Positions 1 to 64,000 of a stretch of DNA of 64,000 nucleotides are shown here, in pieces; the first letter of the stretch is position 1; every line of letters begins with the position of its first letter. Source of the DNA: an uncultured Polaribacter sp. (GTDB lineage: Bacteria > Bacteroidota > Bacteroidia > Flavobacteriales > Flavobacteriaceae); contig CAJWTV010000004.1 in assembly GCA_913047375.1 (NCBI GenBank), forward strand, positions 12,428-76,427, given 5' to 3'. The notes under the pieces were generated by a model, which searched no databases, was not told the DNA's origin, and worked only from the letters and a program-made list of their open reading frames with translations. A program made the translations under genes and the position numbers.

Positions 1-449
1 CTACTATAATTGCTGATGTGCAGCATATAGCTAATTATAAAACAAGAGTTAATGCATATGAGGGGCATTATTTACACTATGACGTTAAGATTTTAGCGGA
101 GAATAAAATGATGAGTTTTAGTAAGGGAGACATTTATATCCCAACAAACCAAAACGGAATTCGTTATATTATAGAAACATTAGAAGCAGAAGGTGTAGAT
201 TCCTTTTTTTGCTGGAATTTCTTTGACACTATTTTACAAAGGAAAGAAGGTTTTTCAGGATATGTTTTTGAGGATTTAGCAGAAGTTTTTTTAAAAGAAA
301 ATCCAATTATAAAAAAAGAGCTATTAAATAAAATAGATACTGACGAAAGCTTTTCAAGAAATCAAAAAGCTCAGCTAGACTTTGTATACAAAAAAACCCA
401 GCATTATGAAAAGGCACATCTCCTTTTACCAATTTTCAAAGTGTACTAA
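1..449 (+). CDS. C-terminal part of a probable M14-family zinc carboxypeptidase (5' truncated by window)
   Basis: Frame is open from base 3. AYEGHYLHY, DSFFCWNFFDTILQRKEGFS and YEKAH resemble the C-terminus of flavobacterial M14 metallopeptidases; catalytic motifs lie outside the window. Confidence 0.6.
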   Translation, partial: TIIADVQHIANYKTRVNAYEGHYLHYDVKILAENKMMSFSKGDIYIPTNQNGIRYIIETLEAEGVDSFFCWNFFDTILQRKEGFSGYVFEDLAEVFLKENPIIKKELLNKIDTDESFSRNQKAQLDFVYKKTQHYEKAHLLLPIFKVY

Positions 450-712
450 TTCTTTAAAAAAAAGTATAGCGTAAAAAGAATAATATATATTGTAAGATAA
501 AAGCGATAAAAGTTTCTCATTTTTAAGTATTCTTTATTTTCAGGGTATAAATTGAAAAGTAAGCCTTTTAATTCTCTTATAAATAGAGGTTTTATATTTA
601 TAACCCAAGAATTTGTGTTGTATACTATTTTTCTAAATTTACTTCGATAAAAAGATAAAGGGAATCCCCAAATTAAAAAAAGTATAAACCAAATATTCAG
701 AAAGTCTGTCAT
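446..712 (-). CDS. Small hypothetical membrane protein
   Basis: 88 aa with hydrophobic N- and C-terminal segments; last gene of a tightly packed minus-strand operon. Confidence 0.7.
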   Translation of the reverse strand: MTDFLNIWFILFLIWGFPLSFYRSKFRKIVYNTNSWVINIKPLFIRELKGLLFNLYPENKEYLKMRNFYRFYLTIYIILFTLYFFLKN

Positions 713-715
713 TTT

Positions 716-1501
716 TTATTTTTTTGGAAACCAAGGGAAAAAAGCATTCGTTTTTTTAATATACTCCTTATAATCAGGTTTTTTATTAATGAGTGTTTTT
801 TCTAATAATGTAACCCCTGAAACTTTAACAATTAAGAATGTCATTAAAGCAAAACTAAAAATAGGGAAAAAGCAGTTTACTGATATTGAAAATAAAGTAA
901 ATCCTAGCCAAACGGTAGCATCCCCAAAATAATTTGGATGTCTAGTAAATTTCCATAAACCTTGGGTAAGTAGTTTGTTTTTGTTTTCTTCTTTAGATTT
1001 AAATTTAGCTAATTGATAATCGCCTCTTGATTCAAAAATAAATCCCACTAACCAGACAAAACAAGCAAGAAAGTCAATGAGTTGTAAAGGTATATTTTCG
1101 CCAAAATACATAGCAGCCAATAAAGGAGCAGAGATTAACCATGCTAATATCCCTTGTAAAAGAAAGACTTGAAAAAAGCTAAACCACCAGTATCTTTTTT
1201 CTCCATAATCCTTTCTAAATTGTTTGTATCTGAAATCCTCTGATTTCCCCCAATTTCTCCACCCTAAATATAAAAAAAGTCTAATTCCCCAAACTAGTAA
1301 AAGTAATAAAACTAAAATTTTACGATTTTGACTCCCATTAGTATTAAGAAAATAAGTAATCCCTGCAGTAATAAAAGCGATACTCCAAAAAGGATCTACA
1401 ATACTTACATTTTTTTTAAAAACACTAATTATCCAAAGAAAAGACATTAAAATAATTATTGCTAAAAATCCCTGAATGTATAAAAGTAAAAAGTTTATCA
1501 T
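716..1501 (-). CDS. DUF1295 / steroid 5-alpha-reductase-like membrane protein
   Basis: SIVDPFWS, EDFRY and GLWKFTRHPNYFGD motifs; multiple TM helices. Confidence 0.9.
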   Translation of the reverse strand: MINFLLLYIQGFLAIIILMSFLWIISVFKKNVSIVDPFWSIAFITAGITYFLNTNGSQNRKILVLLLLLVWGIRLFLYLGWRNWGKSEDFRYKQFRKDYGEKRYWWFSFFQVFLLQGILAWLISAPLLAAMYFGENIPLQLIDFLACFVWLVGFIFESRGDYQLAKFKSKEENKNKLLTQGLWKFTRHPNYFGDATVWLGFTLFSISVNCFFPIFSFALMTFLIVKVSGVTLLEKTLINKKPDYKEYIKKTNAFFPWFPKK

Positions 1502-1534
1502 TATTAAAAGTATGATTAATATTAGTAAAATAAA

Positions 1535-2161
1535 CTAGAATGCAGAGGTGATATTTAATGTTACTTCATCCCATGTCTTTGAAATTCCGTCCGAACCTTT
1601 ATGTAACTCTTCACAAACTTTATTTAATGATGCTATAGCAGCTTTCGCATTCCAATTATTAATATCTAAGGTAGATTTCATAGAGAATGTATTTTCATTA
1701 ATAACATAAGTAAAAGGAACTTTATCTGAAATCCCATTCATCTTTATAGTAGCAACTCCTGTATTATTAGTTAAAACCTCTAATTTACCAGACAGTAAAT
1801 TCGTATTCATAAAGCTAAAAAAAAATTTTCTAATTTTATAATCTCTACTTGAATCTTGTGTAAAAATACTACTCACAGGTATTGCAAATTCAGTATTATT
1901 TATTGCTTCTTTTATTGTGTTTCCATTTCCATTAGCAGTAATATTCACTTTTTTAAATTTTCCATTTACAGGTATTTTTTCTGTTGTTTTATATGCTGTC
2001 CAACCAATTGTGTTTTTAGCATTACTTAGTGAAAACTTTGATGAGGATATCTCAATCTTTTTTAAAACCTCCTTTGTTATATTCTCTTTAACTTCAGTCT
2101 TACAGCTAGACGATATAACTAAAGTTATAATTAATAATATGTATGAAATCGATTTTCTCAT
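1535..2161 (-). CDS. YceI-family lipid/polyisoprenoid-binding lipoprotein
   Basis: Lipobox ISSSC; WTAYKTTEKIPVNGKF, RDYKI and LHKGSDGISKTW are typical of flavobacterial YceI-like proteins. Confidence 0.8.
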   Translation of the reverse strand: MRKSISYILLIITLVISSSCKTEVKENITKEVLKKIEISSSKFSLSNAKNTIGWTAYKTTEKIPVNGKFKKVNITANGNGNTIKEAINNTEFAIPVSSIFTQDSSRDYKIRKFFFSFMNTNLLSGKLEVLTNNTGVATIKMNGISDKVPFTYVINENTFSMKSTLDINNWNAKAAIASLNKVCEELHKGSDGISKTWDEVTLNITSAF

Positions 2162-2164
2162 CAC

Positions 2165-2431
2165 TTAAAATTTAGGGTTTATTATTATGTTTACTAATTT
2201 AATGTATTCTGCTTTTGCCTCATCTGGTTCCATATCTTTTAATTGGGCCCATGCATTAAACTTAAAGCCATTTCTAACGTCATGAAGTCCATTAAAAGAG
2301 AAATTATTACCAAAATTAGCTTGTTTATCAAAAGCATACAATTTTAACATTATATCTGTTGCGATAATTTCATTTAAATTAGAAACTTTATCATAGGCTA
2401 ATTTAAATTCTTTGTCTAATTCATTTAGCAT
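2165..2431 (-). CDS. Acyl-CoA-binding protein (ACBP)
   Basis: LKLYAFDKQA, KFNAW and EAKAEYI pattern; ATG at 2431 avoids overlap with psd. Confidence 0.85.
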   Translation of the reverse strand: MLNELDKEFKLAYDKVSNLNEIIATDIMLKLYAFDKQANFGNNFSFNGLHDVRNGFKFNAWAQLKDMEPDEAKAEYIKLVNIIINPKF

Positions 2432-2438
2432 CTCTCGA

Positions 2439-3095
2439 CTATTTTTCTGCAATTACTTGAGTTCCACCTTTTACCTTATCTCCTAGTTTTACATTTATTT
2501 TTGTATTTAACGGTAAAAAAAGATCAACTCTGGAGCCAAACTTAATAAATCCAGCATCTGTTCCTTGTACAATTTCATCACCTTTTTTTGCATAATTTAC
2601 AATTCTTTTAGCAAGTGCTCCAGCAATCTGCCTGTATAAGACTTCTCCAAAAGATTTGTTTTCTAATACAATTGTTGTTCTTTCATTTTCAGTAGATGCT
2701 TTCGGATGCCAAGCTACTAGGTATTTACCAGGATGATACTTGCTGTAATTTACAGTCCCACTCATAGTATATCTTGTTACATGAACATTGATAGGAGACA
2801 TGAATATAGAGACCTGTAATCTTTTTCCTTTAAAATATTCTGGCTCTTCAACTTCTTCAATCACAACTACCTTACCGTCAACAGGAGCAATAATGTGATT
2901 TTCATTCAACGAAGTAGTTCTTTTAGGATTTCTAAAAAATTGTAAAATTATAATTAAAAAAAATAAAATTATAATTTGAATGGATTTAACTAGCCAAGCT
3001 GGTTCAATAAATTTCTCTGTAAGTAAAACTCCTGCAACGGATAATAATAATGATGTTATTATTATCGTGTAACCTTCTTTGTGAAAACGAATCAT
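2439..3095 (-). CDS. psd: Phosphatidylserine decarboxylase proenzyme
   Basis: APVDGKV, SIFMSPINVH and the FGSRVD self-cleavage motif. Confidence 0.95.
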   Translation of the reverse strand: MIRFHKEGYTIIITSLLLSVAGVLLTEKFIEPAWLVKSIQIIILFFLIIILQFFRNPKRTTSLNENHIIAPVDGKVVVIEEVEEPEYFKGKRLQVSIFMSPINVHVTRYTMSGTVNYSKYHPGKYLVAWHPKASTENERTTIVLENKSFGEVLYRQIAGALAKRIVNYAKKGDEIVQGTDAGFIKFGSRVDLFLPLNTKINVKLGDKVKGGTQVIAEK

Positions 3096-3098
3096 GAA

Positions 3099-3899
3099 TT
3101 ATATTATAAAGTTGATATACAAATATACAAACGGAGCAGCAAACAACAAACTATCTAGCCTGTCTAAAATTCCTCCGTGACCTGGCATAATATTACCACT
3201 ATCTTTTATGTTTGCCTGTCTTTTAAATTTAGATTCTACTAAGTCTCCTATTGTACCAATAATTGAAACAATACCAGCAATAACAACCCAATTTAATAAT
3301 GAGTAATTAGTTGCATATTTAGAAATGATAAAGCCTGTTAATATTGAGAAAACCAGTCCACCAATAAATCCCTCAATTGTCTTTTTTGGTGATACAGAAA
3401 CAAACAACTTATGTTTCCCAAAATTCTTGCCAACTATGTAAGCAAAACTATCATTAACCCAAATAAGTATTAATATGTTTAATATTATATATTTAGATAC
3501 GTCATAATTTTCTTTTTGAAAAGGAATAAGAATTAAAAAGCAAAAAGAGAAAACTAAGTATCTTACAGTTAAACCGACCTTAGAACGATCATCTTTAAAA
3601 GAAATTTCTTTTTTTGATATTAATTGATATATTAAAAAGACAGACGAAATAATATTAATTCCCAAAATTATTATTACGGCATAACTATCAGGTCTCTTTA
3701 AAAGCAGGAAAATAGCTGCAGCAAAAAAGATATAGGAAGCAAAACTTTTAAAGTTTATTAATTTGTGAAATTCCCAAATAGCTATTAAACTAAAAATTGA
3801 TGTAAGAACTATGTATGATTCTTTAGAATAAAGAATAGCTGAAAGAAAAATTACAACGAAAATAAGCCCTGAAAGACTCCTTTTTAAAAGGTTGTGCAT
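3099..3899 (-). CDS. cdsA: Phosphatidate cytidylyltransferase
   Basis: SPKKTIEG, GDLVESKFKR and KDSGNIMPGHGGILDRLDS signature. Confidence 0.95.
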   Translation of the reverse strand: MHNLLKRSLSGLIFVVIFLSAILYSKESYIVLTSIFSLIAIWEFHKLINFKSFASYIFFAAAIFLLLKRPDSYAVIIILGINIISSVFLIYQLISKKEISFKDDRSKVGLTVRYLVFSFCFLILIPFQKENYDVSKYIILNILILIWVNDSFAYIVGKNFGKHKLFVSVSPKKTIEGFIGGLVFSILTGFIISKYATNYSLLNWVVIAGIVSIIGTIGDLVESKFKRQANIKDSGNIMPGHGGILDRLDSLLFAAPFVYLYINFII

Positions 3900-3900
3900 A

Positions 3901-4479
3901 TTATAAATCTTCAAATAGTAATAAATATAAGTTTTTTGAATTACTGTTGCCGTAGTTTAAAAAGTTATCATCATCTTTTTCTATATTATAACTTTTAATA
4001 GCACTTATGTTATTTGGTAACTCATCTTTAAAACTTGATTTAATACCTGTTAATCCTTGTCCTGTATCTTTTACAATCTGACTTGTAGAAGCATAAATAA
4101 TAAAATCTTCAGAATATTCTGCAATTTTACTACTTTTTAATTGATTCGAAGACAATAGAATGTCACCTTTATCAGCAATTAAGTGTTCACAGGTCATTAA
4201 AACAGGAAGTGATAAGTTGTCTTTTGAAGTTTGTATTTTTTTATCTAAAAACTTTAAAAGAGTTTTGTCTAAAACTTGAATTTGATTCCAATTATTTTCA
4301 ACTAATATATTTCTTAAGTTAGAGATTACTTCTTCTTTCTTTATACAATATAAAAACTTACCTCCTTTAGCTATAAAGTTCTTGACAAACAAATCATCCA
4401 AAGATATAAAGACCTTTTCTTTTGGTATTTCATTATCTTCAATTGATTTTCTATTAAGAAGTTTCTTTAAAAAATTCAT
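3901..4479 (-). CDS. LUD-domain (lactate utilization B/C-like) protein
   Basis: FIAKGGKFLYC and CEHLIAD; usual flavobacterial position between ftsH and cdsA. Confidence 0.75.
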   Translation of the reverse strand: MNFLKKLLNRKSIEDNEIPKEKVFISLDDLFVKNFIAKGGKFLYCIKKEEVISNLRNILVENNWNQIQVLDKTLLKFLDKKIQTSKDNLSLPVLMTCEHLIADKGDILLSSNQLKSSKIAEYSEDFIIYASTSQIVKDTGQGLTGIKSSFKDELPNNISAIKSYNIEKDDDNFLNYGNSNSKNLYLLLFEDL

Positions 4480-4499
4480 TAGTAAATTAAAGATTTTAA

Positions 4500-6524
4500 T
4501 TACTTGTCTGATTTATCGTCTTCTGATTTAGAAAACTGGATAGAAGGTACTGTTTTATCATCAGCTGCTTCTTTTTCCTCTATTTTCTCCTCAACTTTTA
4601 CTGGTTTCAATGGTATGATTTCCGGTTCGAATGGTCTTTCACCAAATATTTTTACTAAATCGTCTTTAAAAATAACTTCTTTTTCTAAAAGTAGTTCAGC
4701 TAAAACTGTAAGCTTATCTTTATTACTACTTAATAGATCAATAGCTCTTATATATTGAGCTTCAATCATTTTTGAAATTTCTCTATCAATTGTTTTGGCT
4801 GTTTCCTCACTGTAAGGTTTTACAAAAGAATCATTTCCAGAAGAATCATAATAAGTAATATTTCCAACCTCTTCATTCAAACCATAAACAGTAACCATTG
4901 CTCTAGCTTGTTTAGTTACTTTTTCTAAATCACTCAATGCCCCTGTTGAGATTTTATTAAAAATAATTTTTTCTGCAGCTCTACCTCCTAAAGTTGCACA
5001 CATTTCATCTAACATTTGCTCAGTTTGAACAATCATTCTTTCTGCAGGTAAATACCAAGCTGCACCTAATGACTGACCCCTAGGGACTATGGTAACTTTT
5101 ACCAGCGGTGCAGCATGCTCTAACATCCAGCTTACAGTAGCATGTCCAGCTTCATGAAAAGCTATTGTTTTCTTTTCTTTCGGTGTAATTACTTTATTCT
5201 TCTTTTCTAAACCACCAACTATTCTATCGACAGCGTCTAAAAAGTCTTGGTGTTCTATTGCTTTTTTATTGTGTCTTGCTGCTATTAAAGCTGATTCATT
5301 ACACATATTTGCAATATCCGCCCCAGAAAATCCAGGTGTTTGCTGTGCTAAAAATTCAACTTTTACATCATCTCCTAATTTTAAAGGTTTAATATGTACT
5401 TCAAATATTTCTTTTCTTTCGTTTATATCAGGTAAATCAACATAAATTTGTCGATCAAAACGTCCTGCGCGCATCAGAGCTTTATCTAAAACATCAGCTC
5501 TATTTGTTGCAGCAATTACGATTACATTTGTATCGGTTCCAAAACCATCCATTTCTGTTAGCAGTTGGTTTAATGTGTTTTCTCTTTCATCGTTACCACC
5601 TGTCATACTATTTTTTCCTCTAGCTCTTCCGATAGCGTCAATTTCATCTATAAAAATTATAGACGGAGATTTCTGTTGAGCTTGCTTAAATAAATCTCTT
5701 ACACGAGAAGCACCAACTCCTACAAACATTTCTACAAAATCTGATCCCGATAAAGAAAAGAAAGGAACTCCCGCTTCTCCTGCTACTGCTTTTGCTAATA
5801 ATGTTTTACCTGTTCCTGGAGGTCCTACAAGTAGTGCCCCTTTCGGTATTTTACCACCTAATGATGTATATTTTTCGGGATGTTTTAGAAAGTCTACAAT
5901 TTCTTGTACTTCTTCTTTTGCCCCTTCTAGTCCAGCTACATTCTCAAATGTTGTTTTTACTTTGGTATCTTTATCAAACAGTTTAGCCTTTGATTTTCCG
6001 ATATTGAAAATTTGGCCACCACCACCAGATCCACCACCACCAGACATCCTACGCATAAAAAATAACCAAACTCCAATTAATATGATAAATGGTAAAAAAC
6101 CAATTAAAGTATCAAAAAGACTTGTTTGACTTTTGTTTTCTACATCAACAATTAAGTTTTTTAATTTTTTTGCAACTTCAACTTCATTTTCGAAATTTTG
6201 TTGATCTCCGAAATTATATTCAAAAATTGGTGATCCTGGTCTGTAGAAGGCGGAAGATTTTTGTTCTTTATATTTTTCTTTTTCTAACGCTTTTTGAGTT
6301 AAAAAAATTTGAGCAGTTGTATTATTTATAACTAATATTTTTTTAATATCATTATCATTTAAAACTCTCTCAAATTTATTTTTTGATAGTGTTTTTGAGT
6401 CTAGTGAACCAGAGTTAAAAAATTGAAATGCTATTAAAAGTAAAAATACGCCACCATAAATCCAGTATGAACTAAATTTGAGTTTTGGAACTTTAGGTTT
6501 ATTTTCTTTATTTGAATCTTTCAT
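4500..6524 (-). CDS. ftsH: ATP-dependent zinc metalloprotease FtsH
   Basis: Two TM helices, Walker A GPPGTGKT, Walker [17 protein letters not shown] zinc motif. Confidence 0.98.
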
Positions 6525-6544
6525 ATAATATAAATGAAATGTAT

Positions 6545-6913
6545 TTATTTAGTTTTTATCTGTGTAATATTGGCGTCACCCCAAAGACTTTCAATATCAT
6601 AAAACTCTCTAATGTGCTTTTGGAAAACATGAACAACTACGTTTACATAGTCCATTAAAACCCATTCAGAATTAATTTGACCCTCAATATGCCAAGGTTT
6701 GTCTTTTATTTCCTTAGAAACAGTTTTTTGCACTGAACTAGATATTGCATTTACTTGAGTATTAGAATTACCTGAGCAAATGATAAAATAATCACAGACA
6801 GTATTTTCTATTTCTCTTAAATCTAGTAATTGAATATCCTCACCCTTAACATTGTCAATTCCTTTTATAATTACAGCAATTAATTCGTCTGTATTGATTA
6901 TTTTTTTGGTCAT
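6545..6913 (-). CDS. rsfS: Ribosome silencing factor
   Basis: DYFIICSG, WVLMDYVNVVVH and FYDIESLW. Confidence 0.95.
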   Translation of the reverse strand: MTKKIINTDELIAVIIKGIDNVKGEDIQLLDLREIENTVCDYFIICSGNSNTQVNAISSSVQKTVSKEIKDKPWHIEGQINSEWVLMDYVNVVVHVFQKHIREFYDIESLWGDANITQIKTK

Positions 6914-6933
6914 TAAAAATTATAAATTTTAAG

Positions 6934-6941
6934 CAAAGTTA
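6934..6941 (-). promoter_or_regulatory. Bacteroidota sigma-ABfr -7 element (TAACTTTG) for the rsfS-ftsH operon
   Basis: Exact TAnnTTTG match 20 nt upstream of the rsfS ATG. Confidence 0.7.
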
Positions 6942-6998
6942 TTCTTTTTTTGCCACTTTTTTGTGTATTATTGAACTACTTTATACATTATTTAACAC

Positions 6999-7730
6999 TT
7001 GAAAATAATCAAACTTGATGCCATTGATTCAACCAATTCTTTTTTAAAAGATTTGTCAAGAAATTCAACGTTAGAGAATTTCACAACTGTTGTATCCAAA
7101 TATCAAACAAAAGGAAGAGGGCAGCAAGGGGATTATTGGATTTCTGCAGACGGTAAAAATCTAACATTCAGTACTTTTGTGTCCTTTGTGTCTTTAGAAT
7201 TACATCAACACAAATACTTAAATTTTGCGATTAGTATAGCTATTTTAGAAGTATTAAAACATCTAGGAGTAGTTAATTTAAAGATTAAATGGCCCAACGA
7301 CATTTTGGCAGGGAATGATAAAATATCAGGTATTTTAATTGAAAATAGTATAAAAAACAAAAAAATACAATCTTCAGTTATTGGAATTGGTATTAATGTA
7401 AATCAATTAGCGTTCCCAATATTCAATCGAAATGCGACATCTTTAAAAAAATGTTTACAAAAAGACTTTGACCTTAAAGAACTATTAAATATTTTTTTAA
7501 AAAAAATACAAATTAAAGTTAACCTTTTAAACATTGGAGATTTTGATGCTTTACAAGAGCAATATTTAAATTATTTATACAAAATAAATGTTCCAACTAC
7601 TTTTAAAGATAAAGAGAACGTTTTGTTTATGGGTATAATTATTGGAATATCAAATAACGGTAAGTTACGAATCCGATTAGAAAATGATTCAATAAAAGAA
7701 TTTGGAATAAAAGAAGTTTCCTTTGCTTAA
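6999..7730 (+). CDS. birA: Biotin--[acetyl-CoA-carboxylase] ligase (no HTH domain)
   Basis: DSTN, QTKGRGQ, KWPNDI, KISGILIE and GIGINVN; TTG start. Confidence 0.95.
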   Translation: MKIIKLDAIDSTNSFLKDLSRNSTLENFTTVVSKYQTKGRGQQGDYWISADGKNLTFSTFVSFVSLELHQHKYLNFAISIAILEVLKHLGVVNLKIKWPNDILAGNDKISGILIENSIKNKKIQSSVIGIGINVNQLAFPIFNRNATSLKKCLQKDFDLKELLNIFLKKIQIKVNLLNIGDFDALQEQYLNYLYKINVPTTFKDKENVLFMGIIIGISNNGKLRIRLENDSIKEFGIKEVSFA

Positions 7731-8116
7731 AGCTTTGCTATATTATCTGTAAGAGTGTCAACAAATTTCGTTAACGGTTTTTTTATCATCATCGCCATCA
7801 TTGCATTAAATTCACCGAGAAAACTTAATTGGACAGTACATGATTTATCAGAAGACTCCTCGATATTTGCTGATAACGTAAAAGGCAACTTACTACTTGC
7901 TGCACCTAAAGTTATATTAGAGTATTCAATCTTTTCCTTTACTACCAATCTGATTTCAGGCATCCCTTTTAAACCAAAAATAAAAGACTTTCCATCTACT
8001 TCAAATTTTTCAGTATTTTCCGGCATTAATCTTTCGAAGTTTGATAATTCTATCAAAAAAGAATAAATTTCTTTTGCAGATTTTTGTGAAGTTATTTTGG
8101 TTCCTTCTATATTCAT
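7727..8116 (-). CDS. SRPBCC-fold protein downstream of pyrE
   Basis: NFERLMPE and FNAMMAMMIKKPL; conserved Bacteroidota pyrE neighbour; ATG at 8116 preferred. Confidence 0.75.
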   Translation of the reverse strand: MNIEGTKITSQKSAKEIYSFLIELSNFERLMPENTEKFEVDGKSFIFGLKGMPEIRLVVKEKIEYSNITLGAASSKLPFTLSANIEESSDKSCTVQLSFLGEFNAMMAMMIKKPLTKFVDTLTDNIAKL

Positions 8117-8126
8117 TTTTATATTT

Positions 8127-8768
8127 TTATTGTTTCCAAAGACTTGGATCACTTCTCCATTCTTGTAAAGTATTTATTTCATTCTCAGAAATATAGTTAC
8201 TATCTGAAGCTTGTTCTAGTAAATTAGTATAGTTGCTTAACGTAGTTAAAGTAACATTCTTTTCTTTGAAGTTCTCATTAGCAATATCAAATCCATATGA
8301 AAAAATCGCTACCATCCCTTTAACAACAGCGCCAGCCTCTTTTAAGGCCTCTACTGCATTTAAGCTGCTTTTCCCAGTACTAATTAAGTCTTCTATAACT
8401 ACAACATTTTGACCGCTTTCTAAATATCCCTCAATTTGATTTTTACGACCATGTTTTTTTGGCTCTGGCCTTACGTAAATAAAAGGAACTCCTAATTCTT
8501 GAGCAACTAAAATACCAATAGCGATTGCACCAGTAGCTACTCCTGCTATTACATCAGGTTTACCATGTTGTTGTTCTACTATTTTTGCAATTTCTTCTTT
8601 TAGAAAAACTCTTACAGCTGGATAAGATAATGTAATTCTATTATCACAGTATATTGGAGATTTCCATCCAGAGGCCCACGTAAATGGAGTGTTTGGACTC
8701 AATTTTATAGCTTTTATTTGCAATAAAAGTTCAGCTGTTTTTTTCGCTATATCTTTGTTTAGTATCAT
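8127..8768 (-). CDS. pyrE: Orotate phosphoribosyltransferase
   Basis: FTWASGWKSPIYCDNR and PRPP motif VVVIEDLISTGKS; start at MILNKD. Confidence 0.97.
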   Translation of the reverse strand: MILNKDIAKKTAELLLQIKAIKLSPNTPFTWASGWKSPIYCDNRITLSYPAVRVFLKEEIAKIVEQQHGKPDVIAGVATGAIAIGILVAQELGVPFIYVRPEPKKHGRKNQIEGYLESGQNVVVIEDLISTGKSSLNAVEALKEAGAVVKGMVAIFSYGFDIANENFKEKNVTLTTLSNYTNLLEQASDSNYISENEINTLQEWRSDPSLWKQ

Positions 8769-8772
8769 ATTG

Positions 8773-8780
8773 CAAATGTA
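8773..8780 (-). promoter_or_regulatory. -7 element (TACATTTG) of pyrE
   Basis: TAnnTTTG match 4 nt before the pyrE ATG. Confidence 0.7.
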
Positions 8781-8907
8781 TAAAGTTTTTGTAAACGAGA
8801 AACCTATTATCTCAAATGATTCTTTTAAATTTTTAAAATAAGTACTCAATTTTCCTCGTTATAATTTACTTGAAGATATTATATCAATAAATAGCTATTT
8901 GATGTAG
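8776..8907 (+). pseudogene. Relic of the 5' end of a NUDIX hydrolase gene
   Basis: Reads MYKVFVNEKPIISNDSFKFLK*VLNFPRYNLLEDIISINSYLM*. MYKVFVNxKP is the recalled N-terminus of the flavobacterial NUDIX gene divergent from pyrE. Confidence 0.7.
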
Positions 8908-8959
8908 AATTGATTTCAACAAATACGAATACTTATATGAATAAAATTAAAAATCAAAC

Positions 8960-8967
8960 TATCTTTG
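8960..8967 (+). promoter_or_regulatory. -7 element (TATCTTTG) for the SulP gene
   Basis: Exact TAnnTTTG match 26 nt upstream of the ATG. Confidence 0.65.
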
Positions 8968-8993
8968 CCGACTTGTAGAAAATAACAAAAATC

Positions 8994-10622
8994 ATGACTG
9001 AGTTTATTAAAAAAAGAGTTAAAAATGTTAGAAATGATATTTTATCAGGAATCACAGTATCACTAGCATTAGTACCTGAGGCTGTCGCATTTGCTTTTGT
9101 AGCAGGTGTAGATCCATTAGTAGGACTGTATGCGGCTTTTATGATAGGATTAATAACCTCTATATTCGGTGGTAGGCCAGGAATGATCTCTGGAGCAACT
9201 GGAGCATTGGCTGTAGTAATGGTCTCATTGGTAGCAGAGGGTAATTCTATGGGTACACCTGATGAAAACTTAGGACTTTACTATTTGTTTTTAACTGTTA
9301 TTTTAATGGGTGTTATTCAGGTATTAGCTGGTCTTTTTAAACTTGGAAAATTTATTCGTTTAATACCACATCCAGTAATGATGGGGTTTGTAAATGGTTT
9401 GGCAATTGTTATTTTCTTATCTCAATTAGGAATGTTTAAACAAACTTTAAATGGTGAAAAAGTTTGGTTAGAAGGAAATAGCTTGTATTTTATGATTGGT
9501 CTAGTTGCTTTGACCATGATGATTATGTGGGGATTACCAAAAATAAAAATAACAAAAAAATTACCAGAAGCTTTAATTGCAATTTTAGTAGTTTCTGGAA
9601 TTGTAGTTTTTTCAAATTTAGATGTTGCAACTGTTGGTTCTTTCATTAAAGATGGAGGAGGAGAAGGTTTAAAAGGTGGTTTTCCAATTCTAGTTCTAGA
9701 GACCTTTTCTAAAATACCAATGAGTATGGATACTTTTTTGTTTATATTCCCTTATGCAGGAATCTTGGCTGCTATTGGTTTAATAGAATCTTTAATGACT
9801 TTAAATTTAATAGACGATTTAACAGAGACTCGTGGTAATTCTAACCGCGAATGTTTAGCCCAAGGTGGTGCTAATATAATTACTGGTTTATTTGGTGGAA
9901 TGGGTGGTTGTGCTATGATTGGTCAATCTATTATTAATATAAAAGGTGGTGGACGAGGTCGATTATCAGGTCTTACTGCAGCAGTATTCTTACTTATATT
10001 TATTCTTTTCGGATCTTCTTACATTGAACAAGTACCAATTGCGGCACTAGTTGGAGTAATGTTTATGGTTGTTATCGGAACATTTGCATGGTCTAGTTTT
10101 AGAATTATCAATAAGATCCCTAAAACAGATCTTTTTGTATTAATATTAGTTTCTGCATTGACTGTAATTTTTGATTTAGCAATAGCAGTAATTGCAGGGG
10201 TAATAGTAAGTGCATTAGTTTTTGCATGGGAAAATGCTAGAAGAATTCGTGCTAGAAAACATTTTAAAGATGATGGTACAAAAGTATATGAAATTTGGGG
10301 GCCTTTATTTTTTGGAAGTATTTCAGCTTTTAATGAAAAGTTTGATATTAAAAACGATCCCACTAGTATAGAAATTGATTTCATAGAAGCTCGTATATCT
10401 GATCACTCAGCAATTGAAGCTATTTTTACGTTAGTTGAAAAGTATCAGGTAGAAAATAAAAAAATTATACTAAAACATTTAAGTGAAGATTGTAAGGTTT
10501 TACTTTATAAAGCAAGTCCCATTTTCACAGGAATTATAGAAGAAGCTATAGATGATCCACGCTATCACTTGGCTGCAAATCCTGAAGACTTTCCAAAGCC
10601 TTTACAAGATTATAAGTTCTAA
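8994..10622 (+). CDS. SulP-family inorganic anion transporter with STAS domain
   Basis: LVPEAVAF, GGRPGMISGATGA, GGMGGCAMIGQS and GPLFFGS. Confidence 0.95.
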   Translation: MTEFIKKRVKNVRNDILSGITVSLALVPEAVAFAFVAGVDPLVGLYAAFMIGLITSIFGGRPGMISGATGALAVVMVSLVAEGNSMGTPDENLGLYYLFLTVILMGVIQVLAGLFKLGKFIRLIPHPVMMGFVNGLAIVIFLSQLGMFKQTLNGEKVWLEGNSLYFMIGLVALTMMIMWGLPKIKITKKLPEALIAILVVSGIVVFSNLDVATVGSFIKDGGGEGLKGGFPILVLETFSKIPMSMDTFLFIFPYAGILAAIGLIESLMTLNLIDDLTETRGNSNRECLAQGGANIITGLFGGMGGCAMIGQSIINIKGGGRGRLSGLTAAVFLLIFILFGSSYIEQVPIAALVGVMFMVVIGTFAWSSFRIINKIPKTDLFVLILVSALTVIFDLAIAVIAGVIVSALVFAWENARRIRARKHFKDDGTKVYEIWGPLFFGSISAFNEKFDIKNDPTSIEIDFIEARISDHSAIEAIFTLVEKYQVENKKIILKHLSEDCKVLLYKASPIFTGIIEEAIDDPRYHLAANPEDFPKPLQDYKF

Positions 10623-10637
10623 TAAATTGTAAATAAT

Positions 10638-10672
10638 AAAAAAAGAGCAACTCTATAAGGTCGCCTTTTTTT
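10638..10672 (-). terminator. Intrinsic terminator between convergent SulP and IorB-like genes
   Basis: Minus-strand stem GGCGAC/GTTGCT (with G-U pairs) flanked by A7/T7 tracts. Confidence 0.6.
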
Positions 10673-10687
10673 ATTTGATTTTTAAGG

Positions 10688-12907
10688 TTAGATTAACCCT
10701 AGGTCAATCAGAGGTAAAGTTCTCACTCGTTGTCCCGTTGCACTAAAAATTGCATTACAAATTGCGGGAGCAATTACAGGTACACCAGGTTCACCAACAC
10801 CAGAAGGTGCCGTTTCCATATTGTCAATGATCGTAATATCTATATTTGGTGTATCTTTCATTCGTGTCATTAGATAGTCATCAAAATTACCTTGTTCTAT
10901 TGCTCCATCTTTAGCTGTAATTTTACCAAATAAAGCAATAGACATGCCAAAGACTGCAGCTCCCTCTAATTGATTTTTAACATTGTCTTTATTTAGTACT
11001 AATCCGCAATCAATCGCCGTCCAAATATTTTCAATTTTTATCTTTTTATTTTTTGCAGAAACTTCAACAATAGTTGCTACATAACTGTAAAAACTATAAT
11101 GAATAGCCAAACCTAAGCCATGCCCTTCAGGTAGTTTTTTACCCCATCCGGACTTTTTAGCAGCAATTTTTAAAACATTTTTCAAACGTTTAGAATTAAA
11201 TGGATGTTCAGATTTTCCTTGAATAACTCTATCTATTCCTAATAACTCTAAATGAAACTCTAAAGGATCTTTATTAGCTTTTGCTGCCAATTCATCAACA
11301 AAAGAATTAATTCCAAATCCACTGTGAATATGAATAACTGATCGCATCCATCCTATCCTAACATATGCTTCAGCTTTTGCATTTTCAAATCTAAAATTTT
11401 CTATTTGATATGGATTATTGATGAATCCTTGCCCTAGTTCAAAACCAGAGGCATAATCAGATAAAGGCTTAAAGCTAGAAACAATAGAAGGGAATGCAGC
11501 TCTGTGAAGCCATCCAGAAACTTGTCCTTCTTTATCTAAAGAACCTTTTAAATATTGTGTGCTCGTAGAATGATAAAAACTATGTTTAATATCATCTTCA
11601 CGAGTCCAAACAACTTGAACAGGACCATTTATTTCTTTTGATAAAGCAACTGCCTCAACCACAAAATCTGATTTAGATTTTCTTCCAAATCCACCACCTA
11701 AAAAAGTAACATTAACTGTAACATTTTCTAATGCTAAATTAAAAAAATGTGCAATTTCACTTCTTACTGTCTGTGGATCTTGAACAGGAGCCCAAACTTC
11801 ACAAGAGTCTCCTTTAAACCAAGCTGTTGCGTTTGGAACTTCCATTGGAGCGTGAACTAAGTGTGGTACATGATATGTTGCTTCAATAATATCCTTACTT
11901 TCTTTAAATGCGGTTGCTACATTTCCACGACTTCCAGGAACTAATTTTCCGTTTTTTTGAAGTCTTTTTTTAATTTTTTGATTGTACGAATCTGTATTAT
12001 AGCTTTTATTATCGCCTAAGTCCCATTCAATATCTAAGTTTAATTTTCCTTGAAAAGCGGCCCATGTATTATTAGCGATAACAGCTACACCTCCAAGCAT
12101 TCCAAAAAACTTACCTGTTGGAGGAACCAATCTATCGATTTGAATAATTTTATCAACTCCTTTAATATTCTTAGCGTCTGATTTATTTATACTTTTAACC
12201 GAACCAAAAGTTACTGGACATCTTGCAATTGCAGCAAATTTCATGTTAGGAATTTTTTTATCCATTCCGTAAATAGCTGTCCCATTCGTAAAATCTTTTA
12301 AGTCGATACTCTTTAAGTTTTTACCTATGTATTTAAAATCTTTAATTTCTTTTAATTTGATATTTTCTGTATCAGGTATTTTTACTTTCGAAGCCTCCTC
12401 TACTAAATCACCAAAGAAAATTTTCTCATTATTTTTTGTATTTCTTATGTAGTGATTTTCTGCAACACACTCATTACTTGAAATCCCCCATCTTTTTGAA
12501 GCTGCAGAAATTAGCATCATTTTCACAGTTGCACCCATCTTACGCATAGGCTCCAACATTGTTCTTACACTCCTTGAACCATCTGTATTTTGATTGCCAT
12601 ACTTTTCGTGCCCTACTGCTTGTTCAACAGATATGTAATCCCAATCTGCTTCTAATTCGTCTGCAATTGCAGATGCTAAGGAAGTTCGAATTCCTTGTCC
12701 CATTTCAGATCGTGAGGCTATTAAAGTAATTTTTCCATTTTTATTAATGTTAACAAAGAGATTTGGGGAAAATGAGTTTTTATCTGAGGAGCTAGGTACA
12801 AATTCCTTTTTATCTCCTGAAACATTACAACCTAGAATAATTCCTCCAGTAGCTAATCCAAAAACCTTTACAAAGTTCCGTCTACTTAAATTTTGAATTT
12901 TAGTCAT
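10688..12907 (-). CDS. Xanthine dehydrogenase-family molybdopterin subunit (isoquinoline 1-oxidoreductase beta-like), Tat-exported
   Basis: SRRNFVK twin-arginine motif, [26 protein letters not shown] and GVGEPG. Confidence 0.92.
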
Positions 12908-13364
12908 TATCATTCATTTTAAGTTCGACTGCTTTGTGAATTGCTTTTTTAATTCGAGTATAGGTTCCACATCTACAAATATTACCGCTCATTGCATTAT
13001 CAATATCCTCGTTTGTTGGTTTTTCGATTTTATCTAATAGAGCAGTCGCAGCAATTAATTGACCAGATTGACAAAAGCCACATTGTGGTACGTTACCCTG
13101 ATGCCATGCCTCGCGAAGAAACTCTAAGTTTTTTGAAGATCCCTCTATTGTAAATATTTCTTTCCCTTCTACATACGAAATAGGGATACTACAAGATTTC
13201 ATTAAATTACCATTAATTAAAACAGAACAAGCTCCACATTGACTTAGACCACAACCAAACTTAGTTCCAGTTAGGCCAATAATATCTCTAATAGCCCAAA
13301 GTAATGGCATTTCATTTTGAGCTTCTATGGAAAAATTTTTTCCATTTATTGAAAGGGATTTCAT
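12900..13364 (-). CDS. (2Fe-2S)-binding small subunit (IorA/CoxS-like)
   Basis: GTKFGCGLSQCGACSV, QCGFCQSGQ and NICRCGTY. Confidence 0.95.
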   Translation of the reverse strand: MKSLSINGKNFSIEAQNEMPLLWAIRDIIGLTGTKFGCGLSQCGACSVLINGNLMKSCSIPISYVEGKEIFTIEGSSKNLEFLREAWHQGNVPQCGFCQSGQLIAATALLDKIEKPTNEDIDNAMSGNICRCGTYTRIKKAIHKAVELKMNDND

Positions 13365-13428
13365 GTTTATTGGATATTTATATCAGCAAGTTACGTTTTT
13401 TTTAAATTATTTAAAAAACAGCAAGATT

Positions 13429-14313
13429 TTATTTTTCAAATAAGTTAGAAAGTGCCTTTGATAAAGATTTAAATTTAAACTGAAAACCTACTTCTTCAAT
13501 TTTTTTTGAGGACAACCTACTTCCTTCTAATAATATAATGGCTAATTCTCCAAAGAACAATTTCAACAGAATACTTGGAATTGCTAATGGCAAAAACGGT
13601 TTTTTTATTTTTTCAGCTAATATTTTAGAAAAAGATTTGCTATTATGAAATTCTGGGCTTACGGCATTGAAAATACCAGAAATCTTGTTTTCAATTATAG
13701 TAGTGTATATATAGCATAAATCGTCAATATGAATCCATGATAAATATTGATTTCCTGAACCTAAAGGAGATACTATTGGTGTTTTCATTTTTTCTAAAGC
13801 TCCCCCATTTTTAGATAATACTATACCTGATCTTAAAATGGTTACAGGTATATTTAGTTTTTCAAATTGATGAGCAGATATTTCCCACTTTAGACAAACA
13901 TCACCTAAAAAATCATTACCGGCTTTATCTGTTTCTTCAAAGATTTTCTTCACTGTTTTTGCTCCGTAAAAATTACTACCTGAGGATGATATAAATCCTT
14001 TTAAAGAAATATTTAATTCTTTTATTTTTGAGAAAATTAAATTAGCTGTCTCAACTCTACTGTTTATAATTAATTTTTTACGTTCTGTAGTCCATCGTTT
14101 GTCAGCAATTCCTGCGCCTGCCAGATGAATTATATAATCTAAATTAATTAGAGCTTTTTCATCAATATAATTCGAAGTAACATCCCATTTGTATTCGTTT
14201 TTTGCTGAAGGATTTCTACTTAATATTCTTACATCATGCTTTTTTGATAGTAAGATTTGAGTAAGTCTTTTTCCAACTAAACCTGTTCCCCCGGTAATTA
14301 AGATTTTTGCCAT
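13429..14313 (-). CDS. TIGR01777-family NAD-dependent epimerase/oxidoreductase
   Basis: ITGGTGLVG, IHLAGAGIADKRWT and SWIHIDD. Confidence 0.92.
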   Translation of the reverse strand: MAKILITGGTGLVGKRLTQILLSKKHDVRILSRNPSAKNEYKWDVTSNYIDEKALINLDYIIHLAGAGIADKRWTTERKKLIINSRVETANLIFSKIKELNISLKGFISSSGSNFYGAKTVKKIFEETDKAGNDFLGDVCLKWEISAHQFEKLNIPVTILRSGIVLSKNGGALEKMKTPIVSPLGSGNQYLSWIHIDDLCYIYTTIIENKISGIFNAVSPEFHNSKSFSKILAEKIKKPFLPLAIPSILLKLFFGELAIILLEGSRLSSKKIEEVGFQFKFKSLSKALSNLFEK

Positions 14314-14324
14314 ATTGCAAAAAT

Positions 14325-14356
14325 AAAAAAAACCGTAGTCTAAAAGACTACGGTTT
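14325..14356 (-). terminator. Intrinsic terminator of the metalloprotease gene; its U-tract abuts the TATTTTTG promoter (14318-14325) of the next gene
   Basis: Perfect AAACCGTAGTCT/AGACTACGGTTT stem plus T-run on the minus strand. Confidence 0.85.
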
Positions 14357-14377
14357 GTATAAATAATTCTTATGTGA

Positions 14378-16993
14378 TTATTTAATTTCTTTCATCGCAT
14401 TTGTAATTAATGTTCTTAAGTGATTTTTATGGGCTTTTGTAGCTATATCACCTTTTCCATTACTTACCCAATTTTTGATATTTTTTAAATTATAAATCGC
14501 CATCGATTTTGCAGCTATTGGATATCTGTTATTTGATTTTCCAGAAATTATTTTAATCAAACCTTTTGTGTAGGCTGCTTGAAGGTTTTGACGAAATGAA
14601 TTTATGGTGCCATAAACATCTTGTTTAAACATCATGTTATTTAGGTCCGTCATATAAGTGGCTAGTTTGTATTTATTACCATACAATTCCGAGTTAGAAA
14701 TTCTTTGAAGCGTATTTGGATGAGTAATATGTGCTAAAACCTTGGTCTGATATCCTAATACTTGTTCGTGGATTTTAGGATCTTCAGGCCCACCAAAGAA
14801 ATTAAAACCACGTCTTTGTTTTGCAAGATAGTTATACAAATCATTTGGTGCACTAAATGCATCTGACGCAAACACATATTTATTTAATGCGTCCATTGCT
14901 CTTTTTTGGTCCTTTAAGCTTACTGGTGTGAATGGCATAGTGCCTCCAGTTTGTCCAGGCTTTGCTCTATCAACATAAACCCCTCCAATAAATCTTGAGA
15001 TTATTCCAGCAGCTGTTGAAGACTGTCCACTTAATATATAATAGGCTTGTCCTAATTGCATGTATGATTCTCCAGAGTTGCCAAATCGTGTTTTGATATC
15101 TTTCATCATTTTATTAACTAATTCAATTCTATCAATGGAATAGCGAATTTGATCATTAGACATATCTCCGATCATTACTCTTGGGTCTATTGCTTTTCCA
15201 GGGGAACGCATGTCATCAGCATCATTCCCAAAAATTAAAGCAGGTTCAGTAGATCTAGCTAATAAAGCATCTCTTTCAATTTTCGATTTAAATGGAGTAT
15301 ATCCAAATTGAATTGCCCATATATCATAAGGTCCAACTGCCATATCATAGTATTGTCCTTGTTTTTTTCTATCAGCAGTTAAATTAATTCCAGCATAATC
15401 CATTACAGATCCTGTTAGTGCTTTTCCTTCAATGAAACTTACATCAGCTAATTGTTCTGGAGAGAATAATTGACTAGCCTTCATATTATGATTTAATCCA
15501 AGTGTATGTCCAATTTCATGCATGATTAAAGATTTCATCCCTTGCTCTTTCATTCCTTCCATTTCTAAATCCGATGCACCCGAAGCGGCTAAAACGGTCT
15601 TGCCAAACAAGGTGTTTTCATGCATTAGATGTCCTTTAGAACAATATAGATGATGATTTTTATTTTGAAAGAATTTAATCTTTTCTTCTTCTTCAGTTTC
15701 TGCGGTGAATTCTGATGCTGCTGCATTTTTAAAGATTCGCTCATAATAAACTCTATTGGTAAAATGCACATATTCTAACATTATATCAGACCCTAAAATC
15801 TCTCCAGTTCGTGGATTCACAAAACTCGGCCCATAGCCTCCAAATGGTGGGTTTGGAGAGGAGGTCCAGCGTAAAACATTGTAGCGTACATCTCCAGCAT
15901 CCCAATCTGCATCATCTGGTTGTATTTTTACGACCATTGCTTTTTTAAATCCAGCTTTTTCAAAAGCTTCGTTCCATGCTAGAACTCCATTTTTTATAGT
16001 TTCTCTAAATTCAACAGGGGTACTGTTTTCAATCCACCAAGTAATTGGTTTTACAGGCTCAGAAATTACTGCATCTGGATTTTTTTTAATCAATTTCCAT
16101 CGATGAATAAAATCTCTATAATTAACAACATCTGTAGATGTCATATTGTTTGTTTGTGTTAAGAAATACCCAACTCTAGAGTCATCCATTCTTGTATTAT
16201 AATTATCCGAAGGCATATTCATAAACGTATGAAAAACTTTTATAGACACATTTCTTCCGTCCGTTATTGCTTTCCCACCTCCGTTTAAAACACCTGGGTT
16301 ACTATATACATACTCAGTTTTGACATTTGTATTTTCCGGATAATTTTTAATTTCATTGATTTTAGATTTTTCTTTATTAAAACTCCCTAACTTAAAAGCT
16401 AGTGGGGATTGTCCAGGAAAACGAGGTCCTTTAATTCTTGTAAATGTTTCAGATAAAAACAAGCCATCTGCAGCAATTAAATATTCTCCTTTTTTGTCAT
16501 CTTTAGCAAGAATTTTTCCACTCGCAATTACAGCATCACTTATATTGGCTTTAGAGGATTTAGAGATTGCATTTTCTGTATTGAAATAAAAAGCAGTATT
16601 TGGAGCTACAAACTCTATTTTATTAAAGTATTTTTTTACCTGAAAAACACTAGACCCTTTAAAAGACCCTCTAAATTGCCCAGCTTCTGTTACCCCATCT
16701 GCAATTTGAGAAAAGTAAATAAAGTCTTTATCTAATTGTTCTTTTTTAACTAACAGTTTTGTTGTTCCTGTTATTGTATCTTGAAATATAGTGAATAAAC
16801 CTTCAATTTTTTTACTACTTTTTGTAAGTTCCTGTATTGTTTTACTTTTCTTTTTTGGATTTTTTTTCTTTGCAGTCAATTCAATTTTTGCAGCTTTTTT
16901 CTTTTTCCAAAACTGTGCCTTTGTATCTTGAACACCTATGATTGCTAGTATTAATATGAATGAGGACAGATTTTTAAATGTGGAGGCTTTCAT
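14378..16993 (-). CDS. Secreted zinc-dependent metalloprotease (DUF5117/DUF4953, EcxA-like metzincin)
   Basis: Signal peptide, DSRVGYF, HEIGHTLGLNH and SVMDY Met-turn. Confidence 0.9.
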   Translation of the reverse strand: MKASTFKNLSSFILILAIIGVQDTKAQFWKKKKAAKIELTAKKKNPKKKSKTIQELTKSSKKIEGLFTIFQDTITGTTKLLVKKEQLDKDFIYFSQIADGVTEAGQFRGSFKGSSVFQVKKYFNKIEFVAPNTAFYFNTENAISKSSKANISDAVIASGKILAKDDKKGEYLIAADGLFLSETFTRIKGPRFPGQSPLAFKLGSFNKEKSKINEIKNYPENTNVKTEYVYSNPGVLNGGGKAITDGRNVSIKVFHTFMNMPSDNYNTRMDDSRVGYFLTQTNNMTSTDVVNYRDFIHRWKLIKKNPDAVISEPVKPITWWIENSTPVEFRETIKNGVLAWNEAFEKAGFKKAMVVKIQPDDADWDAGDVRYNVLRWTSSPNPPFGGYGPSFVNPRTGEILGSDIMLEYVHFTNRVYYERIFKNAAASEFTAETEEEEKIKFFQNKNHHLYCSKGHLMHENTLFGKTVLAASGASDLEMEGMKEQGMKSLIMHEIGHTLGLNHNMKASQLFSPEQLADVSFIEGKALTGSVMDYAGINLTADRKKQGQYYDMAVGPYDIWAIQFGYTPFKSKIERDALLARSTEPALIFGNDADDMRSPGKAIDPRVMIGDMSNDQIRYSIDRIELVNKMMKDIKTRFGNSGESYMQLGQAYYILSGQSSTAAGIISRFIGGVYVDRAKPGQTGGTMPFTPVSLKDQKRAMDALNKYVFASDAFSAPNDLYNYLAKQRRGFNFFGGPEDPKIHEQVLGYQTKVLAHITHPNTLQRISNSELYGNKYKLATYMTDLNNMMFKQDVYGTINSFRQNLQAAYTKGLIKIISGKSNNRYPIAAKSMAIYNLKNIKNWVSNGKGDIATKAHKNHLRTLITNAMKEIK

Positions 16994-17345
16994 TGTTTTT
17001 ATATTTTAAAATTGATTATAATTTACCTTGTTGAGGTAAATATTGGCATGTAATTATAGAATTAAATTAATTGTACTTAAAAGTATAAATTTAATTAATA
17101 AATGCGAAAAAGAGATAGATCTATAATTATCTTTTATTTGCGCAATATTTAGATCATTTCAAACAATAAAATAAATGATTCGCATCATTACTATTTTCAT
17201 TATACTGAAAAAAAATATTAAAAATATAGATTTAATAGTATTATTACTAGGTATTAATCGCATTATCAAAATTTCTAATTCATAAATCTATTAAAGCTAT
17301 GTTAATATTTTCACACACATCCATTAAAGCCGTATTTTTACACTG

Positions 17346-18470
17346 ATGATAAATGATACGAAAAGAAGCGGTTTTATATTTAAAACTTACAAAGCAAAAG
17401 ATCAATCTATTTTTGAGATGCTTTTTGAGATATTTAAAGAGTTAATCACTCATACGTCTGGAGACTTTGATGAAGCAATTGATTGGTTACGCTCTTTAGA
17501 TAAGGAATACAAGTTAACAAATGAAAATTATACTATTGACGATTTCATCGAAGACCTTAAAAAGAAAGGTTACATTAAAGAAGAGGTTAAAAGTGATGGG
17601 CTTGGAGAAATGAAAATAACTTCAAAGACAGAACGAGCTATTCGCCAACAAGCATTAAATCATATTTTTGGTAAAATAAAAAGAAATGGAAATGGGAACC
17701 ATAAAAGTAAGTCCTCTGGAATTGGAGATGAGCATACAGGAGATTTTAGAAATTATCAATTTGGGGACTCTCTAGATAAAGTTTCTCTCACAGAGAGTAT
17801 CATAAATGCCCAAATCAATAATGGGATTGATGATTTTAATTTAACGGAGAATGACTTGGTTGTCGAACAGACGCTTCATAAAAGTCAAATGAGTACTGTT
17901 TTAATGATAGATATCAGTCATTCTATGATTTTATATGGTGAAGATAGAATCACGCCTGCGAAAAAAGTTGCTATGGCTCTAGCAGAGTTAATTACTACTC
18001 GCTACCCAAAAGATACAATAGATATTATTGTCTTTGGAAATGACGCTTGGTCTATAAAAATTAAGGAGTTACCCTATTTACAAGTAGGACCTTATCATAC
18101 AAATACAGTAGCAGGTCTAAATCTTGCGATGGATATACTTCGAAGAAAAAGAAATACTAATAAACAAATATTTATGATTACTGATGGTAAGCCAAGTTGT
18201 CTACGTTTACCAGACGGGGAGTATTACAAAAACAGCAATGGTCTTGACGAATATATTGTGAATAAATGCTATGCAATGGCACAAAAAGCAAGGAAATTAC
18301 ACATACCTATTACCACTTTTATGATAGCAGAAGATCCATATTTAATGCAATTTGTGAGAGCATTTACTCAAGCAAACCAAGGAAAAGCATTTTATACAGG
18401 TCTAAAAGGATTAGGAGAAATGATTTTTGAAGATTACGAAACAAATAGAAAAAAAAGAATAAAAGGATAA
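17346..18470 (+). CDS. VWA-domain protein
   Basis: MIDAS DISHSM, TNT and ITDGKP. Confidence 0.9.
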   Translation: MINDTKRSGFIFKTYKAKDQSIFEMLFEIFKELITHTSGDFDEAIDWLRSLDKEYKLTNENYTIDDFIEDLKKKGYIKEEVKSDGLGEMKITSKTERAIRQQALNHIFGKIKRNGNGNHKSKSSGIGDEHTGDFRNYQFGDSLDKVSLTESIINAQINNGIDDFNLTENDLVVEQTLHKSQMSTVLMIDISHSMILYGEDRITPAKKVAMALAELITTRYPKDTIDIIVFGNDAWSIKIKELPYLQVGPYHTNTVAGLNLAMDILRRKRNTNKQIFMITDGKPSCLRLPDGEYYKNSNGLDEYIVNKCYAMAQKARKLHIPITTFMIAEDPYLMQFVRAFTQANQGKAFYTGLKGLGEMIFEDYETNRKKRIKG

Positions 18471-19937
18471 ATGAATTTAGAAAGCATTAGAACATTAGGA
18501 GAATTAAAGAAGTCTGGTTATAAATCAAAATCAATTAAAGATGAGCTAAGAGAAAACTTAATCAGTAAAATGATGAGTAAAGAAACTGTTTTTAAAGGAG
18601 TTCATGGTTACGAGAATACTGTGATACCTGAGTTAGAACGAGCTATTTTAAGTAAACATAATATTAATTTATTAGGTTTACGTGGGCAAGCAAAAACAAG
18701 ATTAGCAAGATTAATGATCAATTTATTAGATGAGTTTATTCCCGTCGTAGAAGGTTCTGAAATTAATGATGATCCATTGAATCCCATTTCGAGATTTGCT
18801 ATTGAGATTATTAAAGAAAAAGGTGATAAAACACCGATATTTTGGTTAGAACGTGAACAACGTTTTGCAGAGAAATTAGCAACTCCAGATGTAACTGTTG
18901 CAGATATAATTGGAGATGTAGATCCAATAAAAGCTGCAAATTTAAAATTAACTTATGCTGATGACAGAGTAATTCATTACGGTATGATTCCTAGAGCAAA
19001 TCGATGTATTTTTGTAATTAATGAATTACCAGATTTACAAGCTAGAATTCAGGTAGCTTTATTTAATATATTACAAGAAGGGGATATTCAGATTAGGGGG
19101 TTTAAACTCCGTTTACCGTTAGATATGCAATTTGTATTTACAGCAAACCCAGAAGATTACACGAATAGAGGTAGTATAGTTACTCCATTAAAAGATAGAA
19201 TTGGCTCACAGATTTTAACTCATTATCCAGAAGATATAGAAACAGCTAAAACTATTACAGAACAAGAATCTAATAAATCGAGTTCACAAAAAGAGTTTAT
19301 TCAAGTTCCAGAATTAGCAAAAGATTTGTTGGAACAAATTGTTTTTGAAGCTAGAGAAAGTGATTTTATAGATTCAAAAAGTGGAGTAAGTGCTCGTTTG
19401 AGTATTTCTGCTTATGAAAATTTATTAAGTACTGCAGAAAGAAGAGCATTGCTTTCAGGAGAAGATAAAACTACAATTCGCTTAGGAGATTTTGATGGAA
19501 TTATACCAGCTATTACAGGGAAAGTAGAACTTGTATATGAAGGCGAACAAGAAGGAGCTCAAGTTGTAGCAGAAACTTTAATTAAAAATGCAATAAAAAC
19601 ACTGTTTACATCTTATTTTCCTGAAATTAAAAAATTACAAAAACAGGAAGAAGAGACTCCATATGATGATATCGTTTCGTGGTTTTTTAACGCTAACGAA
19701 GATTTTGAATTATTAGATGATTATTCAGAAAAAAAATACGAAAAGGAATTAGATAAAATAATACCGTTGAATGATTTCTTAAAAAAACATCAGCCAAACA
19801 TGAATAATAACGATACATATTTTGTGAAAGAATTTGTGCTTTGGGCTCTTGTTGAATACAAAAAATTAAGTAAACACAGATACGCAGAGGGAACACAGTT
19901 TAAGGATCCTTATGGTAGTTTTTTAAAAGGATTATAA
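18471..19937 (+). CDS. AAA+ ATPase (Mg-chelatase ChlI/MoxR-like)
   Basis: Variant Walker A GLRGQAKT, Walker B-like FVINELPDL, TANPEDYTNRG; starts immediately after the VWA stop. Confidence 0.88.
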   Translation: MNLESIRTLGELKKSGYKSKSIKDELRENLISKMMSKETVFKGVHGYENTVIPELERAILSKHNINLLGLRGQAKTRLARLMINLLDEFIPVVEGSEINDDPLNPISRFAIEIIKEKGDKTPIFWLEREQRFAEKLATPDVTVADIIGDVDPIKAANLKLTYADDRVIHYGMIPRANRCIFVINELPDLQARIQVALFNILQEGDIQIRGFKLRLPLDMQFVFTANPEDYTNRGSIVTPLKDRIGSQILTHYPEDIETAKTITEQESNKSSSQKEFIQVPELAKDLLEQIVFEARESDFIDSKSGVSARLSISAYENLLSTAERRALLSGEDKTTIRLGDFDGIIPAITGKVELVYEGEQEGAQVVAETLIKNAIKTLFTSYFPEIKKLQKQEEETPYDDIVSWFFNANEDFELLDDYSEKKYEKELDKIIPLNDFLKKHQPNMNNNDTYFVKEFVLWALVEYKKLSKHRYAEGTQFKDPYGSFLKGL

Positions 19938-19963
19938 TTAATTATTTAGTAATTACACAATAT

Positions 19964-19995
19964 GACCGAATTATATCTATAATTCGGTTTTTTTT
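19964..19995 (+). terminator. Intrinsic terminator
   Basis: ACCGAATTATA/TATAATTCGGT stem followed by T-run. Confidence 0.85.
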
Positions 19996-20105
19996 GGACA
20001 TTTATTCCGAAGGTTTATTCAATCGGTACTATCCCATTCTCTTAAATCTCAAAATTAATAAAATAAAACTGAAAATTTTAAAGTAAAACTAATGTCATTA
20101 ATCTA

Positions 20106-21431
20106 TTATCTAAATACTTTATTTGGAAATGTAACGATACTTTCATAACCATTTTTTCCAACAGCTGCGACACCAAAAAAGAAGTTGTCAATAACAATTC
20201 CTTTTAAAGTAAATTCGCTGCTTTCAACATATCGACTTTGGTCCCAAGTAGGAGATGTCGTATCTCTCCAATAAATCTTATAACCTTTAGCACTGGGTAC
20301 TTTATTCCATTTAAGTTTTACCGAAGCTTGAACTATACCACCAATTTCTAAGGTCTTAGGGGCTGGAGGAGCAAATGCTAAACTTGCTATTGTAATTGCA
20401 TTTACAGCTGTTAGTTTTTTTGCATAACCAAAGTTTACATGCTCAAAAGTATCACCATACTTAATACCATTTTCAATTCTAATATCCTGATGTTGCTGTG
20501 TATAGTTTTCATGGGCTTCCATAATTCTAATCCCAGCATATCCTAGATCATTAAATGGCCTATGATGACCACCACGGCCAAAACGATCTAATCTATATAT
20601 CATCATTGGATTCATTTCAGGCATATAGGTTTTTACAGTTTTGTGAGTATATCTTGCTAACTGTCGAGAAATACCATCTACTTCTCCACCATAAAAACGT
20701 CGCATTCTTCTTTCTTTTTGTGTTTCGTTAGCTGGAACAGGTTCAGAAAAAATTCTAAAAGCCCTATTATCTATTATACCATCTTCTCCTGTAATATTTC
20801 CAATCATATCATTATTTAATACCCCAATAATATCCCAGCCTTTTTTCTTAGCATACCTTGCAAGCCCAGCACCTCCAAATAATCCCTGTTCTTCGCCCGA
20901 GAGGCCAACATAAATAATACTACTTTCAAACTTATATTTCGATAGGACCCTAGCAGCTTCTATAGTTCCTGCCATCCCAGAAGCATTGTCATTTGCACCT
21001 GGTGCATCTTCTGTAAAATTAGATCCATCACTATTTCTGGAATCAATATCACCACTCATAATTATAAATCTGTTTGGGTACTTTGTTCCAATTTGGATAG
21101 CAACTACATTTACAACCCACGCATCGTGAGGAACTCTTTCACTCATTTTTGTTGTAACTAAATCTTTTTGGTAAAAAACTTTCATGCAATTATTGCAGTC
21201 TTTAGAAATAGTTTCAAATTCAGATTTTATCCAACGTCTTGCAGCACCAATTCCCCGAGTACTAGAAATTGTATCAGAAAAGGTGTTTCTAGTTCCGAAC
21301 TCTGTAAGGATTTTTATATCTTTTTTAATTCTATCTTCAGAAACTGCATTGATAATATCATATATTTTTTGATCAGTTTGGCTAAAAACACAAGTAGTGG
21401 TCAGTATAAACAATAGACATAAATATTTCAT
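20106..21431 (-). CDS. M28-family peptidase with C-terminal fibronectin-III-like domain
   Basis: Signal peptide, PGANDNASG, GEEQGL and LNNDMIG. Confidence 0.9.
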   Translation of the reverse strand: MKYLCLLFILTTTCVFSQTDQKIYDIINAVSEDRIKKDIKILTEFGTRNTFSDTISSTRGIGAARRWIKSEFETISKDCNNCMKVFYQKDLVTTKMSERVPHDAWVVNVVAIQIGTKYPNRFIIMSGDIDSRNSDGSNFTEDAPGANDNASGMAGTIEAARVLSKYKFESSIIYVGLSGEEQGLFGGAGLARYAKKKGWDIIGVLNNDMIGNITGEDGIIDNRAFRIFSEPVPANETQKERRMRRFYGGEVDGISRQLARYTHKTVKTYMPEMNPMMIYRLDRFGRGGHHRPFNDLGYAGIRIMEAHENYTQQHQDIRIENGIKYGDTFEHVNFGYAKKLTAVNAITIASLAFAPPAPKTLEIGGIVQASVKLKWNKVPSAKGYKIYWRDTTSPTWDQSRYVESSEFTLKGIVIDNFFFGVAAVGKNGYESIVTFPNKVFR

Positions 21432-21593
21432 AAAGTTAGAGTTGTTAAAAATTACTATTTTTTAAAGATAATAAACTTTTTAAAAAGCACATTCTAATAA
21501 AAAATATTTGACAAAATCATATAAATCAGTATTATTGTACTTTAAAAAAAAATCAAAAATATCAAAAGGTTTAAAAAACATATAAGTTTCCTA

Positions 21594-21878
21594 TTGCTGA
21601 TATTCTTTTTATCACCAATAATACTGCTCTCTTTACATGTATTTAGCAATCATGAGCATGCTGTTTGTTTTTCTAAAATAGAAACTCATATACATGAAGT
21701 AGATGTAGATTGTGATTTACATTTATTAAAACAAAATAATACTTTTTTTGAAAAACAAGATTTTAAACAGACGCTTTTAGTATTCATTAAAGTACAAGAA
21801 GTTTTAAAATATAATTTTTTAAAAAATCATCATCAATTATCGTTCTCATTAAGAGGACCACCTTCATCAATCATTTAA
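21594..21878 (+). CDS. His/Cys-rich small secretory protein ending in LRGPP (DUF2946-like leader, candidate arrest peptide); start uncertain
   Basis: Hydrophobic N-terminus, HVFSNHEHAVC..ETHIHE..DCDLH, C-terminal LRGPP; directly upstream of a TonB-dependent receptor. Confidence 0.8.
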   Translation: MLIFFLSPIILLSLHVFSNHEHAVCFSKIETHIHEVDVDCDLHLLKQNNTFFEKQDFKQTLLVFIKVQEVLKYNFLKNHHQLSFSLRGPPSSII

Positions 21879-21894
21879 AATATAAAATTTCTTT

Positions 21895-21930
21895 AAACTA
21901 AGTATATCTCAAGAGGTATAGCTAGTTTTT
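21895..21930 (+). terminator. Terminator/attenuator-like hairpin between the leader ORF and the TonB receptor
   Basis: AAACTA..TATATCT-caag-AGGTATA..TAGTTT stem ending in T5. Confidence 0.45.
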
Positions 21931-22071
21931 ACTTTCAAATCTATAAAAAAATAGAAATTTTATATTTTAAACTTCAATTTCCCTAGCATTTAGGTTTTTC
22001 AAATTTATCTCTAACAAATCTCTGTGGGATATCTCAGCTCAAAACAGTCTTAATTTAAATCATTAAAAAAA

Positions 22072-24465
22072 ATGATAAAACAATTTTGTTTATGTCTCAT
22101 TGTATGTTTTATGTTTACAACTACAATTGCACAAAATTGCCAGTATTCTTTAAAAGGAAAGATTAGTGATTTCCATGATAATTCATCCATTATTGGTGCT
22201 TCTTTACAAATAGTAAATTCAAATAAAAATACTATTACAAATTTTGATGGTTCATTTGAATTTAAAAATTTATGTAAAGGAAAAATCACAATAGTTATAA
22301 AGCATGTTGCTTGTGAATCAAAAACAATTTCTTTTATAATAAGTAAAGATATCGTCAAAGAAATTACTTTAGAACATCATTTAGAAGAATTAGAAGAGGT
22401 TGTTGTTAAATCCGAATCTAAGTCAGAATCTACTAGTATAGAGAAATCTATAAAGAAAGATATAATCACTAATTTTTCAGATAAATCTCTAGGAGATGCT
22501 TTAAATACTTTAAGTGGTGTGTCTTCATTAAATACTGGAAATACTATTGTTAAACCGATGATTCATGGTCTTCATAGTAGTCGATTATTAATTATTAACA
22601 ATAATGTTAGAATGTTTGATCAAGAATGGGGAGACGAGCATGCACCAAATATAGACATGAATGCTAGTGATAGAATTGATGTAATAAAAGGTGCTAATTC
22701 ATTAAAGTTCGGAAGTGATGCAGTTGGAGGCTTAATAGTTGTTAGAGGAAAAAAATATGCTAGAAAAGACAGTTTATTTGGCAGTTCATTAATGTCTTTT
22801 AATTCAAATGGATTTGGAGGTAATCTTAATTCTGAAATTATTAAATCTTACAAGTCAGGATATTATACAAAAGTTCAAATGAGCTATCGTCGTTTTGGAG
22901 ATTTTAAAGCAGCAGACTATTCGCTTACAAATAGTGGCTTAGAAAATATCAATGCTTCCTTTAGATTGGGGTATAATAGTTATCTAAAAGGTTTTGAATT
23001 CTATTATAGCCAAGTAAATAATAAATTTGCTATCTTAAAATCATCACATATTGGAAATGTGAATGATTTGGTAACAGCAATTAATAGTTTAGAACCCAGA
23101 GTTATTAAAGAATTTTCATTTTCAATTGATAATCCTAAACAGTCAATTATACATCATTTAGGAAAAATTGAAGCTTACAAGCGTTTTCAAGGGTTTGGAA
23201 AGTTAACCTTTCAATACGACTTTCAAGTTAATAGACGTCGAGAATTTGATTTGAGAAGAGGTGATTTAAAAAATACTCCAGTAATTGATTTAAGACTGGT
23301 TACAAATAGTATTCAATCTGATTTACAAGTAAAACCGAACGATAACCTTAAATTAAATATTGGTTTTTTAGGAAGGTTTCAACAAAATAATCCTATTTCA
23401 ACAGGCTATAGACCACTGATTCCTAATTTTGATAAATTTGATATGGGTCTTTATACGATAGGCAATTACAGCTTAAATGAGAGCACAGAATTGAATGCAG
23501 GCATTCGATACGACTTCTCTAAAATAAAAGCTAGAAAATGGTATAACATAACAGATTGGAATGAAACCTACAACTATGATGAATTATTTCCTGAATTTGA
23601 AACAGGTACCATAGCCGGAGTTAGAATATTTACAAAACCTCAGTATACTTTTCATAATTTTTCTACAGGTTTAGGGCTTTTGAAAAAAATTAATGATGAC
23701 TTATCATTATTCATTAATTATGGATTGGCTAATAGAGTTCCTAACCCTTCAGAATTGTTTAGTGATGGACTACATCATTCCGCTGCAAGAATAGAAAAGG
23801 GGTTATTAAACATAAACAAAGAAACTGCCAATAAGTTTATTGTCTCTATGGAAAGGAATAACAACAACTTTGGGTTTGTTATCAGTCCTTATTTTAAAAA
23901 GATAAATGGATTTATTCAATTGATCCCTGTGGGAATATCAACGACGATTAGGGGTGCATTTCCTGTGTATGAATACAATCAGATTGATGCAGAAATTTAT
24001 GGAATCGATATTGATTTGAATAAAAAAATTAATAATAGACTTGATTACTATGGAAGTATTAGCCTATTAAGAGGAAAAAACACCTCAGAGAACCTCCCTC
24101 TTATTAATATGCCAGCAGCTAACTTTAATAATAAACTAATGTATTTTAATGAAGAATTTAAACAGTTATCTATTAGCATCACTCACAAAACAGTGCTCCA
24201 ACAAAATAGATTTCCAGATTATAACTTCTTTACACTAGATCCAGTTACTCAACAAGACGTATTTGTAGATATCAGTTCTACGCCACCAACATATTCAATA
24301 TTTGGATTGAATATCTCTAGCGCTTTTAATGAAGGAAAGTTACAATTTGAATTGAATGTTGAAAACTTATTTAATACTTCATACAGAGAACATTTAAACA
24401 GGCTTCGATATTTTGCTGACGAATTAGGTAGAAACATCAACTTTAAAATTAAAATCAATTATTAA
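22072..24465 (+). CDS. TonB-dependent receptor, probable transition-metal uptake type
   Basis: Signal peptide, N-terminal CarboxypepD_reg-like domain, plug KPMIHGL..DQEWGDEHAP..IDVIKGA, ELFSDGLHH, C-terminal aromatic residue. Confidence 0.92.
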   Translation: MIKQFCLCLIVCFMFTTTIAQNCQYSLKGKISDFHDNSSIIGASLQIVNSNKNTITNFDGSFEFKNLCKGKITIVIKHVACESKTISFIISKDIVKEITLEHHLEELEEVVVKSESKSESTSIEKSIKKDIITNFSDKSLGDALNTLSGVSSLNTGNTIVKPMIHGLHSSRLLIINNNVRMFDQEWGDEHAPNIDMNASDRIDVIKGANSLKFGSDAVGGLIVVRGKKYARKDSLFGSSLMSFNSNGFGGNLNSEIIKSYKSGYYTKVQMSYRRFGDFKAADYSLTNSGLENINASFRLGYNSYLKGFEFYYSQVNNKFAILKSSHIGNVNDLVTAINSLEPRVIKEFSFSIDNPKQSIIHHLGKIEAYKRFQGFGKLTFQYDFQVNRRREFDLRRGDLKNTPVIDLRLVTNSIQSDLQVKPNDNLKLNIGFLGRFQQNNPISTGYRPLIPNFDKFDMGLYTIGNYSLNESTELNAGIRYDFSKIKARKWYNITDWNETYNYDELFPEFETGTIAGVRIFTKPQYTFHNFSTGLGLLKKINDDLSLFINYGLANRVPNPSELFSDGLHHSAARIEKGLLNINKETANKFIVSMERNNNNFGFVISPYFKKINGFIQLIPVGISTTIRGAFPVYEYNQIDAEIYGIDIDLNKKINNRLDYYGSISLLRGKNTSENLPLINMPAANFNNKLMYFNEEFKQLSISITHKTVLQQNRFPDYNFFTLDPVTQQDVFVDISSTPPTYSIFGLNISSAFNEGKLQFELNVENLFNTSYREHLNRLRYFADELGRNINFKIKINY

Positions 24466-24467
24466 CA

Positions 24468-25037
24468 ATGAAAACAATGAAAACAATCAAATTATTAGCA
24501 GTTCTATTTATCTCTAGCTTTGTTATAACAAGTTGTGGAGATGATGATGTTATAGAAGACCCTAATGTAGAAGAGTTAATTACCACAATTACCTATACTT
24601 TAACCAATGGAAGTGATGTTGTAACACTCAAGTACACTGACCTTGACGGTGAAGGGGGAAGTGATGGTACTTATGCTATTTCTGGTCCATTTACTGCAGG
24701 TGCATCCTATACAGGCTCTATTAAATTAGAAAATGAAACAGAAAGCCCAGCAGAAAATATTACTGAAGAGATTGAAGAAGAAGATGAAGAACATGAATTT
24801 TTCTACACTTCTTCTCTCGACTGCACTTTCTGTAGCTTAGTAATCGATAAAACCGATATAGATGGCAACGGGAATCCTGTAGGTCTTGAAACTTCATTAT
24901 TCTTTGATACTCCAGCTACCGATGGTTCTATCACTGTGGTCTTAAAGCACGAACCTAGCAAACCTAATGATGGAACCTCTGCCGATGCTGGAGGAAGTAC
25001 TGATGTTGAAGTAAGTTTTAACATTACAGTTCTGTAA
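24468..25037 (+). CDS. Acidic surface lipoprotein partner of the TonB receptor
   Basis: Lipobox ITSC followed by acidic GDDD; EELITT, EEHEFFY and LKHEP motifs. Confidence 0.85.
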   Translation: MKTMKTIKLLAVLFISSFVITSCGDDDVIEDPNVEELITTITYTLTNGSDVVTLKYTDLDGEGGSDGTYAISGPFTAGASYTGSIKLENETESPAENITEEIEEEDEEHEFFYTSSLDCTFCSLVIDKTDIDGNGNPVGLETSLFFDTPATDGSITVVLKHEPSKPNDGTSADAGGSTDVEVSFNITVL

Positions 25038-25056
25038 ACATTTTTAACTATTTTAT

Positions 25057-25092
25057 AAAAAGTCTGGAATTTTAAAACTCTAGACTTTTTTT
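25057..25092 (+). terminator. Intrinsic terminator
   Basis: AAAAAGTCTGGA/TCTAGACTTTTT stem followed by T-run. Confidence 0.75.
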
Positions 25093-25242
25093 ATAATTTA
25101 CTTTCACAAATTAAAATTTGACGAATTATAAACTCTTTTAAGTCATAAAAGTACTCGAATCTGAACTGTTTTATTTTAAAAATCACTAATAATCTAACAA
25201 TTGATAGTTAAAGTTTTTTTTATCTATGTCAATATTTTATAT

Positions 25243-25273
25243 AAAAAACCTCTATATTTTCATATAGAGGTTT
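25243..25273 (-). terminator. Intrinsic terminator of htpG
   Basis: AAACCTCTATA/TATAGAGGTTT stem with T-run on the minus strand. Confidence 0.8.
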
Positions 25274-25306
25274 ATGTTTTATAAATTTATATTCTGTAAA
25301 ATATAA

Positions 25307-27217
25307 TTACTTAATTAATTCATAAGAACGTTTGATGAAATTTGTTAAATCTTCACCATGCAAAAGGTTTTGAGATAATTTAGCTAAATCAAATGCTTGA
25401 GAGATTAAGTGTTTTTGTTCTTTTCCATCTTTACTATTAAGGATATTTGTTATTAGCGGACTATTTGTATTGACAACTAAGTTATACATGTCAGGGAAAT
25501 TTCCCATACCCATCATTCCACCTCCACCAGATGCCTGCATCTCTTTCATTCTTCTCATGAATTCTGGAACAGTAATTATGAAAGGAGAGGAGTCAGAGTC
25601 CATTGCTTCTAATTGAACGGTGTAATTTTCTTTAGGAACAGCCGCTTCAATAATCGGTTTTAATATTTCTTTTTCCTTATCAGATAATTTAGAAGGTACA
25701 GTTTCATCTTTCTTAATTAAGTTATCCACATGATCTGAATCTACTCTAGTAAATTTAACTTTTTCTCCAGAAGTTTCAAGCTTTTGCATTAAGTGAGAAA
25801 TAATAGGGGAGTCTAAAACGACAACTTCATAACCTTTAGCAGTTGCATTCTGAATATAACTGTGCTGAGCATCTTTATTAGAGGCATATAGTATAACATG
25901 CTCACCATCCTTATTAGTTTGGTTTACTTTTGTTTTTTCAATTAATTCGTCAAATGTAAAATAAGAATCACTTACAGTTGGATATAAGGCAAATTTCTTT
26001 GCTTTGTCAAAAAATTTATCTTCAGACAACATCCCGTATTCAATTATTACTTTAATATCATTCCATTTTTTCTCAAAATCTTCACGATTGTTTTTGAATA
26101 GTGACGATAACTTGTCTGCTACTTTTTTAGTAATGTATCCTGAAATTTTCTTCACGGCACCATCTGCTTGAAGATAAGATCTGGAAACATTTAAAGGAAT
26201 ATCTGGAGAATCAATTACTCCTTTCAACATTTGTAAGAAATCAGGTACAATACCTTCAACATTATCGGTAACGTAAACTTGATTTTGGTAAAGTTGAATC
26301 TTATCTTTTTGCATATCCATAGAAGGACTTAGCTTTGGAAAGAACAATACACCAGTTAAATTGAAAGGGTAATCTACATTTAAATGAATATGAAATAAAG
26401 ATTCTTCAAATTGAGTTGGGTATAATTCTCTATAAAAGTCAGTGTAATCTTCATCAGTTAGGTCTGCAGGTTTCTTATTCCAAGCAGGCTCTGTGTTATT
26501 AATTATATTATCAATTTCAATTTGTTTATGAGGCTCTGTAGTTTCTTTACCGTCTTTATCTTTAGTTGTTTTTGGGGTAAAATCCGGATCATTTACTTGT
26601 TTAGTTCCAAATTTAATTTGAACTTGATTAAAACGATTATACTTAGATAATAGACCCCTAATTTTCTCTTCTTCAAGAAATTCCTTAGAATCATCTGCAA
26701 TTTGAAGAACTATCTCTGTTCCTCTATCCTTTTTATCATGAGCTACTAAAGTATATTCAGGTGATCCGTCACAAGTCCAATGAGCAGCAGGTTCATCTTT
26801 AAAAGATTTTGTAAAAATATCTACCTTTTCTGCAACCATAAAGGCAGAATAAAAGCCTAGTCCAAAATGTCCAATAACACCGGTCTCATTTTTATCATCC
26901 TTATATTTTTCTAAAAACTCTTCAGCTCCAGAAAAAGCGATTTGATTGATGTATTTTTCAACTTCATCCATCGTCATTCCTAAGCCCTGATCTTTAATAG
27001 TTAGTTTTTTCCCTTTTTTGTCAATACTAATTTCAATTTTAGCATTTCCTAATTCTGTTTTTGCTTCACCAATAGAAATCAAGTGTTTTAATTTCGTAGT
27101 TGCATCAGTACCATTAGAGATTAATTCACGTAAAAAGATTTCATGATCTGAATACAAGAATTTTTTAATCAGTGGAAAAATATTTTCTACGGATACATTA
27201 ATATTTCCTTTTGCCAT
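25307..27217 (-). CDS. htpG: Molecular chaperone HtpG (Hsp90)
   Basis: FLRELISN, IGHFGLGFYS and PLNVSRSYLQ. Confidence 0.97.
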   Translation of the reverse strand: MAKGNINVSVENIFPLIKKFLYSDHEIFLRELISNGTDATTKLKHLISIGEAKTELGNAKIEISIDKKGKKLTIKDQGLGMTMDEVEKYINQIAFSGAEEFLEKYKDDKNETGVIGHFGLGFYSAFMVAEKVDIFTKSFKDEPAAHWTCDGSPEYTLVAHDKKDRGTEIVLQIADDSKEFLEEEKIRGLLSKYNRFNQVQIKFGTKQVNDPDFTPKTTKDKDGKETTEPHKQIEIDNIINNTEPAWNKKPADLTDEDYTDFYRELYPTQFEESLFHIHLNVDYPFNLTGVLFFPKLSPSMDMQKDKIQLYQNQVYVTDNVEGIVPDFLQMLKGVIDSPDIPLNVSRSYLQADGAVKKISGYITKKVADKLSSLFKNNREDFEKKWNDIKVIIEYGMLSEDKFFDKAKKFALYPTVSDSYFTFDELIEKTKVNQTNKDGEHVILYASNKDAQHSYIQNATAKGYEVVVLDSPIISHLMQKLETSGEKVKFTRVDSDHVDNLIKKDETVPSKLSDKEKEILKPIIEAAVPKENYTVQLEAMDSDSSPFIITVPEFMRRMKEMQASGGGGMMGMGNFPDMYNLVVNTNSPLITNILNSKDGKEQKHLISQAFDLAKLSQNLLHGEDLTNFIKRSYELIK

Positions 27218-27350
27218 TTTATATAGTTTTGTTATTTAATTAATTAACAACTCAAAAAAAATACCAAACATTTTATTGTGACAAGATGACAGTTTTTAAA
27301 GTGTTTTATTACTTATTACTAAGCTAAATTATTGTGAAATCAAAATTCAC

Positions 27351-27358
27351 TATTTTTG
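27351..27358 (+). promoter_or_regulatory. -7 element (TATTTTTG) for fabH
   Basis: Exact TAnnTTTG match upstream of the ATG at 27402. Confidence 0.6.
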
Positions 27359-27401
27359 TCATTTAAAATTAATAAACAACTAAAAATTCCAACTATTAAT
27401 T

Positions 27402-28409
27402 ATGTATAACTCAAAAATAACTGGTCTTGGGTTCTTTGTTCCTGAAAATATCGTTACTAATAGTGATTTAAAGGAGTTTATGGAAACTTCTGACGAATGG
27501 ATTGAAGAGAGAACAGGGATTAAAGAAAGACGATGGATTGATCCTAAGACTAGGGAAACCACCTCTACAATGGCTGTTAAGGCATCTAAGATTGCTATAG
27601 AAAGAGCGGGTTTAAACAAAGATGATATCGATTTTATTATTTTTGCAACACTAAGTCCAGATATGTATTTTCCTGGAGGTGGTGTTCGTGTTCAAGATAT
27701 GTTAGATATGCCAACAATCGGTGCTTTAGACGTAAGAAATCAATGTTCTGGATTTATTTATTCCATGTCTGTTGCTGACCAATTTATAAAAACTGGAATG
27801 TATAAAAATATTTTGGTAATTGGTGCAGAAAATCATTCAGGAGGATTGGAGAAATCTACAAGAGGAAGAGGCGTTACAGTTATATTTGGAGATGGAGCAG
27901 GAGCAGCAGTTTTATCACGGAGTGAAGAACAAGGGAGAGGGATTTTATCATCTCATTTACACTCTGAAGGGAAGCATGCAAGAGAATTAATGTTAGATGG
28001 TCCTAATACCGGAAGGTGGATTCCAGAAATAATAGCAGAAAATGACCCAGATGATCAATCGTATTTTCCATATATGAATGGTCAATTTGTATTTAAACAT
28101 GCAGTAACCCGTTTCTCTGAAGTAATAATAGAAGGTTTAAAAGCAAATGATTTAGATAAAGAAGATATAGATATTTTAATTCCTCATCAAGCTAACCTTA
28201 GAATTGCACAATTTATTCAAAAGAAATTTCAATTATCAGACGATAAGGTTTATAACAATATTATGAAGTATGGAAATACAACCGCTGCATCTGTAATCAT
28301 TGCATTAACAGAAGCTTGGGAAAAAGGTAAAATAAAAGAGAATGATTTAGTCGTCTTAGCTGCATTTGGGAGTGGTTTTACTTGGGGATCTGTCGTAATT
28401 CGTTGGTAA
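27402..28409 (+). CDS. fabH: 3-oxoacyl-ACP synthase III
   Basis: ETSDEWI, catalytic QCSGF, PHQAN and YGNT. Confidence 0.93.
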   Translation: MYNSKITGLGFFVPENIVTNSDLKEFMETSDEWIEERTGIKERRWIDPKTRETTSTMAVKASKIAIERAGLNKDDIDFIIFATLSPDMYFPGGGVRVQDMLDMPTIGALDVRNQCSGFIYSMSVADQFIKTGMYKNILVIGAENHSGGLEKSTRGRGVTVIFGDGAGAAVLSRSEEQGRGILSSHLHSEGKHARELMLDGPNTGRWIPEIIAENDPDDQSYFPYMNGQFVFKHAVTRFSEVIIEGLKANDLDKEDIDILIPHQANLRIAQFIQKKFQLSDDKVYNNIMKYGNTTAASVIIALTEAWEKGKIKENDLVVLAAFGSGFTWGSVVIRW

Positions 28410-28450
28410 ATAGAAAGTAATTGAAAAACTAAGCTTTATACTTTTTTTAT

Positions 28451-29476
28451 TTACGAAAAGTCTTCAATATGTTTAATAATAATTTTGTCAAAGTTATCTT
28501 TTAAAGTTTCTGAGAACTTTGTTTCTATGGGTAAATAATTCAAGTCATTTAATTTATTTTTCAGTCTTGAATAGTCTTTTTCAGTAGTTAAAATAATTTT
28601 ATTTTTATTTTTTATTTCTGAAAAGTTCTTTTTAATTTGATTAATTTCTTTGTCAGAAAAATTATGGTGATCAGAATAATTTAAGTGATTGTAATTAACA
28701 TTTAAGTTATTTAAATGATTTAAAAATGGAGTAGAGTCCGCAATTCCTGTAATTAACAAAACTTCATACTCCTTAAGATTAATATTTGAAATTGATTGAC
28801 TTCCCATAGTCTTATTAGCATAAGATACATATGTAAAAAAGATCGGTTTATTAAATTTACTTAGTCTTTTTGTAATATCTTTTTTATCAAATTCAGTTAT
28901 ATTTTTGGGACATTTAGTTATGATGATAATATCTGCCCGTTTTACTCCTTTTTTACTTTCTCTTAAATTACCTGTAGGAAATAAAAAGTCATCAATAAAC
29001 AAATCATTATATTTTGTTAGTAAAATATAAAAACTTGCTTTTACTTTTCTGTGTTGATATGCATCATCTAATAAAATAACTGTTGGGTTTTTAAATGCAA
29101 TTAAATTTGAAATTCCATTTACACGATCTGTATCAACGGCTACATTAATATTATTAAATTTATTAAAGTATTGTAAGGGTTCATCTCCAACTTCTTGAGA
29201 AGTAGATGATTCATTTAATAAAATAAAATCTCTAGTATTTCGATTATATCCTCTACTTAAAACAGAAATTTTATGATTAGCTTTAAGTAAACTGATTAAA
29301 TATTCAATTTGTGGAGTTTTACCTGTCCCCCCCATACTTAAATTACCAACGGCAATTATAGGGATATTAAAAAATGATTTTTTAAAAATTTTTAAATCAA
29401 ATAATATATTACGGATAGAGGTTACTAAGCCATATAAAAACGAAATAGGAAATAATAGATAGCGTAAAATTTTCAT
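28451..29476 (-). CDS. lpxK: Tetraacyldisaccharide 4'-kinase
   Basis: VGNLSMGGTGKTP, SRGY, GDEP, LDDAYQH, YSDHH and TTEKD. Confidence 0.96.
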   Translation of the reverse strand: MKILRYLLFPISFLYGLVTSIRNILFDLKIFKKSFFNIPIIAVGNLSMGGTGKTPQIEYLISLLKANHKISVLSRGYNRNTRDFILLNESSTSQEVGDEPLQYFNKFNNINVAVDTDRVNGISNLIAFKNPTVILLDDAYQHRKVKASFYILLTKYNDLFIDDFLFPTGNLRESKKGVKRADIIIITKCPKNITEFDKKDITKRLSKFNKPIFFTYVSYANKTMGSQSISNINLKEYEVLLITGIADSTPFLNHLNNLNVNYNHLNYSDHHNFSDKEINQIKKNFSEIKNKNKIILTTEKDYSRLKNKLNDLNYLPIETKFSETLKDNFDKIIIKHIEDFS

Positions 29477-29552
29477 TAGTACGAAAATAACTCATTTTTA
29501 TGAATTGATACCCGGAAAATACTAACTTTGGTTTTTGTATAAATTTTATAAA

Positions 29553-30647
29553 ATGAGGATAAAAGAAATTACAAACTATATCGAAGAGTTAGCTCCGCTT
29601 AGTTACGCTGAAGATTTTGATAACGTTGGTCTATTAATTGGTAGTTATAATTCAGAAGTTAAAGGTGTATTAGTTACTTTAGATACCTTAGAAGAAACTG
29701 TTGACGAAGCAATAACAAAGAATTGTAATTTAATTATTAGTTTTCATCCCATAATATTTGATGGATTAAAAAAAATTAATGGGAACTCTTATGTTGAAAG
29801 AGTTGCTATAAAAGCTATAAAAAATGATATAGCTATCTATGCTACCCATACAGCTTTAGATAACTCTAGAAAGGGTGTTTCTGCTAAAATGTGTGAAATC
29901 ATAGGATTAGTAAATACTAAGATATTAATTCCAAAAAAAGGAATAATAAAAAAACTAACGACTTATGTTCCTACTAAAGATGCTGATTCTTTAAGATCTT
30001 CACTTTTTGAAGTGGGTGCTGGAGATATAGGTAATTATGATCAATGTTCATTTAATACAAGTGGTGAAAGTACTTTTAAAGGGAATCAAAATTCGAACCC
30101 TATCCTCGGTAAAAAAGGAAAGCTTCATAAAGAAAAGGAAACTCAAATTAGTTTAATATTTGAGAGTAAAAATGAAACTAGGATTTTAAATAAACTGTTT
30201 GAAATTCATCCTTATGATGAGGTTTCATACGAATTACTAACTACCCAAAATGAACATCAAGATATTGGAATCGGTATGATTGGAGAGCTATCTCAAGAAA
30301 TGAATGAAAAGGATTTTTTACTATATCTTAAAAAAACAATGAAAACCGATTTGATACGATATTCTGAATTTATAAACAGAAAGATCAAAAAAGTAGCAGT
30401 TTTAGGAGGTTCAGGAAGTTTTGCTATTTTAAATGCAAAAAGAGCGGGTGCAGACGCATATATTAGTGCTGATTTTAAATATCATGATTTTTTTAAAGCT
30501 GAAAGAGAGATTTTATTAGCTGATATTGGGCATTATGAAAGCGAACAGTTTACAAAAACCCTTTTGGTTGATTATCTTACGAAAAAATTTAGTAATTTTG
30601 CAATCGTTTTATCACAAAAAAGTACAAACCCTATTTATTACATATAA
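29553..30647 (+). CDS. Nif3-like dinuclear metal-centre protein
   Basis: DNVGL, FHPIIF, HTALD, HPYDE and GHYESE; TAACTTTG at 29523-29530 supports the ATG at 29553. Confidence 0.93.
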   Translation: MRIKEITNYIEELAPLSYAEDFDNVGLLIGSYNSEVKGVLVTLDTLEETVDEAITKNCNLIISFHPIIFDGLKKINGNSYVERVAIKAIKNDIAIYATHTALDNSRKGVSAKMCEIIGLVNTKILIPKKGIIKKLTTYVPTKDADSLRSSLFEVGAGDIGNYDQCSFNTSGESTFKGNQNSNPILGKKGKLHKEKETQISLIFESKNETRILNKLFEIHPYDEVSYELLTTQNEHQDIGIGMIGELSQEMNEKDFLLYLKKTMKTDLIRYSEFINRKIKKVAVLGGSGSFAILNAKRAGADAYISADFKYHDFFKAEREILLADIGHYESEQFTKTLLVDYLTKKFSNFAIVLSQKSTNPIYYI

Positions 30648-30649
30648 AC

Positions 30650-31423
30650 ATGGCAAAGAAGAAAGAAGTTTCTGTTGAACAAAAATTAAGAGCACTTTAT
30701 GACTTACAATTGATTGACTCTAGAATTGACGAAATTAGAAATGTAAGAGGAGAATTACCTTTAGAAGTTGAGGATTTAGCTGATGAAGTTGCCGGTTTAA
30801 ACACACGTGTTTCTAACCTGAGTGAAGATATCTCTAATTTAGAAACAGATATTAATAATAAAAAATTAGCTATAGAAGAATCTACTTCGTTAATGAAAAA
30901 ATATGAAGAGCAACAGCAGAAAGTTCGCAACAATAGAGAGTTTGATTCTTTAGCTAAAGAAATTGATTTTCAAGATTTAGAAATTCAATTAGCTGAAAAA
31001 AGAATCAATGAGTATAAGGCTAAGATTTCACAAAAAGAGGAAGTAATAAATTCAACTAAGGAGAAATTAGGTAAGCAAGAAGAGCATTTAGGACATAAAA
31101 AATCTGAATTAGATGCAATTTTAAAAGAAACAGAAAAAGAAGAAAAATTATTAGCTGAGAAATCTGAAGAGTATTCAAAATCCTTAGATGCTCATTTATT
31201 TACTGCTTACAATAGAATTAGAACTAAAGTAAAAAACGGTTTAGCAGTTGTAGCTATTGAAAGAGGTGCTTCTGGAGGTTCTTATTTTACAATACCACCT
31301 CAAGTTCAATTAGAAATCGCAAACAGAAAAAGAATTACTATAGATGAGCACAGTGGCCGTATATTAGTTGATGCTGTTCTAGCTGAGGAGGAAAAGAAAA
31401 AAATCGATAAAATATTTTCGTAA
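30650..31423 (+). CDS. Coiled-coil protein with degenerate C4 zinc-ribbon (DUF164/CT398-like)
   Basis: LQLIDS, NNREFDSL, long coiled coil, ASGGS..IPPQ..DEHSGRIL; usual Nif3 neighbour. Confidence 0.88.
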   Translation: MAKKKEVSVEQKLRALYDLQLIDSRIDEIRNVRGELPLEVEDLADEVAGLNTRVSNLSEDISNLETDINNKKLAIEESTSLMKKYEEQQQKVRNNREFDSLAKEIDFQDLEIQLAEKRINEYKAKISQKEEVINSTKEKLGKQEEHLGHKKSELDAILKETEKEEKLLAEKSEEYSKSLDAHLFTAYNRIRTKVKNGLAVVAIERGASGGSYFTIPPQVQLEIANRKRITIDEHSGRILVDAVLAEEEKKKIDKIFS

Positions 31424-31440
31424 TAAAATAATTATATTAA

Positions 31441-31481
31441 ATAATAAAAAACTCGAAGCTTGTCTTCGAGTTTTTTATTAT
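31441..31481 (+). terminator. Intrinsic terminator
   Basis: ATAATAAAAAACTCGAAG/CTTCGAGTTTTTTATTAT inverted repeat. Confidence 0.9.
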
Positions 31482-31495
31482 AAAAAAATAATCAA

Positions 31496-31858
31496 ATGAA
31501 AACTACTACACTTGTTTTAGGAGCTTCTTTAAAAGAAGATAGATACTCCAATAAAGTTATCAAAAAACTAAAAGAATATAAACAAGAAGTTTCAGCTATT
31601 GGTTTTCAAAAGGGAGTAGTTGCAAATGTAATTATAGAAGTTGATAGTAAAAATTATACAAATATAGATACTGTTACTTTATATTTAAATCCAAAAAGAC
31701 AAGAGATCTATTATAAATATATTATTAGTTTGAAACCAAGGAGAGTGATTTTTAACCCTGGAACAGAAAATCTCCAGTTTATAGAATTACTTCAAGAAAA
31801 TAAGATAGAAAGTGAAATAGCTTGTACGTTAGTTTTATTATCTACTAAACAGTATTAA
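31496..31858 (+). CDS. CoA-binding protein
   Basis: VLGAS, DTVTLYL, IFNPGTEN and ACTLV. Confidence 0.9.
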   Translation: MKTTTLVLGASLKEDRYSNKVIKKLKEYKQEVSAIGFQKGVVANVIIEVDSKNYTNIDTVTLYLNPKRQEIYYKYIISLKPRRVIFNPGTENLQFIELLQENKIESEIACTLVLLSTKQY

Positions 31859-32772
31859 TCAATAGAAAATACTTCTCCCGCTTCGGTAACTTCTGAATTT
31901 AAAAACACTTCTTTTGCTTCTTTTTTAAATTCAGAAATATCCTTGTAACGTCCAGAGTAATGACCTATTAAGAGCTTTCCAACATTAGCTTCTTTAGCTA
32001 TCTTTGCTGCTTGTTTTGCTGTAGAGTGCTTAGTTTTGTTTGCCAAATCTTCTCTATCTGAAAGAAAAGTGGCTTCATGATATAACAAATCAGCATTTTT
32101 TATTATTGGAACAATATCAGGTTTATATGCTGTGTCACTGCAAAAGGCATAACTAATAGGTTTTTTTGCTTTTAATGTCAGTTCCGAGTTTGGTATGATT
32201 TCACCTGTTGGTAAATGAATATCTTTACCGGCTTTTATATTTAGATAATCTGCCTTATCAATTTCTTCATAATTATTAATATTATCAAAGTGTAATTTTA
32301 AAGGTTTTTGTTTTTCTGTAAATAGATATCCGTTGGTATATATTCTGTGTTTTAATGGAATTGTTTTAACAGAGATCTTTTCATCTTCAAAAATTAATTC
32401 ACTTTTTTTAGATAATAATTCGTGAAATATTATTTTATATTTTGCGTGAGATTGCGAGGTTCTCATCATCACTAATGTTGCTTCTTTAATTCCTTTTGGA
32501 CCAAAAACATGTAAATCCCTTTCACGATTCAAAATACCGAAAGTAGATAGAAGTCCAACTAATCCATAAAAATGATCACCATGTAAATGTGATATAAAAA
32601 TATGATTAATTTTTGTGAATCCAACTTTATATTTTCGCATTTGACGTTGGGTACCCTCTCCACAATCTATTAAAAAATAATGATTATTTATTTCTAAATA
32701 TTGCGAAGTTGGGTGAGCATTTTCTCTCGGAGTAGCCGAGTGGCAACCTAAAATAATAAGTTTTAAACTCAT
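31855..32772 (-). CDS. rnz: Ribonuclease Z
   Basis: DCGEGTQ, SHLHGDH, HEATF, HST and GHYSGRY. Confidence 0.96.
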   Translation of the reverse strand: MSLKLIILGCHSATPRENAHPTSQYLEINNHYFLIDCGEGTQRQMRKYKVGFTKINHIFISHLHGDHFYGLVGLLSTFGILNRERDLHVFGPKGIKEATLVMMRTSQSHAKYKIIFHELLSKKSELIFEDEKISVKTIPLKHRIYTNGYLFTEKQKPLKLHFDNINNYEEIDKADYLNIKAGKDIHLPTGEIIPNSELTLKAKKPISYAFCSDTAYKPDIVPIIKNADLLYHEATFLSDREDLANKTKHSTAKQAAKIAKEANVGKLLIGHYSGRYKDISEFKKEAKEVFLNSEVTEAGEVFSID

Positions 32773-32823
32773 TAAATGTGAATGTATTTATAAACTTTAC
32801 TTTTATTGATTATACTTTCCATA

Positions 32824-33156
32824 TTAAAAACCTAATTCTCTTTCTATACTTTCCATTTCAATAATATCTTCTGCTTCTTGAAGTGTTGGTACAACATTTA
32901 TTTCTTCAGGTAAATCATCAATATTCAAAGATGATATGATAACTACGAAGGATGTATTATTTGCTTTTTTTTCTAATGATATTCTTAAAAACTCTAAAAT
33001 ATTTAAAGAAGTTATATTGAGGTTGTCAGAAAGGTGAAGAATAATATTTTCTTTTTTTTCGCTTTTTATACTGTAATTAAATTTTTTTAAAACATCAGAA
33101 AATAAATTCTCTTCAGTATGGAAAATAGAGTAATTTTCTTTTTTTTCAATTTTCAT
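32824..33156 (-). CDS. Conserved hypothetical protein
   Basis: C-terminal VVPTLQEAEDIIEMESIERELGF, typical of the flavobacterial gene upstream of rnz. Confidence 0.8.
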   Translation of the reverse strand: MKIEKKENYSIFHTEENLFSDVLKKFNYSIKSEKKENIILHLSDNLNITSLNILEFLRISLEKKANNTSFVVIISSLNIDDLPEEINVVPTLQEAEDIIEMESIERELGF

Positions 33157-33191
33157 TATAATTTTTTATGGTAGGGTTTTGTTAAGAAGAA

Positions 33192-34121
33192 CTACCTCTT
33201 AATTTGCTGAGCTAATAAATATATAACCGCCATTCTAATAGCAACCCCGTTTTCTACTTGATCTAAAATAATAGAATCACTCGAGTCTGCAACCTCACTT
33301 GTAATCTCAACACCTCTATTAATTGGACCTGGATGCATAATAACAATTTTCTTTCCAATACGATCAAGTATCTCTTGATTTATACCGTAAAGCTGGGTGT
33401 ATTCTCTAGTTGATGGAAAATAATTTATATCCATTCTTTCATGTTGAACTCTCAGTACGTTTGCAACATCACACCACTCTAGGGCTTTCTTAAGATCAGT
33501 TTCTATTTCTACACCTAAACTTTTAATATATTTAGGTATTAAAGTAGTAGGCCCACAAACCTTTACAGTAGCTCCTTGAAGTTGTAATGCAAAAATATTA
33601 GATAAAGCAACTCTGGAATGTAGCACATCTCCTACGATTAATATTTTTTTTCCCTTTACCTTACCTAGTTTTTCTCTGATAGAATACGAATCCAATAAAG
33701 CTTGTGTAGGATGTTCGTGTGTACCATCGCCAGCATTTATAATTTTAGCATCTACATGTTTAGATAAGAAAACACCTGCACCCACATTACCATGGCGCAT
33801 AACTATAATGTCGACTTTCATCGCTAAAATATTATTTACTGTATCTATTAAAGTTTCTCCTTTCTTTAAAGAGGATTGGCTAGCTGAAAAATTCAGGATA
33901 TCTGCAGAAAGTCTCTTTTCTGCTAACTCAAAACTCAACTTTGTTCTTGTACTATTTTCAAAAAATAAATTAGCTATTGTTATATCTCTTAATGAAGGAA
34001 CTTTTTTAATTGGTCTGTTAATCACTTTTTTAAATTGATCAGCAGTTTCGAAAATAAGATCAATATCCGTATTTTTTAGATATTTTATTCCCAATAAATG
34101 TTCTACACTTAGTTGTTTCAT
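33192..34121 (-). CDS. pyrB: Aspartate carbamoyltransferase catalytic subunit
   Basis: FFENSTRT, HEHPTQALLD, RVQHER and HPGP. Confidence 0.97.
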   Translation of the reverse strand: MKQLSVEHLLGIKYLKNTDIDLIFETADQFKKVINRPIKKVPSLRDITIANLFFENSTRTKLSFELAEKRLSADILNFSASQSSLKKGETLIDTVNNILAMKVDIIVMRHGNVGAGVFLSKHVDAKIINAGDGTHEHPTQALLDSYSIREKLGKVKGKKILIVGDVLHSRVALSNIFALQLQGATVKVCGPTTLIPKYIKSLGVEIETDLKKALEWCDVANVLRVQHERMDINYFPSTREYTQLYGINQEILDRIGKKIVIMHPGPINRGVEITSEVADSSDSIILDQVENGVAIRMAVIYLLAQQIKR

Positions 34122-34122
34122 A

Positions 34123-34662
34123 TTAGATAGCTTCTATATAAACTGCGTCTCTTTTATCTGTTTCTTTCCAAGTAACTAATACTTTCTCTTCATCAATAGC
34201 ATCAACTTGCCTTCCTCTGTAATCAGGTTGTATGGGGAGGTGTCGACTAAACCTTCTGTCTATTAAAACTAATAACTCTACACTCTCTGGTCTACCATAA
34301 GACTGAATAGCTGTAAGTGCTGCTCTAACGCTTCTTCCAGAAAATAGAACATCATCAATAAAAACTACTTTTTTATTTTCTACTAAAAAATCTATTTCTG
34401 TGGTATTTGCTTCAATTGGAATATCTCTTCTTCTAAAGTCATCCCTATAAAATGTTATATCTAAAGAGCCTAATTTCACTTCTTTGATTTGGTATTTGTC
34501 TTTTAATAATAACAACAATCTATTAGCCAGAAATGAGCCTCTTGGTTGAAGACCTATTAAGACTGTATTAGAAAAATCGTTATGATTTTCGATTAACTGG
34601 CACGCTAATCGGTTTAAAATAATTTCAACATCCTTAGAGTTAAGTAAGGTTTTTTTGCTCAT
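34123..34662 (-). CDS. pyrR: Bifunctional pyr regulator / uracil phosphoribosyltransferase
   Basis: LDITFYRDD, IDDVLFSGRSVRAA and DRRFSRHLPIQPDY. Confidence 0.95.
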   Translation of the reverse strand: MSKKTLLNSKDVEIILNRLACQLIENHNDFSNTVLIGLQPRGSFLANRLLLLLKDKYQIKEVKLGSLDITFYRDDFRRRDIPIEANTTEIDFLVENKKVVFIDDVLFSGRSVRAALTAIQSYGRPESVELLVLIDRRFSRHLPIQPDYRGRQVDAIDEEKVLVTWKETDKRDAVYIEAI

Positions 34663-34852
34663 AAGAAGCCTGTTTAATTAGGTAAACAGTTATCAAAACA
34701 CAAAACTAATGTAAAATTTTGTACAAGCAAAATTTATCCAATATAAAACGGGTCACTATTTGTTAATTAAATTGTTGAAAAAAAAACAATAGATTATCAA
34801 CGATATGGAAGACTTGTAGTACATTTAAAATAATAATTCAAACGCAATAGCT

Positions 34853-36223
34853 ATGTCTTTAGTGAAATTTGAATCAATGTTGAAAACAAATAGTGTTTAT
34901 TTCTTTGATTTAACTGAATTTGAGGAGATTATAATTCATTATATTGATATCGGAAAGCATTCTTTAGCGAAAAAGGCTTTAAATTTAGGTTTAGAACAAC
35001 ATCCAGATTCTGTAGATTTAAAATTACTACAAATAGAAATTTATGTTTTTGAAAATAAATTAGATTTAGCTAAAGAACTTCTTTTACAAATAGAAATTTT
35101 AGAACCTAATAATGATGAAGTTTTTATCCAGAAAGCAACTATTTTATCTAAAGAAGGAAAGCATAAAGAAGCGATATTATATTTAAATAAAGCATTAACC
35201 CTAACTGACGATAAAGAAGATATATGGTCTTTATTAGGTATGGAGTATCTTTATTTAGATGATTACGAAAACGCATTATTATGTTTTATAAATTGTGTTT
35301 TTGTAGACTTTGAAGATTATTCATCATTATACAATGTGTTGTATTGTTTTGACATGCAGCAGAAGCATCAAGAAGCAATAGATTTCTTAAATGATTATAT
35401 TGACAAAAACCCTTATTGTGAAGTAGCTTGGCATCAAATTGGTCGTCAATACTCAGTTTTAAAAAGATATGAAGAAGCTCTAATTGCCTATGATTTTGCA
35501 GTGATTATTGATGAGTCCTTTGTTGGAGGTTATTTAGAGAAAGCAAAAGCATTAGAGGAGTTAGGTGAATATAAAGAAGCCATCGAAAATTATTTAATTA
35601 CATTAGAGTTAGATGATGCCACTGCATTTGCTTTTATTAGAATTGGAGAATGCCATCAAAAGTTAGAAAATTATGATACAGCAATTTTATATTATCAAAA
35701 AGCTGTTCATGAAGATCCTCTTTTAGACAAAGGCTGGTTGTTTTTAGCTAATTTATATTTAGATCAAAATAATTATGAAAAAGCAAGTTATTCCATAGCT
35801 AAAGCTTTAAAAATTGATGAATCTAATTCGCTTTATTGGAGAAGATACTCTGAAATAAAATTAAAATTAAGTTTTTTTGAAGAAGCAATTAATGGGTTTA
35901 AAAAATGCTTATTTTTAGGTGACGATGATGTCAATACTTTTATAGCTTTATCAGATGTTCTTGCTTTTATTGGTGAATTTGAAGAAGCTTTAAGTGTTTT
36001 ATTTAAAGCTCAAAAAATGCATATAAATCTGGCAGAAATTGAATACCGATTAGCAGCCTTGTCATTAATTTTAAATAAGAAAAAAATTGGTACAATTCAC
36101 CTGATAAACGGTATGAAAATCGATTACGAATGTCATATCATATTAAAAGAATTATATCCAACTATATATTTCAATAAAAATATTCAAAAATTATTGATTG
36201 ATTTCAAGAAGGCAACAGAATAA
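34853..36223 (+). CDS. Tetratricopeptide-repeat protein
   Basis: Repeated TPR-like helices; KFESMLKTN N-terminus. Confidence 0.88.
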   Translation: MSLVKFESMLKTNSVYFFDLTEFEEIIIHYIDIGKHSLAKKALNLGLEQHPDSVDLKLLQIEIYVFENKLDLAKELLLQIEILEPNNDEVFIQKATILSKEGKHKEAILYLNKALTLTDDKEDIWSLLGMEYLYLDDYENALLCFINCVFVDFEDYSSLYNVLYCFDMQQKHQEAIDFLNDYIDKNPYCEVAWHQIGRQYSVLKRYEEALIAYDFAVIIDESFVGGYLEKAKALEELGEYKEAIENYLITLELDDATAFAFIRIGECHQKLENYDTAILYYQKAVHEDPLLDKGWLFLANLYLDQNNYEKASYSIAKALKIDESNSLYWRRYSEIKLKLSFFEEAINGFKKCLFLGDDDVNTFIALSDVLAFIGEFEEALSVLFKAQKMHINLAEIEYRLAALSLILNKKKIGTIHLINGMKIDYECHIILKELYPTIYFNKNIQKLLIDFKKATE

Positions 36224-36307
36224 TCAACAGTTTATTCTTCTTTAAAGCCTATTTTTTAAAAACTTTTCTCAAAAATATTTTATCTTCGTCTAATCAAATA
36301 ATGTAAA

Positions 36308-37234
36308 ATGGTTAGAGTATTAAAAGATTATCTTATAATTGGTTTGAAAGGAATGGCTATGGGAGCTGCAGATGTTGTTCCAGGAGTCTCTGGTGGAACA
36401 ATTGCATTTATTTCTGGTATTTATGAAGAATTGCTAACTTCTATCAGTAATATTAATTTCAGTTTATTCAAAACTCTTAAATCAGATGGTTTCAAGGCTG
36501 TATGGAAATTATTAAATGGCAATTTTTTAATATCTCTTTTTATTGGCATATTTATTAGTATTTTATCTCTAGCTAAAGTGATTAAATATTTATTAGAGAA
36601 CCATTCTATTTTATTGTGGTCTTTCTTTTTTGGATTAGTACTAGCAAGTTTGATATATATAGCAAAACAAATAACAAAATGGGATTTTATTTCCTTTTTT
36701 GTTTTAATTTTAGGAGCTATTTTGGCTTATTATATTACTACTTTAAATCCTTTAATTTCTGAAAATTCTTCGCCCGGATTTCTATTTTTGGCTGGTGCAA
36801 TTGCAATTTGTGCTATGATTTTACCGGGAATCTCAGGTTCTTTTATTTTGGTTTTACTTGGAGCCTATAAACCTGTTCTAGATGCTGTTAGTAGTAAAGA
36901 TTTTAAAACTATTTTAATTTTTATGGCAGGTGCTGTAATTGGTTTACTAACTTTTTCTAGAGTTTTAAAATGGCTATTTAAACATTATAAGAATTTAACC
37001 TTAGCAGCCTTAACAGGCTTCATTATTGGCTCTTTAAATAAGATTTGGCCATGGAAAGAAACTCTTACTTGGCGTATTAATTCTCAGGGTATAAAAACTC
37101 CTTTTAATCAAGAGAGTATTTCTCCTTTTTCATATTCAGATGAAAGTCATTTAATGATGGCCTCGGCTTTAGCCTTTTTTGGATTTTCTCTTATTTTATT
37201 AATGGAGTATTTTGCAAAAAAAAAGTATAAATGA
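36308..37234 (+). CDS. DUF368 membrane protein (undecaprenyl-phosphate translocase family)
   Basis: GAADVVPGVSGGT, MILPGISGS and KIWPW. Confidence 0.92.
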   Translation: MVRVLKDYLIIGLKGMAMGAADVVPGVSGGTIAFISGIYEELLTSISNINFSLFKTLKSDGFKAVWKLLNGNFLISLFIGIFISILSLAKVIKYLLENHSILLWSFFFGLVLASLIYIAKQITKWDFISFFVLILGAILAYYITTLNPLISENSSPGFLFLAGAIAICAMILPGISGSFILVLLGAYKPVLDAVSSKDFKTILIFMAGAVIGLLTFSRVLKWLFKHYKNLTLAALTGFIIGSLNKIWPWKETLTWRINSQGIKTPFNQESISPFSYSDESHLMMASALAFFGFSLILLMEYFAKKKYK

Positions 37235-38241
37235 AGCAAGAAAGAACTTTTTTGCATAAACTAAATCTCTTTTTAAAAGGTTTAGTTATGGGAATAGCTA
37301 ATAAAGTTCCCGGTGTTTCCGGTGGTACGGTGTCCTTTGTTTTGAATTTTTATGAAGAACTAATCTACTCATTTAAAAAAATAAATTTAGGAGGTTTAAA
37401 GCTTCTTATGAAAGGAGAACTTAAAAGTTTCTATGTTCATATAAATGGACAATTTCTCTTATTAATAATGGGAGGGAGTCTTTTCAGTTACTTTAGCCTA
37501 TCATTAGTTTTAGATTATTTCTTAGCTAATTACGAGTTGTATGTTTGGAGTTGGTTCTTTGGTATGATCGTTGGTTCGATATTTTATATTGGAAAAGATT
37601 TTAGTAAATGGAACTTTAAAATAATTATTTTTTTAGTGATTGGAGTATCTATAGGTATTGGAGTTAGTTTTTTAACTCCTGCTAAAGAGAATGATAATTT
37701 ATGGTTTGTTTTTTTCTGTGGAATTATAGGTGTTTCAGGAATGACACTTCCAGGTTTATCTGGTTCTTTTATTTTAATTCTATTAGGAAACTATGTATTA
37801 CTTTTAGTAGACTCGGTAAACGTTCTATCTAAAGTTATTACAGAGGTGTTCTCTGGTGATTTTTCAGTGTTTAGAGATGAAGTAAAGATAAGATACCTTA
37901 AGGTTATAGCTGTTTTTACAGGAGGTTCTTTATTTGGATTAATAACAATGTCCCATATTTTAGGGTATGTTATAAAACGATGGAAGCACTTTGTTAATGC
38001 AGTTATTATAGGTTTTATTACTGGTTCTTTGGGAATTGTATGGCCATGGAAAAAAACAGTTTTTTTAGAAGAAAATGGTGTATTTATTTTAGATAGTAAA
38101 CGAAATAAAATTGTAGAAAATTATGAGCGATTTATTCCTGAATTTTCAAACAATGAAACTTGGTTTGCTTTTTTATATATGGCTTTAGGTTTAGGATTGA
38201 TTTTAGTATTAGATTTTTATGGAAGAAAAAGCAAAAAATAA
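37231..38241 (+). CDS. DUF368 membrane protein, second paralogue
   Basis: ANKVPGVSGGT, MTLPGLSGS and VWPW. Confidence 0.9.
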   Translation: MKQERTFLHKLNLFLKGLVMGIANKVPGVSGGTVSFVLNFYEELIYSFKKINLGGLKLLMKGELKSFYVHINGQFLLLIMGGSLFSYFSLSLVLDYFLANYELYVWSWFFGMIVGSIFYIGKDFSKWNFKIIIFLVIGVSIGIGVSFLTPAKENDNLWFVFFCGIIGVSGMTLPGLSGSFILILLGNYVLLLVDSVNVLSKVITEVFSGDFSVFRDEVKIRYLKVIAVFTGGSLFGLITMSHILGYVIKRWKHFVNAVIIGFITGSLGIVWPWKKTVFLEENGVFILDSKRNKIVENYERFIPEFSNNETWFAFLYMALGLGLILVLDFYGRKSKK

Positions 38242-38977
38242 TTTATACGGACTTTTAGGAAGAGATATTGGATATTCTTTTTCTAGGGGATATTTTACAG
38301 ATAAATTTGAAAAAGAAAATATCAAATATTCAGAATATGTAAATTTTGATTTAAGCTCTATTAAAAAGTTTAATGCATTATTCTTTAATAACAAATCTCA
38401 CTTACAAGGAATAAATGTAACTATCCCATATAAAGAAGAAGTGATTCCATATCTAGATAAGCTTGATAAGGTAGCTAAAGAAATAGGCGCTGTAAATACA
38501 ATAAAGATAACTAAAGAAGGATTGTTAAAAGGCTATAATACAGATTTTTACGGGTTTGAAAACTCGTTAAAGCCTCTGCTTCAAAAACAACATAAAAAAG
38601 CCCTGATTCTAGGCTCTGGCGGTGCCTCTAAAGCTATTGCATATTCTTTAAAAAAAATGAAGATTAAATATAAATTTGTATCTAGAGATCCATCAAATAA
38701 AAAAGAAATCTCTTATGATCAAATTACTGAAGATTTATTAAGAGAATATAATATAATTATTAATTCTACTCCTTTAGGCACATTTCCAGAAGTACATTTA
38801 AAGCCAAAACTTCCTTATCGATTTATATCTAAAGATCACCTATTATTTGATTTAATTTATAATCCTGTAGTTTCATCTTTTTTGAAAGAAGGTATTAATA
38901 GAGGAGCTATTATTAAGAATGGTTTGCAAATGCTAGAGTTACAAGCCGAAGAATCATGGCGGATTTGGAAAAAATAA
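38219..38977 (+). CDS. aroE: Shikimate dehydrogenase
   Basis: NVTIPYK, GAVNT, NTD, GSGGAS, DLIYNP and GLQMLELQA. Confidence 0.95.
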   Translation: MEEKAKNNLYGLLGRDIGYSFSRGYFTDKFEKENIKYSEYVNFDLSSIKKFNALFFNNKSHLQGINVTIPYKEEVIPYLDKLDKVAKEIGAVNTIKITKEGLLKGYNTDFYGFENSLKPLLQKQHKKALILGSGGASKAIAYSLKKMKIKYKFVSRDPSNKKEISYDQITEDLLREYNIIINSTPLGTFPEVHLKPKLPYRFISKDHLLFDLIYNPVVSSFLKEGINRGAIIKNGLQMLELQAEESWRIWKK

Positions 38978-39109
38978 AAATATACATAACAAAGCCTTAT
39001 TAGATAATAGAAATAATTATTTTTCAATAAATTATAAAATTTTATAAAAAATGATGTAAGATCTAACTATCTTTATACTCTGTAATATAGACCCTTAAAC
39101 ATTGTAAAT

Positions 39110-41083
39110 ATGTTAGATAACAATCCAGATAACGTTGAAGATAACTTTGAAAAGAAATTTGAAGAAAACTCTGAAGAAAATAAAAATAATTCAATTAATG
39201 AAGCTGTAGACTCTCTAATTGAATCCCCAGATGAACTTCAAGAAATTAAAGATACAACTCAATTAATAGATTCGGAAGTTAGTTTGACAATTAAAAATAC
39301 CGAATTTTCTGAATCTATAGAAGAAATCGAAGTAAAAGCAGCTGTGGAGGCAGAGGATGTCAAAATCGTTGTAAAAGAAATTAAAGATATAGATTATTCT
39401 AAAATGAACTTAGAAAATTTAGTATCCGAGTTAGAAAAGGTCATAAATGAACAACCTGTTAATAAAGTAAAAAAACAAGTTGATGGTATAAAAAATATAT
39501 TTAATCAACAGTTTGGAGTACTCTTAGCAGAAAAAAAAGCTGATTTTATTAGCGCAGGTGGTGAAAGTTTAGACTTTCAGTTTTCTAGCCCATTAAAAAC
39601 CCAATACAATCTTTTATTGTCTAAGCATAAAAAAGAACGTGATGCTTTCTACAATGATCAAGAAAAGGCACAAAGAGTAAATTTAGATAAGCGATTTGAA
39701 GTCATAGAAAATTTAAAAAACTTAATTATTAATGCTGATACAAAAACAATGTACAAGCATTTTAAAGAGTTACAAGACTCTTGGCGTGCTATAGGACCTG
39801 TCTCTAAGACAAAATATAATGATACTTGGAAAATATATCATCATCATGTAGAGCGATTTTATGACCTTCTCCATTTAAGCAATGATTTTAGAGATCTAGA
39901 TTTTAAAAATAATCTAGAAGAAAAGTTAAAAATCATTCTAAAAGCAGAGTCTTTAGCAGAAAATGAAAATATTAACGATTCCTTTAAAGAGTTACAAGAA
40001 TTACATAAAATTTGGAAAGAAGATATTGGTCCTGTAGCTAGAGAAATGCGAGAAAAAATTTGGAAGAAATTTAGTCAAGCTACTAAAAAAATACATGACA
40101 AGCGTCATGATTATTATAGATCAATGAAAACTAAGTTTGATGAAATGATTCATAATAAATTACAAATTATTTCTCAAATTAATGATTTAGATACTTCAAA
40201 AAATAATAATCATAGTGATTGGCAATCTAGTATTAACGAGATAGAAAAGTTAAGACAAGCTTATTTTAATGAAGGTAAATTACCTTATGCTAAGAGTGAG
40301 GAAATCTGGCAAAAATTTAAGATTGCTACAAAGAGTTTTAATAAAGCTAAAAATAATTTTTATAAAGGAGAAAAAGACAGTCAGCAAGACAATTTGAATA
40401 AAAAAATTGCTCTTATTGAACTAGCTGAATCTTTAAAAAACAGTACAGATTGGGAATCTTCAACGGACATAATGAAAAAAATTCAGTCTGATTGGAAAAA
40501 AATAGGACATGTGCCACGTAAGTTTTCAGATGATGTTTGGAAACGTTTTAAGGATGCATGCAATTATTACTTTGATGAATTCCATAAAAATAAAAATGCA
40601 GTAAGTTCTGAGGATCAATTGATAATTGATGGCAAAAAAGCTTTTTTAGAAAAAATTAAAAAAGAAGAATATAATACAAAAGAAGCACTTTTAGAAGCTA
40701 TAAATTTATGGAAGGATTTAGGTAGTCTTCCAAGGAGCGTTCGTCATTTAGAAGGGAAGTTTAATAAACAAATAGATCGTTTGATTTCTTCATTATCTAT
40801 AGATAAACATGAAATAGAAATACTGAGATTTAAAAATAAAGTTGATAGTTTTGCTTCTAATAATGATGTTAGAAAATTAGATTCAGAACAAATATTTATT
40901 AGAAAAAAGGTAGATGAATTCATAAGAGAAACCCAACAGTTAGAGAATAATTTAGGTTTCTTTTCTAATGCAAAACCGGATAATCCATTAGTATTGAATG
41001 TGAAATTAAGACTAGATGAGTTTAAACAAGACCTATCACTTTGGAAAGAAAAGTTAAACTATATCAAAAAATTAAACTATTAA
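39110..41083 (+). CDS. DUF349-repeat protein
   Basis: Repeats WRAIGPV, WKEDIGPV and WKKIGHVP; acidic N-terminus. Confidence 0.9.
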   Translation: MLDNNPDNVEDNFEKKFEENSEENKNNSINEAVDSLIESPDELQEIKDTTQLIDSEVSLTIKNTEFSESIEEIEVKAAVEAEDVKIVVKEIKDIDYSKMNLENLVSELEKVINEQPVNKVKKQVDGIKNIFNQQFGVLLAEKKADFISAGGESLDFQFSSPLKTQYNLLLSKHKKERDAFYNDQEKAQRVNLDKRFEVIENLKNLIINADTKTMYKHFKELQDSWRAIGPVSKTKYNDTWKIYHHHVERFYDLLHLSNDFRDLDFKNNLEEKLKIILKAESLAENENINDSFKELQELHKIWKEDIGPVAREMREKIWKKFSQATKKIHDKRHDYYRSMKTKFDEMIHNKLQIISQINDLDTSKNNNHSDWQSSINEIEKLRQAYFNEGKLPYAKSEEIWQKFKIATKSFNKAKNNFYKGEKDSQQDNLNKKIALIELAESLKNSTDWESSTDIMKKIQSDWKKIGHVPRKFSDDVWKRFKDACNYYFDEFHKNKNAVSSEDQLIIDGKKAFLEKIKKEEYNTKEALLEAINLWKDLGSLPRSVRHLEGKFNKQIDRLISSLSIDKHEIEILRFKNKVDSFASNNDVRKLDSEQIFIRKKVDEFIRETQQLENNLGFFSNAKPDNPLVLNVKLRLDEFKQDLSLWKEKLNYIKKLNY

Positions 41084-41164
41084 AAATTATTTGTATTAAA
41101 CATTTATTACCCCTGTCGTTTCATCTTAAATTGTAGTATATTTTTTGATTATCAAAAGATTAAA

Positions 41165-41653
41165 TTATTTATGATTTTTAGGAAATTCAATCATAAAAGT
41201 CTTCCCTTTTTTTATGTTTTTCCAATGAATTTCGTCAAATCGAATTCCTATTACTCCACAAGTTGGAACGTACGCTATAGGTTTACTTCCATATTTATTT
41301 ACAAAGGTATTTATACCGTGGTCATGACTGAAAATTATTGCAGAATTATAATCGTCATCTAATGCATTTACTGTTTTTACCAGATAACCATCACTAAAAT
41401 TATATAATTGTTTTCTAATATTTAGATTTGAGAGTGGGTATTTTAAATTTTCACAAAAGATTACTGCAGTGTGAAGTGCTCTGTTTGCACTACTTGAAAT
41501 AAACACATCAGGTTTGGTAACTTCTTTTGATAAGAAATTAGAAATTAAATGTGCATCTTTTATCCCCCGTTTTTTTAAGGGTCTATCTATATCTTCAATT
41601 CCCTCATATTCCCAAGAAGACTTTGCATGACGAACAATATATAAAGTTTTCAT
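41165..41653 (-). CDS. sixA: SixA-like histidine phosphatase
   Basis: RHAKSSW, DRPL and SSSANRA. Confidence 0.88.
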   Translation of the reverse strand: MKTLYIVRHAKSSWEYEGIEDIDRPLKKRGIKDAHLISNFLSKEVTKPDVFISSSANRALHTAVIFCENLKYPLSNLNIRKQLYNFSDGYLVKTVNALDDDYNSAIIFSHDHGINTFVNKYGSKPIAYVPTCGVIGIRFDEIHWKNIKKGKTFMIEFPKNHK

Positions 41654-41683
41654 TTGATTATTTATTGTGTGTAAATATAAAAT

Positions 41684-42331
41684 TTATGGCGCTAAACGTT
41701 CCAATTTCCAGGAAAAATCTTTTTGTAAAGTATATCTAATCCTATCATGCATTCTATTTGGTCTTCCTTGCCAAAACTCGACTGATAAAGGTTTTATCAA
41801 ATAACCACCCCAATGCTCAGGTCTTGGAATTTTTACGCCTTGAAATTTATTTTCTATGGATATTAAACGATCTGTTAATTCTTTTTTTGAAGAAACAACA
41901 CTACTTTGTGGAGAAGCCCAAGCACCTAATTTACTTCCATTTGGTCTGGAGTTAAAATAATTATCAGATAGTTCGTTTGACAATTTCTCTGCGATCCCTT
42001 TTATTATAATTTGTTGTTCTAGAGCTGGCCAATAAAAAGAAATACAAATATTATTATTCTCATCTATTGCTTTCGCTTTTTCTGAGTTATAGTTAGTATA
42101 AAAAATCAAACCTTCTTCAGTATATTTTTTTAATAAAACAACTCTACTTTTTGGAAATCCGTCACTACCTATAGTAGAAATAGTCATTGCATTAGTTTCT
42201 TCAATAGCATCTATTTTATCTGCTTTTAAAAACCAATCTTTAAATAACTCCATTGGTTTTTTAGGACAATTATTTTCTAAAAGTTCTTGTTTATCGTACG
42301 ATTTGCGATAGTTGCTTAAATCTTTTTCCAT
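41684..42331 (-). CDS. pdxH: Pyridoxamine 5'-phosphate oxidase
   Basis: SRVVLLK, FYTNYNS and EFWQGRPNRMHDR. Confidence 0.97.
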   Translation of the reverse strand: MEKDLSNYRKSYDKQELLENNCPKKPMELFKDWFLKADKIDAIEETNAMTISTIGSDGFPKSRVVLLKKYTEEGLIFYTNYNSEKAKAIDENNNICISFYWPALEQQIIIKGIAEKLSNELSDNYFNSRPNGSKLGAWASPQSSVVSSKKELTDRLISIENKFQGVKIPRPEHWGGYLIKPLSVEFWQGRPNRMHDRIRYTLQKDFSWKLERLAP

Positions 42332-43764
42332 TATTTTATTTTAATTAAATACAATCCTATAAATGTTACAATCCCATTTAATATTAATAATGAAAAACCA
42401 AAATCAAAACCGGTAAATATTAATGTAAAATCATTTACTATATAGGTTACAAAGGGTGATAGAATACAAATAATTGGGGCAAATCTATCTTTTATTTTAA
42501 GTTTTGTAAACAACCCAAAAGCATATAAACCTAACAATGGTCCATAAGTGTAATTAGCGAATGTAAAAATTTTCACAATTACGCTTTCGTCAGCTATGAA
42601 ATATTTAAAAATTAAAATTGTAGCTATTAGAATTAAAGAAAATAAAACATGAATTTTCTTTCGAATTTTAATTTGATCATTTTTATTTTTTTTCTTATCA
42701 ATTTCTAGTATATCAATACTAAAAGATGTGGTTAGGGAAGTTAAAGCTGAGTCTGCACTAGAATATGCAGCTGCTATTAGTCCAAGTAAAAAAAACATTG
42801 CTGTGGCTAAACCTAAACCACTGTTATTTGCTATAATGGGAAACAGTTGATCTTTATGAGCATCTATTCCATTCTTTTGAGCATAATCCGTCAATAAAAT
42901 ACCTAATGCCAAAAAGAAAAAGTTTACAATAACTAAAACAATAGTAAACCAAAACATATTTTTTTGTGCATCTTTTAGTGATCTGCAGGTCAAGTTTTTT
43001 TGCATCATATCTTGGTCTAAACCAGTCATTACTATAGCAATAAAGGCACCAGCAAGAAAACGTTTCCAAAAATAATTTCCAGAGCTTACATCATCAAAAA
43101 AGAAAGTTTTAGATAATTCACTTTCTCCAATATATGAGAAAATATTACTTATTTGTAATTCGTTACTAATATTGTAGATACAAACTCCAACTGCTATTAG
43201 CATAAATAATGTTTGTAATGCATCTGTCCAGACTATAGTTTTTATACCACCTTTAAATGTATATATCCAAATCAATAAAATAGTTAATGAAACAGTTAAC
43301 CAAAAAGGTATTCCATATGCATCAAATAGCAATAGTTGTAGAACATTAGCAACTAAGAATAATCTGAAAGCTGCACCTATAGTTCTTGATAATAAAAAAA
43401 AACTCGCACCAGTTTTGTATGAATATATTCCAAACCTAGTTTGTAAATATGTGTAAATAGAGATTAAGTTTAGTTTGTAATATAATGGAAGTAATACAAG
43501 GCCAATTACTGCATACCCAACAATGTAGCCTAATACCATTTGAAAATAACTCATTCCTTGATCTTCAACCCAGCCAGGTACAGAAATGAATGTCACACCT
43601 GAAAGTGATGCACCAATCATACCAAAAGCAACCAAATACCAAGGGGAAGAATTATTAGCTTTGAAAAAAGTTTTATTATCTGCTGACTTTCCTGTGAAAT
43701 AAGAAATTAAAATTAAGATACTAAAATAACCTATAATTAGAAATATAATATACTCTGGTTTCAT
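42331..43764 (-). CDS. Sodium:solute symporter
   Basis: SLSGVTFISVPG, GGIKTIVWTD and GLDQDMMQK; many TM helices. Confidence 0.93.
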   Translation of the reverse strand: MKPEYIIFLIIGYFSILILISYFTGKSADNKTFFKANNSSPWYLVAFGMIGASLSGVTFISVPGWVEDQGMSYFQMVLGYIVGYAVIGLVLLPLYYKLNLISIYTYLQTRFGIYSYKTGASFFLLSRTIGAAFRLFLVANVLQLLLFDAYGIPFWLTVSLTILLIWIYTFKGGIKTIVWTDALQTLFMLIAVGVCIYNISNELQISNIFSYIGESELSKTFFFDDVSSGNYFWKRFLAGAFIAIVMTGLDQDMMQKNLTCRSLKDAQKNMFWFTIVLVIVNFFFLALGILLTDYAQKNGIDAHKDQLFPIIANNSGLGLATAMFFLLGLIAAAYSSADSALTSLTTSFSIDILEIDKKKNKNDQIKIRKKIHVLFSLILIATILIFKYFIADESVIVKIFTFANYTYGPLLGLYAFGLFTKLKIKDRFAPIICILSPFVTYIVNDFTLIFTGFDFGFSLLILNGIVTFIGLYLIKIK

Positions 43765-43886
43765 TTTTAAAATTTTCCTTATTCTGCATTACGAATATAA
43801 GTTTTTTAGAATACAGAATTTAAATAAAATGATAAATAATTATAAATATTTAGCGTTACTTTTTTCTATTTTTCTCAATAATAACT

Positions 43887-43894
43887 TAAATTTG
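43887..43894 (+). promoter_or_regulatory. -7 element (TAAATTTG) of recR
   Basis: Exact TAnnTTTG match 5 nt before the ATG. Confidence 0.7.
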
Positions 43895-43899
43895 CAGCT

Positions 43900-44517
43900 A
43901 TGGATTTTTCGTCAAAATTATTAGAAAATGCTGTAAACGAAATGTCACGTTTACCTGGTATTGGAAAACGAACAGCTTTGCGTTTGATCTTACATTTACT
44001 TAAGCAGCCAAAAGATAATACAAAGTATTTATCTGAAGCGTTGTTACATTTAAGAAATGAGGTAAATACTTGTGAGCAATGTCATAATATATCTGACACT
44101 CTTATATGTGACATATGTAGTAGCTCAAAAAGGAATCGAGAAATTATTTGTGTTGTAGAGGATATTAGAGATGTAATGGCTATAGAAAGTACTTCACAAT
44201 TTAATGGAAAATATCATGTTTTAGGTGGTAAGATTTCCCCAATTGAAGGAATTGGACCCCAAAACTTACAAATAGAATCACTCGTTAATAAGGTTGGTAG
44301 TGGAGAAGTTAAAGAGCTTATTTTTGCCTTAAGTTCAACGATGGAGGGAGATACTACAAATTTTTATATCTTCAAGCAAATAGAAAAATTTAAAATCACA
44401 ACATCTACAATTGCCCGTGGAATTTCAGTTGGTGATGAATTAGAATATGCCGATGAAATTACTCTGGGAAGATCTATTGTAAATAGGATCCCATTTGAAC
44501 AGAGTATAAAAGGTTAG
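43900..44517 (+). CDS. recR: Recombination mediator RecR
   Basis: [10 protein letters not shown]4 zinc finger CEQC..CDIC, ICVVE and GDELEYAD. Confidence 0.97.
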
Positions 44518-44539
44518 TAACTATTTTGCTTTAAAGTCA

Positions 44540-45115
44540 TTATTTAAGATTCTCACCCTTATTATTTCTTTTTTCCCAGCTTTTATTTTTTCTAATTGTT
44601 TTGTATAGCTTTATTCCAAGCATCATTAAGATTCCAAAAAGAATAATACCGATAACCCCCCAGACCCAATTAATAGCACTTTTTAGAGTTACCAGAAAGA
44701 CAATAGCAAAAAGAATAATAGTTGCAATTTCATTAAAAATACGCAGTCTAAAAGCAGAATATTTAATAATATCATTTTGTAGTTTTTTAAAGATGTGGTG
44801 ACAAAATCCATGATAAAAATATAGAGCTAAAACAAAAGCAAGTTTTACAATCATCCATGGTTCTAGAAGATAATAAGGGTTTTGATATATCATCCAGAAA
44901 CCAAATCCACCTGCTAAAATAGAAGACGGCCAAGTAATAATATACCAAAGCCTTTTACTCATTAATTTAAATTGAGTTTGTAAAATTTCTTTAGCAGGCT
45001 GTAATTTATCTTCTGCTTCTGTTTGATAAATAAACAAACGTACTATATAAAATAAACCAGCAAACCAGGTTATCACAAAAATTATATGTAAAGATTTAAC
45101 GTATAAGAATTCCAT
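44540..45115 (-). CDS. hemJ: Protoporphyrinogen IX oxidase HemJ (CopD/UPF0093 family)
   Basis: KSLHIIFVITWFAGLFY.RLF and RIFNE; adjacent to hemH. Confidence 0.88.
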   Translation of the reverse strand: MEFLYVKSLHIIFVITWFAGLFYIVRLFIYQTEAEDKLQPAKEILQTQFKLMSKRLWYIITWPSSILAGGFGFWMIYQNPYYLLEPWMIVKLAFVLALYFYHGFCHHIFKKLQNDIIKYSAFRLRIFNEIATIILFAIVFLVTLKSAINWVWGVIGIILFGILMMLGIKLYKTIRKNKSWEKRNNKGENLK

Positions 45116-45124
45116 TTTATAAAG

Positions 45125-46141
45125 TTAAGAGTTATTCCATTTATTAATCCAAGAAACCATTACATCTACCCAATCATCATTATCATTCATACAAGGTATG
45201 TGCTTATAATCTGTTCCACCCGCTTCTATAAAATCTTCTTTTCCTTCCATTGCAATCTCCTCAAGAGTTTCTAAACAATCAGAAACAAAAGCAGGTGTTA
45301 TAACGGCTAATTTTTTCTTTCCCATTGATGGAAATTTCTCTAGCTCGAAATCTGTGTAAGGTTTTAACCACGGATCTTTTAATAACCTTGATTGAAATGA
45401 GTTACTATAGGTTCCTTCTTTCAGCTTTAAGGATTTGGCAATTCCTTTGGTAGTTTCAAAACATTGATGTCTGTAACAGGTGTAATGAGCAACAGAATTT
45501 TGCTCACAACACGAACCATCTAGTTTACAGTGACTCTTTGTGGGGTCTGATTTTTTAATATGACGTTCTGGAATTCCGTGATATGAAAATAAAACATGAT
45601 CATAATCAAATCCTTTTAGATGTGTTGCGATATTATCACTCATAGCTTTTATATAATCTGGTTTATTATAAAATGGAGGTAGAGTATCTAATTTTACATG
45701 CGGATATTTTTTGGATAAAATCTCTTCAGCCTGAGTAACAACTGTTTCGTAAGAAGACATTGCATAATGTGGGTATAGTGGAGCTAAAAATATTTTTGTA
45801 ACACCTTTATTAATTAAATTCTCTATACCTTGATCCATACTCATAGATCCATATCGCATTGCTAATTCGACCGGTATATCAGTTTTTTCTATTACTTTTT
45901 TTGTAAATCTCTGAGATATTACTACTAAAGGAGACCCTTCTTTCCACCAGATTTTTTTGTAGGCAGCTCCAGATTTTTTAGGTCTAATTTTTAAAATGAT
46001 ACCTTTAATCAGTATCCAGCGCTTCCAAAATGGAATATCTATAACTCGCTCATCCATTAAAAATTCACCTAAATACCTTTTAACATCTTTTGTTTCAGTA
46101 CTATCAGGCGATCCTAAATTATTTAATAATATTCCTTTCAT
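45125..46141 (-). CDS. hemH: Ferrochelatase
   Basis: NLGSP, AMRYG, FSYHGIP, FQSR, WLKPYT and DCLETLEE. Confidence 0.96.
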   Translation of the reverse strand: MKGILLNNLGSPDSTETKDVKRYLGEFLMDERVIDIPFWKRWILIKGIILKIRPKKSGAAYKKIWWKEGSPLVVISQRFTKKVIEKTDIPVELAMRYGSMSMDQGIENLINKGVTKIFLAPLYPHYAMSSYETVVTQAEEILSKKYPHVKLDTLPPFYNKPDYIKAMSDNIATHLKGFDYDHVLFSYHGIPERHIKKSDPTKSHCKLDGSCCEQNSVAHYTCYRHQCFETTKGIAKSLKLKEGTYSNSFQSRLLKDPWLKPYTDFELEKFPSMGKKKLAVITPAFVSDCLETLEEIAMEGKEDFIEAGGTDYKHIPCMNDNDDWVDVMVSWINKWNNS

Positions 46142-46155
46142 TATTTTATTTGAAA

Positions 46156-46662
46156 TTATTTTGTTTTTATTTTATTTGTAATTTCATATAGAGTTATTGC
46201 TAAACTGTGTATTACGTTCATAGACGAATTTCTGCCAAACATTGGTATAGAAGTTGAATAATCTACTAGTTCGGTGCTGGTGATTCCTTTTCTCTCACTA
46301 CCTAAAAGTAACACGATTTTTTTGTATTTTTCAAATTTAAAATCTTGAATATTTATGCTTTTATCAGTAATTTCTATAGCAATAATAGTATTACCCTCAG
46401 CTCTTAATTTATTTATAATTTCTGAGAAATCTTTGTAATAGTCATATTCAATTTGATTAATGGTATTTCTTGCAGTTTTTTTGACAATTCTATTTTCTGT
46501 GTTAGGAGAGCTTTCATGAAAATATATTTTTTTTATCCCAAAACTTTCAGATATTCGAAAACACATTCCAATATTTTCCGGAGTCCTAATTGCATCACAA
46601 ACAATAGTTATAGGAAACTGTTTCTGATTATTATCTATTTCATAATGGGATAATTGTTTCAA
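46156..46662 (-). CDS. TrmH/SpoU-family RNA methyltransferase
   Basis: PENIG..FR, LGSERKG and IPMFG..SSMNV; TTG start. Confidence 0.9.
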   Translation of the reverse strand: MKQLSHYEIDNNQKQFPITIVCDAIRTPENIGMCFRISESFGIKKIYFHESSPNTENRIVKKTARNTINQIEYDYYKDFSEIINKLRAEGNTIIAIEITDKSINIQDFKFEKYKKIVLLLGSERKGITSTELVDYSTSIPMFGRNSSMNVIHSLAITLYEITNKIKTK

Positions 46663-46673
46663 AATACAAATCT

Positions 46674-47558
46674 TTATTGATTATGGCTCATTACATGTTT
46701 TTTTGGAGTTGTGCCAAATTTCTTTTTAAATGCGGCTATAAAGTGGCTTGCTGAACTATAACCAACCTGAAGACCAACTTCATTTACATTAAATTTATTA
46801 CTCTCTAATAGTTTACGTGAGTATTCCATTTTATAATCAAATAAAAAACTGTAAACTGTATCACCATAAATTTGTTTAAAACCCTCCTTTAATTTTTTTA
46901 GATTTAGTCCAATTTCAGTAGATAACTCTTGTAAACTTGGTGGCTCTGCCATTCTGGATATAATAATTTCCTTTGCCTTTCTAATCTTTAAGACATTTTC
47001 TTCATCTACTAAAAAAGGACAGTATTCTGAAGATGTACTTTCCTCTTTTTGAAAATGTAAACTAAGTAATTCGTATACTTTTCCTTTAACATATAAATCC
47101 CTAACAGAGCTATTAATGTTTGAGTTTATTATTTGTTGTAAAACAATTGAAACAGTAGGTTTAATTTCTGCATCATCATAGTATTTTTTATTACTATTCT
47201 GACTACTTAAAAAAGGAATATAACCTGATTCTTTTGAAAATAAAGAATGAAATTTTTCAATTGATATCATTAATGAAACCAGTGTGGTTTTAGGTTGGAT
47301 ATCTAGATTTATTGGGAGAGTTCTTTGGGGGTTATATAAAAGGATTGACCTGTTGTCTAAAACATCAAAAGAATATGAACCATTATTAAACAGAAATTTA
47401 GAATTACCTCTCAGGCAAAAATGCATTTGTATAAAAGAACTATCTATTTCTCTTACGAAATTTTGTATTGTATTACTTTCATTCTGAAAATGAAGAATAT
47501 AAAACCCTTTTTCTAAGGTGATTTCGTCTAAAGAACTTTCTCCGACATTTTTAAGCAT
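46674..47558 (-). CDS. AraC-family transcriptional regulator
   Basis: C-terminal LKEGFKQIYG and VGYSSASHFIAAFKKKFGTTP. Confidence 0.93.
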   Translation of the reverse strand: MLKNVGESSLDEITLEKGFYILHFQNESNTIQNFVREIDSSFIQMHFCLRGNSKFLFNNGSYSFDVLDNRSILLYNPQRTLPINLDIQPKTTLVSLMISIEKFHSLFSKESGYIPFLSSQNSNKKYYDDAEIKPTVSIVLQQIINSNINSSVRDLYVKGKVYELLSLHFQKEESTSSEYCPFLVDEENVLKIRKAKEIIISRMAEPPSLQELSTEIGLNLKKLKEGFKQIYGDTVYSFLFDYKMEYSRKLLESNKFNVNEVGLQVGYSSASHFIAAFKKKFGTTPKKHVMSHNQ

Positions 47559-47585
47559 TTCTATTCATTTATTAATTTTTATTCT

Positions 47586-47604
47586 ATTTAGAATGATTCT
47601 ATAT
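47586..47604. promoter_or_regulatory. Fur-box-like 9-1-9 palindrome ATTTAGAAT-G-ATTCTATAT
   Basis: 8 of 9 arm positions are palindromic; resembles the recalled flavobacterial Fur box ATTTAGAATnATTCTAAAT. Confidence 0.65.
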
Positions 47605-47736
47605 AAAAATAATTCGTAAGGTTATTATTACTGCAAAAATAGGGCTTTTCATCTGTTTTTTAAAAAAAAAGTGATGAAAAAACACAGAACGTTATTAAAA
47701 GTACTTTTAGCGACACTTTTATCATAATGAAGTTTA

Positions 47737-47744
47737 TATTTTTG
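47737..47744 (+). promoter_or_regulatory. -7 element (TATTTTTG) of the hemA operon
   Basis: TAnnTTTG match 19 nt upstream of the hemA ATG. Confidence 0.6.
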
Positions 47745-47763
47745 TTAAATCTTTTAAATATAT

Positions 47764-48999
47764 ATGCAACACGATTTACAAAAGTACTTTTACAATATTG
47801 GCGTTAGTTATATTAAAGCCGACGCAAGCACACGAGGGAAATTTTCTTTATCAAAACCTAGTCAAGCTTCCTTACTAGAATTAGCAAAGGAGAAAAAAAT
47901 CGAAGGAGTTTTTATATTGTCAACGTGTAATAGAACCGAGGTTTGTGGTTTTGTAGAACATCCCAATCAGTTAATAGAGCTTTTATGTCATTTCTCAAAG
48001 GGATCAGTGGCGGAATTCGCAGAGATTTCAAATGTATATAAAAATCAAGAAGCTATAAATCATCTTTTTAGAATAGGTACTGGATTGGAGAGTCAAATCC
48101 TAGGAGATTATGAGATTATTGGTCAGTTAAGACAGTCTTTTAAAATGGCAAAAGTTAAAAAAACAACAAATGCTTATTTAGAAAGATTACTTGATAGTGT
48201 AATGCAAGCCAGTAAAAAAGTCAAGAACGAAACAAAATTAAGTTCTGGAACAACTTCTGTGTCCTATGCTGCTGTTCAATATATAATTAAAAATTTACCA
48301 GATTTTAATTCTAAAAAAATACTTGTTTTTGGTTTAGGTAAAATGGGAAAACATACTTGCAAAAACTTAGCTGAATACACTCAGAATAAAACTGTTTGTT
48401 TAGTAAATAGATCAGAGGAGAAAGCTGCAGAGTTTGTTAAAGAATTCGCTTCAATTAGAAAGTCTGAAATTCAATATTTATCAGATGAAATTAAAGAGGC
48501 AGATGTATTGATTGTCTCCACTGGTTCTGATAAGGCGACTATTACAAAAGATCATATCCATGAAGATAAAAAATTATTGATATTAGATTTATCAATGCCA
48601 CAAAATGTATCTAAAGAAGTTACTGATTTCAAAGGAGTTTCTCTAATAAATGTAGATGTACTTTCTAAGATAACAGATAATACCCTAGCTGTTCGTCAAA
48701 AAGAAATTCCTTTTGCAGAATCAATTATAGATATCCATAAAAAAGAATTTAATGATTGGTTAAGTCACAGAAGATTTACACCCGCAATAGCCGTATTAAA
48801 ACAGTCGTTAGAAATAATCAAGAAGGATGAAATTAATTTTCAGAAGAAAAGAATAAGTAATTTTGATGAAGATCAAGCGGAAATTTTGACTTCTAGATTT
48901 ATTCAAAAAATAACAACACAATTTGTGAAACATTTAAAAGAAGAAGATGCTTCTGTTTCGCAAAGCTTACAACTTATACAAAAGGTATTTCAACCTTAG
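47764..48999 (+). CDS. hemA: Glutamyl-tRNA reductase
   Basis: STCNRTE, GLESQILGDYEIIGQ, GLGKMG and DLSMP. Confidence 0.96.
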   Translation: MQHDLQKYFYNIGVSYIKADASTRGKFSLSKPSQASLLELAKEKKIEGVFILSTCNRTEVCGFVEHPNQLIELLCHFSKGSVAEFAEISNVYKNQEAINHLFRIGTGLESQILGDYEIIGQLRQSFKMAKVKKTTNAYLERLLDSVMQASKKVKNETKLSSGTTSVSYAAVQYIIKNLPDFNSKKILVFGLGKMGKHTCKNLAEYTQNKTVCLVNRSEEKAAEFVKEFASIRKSEIQYLSDEIKEADVLIVSTGSDKATITKDHIHEDKKLLILDLSMPQNVSKEVTDFKGVSLINVDVLSKITDNTLAVRQKEIPFAESIIDIHKKEFNDWLSHRRFTPAIAVLKQSLEIIKKDEINFQKKRISNFDEDQAEILTSRFIQKITTQFVKHLKEEDASVSQSLQLIQKVFQP

Positions 49000-49008
49000 T
49001 GAAAAGAT

Positions 49009-50598
49009 ATGCAAAAAACTATTAGAATAGGAACTCGTGATAGCCAATTAGCACTTTGGCAGGCTAATAAAGTTCGTAAAGAATTAGCTGTACTTGGCTA
49101 TGAGTCAATTTTAGTTCCTATAAAATCTATGGGAGATATTATCCTAGATAAGCCTTTGCATGAATTAGGAATAACAGGTGTTTTTACCAAGAGTTTAGAT
49201 ATAGCAATGTTGAATGGGGATATAGATATCGCTGTCCATTCGTTAAAAGATGTACCAACCTCTTTACCAGAGGGAATTGTTCAAGTAGCAGTTTTGAAAA
49301 GAGCAAATTATAGTGATATTTTAGTTTTAAAAGGTACCGAAGAGTTTTTTGGACAACCAAATGGAGTTATAGCTACTGGAAGTATTCGAAGAAAAGCGAT
49401 GTGGTTGAACAGGTATCCAACACATAAAGTAGTAGACTTGAGAGGTAATTTAAATACACGATTACAAAAAGTTGAAGAAAATAATTGGAACGGAGCTATT
49501 TTCGCTGCTGCAGGTTTAGAAAGAATTGGAAAACGTCCTAATGGAGCAGTAAATCTTCCTTGGATGATTCCTGCGCCAGCTCAAGGAGCAATTATGATAG
49601 TTGCCTTAGAGAATGATAACTATACTAAAGATGCATGTGAGCAATTAAATCACCACGAAACAAAAGTTTGTGTTGGGATTGAACGTGAGTTTCTAAGATT
49701 ACTTGAAGGTGGCTGTTCAGCGCCTATAGGAGCATTAGCGTATGTTGATGAAAAAACAGAAGAAATAAATTTTAAAGGAGTTTTATTAAAAAGTGATGGT
49801 TCTAAAAAGATTTCAGTTAATAAAACTGCAAAAATAGGGAGTCATGAGTTTTTAGCTAAAGATTGTGTAGACTATATCATAAATAGGGGAGGTCGAGAAT
49901 TAATGATTGAAGATGGTGAAGCATCCATTAAGAATCATACAATCTATTCTACTAAGAAATTATCCGAGCCACAAAAGAAAAATTTAGATAATACAATTGG
50001 TATAAAAGACAGTGATTTTATTAAAATTAGATTTAATAGAATTCCTGCAAAAGTGATGAAACTTCAGCACGAAAATGTAATAATTACTAGTCAGAACGGA
50101 GTGGAAGCATTATTAAATTCTTTCACAAAAGAAGAAATCAATTTTAAAAATATTTTTTGTGTAGGCAGAAGGACTAAAAAATTAATTGAAAAGAGAATCG
50201 GAAAAGTCACTTATGCTGCCAAAAATGCTTTAAAATTAGCAGAGTATATTTCAAAAGAGACAGAAATTAAAGAGCTTTCTTACTTCTGTAGTGATTTAAG
50301 ATTAGATGTCTTACCAACTTATTTACAAGCAAATAATATCATTGTAAATGAGGTTGAAGCTTACAAGACAATGTTAAGTTCAGTAAAAATTGATGAATCT
50401 ATTTCTGGAGTATTATTTTATAGTCCATCAGGGATAGATAGTTATTTGCAAGAGAATCATAAAGGAAAAATAGCATTTTGTATCGGAGAAACTACTGCTT
50501 TTGAAGCTCGAAAACATTTTAAAAATGTTCAAGTTGCAAATATGCCAGATGTAGATAGTATTTTAGAATTGGTAAATAATCATTTTTCAGAAAAATAA
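49009..50598 (+). CDS. hemC: Hydroxymethylbilane synthase fused to uroporphyrinogen-III synthase (HemC-HemD)
   Basis: GTRDSQLALWQ, VHSLKD and GGCSAP in the N-part; TSQNGV, VGRRT, FYSPS and IGETTA in the C-part. Confidence 0.93.
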   Translation: MQKTIRIGTRDSQLALWQANKVRKELAVLGYESILVPIKSMGDIILDKPLHELGITGVFTKSLDIAMLNGDIDIAVHSLKDVPTSLPEGIVQVAVLKRANYSDILVLKGTEEFFGQPNGVIATGSIRRKAMWLNRYPTHKVVDLRGNLNTRLQKVEENNWNGAIFAAAGLERIGKRPNGAVNLPWMIPAPAQGAIMIVALENDNYTKDACEQLNHHETKVCVGIEREFLRLLEGGCSAPIGALAYVDEKTEEINFKGVLLKSDGSKKISVNKTAKIGSHEFLAKDCVDYIINRGGRELMIEDGEASIKNHTIYSTKKLSEPQKKNLDNTIGIKDSDFIKIRFNRIPAKVMKLQHENVIITSQNGVEALLNSFTKEEINFKNIFCVGRRTKKLIEKRIGKVTYAAKNALKLAEYISKETEIKELSYFCSDLRLDVLPTYLQANNIIVNEVEAYKTMLSSVKIDESISGVLFYSPSGIDSYLQENHKGKIAFCIGETTAFEARKHFKNVQVANMPDVDSILELVNNHFSEK

Positions 50599-50608
50599 AT
50601 ATTAGAAA

Positions 50609-51574
50609 ATGTTTAGAACTCGTAGATTAAGAAAATCTGAAGGTATTAGAAGATTGGTCAGAGAAACAAAATTATCTATAGATGATCTTATTTATCCAGT
50701 TTTCATCGAAGAAGGAAAAAATATAGAAGCAGAAATAGTCTCAATGCCTGGGATTAAACGATTTTCTTTAGATAGGATTTCTAAAGAATTAGATGAAATT
50801 TTATTTTTAAATATTCCAGCCGTAATGTTATTTGGAATTCCCTCCAATAAAGATGATCAAGGAACAGAAACATGGAACGATAATGGAATTATTCAACAGG
50901 CAATTCGTTTTATTAAAAAAAAATATCCAAGTCTATATGTAATATCAGATGTATGTTTTTGTGAATATACTTCTCACGGTCACTGTGGTGTAATTCAGGA
51001 TGATGATGTTGATAACGATGCTACTTTATTAAACATTGCAAAACAAGTAATTTCTCATGCAAATGCTGGAGTAGATATGGTTGCGCCCTCTGGAATGATG
51101 GATGGGACTATTTCAATGGTACGAGAATCTTTGGATAATACTGGTTATGTTAACTTACCCATTATGGCATATTCTGTTAAATATGAATCTGCCTTTTACG
51201 GTCCTTTTAGAGATGCAGCTGACTCATCACCAACTTTTGGTGACAGAAAAACATATCAAATGGATCCATCTAATAGAGACGAGGCTTTGCGAGAAGCAAC
51301 TTTTGATGATCAAGAAGGGGCTGACATTTTAATGGTAAAACCAGCTTTATCATATTTAGATATTGTTCGTGATTTAAAGAATAATTTTGATAGACCAATT
51401 GCTTGCTATAATGTAAGTGGAGAATATGCAATGATAAAATCAGCTGCAGAAAAAGGTTGGATTGATGGAGAAAAAGTAATGATGGAAAGTTTACTGTCAA
51501 TGAAAAGGGCAGGAGCAGATATCATAATTACATACTTTGCTAAGGAAGCAGCAAAGTTTTTGTTGAAAAGTTAA
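50609..51574 (+). CDS. hemB: Porphobilinogen synthase
   Basis: [32 protein letters not shown] and YNVSGEY. Confidence 0.97.
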
Positions 51575-51619
51575 TCTGTTTAAATAGATTGTAATTAAAC
51601 AAATAAACAATAACATAAA

Positions 51620-52906
51620 ATGTTTAAAAAATCTCAAAAATTATACGAACAAGGATTGGTGAATCTTGTTGGAGCAGTAAATTCTCCAGTTAGAGCCTTT
51701 TCTTCAGTTGGTGGTAATCCTTTGTTTATTAAAAAAGCGAAAGGGAGTAAGATTACAGATGTTGATGGAAACGAATATATAGACTTAGTTTTATCATATG
51801 GACCAATGATTATAGGTCATCGTCACAAACAAGTACAAAGAGCAGTTGTAAAAGCATTGAAAAACGGTTATTCTTTTGGAGCGTCAACAGAAAATGAAAT
51901 TATTTTAGCAAAAATAGTTTGTGATGCTTTCCCAGAAATGGATAAAGTCCGTTTTGTAAATTCAGGGACAGAAGCAGTTATAAGTGGAGTTCGCTTGGCA
52001 AGAGCATTTACAGGAAAAGATAAAATAATAAAATTTGCAGGTTGTTATCATGGACATCAAGATTCATTATTAGTTGCAGCTGGATCGGGACTAGCAACTT
52101 TGAGTTTACCGGGTTCTAAAGGAGTTCCTGAAGGTGCTGTGAAAAATACCCTAATAGCAGAATACAATAATTTAGAAAGTGTAAAAAAACATTTTGACGA
52201 ACATAATGATATTGCAGGTGTTATAATCGAGCCAATTTGTGGTAATATGGGAGTAGTCATTCCACAGAAGAGTTTTTTAAAAGAGTTAAAAGACTATTTA
52301 GAAACTAAAAATGCTTTGTTAATCGCAGACGAAGTAATGACCGGTTTTCGTTCTAAATTTGGCGGTGCTCAAGAGTTATTGGGTGTTACTGCAGATATTA
52401 CCTGTTTAGGAAAAGTCATTGGTGGAGGTTTTCCTGTAGGCGCTTATGGCGCAAGAAACGAAATTATGGAAGAGGTAGCTCCTTTAGGAGGTATGTATCA
52501 AGCAGGTACTTTAAGTGGAAACCCGATTGCTATGGCAGGAGGAATTTCTACTCTAACAGAATTACAAAATCAAGATCCGTATAAAAAGTTTAATATAATT
52601 GGAAATACTATAGAAACTATTTTATTAGAAGCGGCTAAAAAGTATAGTGTAGATTTAGTAGTAAATAGATTTGGATCAATGATGAATCCTTTTTTTACAA
52701 ATAGTCAAGTGACAAATTTTAAGGAGGCTCAAACTTCCGATATAAAAAAGTTTGCTGTTTTCTTTTGGGAAATGATAAAAAATGGTGTGTTTTTACCACC
52801 ATCACAATTTGAAGCTTGGTTCTTATCATCGGCATTAACAGTTAGGGATATTAAAAAATTAGCTATAGCGGTAGATAAGGCCATGATGGCCGTTTCAGAA
52901 ATGTAA
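51620..52906 (+). CDS. hemL: Glutamate-1-semialdehyde 2,1-aminomutase
   Basis: [33 protein letters not shown] and PPSQFE. Confidence 0.97.
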
Positions 52907-52908
52907 TT

Positions 52909-53940
52909 ATGATAAAAAACGATTTATTTTTAAGAGCACTAAAAGGAGAAATTGTTGATAGGCCTCCCGTTTGGATGATGCGTCAAGCAGGAAGGTATTT
53001 GCCAGAATTTATGGAAATCAAAGCAAAGTATGATTTCTTTACACGTTGTAGAACTCCAGAGTTAGCATCAGAAATAACTGTACAGCCAATTCGAAGATAT
53101 GGAATGGATGCTGCAATATTATTCTCTGATATTTTAGTTGTTCCACAAGCAATGAACGTTGAGGTACAAATGAAACCTGACTTTGGGCCTTATTTACCAA
53201 ATCCAATACGCACACAAAGAGACGTAGATAACGTAATTGTTCCAGATGTAAATATAGAGTTAGATTATGTTTACCAGGCTATAAAGGCTACCAAAGAGAA
53301 ATTAAATAATGAGATTCCTTTAATAGGTTTTGCAGGTTCTCCTTGGACAATTTTGTGTTATATGGTCCAGGGTCAGGGTTCTAAAAACTTTGATAAGGCA
53401 AAAGAGTTTTGTTTTACAAAACCGGTTGCTGCTCATCAATTATTACAGAAAATAACTGATACAACTATAGGGTATTTAAAAGCAAAGGTTTCTGCAGGAG
53501 TCAATGCTGTTCAAGTTTTTGATTCTTGGGGAGGAATGTTATCTCCAGTAGATTACCAAGAATTTTCTTGGCAATATATACAGCAAATAATAGATGCCTT
53601 AAAAGAAGAGGCACCTGTGATAGCTTTTGGAAAAGGATGTTGGTTTGCTTTAAATGAGATGTCTAAATCAGGTGCTTCTGCATTAGGTGTTGATTGGACA
53701 TGTTCTGCAAGGAATGCACGTTATTTATCTGGAGGTAATATTACTTTACAAGGTAATTTCGATCCATCTAGATTGTTGTCTCCTCCAAAAGAAATTAAGA
53801 AAATGGTTTATCAAATGATCAACGAATTTGGGAAAGATAAATACATCGTAAACTTAGGACATGGTATTTTACCAAACATTCCATTAGAGAATGCAAAAGC
53901 TTTTGTTGACGCCGTAAAAGAATATAAAAGTCCATCTTAA
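52909..53940 (+). CDS. hemE: Uroporphyrinogen decarboxylase
   Basis: [19 protein letters not shown] and NLGHG. Confidence 0.98.
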
Positions 53941-53979
53941 ATTTTCTTAAAAGCCGATGTTAAAGTTTTAAAATAGTTT

Positions 53980-54885
53980 ATGAGAAATACTTTTTATTCA
54001 TACATAGAAAAGCTACAAGATCAGATCTCATCTAAATTAGAGAAAGTTGATGGAAAAGCTACTTTTCAAGAAGATTTATGGCAACGTAAAGAAGGAGGTG
54101 GTGGAAGAACACGGATAATTGAAAATGGAACTATATTTGAAAAAGGAGGAGTAAATATCTCTAAAGTTTTTGGAGAGCTACCAGAGGTATTAAGAAAACA
54201 ATTTGGGGTAGAAGAAGGTGATTTTTTTGCCTGTGGTTTAAGTTTAGTTTTACATCCTATAAACCCTTTTGTACCGACAGTTCATGCAAATTGGCGTTAC
54301 TTTGAAATGTATAATAGTAGCGGAGATATTGTTAATCAATGGTTTGGAGGAGGCCAGGATTTAACTCCTTATTATTTATTTGATCAAGATGCAATCCATT
54401 TTCATACTATATGTAAAACTGCTTGCGATAAACATCATAAAGTTTTTTATCCAAAATTTAAAGAATTATGTGATACCTATTTTTGGAATACTCATAGAAA
54501 TGAAGCTCGAGGTATAGGAGGTTTATTCTTTGATTATTTAAAAGAAACAGAAGAGTTTACAATTCAAGATCGTTTCAATTTCGTAAAAGAAATTGGAGAT
54601 AGTTTTTTAGATAGTTATATTCCAATTGTTGAAAAAAGAAAAGAAATTCAATTTACTAAACATCAGAAAGAATGGCAAGAAGTTAGAAGAGGTCGTTATG
54701 TTGAATTTAATTTAGTGCATGATAAAGGAACTCTATTCGGATTAAAAACAAATGGTAGGATCGAAAGCATTTTAATGAGTCTACCACCAATAGTAAAATG
54801 GAAATATAATTATCTTCCAGAAGAAAATTCTCAAGAGGAAATCCTCTTAAAAGTTTTAGCAAATCCTCAAAAGTGGATTATATAA
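53980..54885 (+). CDS. hemF: Oxygen-dependent coproporphyrinogen III oxidase
   Basis: EKGGVN, WFGGG.DLTP, RRGRYVEFNL and RIESILMSLP. Confidence 0.98.
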   Translation: MRNTFYSYIEKLQDQISSKLEKVDGKATFQEDLWQRKEGGGGRTRIIENGTIFEKGGVNISKVFGELPEVLRKQFGVEEGDFFACGLSLVLHPINPFVPTVHANWRYFEMYNSSGDIVNQWFGGGQDLTPYYLFDQDAIHFHTICKTACDKHHKVFYPKFKELCDTYFWNTHRNEARGIGGLFFDYLKETEEFTIQDRFNFVKEIGDSFLDSYIPIVEKRKEIQFTKHQKEWQEVRRGRYVEFNLVHDKGTLFGLKTNGRIESILMSLPPIVKWKYNYLPEENSQEEILLKVLANPQKWII

Positions 54886-55155
54886 ACTTGATTTTTTCAC
54901 ATATTAAATTACTTTAAACTTTATTACTTTGATGTTTTTTTTGAATGCAGCAAAAATAATAATAATATACTTGATTAATTACCATATATTTAATATAATT
55001 ATAATATTAGTCAATTTTGTTATCATATTTTTATAATTAATCAGTATTTAATGATAATAATTTAAAAAATAGAAAAATCAATCTTTTATTTCTATTAGAA
55101 TTTTTAGTAAAAAACCATCTGTTTTTAGTATTTTTACATTTACAAAAAGAAAGGA

Positions 55156-56466
55156 ATGGCAAGATTCGAGTTAAAATTACCAAAAATGGGAGAAAGTGTT
55201 GCAGAAGCGACCATCACATCTTGGTTAAAAGGAATAGGAGATACTATAGAATTAGATGAAGCTATTGTCGAAATTGCTACAGATAAAGTAGATTCTGAAG
55301 TTCCATCTGAAGTAGAAGGAACTTTGGTTGAAATCTTATTTAAAAAAGATGATCTTGTTGCTGTTGGATCTACTATTGCTATTATTGAAACAATAAGTGA
55401 TATTGATGAATCTAATAATGCGCCAAATCCAGAAATATTAAGTGAAGTTACTCAGTTAGAAGAATCTTTAAAAATCATTGAAATAAATGAAGCCCCAATA
55501 ACAAAAACTTCTCCAAGTGGGAAATTTTATTCTCCACTAGTAAGAAATATTGCTAAAGCAGAAAATATTTCAATGGCTGAATTAGAGATGATAAATGGAG
55601 TTGGAAAAGATGGAAGAGTTACAAAAGATGATATTCTTTCTTATCTAGAAAATAGAAAATTAATACCGAATAATAATACCACAAGTAAAGTAATAGAGAA
55701 AGTTGAAAAATTTATACCATTACAAGTTCAAAAAGTAACTCCTGTATCTGTTAACGGGGAAGATGAAATAATAGAGATGACCAGAATGGGAAAATTAGTT
55801 TCCAAGCATATGGTTAATTCAGTTCAAACTTCTGCTCATGTTCAATCTTTCATCGAAATAGACGTAACCAATATTGTGAAATGGAGAAATAAAGTTAAAG
55901 ATGGATTTTTTATCAGAGAAGGTGAGAAATTAACTTTTACGCCTATCCTAATGCACGCAGTAGCATCTACAATAAAAAAATATCCATTAATTAATATTTC
56001 TATAGATGGTGATAATATTATCAAAAAGAAAAATATTAATTTAGGAATGGCAGCAGCTCTTCCTAATGGTAATTTAATTGTTCCAGTAATTAAAAATGCA
56101 GACCAATTAAATTTAGTAGGTATGACCAAATCTGTAAATGATTTGGCAAACAGAGCAAGAAATAATGCATTGAAACCAGATGAAGTTCAAGATGGAACGT
56201 ATACAGTTACTAATGTTGGTGGCTTTGGTTCAGTAATGGGAACACCAATTATTAATCAACCTCAAGTTGCAATCTTAGCCCTTGGAGCTATTAGAAAAGT
56301 TCCAGCTGTCATTGAAACCTCAGAAGGTGATTTTATAGGAATTAGGCAAAAGATGTTTGTTTCACATTCTTACGATCACAGAGTTGTAAATGGTGCTTTA
56401 GGTGGTATGTTTATTAAAACTTTAAAAGAAACTTTAGAGGCTTGGGATATTAATCAAGACTTTTAA
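55156..56466 (+). CDS. 2-oxoacid dehydrogenase E2 dihydrolipoamide acyltransferase (probably branched-chain complex)
   Basis: One lipoyl domain TDKVDSE, E3-binding domain, SYDHRVVNG. Confidence 0.9.
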   Translation: MARFELKLPKMGESVAEATITSWLKGIGDTIELDEAIVEIATDKVDSEVPSEVEGTLVEILFKKDDLVAVGSTIAIIETISDIDESNNAPNPEILSEVTQLEESLKIIEINEAPITKTSPSGKFYSPLVRNIAKAENISMAELEMINGVGKDGRVTKDDILSYLENRKLIPNNNTTSKVIEKVEKFIPLQVQKVTPVSVNGEDEIIEMTRMGKLVSKHMVNSVQTSAHVQSFIEIDVTNIVKWRNKVKDGFFIREGEKLTFTPILMHAVASTIKKYPLINISIDGDNIIKKKNINLGMAAALPNGNLIVPVIKNADQLNLVGMTKSVNDLANRARNNALKPDEVQDGTYTVTNVGGFGSVMGTPIINQPQVAILALGAIRKVPAVIETSEGDFIGIRQKMFVSHSYDHRVVNGALGGMFIKTLKETLEAWDINQDF

Positions 56467-56493
56467 TTCAAAGTATTTTCTCATTTATTATAA

Positions 56494-56534
56494 TTCATAA
56501 AAAAACCAGCAAATTTTGCTGGTTTTTTTATGAA
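56494..56534. terminator. Bidirectional intrinsic terminator
   Basis: Perfect inverted repeat TTCATAAAAAAACCAGCAAA/TTTGCTGGTTTTTTTATGAA between convergent genes. Confidence 0.92.
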
Positions 56535-56549
56535 CTTTTTTAAGAAAAC

Positions 56550-58163
56550 TTATGCTAACATTGTAACGGGATTTTCAATAAAAGTTTTTAAAGTTTGTAA
56601 AAATTGAGCGCCAATTGCACCATCTACAGTTCTGTGGTCACAAGCTAAAGTTAATTTCATAGTATTTCCAATAACTATTTGTCCATTTTGAACCACTGGT
56701 TTTTCAATAATTGCTCCAACAGATAAAATTGAAGAATTAGGTTGATTAATAATAGAAGTAAAACTTTCTATACCAAACATACCTAGATTAGAAACAGTAA
56801 AAGTACTTCCTTGCATTTCTTCAACTTTAATCTTTTTCTCTCTTGCTTTACTAGCTAAATTTCTCACAGATGCACCAATTTGAGTTAAACTTAGTTGATT
56901 TGTATATTTCACAACTGGCACTAATAATCCTTCATCTACAGCTACAGCTACTCCAATATGAATATGACTATGGAATAACGTATTTTCCTCAGTCCAAGAA
57001 GTATTTACTTGTGGATGTTTTTGTAAAGCCATTGCGCAAGCTTTAACAATCATATCGTTAAAAGAAACCTTTGTGTCAGGTATAGTGTTGATAGTCTTTC
57101 TTGAAGCCATTGCATTACCCATATCAACTTCTATATTTAAGTAAAAGTGGGGTGCATTAAATTTAGAGTTTCCTAAAGATTTAGCAATTGCTTTTCGCAT
57201 TTGAGAATTTTTGTGCTCCATAGTATTTTCTTTTCCTGCTATCGTAAAATTAGAGACTATCGGTGTTAAATTAGGAGTAGATATAACCTCTTTCGTTTCT
57301 GAAGTTAAAGGAGTATAATTTTCTACATCTTTCTTAATGATACGTCCATTTTCACCTGACCCTTTTATTTCAGCGAGATCATACCCTTTATCAGATGCTA
57401 TTTTCTTTGCTAAAGGAGATGCAAAAATACGTCCAGTGTCATTCTTAGAGATAGTTGCTATTTTAGTTTCTTCAACTTCTTCTTTTACAATAATTTCTTC
57501 AGGTTTATCGATCACTAATTTTATAGTTGAAGCTCCATTTTTAATAATAGCGGATACATCAGTTCCAGCAGGACCAATAATAGCTAGTAGACTATCAACG
57601 GGTGCAGTTTCTCCTTCTTTTACACCAATGTATAATAATACTCCTTCATAGAAGCATTCAAATTCCATAGTTGCTTTATCAGTTTCAATCTCAGCTAAAA
57701 TATCACCTTCTTCAACATTATCATTTACTTTTTTCAACCATGAAGCTACTGTACCATCAGTCATAGTGTCACTTAATCGTGGCATTGTAATTACTTGAAC
57801 ACCTTCAGGAATTGTAGTGTTAGCATCTGGTATTTTTTCTAAATTAGTTTCTTTTTCTTCTGAACGCTCAGTAGGAGTTTCATTTGAAGAATCATCTTGT
57901 TTTAAAATTGCAGAAATATCCTCACCTTCATCTCCAATAATGGCTAACAGAACATCAACCGGGGATGTTTCTCCTTCTTTTACTCCAATATATAATAAAG
58001 TTCCTTCATGAAATGATTCAAATTCCATTGTAGCTTTGTCGGTTTCGATCTCTGCTATAATATCACCTTCTTCAATTTTATCTCCAATATTTTTTAACCA
58101 TTTTGCCACAACACCTTCTTCCATAGTGTCACTCAAACGCGGCATATTTACAATTGTAGCCAT
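56550..58163 (-). CDS. pdhC: Pyruvate dehydrogenase E2 with two lipoyl domains
   Basis: Two MPRLSDTM..ETDKATME domains, ASPLAKK and CDHRTVDG. Confidence 0.95.
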   Translation of the reverse strand: MATIVNMPRLSDTMEEGVVAKWLKNIGDKIEEGDIIAEIETDKATMEFESFHEGTLLYIGVKEGETSPVDVLLAIIGDEGEDISAILKQDDSSNETPTERSEEKETNLEKIPDANTTIPEGVQVITMPRLSDTMTDGTVASWLKKVNDNVEEGDILAEIETDKATMEFECFYEGVLLYIGVKEGETAPVDSLLAIIGPAGTDVSAIIKNGASTIKLVIDKPEEIIVKEEVEETKIATISKNDTGRIFASPLAKKIASDKGYDLAEIKGSGENGRIIKKDVENYTPLTSETKEVISTPNLTPIVSNFTIAGKENTMEHKNSQMRKAIAKSLGNSKFNAPHFYLNIEVDMGNAMASRKTINTIPDTKVSFNDMIVKACAMALQKHPQVNTSWTEENTLFHSHIHIGVAVAVDEGLLVPVVKYTNQLSLTQIGASVRNLASKAREKKIKVEEMQGSTFTVSNLGMFGIESFTSIINQPNSSILSVGAIIEKPVVQNGQIVIGNTMKLTLACDHRTVDGAIGAQFLQTLKTFIENPVTMLA

Positions 58164-58166
58164 ATT

Positions 58167-59156
58167 TTAACTTATAAAAGGATAATCTTTTTGTTCATAT
58201 ACCATATCATACATTTGTTGAGGCTCTGGATACGGAGAATCTTCTGCGAACTTTTCGCATTCATTCACCATTTCCTTTACTCCTTTAGCAATTGCTGTAA
58301 TCTCTTCTAAAGTAGCGTAATTTTTTTCTAAAATAATATCTTTTACTTGAGTAATAGGATCTATTTTTTTATACTCTTCTACTTCGTTTTTTGTTCTATA
58401 GTTTTGTGCATCTGACATTGAGTGTCCTCTATATCTATATGTTTTCATTTCTAAGAATGTAGGTCCATCTCCACGTCTTGCTCTTTGTATAGCCTCGTCT
58501 ATTGCTTCTGCAACCTTAATAGGGTTCATAGCATCTACGGGACCACAAGGCATTTCATAACCTAATCCAAGTTTCCATATATCTGTATGGTTAGCAGTTC
58601 TTTCGACTGAGGTACCCATAGCATAACCATTATTTTCAACTATAAAAATTACTGGTAATTTCCATAGCATCGCCATATTAAATGCTTCGTGTAAAGAACC
58701 TTGTCTAGCTGCACCATCACCAAAACAGGTTAATGTAACAGCATCACTTCCTTTGTATTTATCACCAAAAGCGATACCTGCTCCCAAAGGAATTTGGCCA
58801 CCAACGATACCGTGACCACCATAAAAACCAAATTCTTTAGAGAAAATATGCATAGAGCCACCCATTCCTTTAGATGTTCCTGTAACCTTTCCATATAATT
58901 CAGCCATAACCTTTTTTGGATCTTCTCCCATTCCAATTGGTTGTACGTGATTTCTATATGCAGTAATCATTTTATCTTTAGATAAATCCATTGCATGCAA
59001 AGCTCCTGCCAAAATAGCTTCTTGTCCGTTATATAAATGAAGGAAACCCCTTACTTTTTGTTGTATGTATACAGAAGCTAATTTATCTTCAAATTTTCGC
59101 CAAAATAGCATATCCTTATACCAATCTAAATAGGTTTGCTTGGTGATTTTTTTCAT
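58167..59156 (-). CDS. pdhA: Pyruvate dehydrogenase E1 alpha subunit
   Basis: GFLHLYNGQEA, TPP motif GDGA..ENN and YRYRGHSMSD. Confidence 0.97.
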   Translation of the reverse strand: MKKITKQTYLDWYKDMLFWRKFEDKLASVYIQQKVRGFLHLYNGQEAILAGALHAMDLSKDKMITAYRNHVQPIGMGEDPKKVMAELYGKVTGTSKGMGGSMHIFSKEFGFYGGHGIVGGQIPLGAGIAFGDKYKGSDAVTLTCFGDGAARQGSLHEAFNMAMLWKLPVIFIVENNGYAMGTSVERTANHTDIWKLGLGYEMPCGPVDAMNPIKVAEAIDEAIQRARRGDGPTFLEMKTYRYRGHSMSDAQNYRTKNEVEEYKKIDPITQVKDIILEKNYATLEEITAIAKGVKEMVNECEKFAEDSPYPEPQQMYDMVYEQKDYPFIS

Positions 59157-59271
59157 TCTGAAATTGTTGTTGTTATTTTATTTACCTTTTACTTCAACCA
59201 CAAAAATAACTGTTTTAAATAGAATAAAAAAACATGGTTTTATCTATTTACTTAAACCTTTTCGTCTTTCT

Positions 59272-59937
59272 TTATTTATCCTTAGCGATGATCAGATTAG
59301 CCTTGGCACCAGTAGCTAAATTCCATTCATTAGAAGACAATAACAATCCGGAATCATTATATATCTTGAATGCAGCTGTATTTGGCCCAGAAGAACCTTG
59401 ATTTAATGCTAATATGGTAATATTATTAATTCCTTTTTCTAATGGAATGTTAAATTTTTGATATCGTTGTTGAAGAATAATATTTACGATTACTGGAATA
59501 TTATTAACTAAAATTGTAACTCTATCACCATCTGGATATTGATAATCTCTACAAATAATATTTATGCTTCCAGAGTTTGTTCTTAAGCTTCCTAAATCTT
59601 GATCAATAACAGGGTATTGATACATCCCATTAATTTTTTTGAATGCTTTTAAAAATCGTTCTTCTCTTATCTGTTTTTGAGTAATAATACCTTTGTTATT
59701 CAACTTTTCTTCTGTCTGTTTCCTTTTAAGTTGTTTTTGCTCTTTTTCGTAAGCTTCTTCAAATCCTTTAGACGGATCTAATTTGATAGATTTAGGTCTC
59801 TTAATTTCTTTTGTATTGGTAGAAATTATAGTCCGTATTTTTCCAATTTTATTATCAGAACGATTATTATCAATTTGTGATTGCAATTTTATTATGTTGA
59901 ATAAAATGAATATTATAGAATATGATAGATATTTCAT
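59272..59937 (-). CDS. Conserved hypothetical secreted protein
   Basis: Signal peptide; C-terminal beta-rich domain DGDRV..ALNQGSSGPNTA. Confidence 0.75.
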   Translation of the reverse strand: MKYLSYSIIFILFNIIKLQSQIDNNRSDNKIGKIRTIISTNTKEIKRPKSIKLDPSKGFEEAYEKEQKQLKRKQTEEKLNNKGIITQKQIREERFLKAFKKINGMYQYPVIDQDLGSLRTNSGSINIICRDYQYPDGDRVTILVNNIPVIVNIILQQRYQKFNIPLEKGINNITILALNQGSSGPNTAAFKIYNDSGLLLSSNEWNLATGAKANLIIAKDK

Positions 59938-60013
59938 GTTTTTTTATTGATGGCCCTTGTTAGCAAATATAATGACGATTTTAAATTATGTTGTTTAGAA
60001 TTTGTTAAAACTT

Positions 60014-60682
60014 TTACCTTATTGGAAAGTTAAAATATCTCTGAGAAAACGGTTCGTTTTTCAGTGTAAAATGCCACCATTCATTTTCATAAGGGGAGAA
60101 ATTATTTTGCAACATAATTGTTCTTAAAAAGAGTCTATTATTTTGTTGATTTATATTAATTTTTTTAGAGCAAGGATGTGATTCAATTCCAAAAAAATCA
60201 TAAATACTACCCATATCTAATTCTTCGTTTGTTTTTAGATCTATAATTGTAAGATCGACTGAACTCCCCCTTGTATGGCCAGATTTTTCGGCAATAAAGC
60301 CTAGTTCAAATAACTTTTTTTTCGGTACTTTAGGGTAAAATATCTTTTTCATTAGTGTATCATTCAAATCTTTTGCCCATTCTACAAAATGGTCTACAGC
60401 TTGTTGTGGTCTGTAGGCATCAAAAACTTTAAGACTCATACTATCTTTTAATAATTCATTTTGAATTTTTTTTAATGCTTTTGCAGCTCTCTCAGATACT
60501 ATTAAAATATTCTTTTTATATCCTTTTATTGGTTTACCAATAAAATTATTATTAGTAAAATATCTTAATTCTTTTCGAATAGAATTATCTATAGTTGAGA
60601 GATAAACAAATCCTTTTGGTAAATTTTGACAAGTTACTGAATAGCTAATAGATACAAATAAAAATGAGTAGAGTATATTCAT
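60014..60682 (-). CDS. D-alanyl-D-alanine dipeptidase (M15D, VanX/DdpX-like) with signal peptide
   Basis: DAYRP, SGHTRGSSVD and EWWHF. Confidence 0.93.
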   Translation of the reverse strand: MNILYSFLFVSISYSVTCQNLPKGFVYLSTIDNSIRKELRYFTNNNFIGKPIKGYKKNILIVSERAAKALKKIQNELLKDSMSLKVFDAYRPQQAVDHFVEWAKDLNDTLMKKIFYPKVPKKKLFELGFIAEKSGHTRGSSVDLTIIDLKTNEELDMGSIYDFFGIESHPCSKKININQQNNRLFLRTIMLQNNFSPYENEWWHFTLKNEPFSQRYFNFPIR

Positions 60683-60731
60683 ATACCAAAAGTACTAAAA
60701 ATAAAAAATTATTAATTAATTTTGAACCATT

Positions 60732-61142
60732 ATGGAACAATTAACATTAACTACACCTGCTCTTTTATTTTCTGCTATATCTTTAATTATGTTAGCCTAC
60801 ACTAATAGATTTCTAGCTTATGCATCCGTTATTAGGAATTTACATGATAAATTTTTAGAAAAAAAAGATGAATCATTAATAAGACAAATTAAAAACTTAA
60901 AATTGCGTTTAAACTTGACAAGGTGGATGCAAATTTTTGGTATTTCTAGTTTACTTTTATGTGTATTAACTATGTTTTTGATATATGTTGGTGAAAAAAA
61001 TATAGCTGTTTGGGTCTTTGGTTTTGCTCTTGTTTTACTTATTATTTCTTTATCACTTTTAATTAAAGAAATTCAGATATCTGCCCAAGCTTTGCAATAT
61101 CATATAGCAGATATAGAAGAATATTTAGAGAATAAGAAATAA
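60732..61142 (+). CDS. DUF2721 membrane protein
   Basis: TPALLFSAISLIMLAYTNRF and EIQIS. Confidence 0.85.
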   Translation: MEQLTLTTPALLFSAISLIMLAYTNRFLAYASVIRNLHDKFLEKKDESLIRQIKNLKLRLNLTRWMQIFGISSLLLCVLTMFLIYVGEKNIAVWVFGFALVLLIISLSLLIKEIQISAQALQYHIADIEEYLENKK

Positions 61143-61301
61143 GTTACCTGAAAAAATTAAATATATTTTCTGGATTATAATGGTATCATTTAATTTATTG
61201 TAAAACTTGATAACTACTGTTAATATTAAGTTTTATCTTATTTATAAGTATATTGTGATCGTGATAATATACTTTTTTATTTAAACTATTAATTACTAGA
61301 A

Positions 61302-61757
61302 ATGAAATTCACACCATCAAAAGTTAATCTTTTTAACCTCATAAAATTACCACTAGCTTATTTTGGAGGTGTCAGGGTGCAATCAATTACTAATAATGAA
61401 GTAACTGTTTCTATAAATCACAAATGGATAAATCAGAATCCATTTAAAAGTATGTTCTGGGCAGCTCAAGGTATGGCTGCTGAAATGCCAACAGGTCTTT
61501 TAGTAATGAAAGCTATAAAAGATTCTGGTAGAAATGTTTCTATGTTAGTTACTTATCAAGAAGCAGAATTTTATAAAAAAGCAACTGGTAAAATTATTTT
61601 TTCTTGTAATGATGGCAATGGAATAAGAGAAGCTATTAAAATTTCAATTAAAACAGGTGAAGGTCAGAAAGTTATATTAACCTCAAAAGGAATAAATGAA
61701 GAAGGTATTATAGTTTCTAAATTTAATTTTCATTGGAGTATTAGAGTCAAAGATTAA
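61302..61757 (+). CDS. DUF4442 hotdog-fold thioesterase-like protein
   Basis: NQNPFKSMFWA and FYKKATG. Confidence 0.85.
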   Translation: MKFTPSKVNLFNLIKLPLAYFGGVRVQSITNNEVTVSINHKWINQNPFKSMFWAAQGMAAEMPTGLLVMKAIKDSGRNVSMLVTYQEAEFYKKATGKIIFSCNDGNGIREAIKISIKTGEGQKVILTSKGINEEGIIVSKFNFHWSIRVKD

Positions 61758-61808
61758 TTAATTTTACGATAAAAATTGTAAATTCGTAAAACCTGAAAAG
61801 AACAATAA

Positions 61809-62885
61809 ATGTTAGATAAAATAAGAATTGTTAAGCAACGTTATGATGAGGTTTCTGATTTAATTATTCAACCAGAAATAATCATGAATCAAAAGCGATA
61901 TGCTCAATTGAGTAAAGAATATAAAGATTTAGGAGACGTTGTTAAAAAGGGAGAGGAATACCAGGTTTTAACCAATAATATTATTGAAGCGAAAGAAATT
62001 CTTTCAGATGGTTCTGATTCTGAGATGAACGAAATGGCGAAAATGGAAATTGAAGAAGCCAATACTAGAATTCCTCAATTAGAAGAAGAGATAAAGTTTT
62101 TATTAATACCAAAAGATCCAGAAGATTCAAAAAATGCTGTAGTAGAACTCAGAGCTGGTACAGGTGGTGACGAAGCAAGTATTTTTGCTGGTGATTTGTT
62201 TAGGATGTATTCTAAATATTGTGAAAGTAAAGGTTGGAAGGTATCAACAGTAGATTACTCTGAGGGTACCAATGGTGGCTTTAAAGAAATACAATTTGAA
62301 GTCAATGGTCCAGATGTATATGGTACTTTAAAATTTGAGGCTGGTGTTCATCGCGTTCAACGTGTACCTCAAACAGAAACTCAAGGTCGTGTTCATACTT
62401 CAGCTGCTACATGTATGGTTTTTCCAGAAGCAGAGGAGTTTGATGTAGAGATAAATCCAAAAGATGTTAGAATAGATTTTTTCTGTTCATCAGGACCTGG
62501 AGGACAATCTGTAAATACTACCTATTCTGCAGTGCGTTTAACACATATGCCAACAGGATTGGTTGCCCAATGTCAAGATCAAAAAAGTCAGCATAAAAAT
62601 AAAGAGAAAGCTTTTAAAGTTTTACGTTCTCGGTTATATGATATGGAATTAGCAAAAAAAAATGCAGAAGATGCACTGAAGCGAGGTTCTATGGTTTCTT
62701 CAGGTGACAGAAGTGCAAAGATTAGAACTTATAATTATTCTCAGGGTCGTGTAACAGATCACAGAATTGGCTTAACATTATATGATTTATCCAATATTGT
62801 AAATGGAGATATTCAAAAAATTATTGATGAATTAATGCTAGCAGAAAATACCGAAAAGTTAAAACAATTAAGTGATGGGTTTTAA
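61809..62885 (+). CDS. prfA: Peptide chain release factor 1
   Basis: GTGGDEA, PQT anticodon motif, GGQ and RTYNY. Confidence 0.98.
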
Positions 62886-63048
62886 AATCTATTTTTAAAA
62901 AAAAAGCCATATAATCCCACTAATTATTACAATTAAAGGGAGTAGAAATATTAATTGACTTATTATAGATTGGAATAAGAATTCAAATCTGTCTTAACGT
63001 TGTTGTATTTAGCTTCAAATGTTATCTAATCTTTTTTTACAGTAATTA

Positions 63049-63630
63049 TTAAGAACCCCTTTGTTTAATAATTTCGTCTTGTAATTGTCTTCTTAATTTT
63101 TGTTCTTTTAATAAAGCTTGCTTTCGCTGCTGCTGCAATTCAAACTCGATATCTATTAATTTTTTTTTGGTTTTTTTAGTTACAATTTCATTATCCTTGA
63201 ATTTAAATATAAAATAGAGTAACCCTGAAATTAAAATAATTATGATTATCCAGAGAAACAAATTATAACTAATCTTACTTATTACGAGGCCAAATAATGA
63301 AATTTTATTTTCTTTTTCTAGAGATATGATTAAGGCTAATTCGCTTTTTTCTAACTGCTTTTTTAGCTTTTTTAGCTTTTCTTCTTCTTTATTTAAAAGA
63401 TCTACATTATTAGATAATAGTTTTTTGTATTTCTTGAGACTATCTAATGCATTTAGTTTTAAATCTTGAAAATATACTTTTTTAATTATTTTATATTTTT
63501 CATAACTATTAGATACCTTATAAACATTATTAAATTGAATTTCTAAAGTCTCATTTCCATTGTTAATACTCTGAGCATACGTTGATGCACATGATATAAT
63601 TATAATTAAGATCTGTAATATTGATTTCAT
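63049..63630 (-). CDS. Conserved hypothetical membrane protein with coiled coils
   Basis: Signal peptide, coiled coil, one TM helix, EQKLRRQLQDE C-terminus. Confidence 0.75.
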   Translation of the reverse strand: MKSILQILIIIISCASTYAQSINNGNETLEIQFNNVYKVSNSYEKYKIIKKVYFQDLKLNALDSLKKYKKLLSNNVDLLNKEEEKLKKLKKQLEKSELALIISLEKENKISLFGLVISKISYNLFLWIIIIILISGLLYFIFKFKDNEIVTKKTKKKLIDIEFELQQQRKQALLKEQKLRRQLQDEIIKQRGS

Positions 63631-63660
63631 CTATTTTGCTTTTTAAAATATAAAGTTAAT

Positions 63661-63690
63661 AAAAAAACCCAAACGACAGTTTGGGTTTTT
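63661..63690 (-). terminator. Intrinsic terminator after rplT
   Basis: AAAAACCCAAAC/GTTTGGGTTTTT stem with T-run on the minus strand. Confidence 0.88.
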
Positions 63691-63711
63691 AATATAAGCA
63701 AGTATTAATAT

Positions 63712-64000
63712 TTATTTAATTTTCTCTACAACAGCCTTAAAAGTTTCAGGATTGTTCATAGCTAAATCAGCTAAAACCTTACGGTTTAATTCGATATTAT
63801 TAGCTTTCACTTTTCCCATAAACTGAGAGTAAGACATTCCGTGTAAACGAGCTGCTGCGTTGATACGCACAATCCATAATGAACGAAAGTTTCTCTTATT
63901 GTTTTTACGGTCACGGTATGCATAAAGCATTCCTTTTTCAACCGCATTTTTTGCTACTGTGTAAACGTTTTTTCTACGTCCAAAGTACCCTTTTGCTGCC
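63712..64000 (-). CDS. rplT: 50S ribosomal protein L20 (5' truncated by window)
   Basis: [42 protein letters not shown]. Confidence 0.97.

What the first reader, a model, noticed from the sequence alone, without database searches (positions are those of the whole stretch)
21546..25037. Candidate metal-sensing ribosome-arrest leader (His-rich, LRGPP) controlling a TonB receptor and lipoprotein operon
Seen: a ~94-110 aa ORF with a hydrophobic signal-like segment, a His/Cys cluster (HVFSNHEHAVC..THIHE..DCDLH), a spacer, and then LRGPP (21849-21863) four codons before the stop. It lies ~190 nt upstream of a TonB receptor with His-containing motifs (EWGDEHAP, DGLHH) and an acidic lipoprotein. Established: RAPP/RGPP-type motifs stall ribosomes (ApdA/ApdP class, related to SecM RAGP), and the DUF2946 leader CruR of Bordetella uses a signal segment, CxxC and RAPP to control a downstream TonB receptor in response to copper. 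Inference: this is a Bacteroidota analogue with a His-rich rather than CxxC sensor, possibly responding to Zn, Ni or Co, in which metal binding by the exported nascent chain changes stalling and receptor expression. I know of no characterised flavobacterial example.
Basis: partly seen in the sequence, partly recalled or inferred. Interest (0 to 1): 0.82.

Follow-up and report, generated by a model that had tools for sequence, protein, structure and literature searches.

The report
Flavobacterial stalling leader before zinc-type receptor
A small conserved gene ending in a known ribosome-stalling motif sits in front of an outer-membrane receptor gene in most flavobacteria sampled and likely works as a metal-sensing switch (zinc is the best guess) for making that receptor, a variant of copper switches already known from other bacteria.

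Summary
A ~105-codon ORF (membrane helix, five His, two Cys, fixed spacer, terminal RGPP) precedes a TonB receptor and a lipoprotein. RGPP ends the upstream ORF in 31 of 31 receptor-selected loci; the leader profile hits 159 of 201 family genomes; RGPP and RAPP interchange (88/22). It works like CruR/CutF but fails the DUF2946 profile. Added here: the receptor keeps three of four ZnuD zinc ligands; across the family a covarying hairpin pairs the codons after RGPP with the receptor's initiation region and is predicted to open under a stalled ribosome; in this genus the leader probably starts at ATC/ATT/ATA. Against: in this window the hairpin ends 100 nt before the receptor start and predicts no switch, so Rho-type control is inferred instead; 25 of 110 relatives do carry CxxC; stalling and metal response are untested. 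The class is already predicted in print (PMC12992588, PMC9973294), and this scan noted what reads as the same family on other DNA (e1-7263864). Verdict: new variant of a known kind, interest 0.5.

The parts
21561..21878 (+). Leader ORF, 105 aa from a predicted near-cognate start (ATC 21561-21563); open frame begins 21546
   Evidence: start inferred
21588..21644 (+). Hydrophobic helix (signal or membrane anchor) with an invariant Pro
   Evidence: best 19-residue hydropathy 2.58 from residue 10; single helix 2-28 in the model; Pro in 110 of 110
21636..21722 (+). His/Cys cluster: H26, H31, H33, C36, H43, H45, C51 (H54 variable: Tyr, Cys or His in relatives); putative metal site
   Evidence: both Cys 100%, five His 86-99% of 110 family leaders; coordinates
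21852..21863 (+). RGPP arrest motif; predicted P site 21858-21860, A site 21861-21863 by analogy to the CruR toeprint
   Evidence: codons vary synonymously; PMC12992588 passages
21873..21972 (+). Predicted long hairpin, arms 21873-21892 and 21953-21972; in most relatives the 3' arm is the receptor's initiation region, here it ends 100 nt before the ATG
   Evidence: (z -4.5)
21879..22071 (+). 193-nt intergenic region, 27 C against 16 G; candidate Rho-termination zone
   Evidence: family median gap 50 nt; rho present in the genome
22072..24465 (+). TonB-dependent receptor, 797 aa (N-terminal CarboxypepD_reg-like domain, plug, barrel); E189, H190, H568 align with ZnuD zinc ligands D99, H100, H499
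24468..25037 (+). Acidic lipoprotein, predicted beta-sandwich with two invariant His
25246..25273 (.). Terminator-like hairpin closing the operon, shared with the convergent gene

Best explanation
The ORF is a conserved leader gene in front of a TonB receptor and lipoprotein, and it likely acts in cis as a ribosome-arrest peptide whose His/Cys cluster is predicted to sense a divalent metal, most likely zinc, and so to switch receptor synthesis. Steps: (1) shown: conserved anatomy, spacing and gene order. (2) Inferred from published RGPP/RAPP arrest in other peptides: the ribosome stalls with the two Pro codons in P and A sites, leaving the cluster 46-71 residues from the active site, outside the exit tunnel and probably at the Sec translocon. 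(3) Predicted by folding and covariation: in the typical family locus the stalled ribosome melts a hairpin that masks the A-rich, SD-less initiation region of the next gene, so stall means ON. (4) Inferred from CruR and from importer logic: metal binding relieves the stall, so the importer is made when metal is scarce. (5) In this window's lineage the hairpin does not reach the start codon; coupling there is more likely CruR-type Rho termination in the lengthened C-rich spacer (weakest step). A weak ATC start would lower ribosome loading on the leader. Metal odds given the model: Zn 0.5, Cu 0.2, Ni/Co 0.2, other 0.1.
For: Motif selected as protein: 110 of 110 family leaders examined end in RGPP (88) or RAPP (22), 109 within 2-7 codons of the stop, with all synonymous codons used; profile-independent tests 31 of 31 and 11 of 19. 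Spacer fixed in length, free in sequence: last invariant Cys to Arg 47-49 in the family, 46 here; in CruR the first Cys of CxxC lies 48 before RAPP and spacing matters. Model: one helix, rest without secondary structure, as reported for CruR. All 110 head a TonB receptor of one of two clades; E/D189 and H190 are kept in 98 of 98 receptors, H568 in 97 of 98, matching three ZnuD zinc ligands. Hairpin: own-partner duplex -7.17 against -3.27 kcal/mol for other loci's partners, own partner best of 100 in 20 and top tenth in 70; 167 ordinary junctions show no excess (-3.08 against -3.18); initiation region unpaired 0.34 free, 0.57 stalled, 0.36 with the ribosome 12 codons upstream. A-12/-13 and low structure drive initiation in Flavobacterium (PMC6847099). 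Extra leader copies head DUF4625 lipoprotein and ABC/DUF3526 operons.
Against: No stalling, metal binding or regulation is shown for any member. In this window the initiation region is predicted 0.58 unpaired in the free, stalled and terminating states alike, and L001 behaves likewise. Related receptors lack such a leader in 8 of 19 phylum loci. The 110-leader set was picked with a profile that contains RGPP, so that count is partly circular. The C-over-G bias (0.65 against 0.45, higher in 109 of 110) is partly amino-acid composition. Signal plus hairpin is the CutF layout, in which metal prolongs the stall, the opposite sign. The two ZnuD His positions are also used by haem receptors, the match is weak (E 3e-10) and the fourth ligand was not mapped. 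Kin are not independent; against the nearest-kin partner the own partner still wins in only 65 of 100.
Confidence: 0.68

Rival explanations
1. CutF-type sign: the exported chain is pulled free without metal, and metal binding in the periplasm prolongs the stall, so the receptor operon is switched ON by metal or a metal complex.
For: Same layout as CutF: export signal, metal motif, Pro-rich end, hairpin over the next initiation region; helix and its Pro are invariant.
Against: The regulated genes look like an importer; the tested leader before a TonB receptor, CruR, is switched off by its metal.
Confidence: 0.13
2. Secretion or envelope monitor (SecM/ApdA type): arrest is relieved by translocon pulling and matches receptor synthesis to export capacity; His and Cys only shape a folding unit.
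For: RAPP/RGPP peptides were first found as Sec monitors (abstract); export helix is conserved.
Against: No sec gene among the neighbour clusters printed; five His and two Cys conserved in an otherwise free sequence; targets are metal-type transporters.
Confidence: 0.08
3. A small membrane metal-binding protein that works in trans (chaperone or receptor accessory); RGPP is a binding motif and regulation is transcriptional (Fur/Zur family).
For: Two Fur-family genes in the genome; a divergent promoter region lies upstream in this window.
Against: No folded soluble domain predicted; fixed motif-to-stop and Cys-to-Arg distances and the covarying hairpin make sense only in cis; in many relatives the leader start overlaps the upstream gene's stop.
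Confidence: 0.06
4. The family is a working switch, but in this streamlined lineage the coupling has decayed after the spacer lengthened, and the receptor is made regardless of the leader.
For: No predicted change of start-site access in the window or L001.
Against: All His, Cys, spacing, RGPP, ATC start and a long hairpin are kept in both genomes, 76% identical in protein.
Confidence: 0.05

Closest known systems
CruR (Bp2923), Bordetella pertussis, DUF2946/PF11162 (PMC9426467; arrest shown in PMC12992588)
   Same: Small uORF with export segment, Cys motif about 45-48 residues before a terminal RAPP-type motif, ahead of a TonB receptor; poorly structured; long C-rich spacer as in this window.
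   Different: No profile match; five conserved His plus two spaced Cys, CxxC in only 25 of 110; receptor is ZnuD-like, not copper OprC-like; family-typical spacer is short with a start-masking hairpin; different phylum with SD-less initiation.
CutF, Rhodobacter capsulatus, and the 'CutF-like' clusters (PMC9973294; bioRxiv 10.1101/2025.02.05.636593)
   Same: Sec-exported nascent sensor, Pro-rich stalling end, hairpin over the next gene's initiation region opened by the stalled ribosome; the survey includes Bacteroidota and TonB neighbours.
   Different: CutF has CxxxC, masks an SD, controls a detoxifying oxidase and is switched on by copper. Whether this family is one of the survey's 29 clusters could not be seen (File S1 not held).
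RAPP/RGPP arrest peptides: ApdA, ApdP, SecM, Streptomyces uORFs; 'TonB-related' class (PMC12992588)
   Same: Terminal RGPP/RAPP in a small secretory protein upstream of a TonB receptor, exactly the predicted class.
   Different: No Bacteroidota member was tested in the passages read; no metal assigned; near-cognate start not described there as far as I read.
ZnuD, Neisseria meningitidis (PDB 4rdr; PMC4557270)
   Same: Best solved relative of the receptor; plug Asp/Glu-His and loop His align with the buried zinc site.
   Different: Weak similarity, far below the NCBIfam cut-off (78 of 950 bits); ZnuD is under Zur transcriptional control; here an extra N-terminal domain and a partner lipoprotein.

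Membership tests
DUF2946 / CruR | Match to PF11162 above cut-off | tested here: not met
   0 hits for the window leader; 2 of 104 leaders at best E 0.0068; 0 of 61 family genomes
DUF2946 / CruR | CxxC motif | tested here: not met
   window has CxxH; family Tyr 40, Cys 25, His 13, other 32 of 110
DUF2946 / CruR | Terminal RAPP-type motif at conserved spacing from the Cys motif | tested here: met
   46 residues here, 47-49 in 110 of 110; CruR 48 from first Cys
DUF2946 / CruR | Rho-dependent termination in the spacer, copper response | not testable with these tools
   only C-over-G bias and presence of rho
CutF-like leaders | Under 150 aa, PP within 15 residues of the end, same-strand neighbour within 1000 nt | tested here: met
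   105 aa, PP 4 before stop, gap 193 nt; criteria
CutF-like leaders | Cleavable Sec signal peptide | tested here: inconclusive
   hydrophobic helix with basic N-region; no signal-peptide predictor available, cleavage unknown
CutF-like leaders | Hairpin over the next initiation region, opened by the stall | tested here: inconclusive
   predicted in 64-73 of 100 family loci but not in this window
RAPP/RGPP arrest peptides | Terminal R[AG]PP in a small secretory protein | tested here: met
RAPP/RGPP arrest peptides | Motif-dependent ribosome arrest | not testable with these tools
   needs toeprinting or profiling
ZnuD-type zinc receptor | Buried site Asp99, His100, Glu340, His499 | tested here: inconclusive
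   three of four align and are conserved in 97-98 of 98; Glu340 lies outside the aligned stretches; NF038289 far below cut-off
OprC-type copper receptor | TIGR01778 above cut-off; Cys/Met motif at the plug apex (motif recalled) | tested here: not met
   84 of 472 bits; plug apex reads Glu-His with no Cys

The most novel reading that the evidence does not exclude
A near-core flavobacterial zinc sensor built as a nascent exported peptide: the first zinc-responsive arrest peptide, gating a ZnuD-like importer through a hairpin over an SD-less initiation site, tuned in this genus by AUC/AUU/AUA/CUG initiation, and rewired from translational to Rho-type output in this streamlined marine lineage.
Probability: 0.28. 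Interest if true: 0.78.

Novelty: new variant of a known kind. Interest (0 to 1): 0.5.

Why it matters
The tested metal-sensing arrest peptides in the papers read respond to copper. A His/Cys family present in about four of five Flavobacteriaceae genomes sampled, in front of a receptor with ZnuD-like ligands, offers a direct test of whether the same design reads zinc, and of how a stalled ribosome controls initiation in a phylum that does not use SD pairing. The predicted start at ATC explains why gene callers truncate the leader in this genus, and gives a natural series of start codons on one regulatory gene. For marine flavobacteria it would be a read-out of trace-metal limitation.

Tried and rejected
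Rfam scan of 21300-22200: three matches far below gathering scores, no riboswitch. Sigma-70 scan: 41 sites against 33.9 +/- 5.9 by chance, uninformative for this phylum. Absence of RGPP/RAPP from 413,951 residues of long ORFs is not specific: control motifs AGPP and KGPP are also 0. Codon-position bias of the leader in 15 pairs of six genomes is weak, not used as coding evidence. RNA libraries (contigs only, unstranded): 8 of 22 listed runs laid; the leader is covered in 6 of 8, the 5'-most ends are 21555, 21563, 21569; two contigs end at 21869 and 21871 near the predicted stall edge, but others run on to 21919-22056, and no listed piece bridges into the receptor start (30 pieces not shown): no support either way. 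Lipoprotein fold search: no Foldseek match at E 0.001, best VIA Z 7.0 to generic Ig-like domains; no function from it. Frameshift or readthrough from upstream TerC as the source of the leader's N-region: rejected, since in-frame stops lie 1-5 codons before ATC in several loci and TerC is absent here. Alignment A3 held one wrong protein and was not used; the L001 anchor was one codon off and was redone. Riemerella ZntR paper lists TonB receptors by locus tag that I could not map. Supplement searches for genus names gave 0 hits, but the gene lists were among files not readable. No complex prediction was run.
Full report
Observation. The frame 21546-21878 is open and reads basic N-region, hydrophobic helix, His/Cys cluster, spacer, LRGPP (21849-21863), four residues, stop. 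A 797-aa TonB receptor follows at 22072 and a 189-aa lipoprotein at 24468; a terminator-like hairpin lies at 25246-25273; the upstream gene is a divergent M28 peptidase. Close relatives of the receptor come from records titled Polaribacter.

Conservation, independent of the leader. Of 33 loci found with the receptor, two lacked upstream DNA; 31 of 31 have an RGPP-ending ORF just upstream. Of 151 phylum genomes, 20 had a receptor match at E 1e-60; in the 19 besides the window, 11 have an upstream ORF ending in RGPP or RAPP, 8 have none in 1.5 kb, and the antisense control gives 0.

Family survey. A profile of 23 leaders matches 159 of 201 family genomes and 975 clusters at 50% identity; a wider profile matches 57 of 61 genus genomes. 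I read 110 of the 161 non-own matches. All end in RGPP (88) or RAPP (22); the helix Pro and both Cys are invariant, five His are kept in 86-99%; the last Cys lies 47-49 residues before Arg; three residues after it stands Tyr 40, Cys 25, His 13, other 32; all 110 head a TonB receptor, 40 of the window's clade (lipoprotein present in all 29 read far enough) and 70 of a second clade at about 25% identity. This set was chosen with a profile holding RGPP, so the motif count is partly circular. The motif codons vary synonymously, so selection is on the peptide. The model has one helix and no other structure (pLDDT 75.5, pTM 0.38).

Start codon. In 108 of 110 family leaders an ATG (70), GTG (24) or TTG (14) lies 14-32 codons before the helix Pro, often overlapping the upstream stop; in 23 of 32 leaders of the first set (window included) there is none. 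In the 25 loci without one, the codon 18 before the Pro is ATC 18, ATT 5, ATA 1, GTA 1, with A at -3 in 23; ATC is 9.9% of Ile codons in this genome. In 29 genus loci that position is ATG 4, GTG 3, ATC 9, ATT 6, ATA 3; the 18 with an Ile codon have no canonical start, the other 4 loci have one elsewhere; one further locus has CTG. These sets overlap in some genomes, and a plain Ile seven codons on is about as conserved (23 of 29), so the case rests on the ATG/GTG/CTG alternation and the mutual exclusion. Start at ATC 21561 is inferred, about 0.8.

Coupling. In 100 of 110 loci with gaps up to 100 nt (10 dropped), bases 10-31 after the Arg codon pair with -26..-3 of their own next gene at -7.17 kcal/mol against -3.27 for other loci's; the own partner is best of 100 in 20, top tenth in 70; shifted arms show no excess; against the nearest kin it wins in 65 of 100. 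167 ordinary junctions of this genome show no excess. Twelve close loci show changes on both sides at two stem pairs in 4 of 12. Blocking the stalled-ribosome footprint raises predicted access of -22..-7 from 0.34 to 0.57 (64 of 100 gain over 0.1; control placement 7 of 100); 73 of 100 have at least four footprint bases paired to the initiation region. Upstream adenines and low structure govern initiation in Flavobacterium (PMC6847099, passages). Against: in the window the hairpin (z -4.5) starts 21 nt after Arg and ends 100 nt before the ATG; access stays 0.58 in all three states, and L001 is similar. Here the spacer is 193 nt and C-rich (27 C, 16 G), like CruR's 162-nt spacer, and rho is present; Rho-type output is my inference, not shown.

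Which metal. The best solved relative of the receptor is ZnuD (E 3.3e-10), then OprC. Counting along that alignment with a constant 14-residue offset, E189, H190 and H568 fall on ZnuD Asp99, His100 and His499 (ligands in PMC4557270, passages); they are kept in 98, 98 and 97 of 98 receptors of both clades. All NCBIfam scores are below cut-off, and haem receptors use His at the same two places, so zinc is a best guess. The lipoprotein has an invariant lipobox Cys and two invariant His in 61 sequences and a confident all-beta model, at odds with its database name 'type 1 periplasmic binding fold'.

Comparison. CruR: uORF with CxxC and RAPP, fixed spacing, Rho termination, signal not needed, off with copper (PMC9426467; part 3 of 7 and passages). 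CutF: Sec signal needed, hairpin opened by the stall, on with copper; its survey holds many Bacteroidota proteins and TonB neighbours (PMC9973294; passages, section 25, three small supplements; bioRxiv 10.1101/2025.02.05.636593, abstract only). PMC12992588 (abstract, passages, sections 8 and 24, ten readable supplements) shows RGPP as the most robust arrest core, toeprints CruR and reports TonB-class uORFs across Gram-negative bacteria; four large supplements, probably including its gene list, could not be read, so this family may be listed there. By profile the leader is not DUF2946; the ESM Atlas puts it among unnamed Bacteroidota clusters, nearest named DUF2946 at 0.93 with 136 shared features, a lead for distant kinship only. 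Searches for a tested flavobacterial or zinc-responsive case found none (listings only, open-access library only). Earlier notes of this scan describe the same design in several genomes, one apparently this family; I saw them after my own survey and hairpin test.

Verdict. A real, widespread leader that works like CruR/CutF without being a DUF2946 member: new variant of a known kind. Metal-responsive cis-arrest leader 0.68; zinc about half of that. The class is foreseen in print, so 0.82 is too high; the ZnuD-like target, the covarying hairpin over an SD-less start, the near-cognate start and the altered layout in this lineage keep it at 0.5.

Noticed in passing
L194-L197, L198, L200-L202, L204, L206, L207: Second and third leader copies in the genus head other operons: TonB receptor plus DUF4625 lipoproteins, ABC ATPase plus two DUF3526 permeases, or ABC ATPase plus receptor; most have CxxC and longer spacers.
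   Followed up: partly
L203, L205: Two weak leader matches end in RSPP instead of R[AG]PP.
   Followed up: no
L135: Two RAPP leaders in tandem before one receptor.
   Followed up: no
L126, L131, L139, L141: Gene order swapped: the leader is followed first by the lipoprotein, then the receptor.
   Followed up: no
L002-L033, L104, L110 upstream of the leader: A TerC-family gene ends at or next to the leader start in about 20 loci; several others keep only a decayed remnant of its 3' end, which may hold the promoter. In 46 loci the upstream gene is DUF6787.
   Followed up: partly
L153, L155, L158: In distant loci the leader follows a MerC-family gene or an ABC-3 (Zn/Mn-type) permease gene.
   Followed up: no
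window 22072-22400: The receptor's N-terminal domain has conserved Cys23, Cys68, Cys81 and His35, His78, His102, His103 in its own clade only; a possible periplasmic metal site.
   Followed up: no
window 24468-25037: Relatives are annotated 'type 1 periplasmic binding fold', but the model is an all-beta sandwich; several relatives carry a His/Asp tract after the lipobox that is missing here.
   Followed up: partly
window 25307-27217 (- strand): Convergent gene that looks like HtpG (name recalled from its N-terminus, not scanned), sharing the terminator-like hairpin.
   Followed up: no
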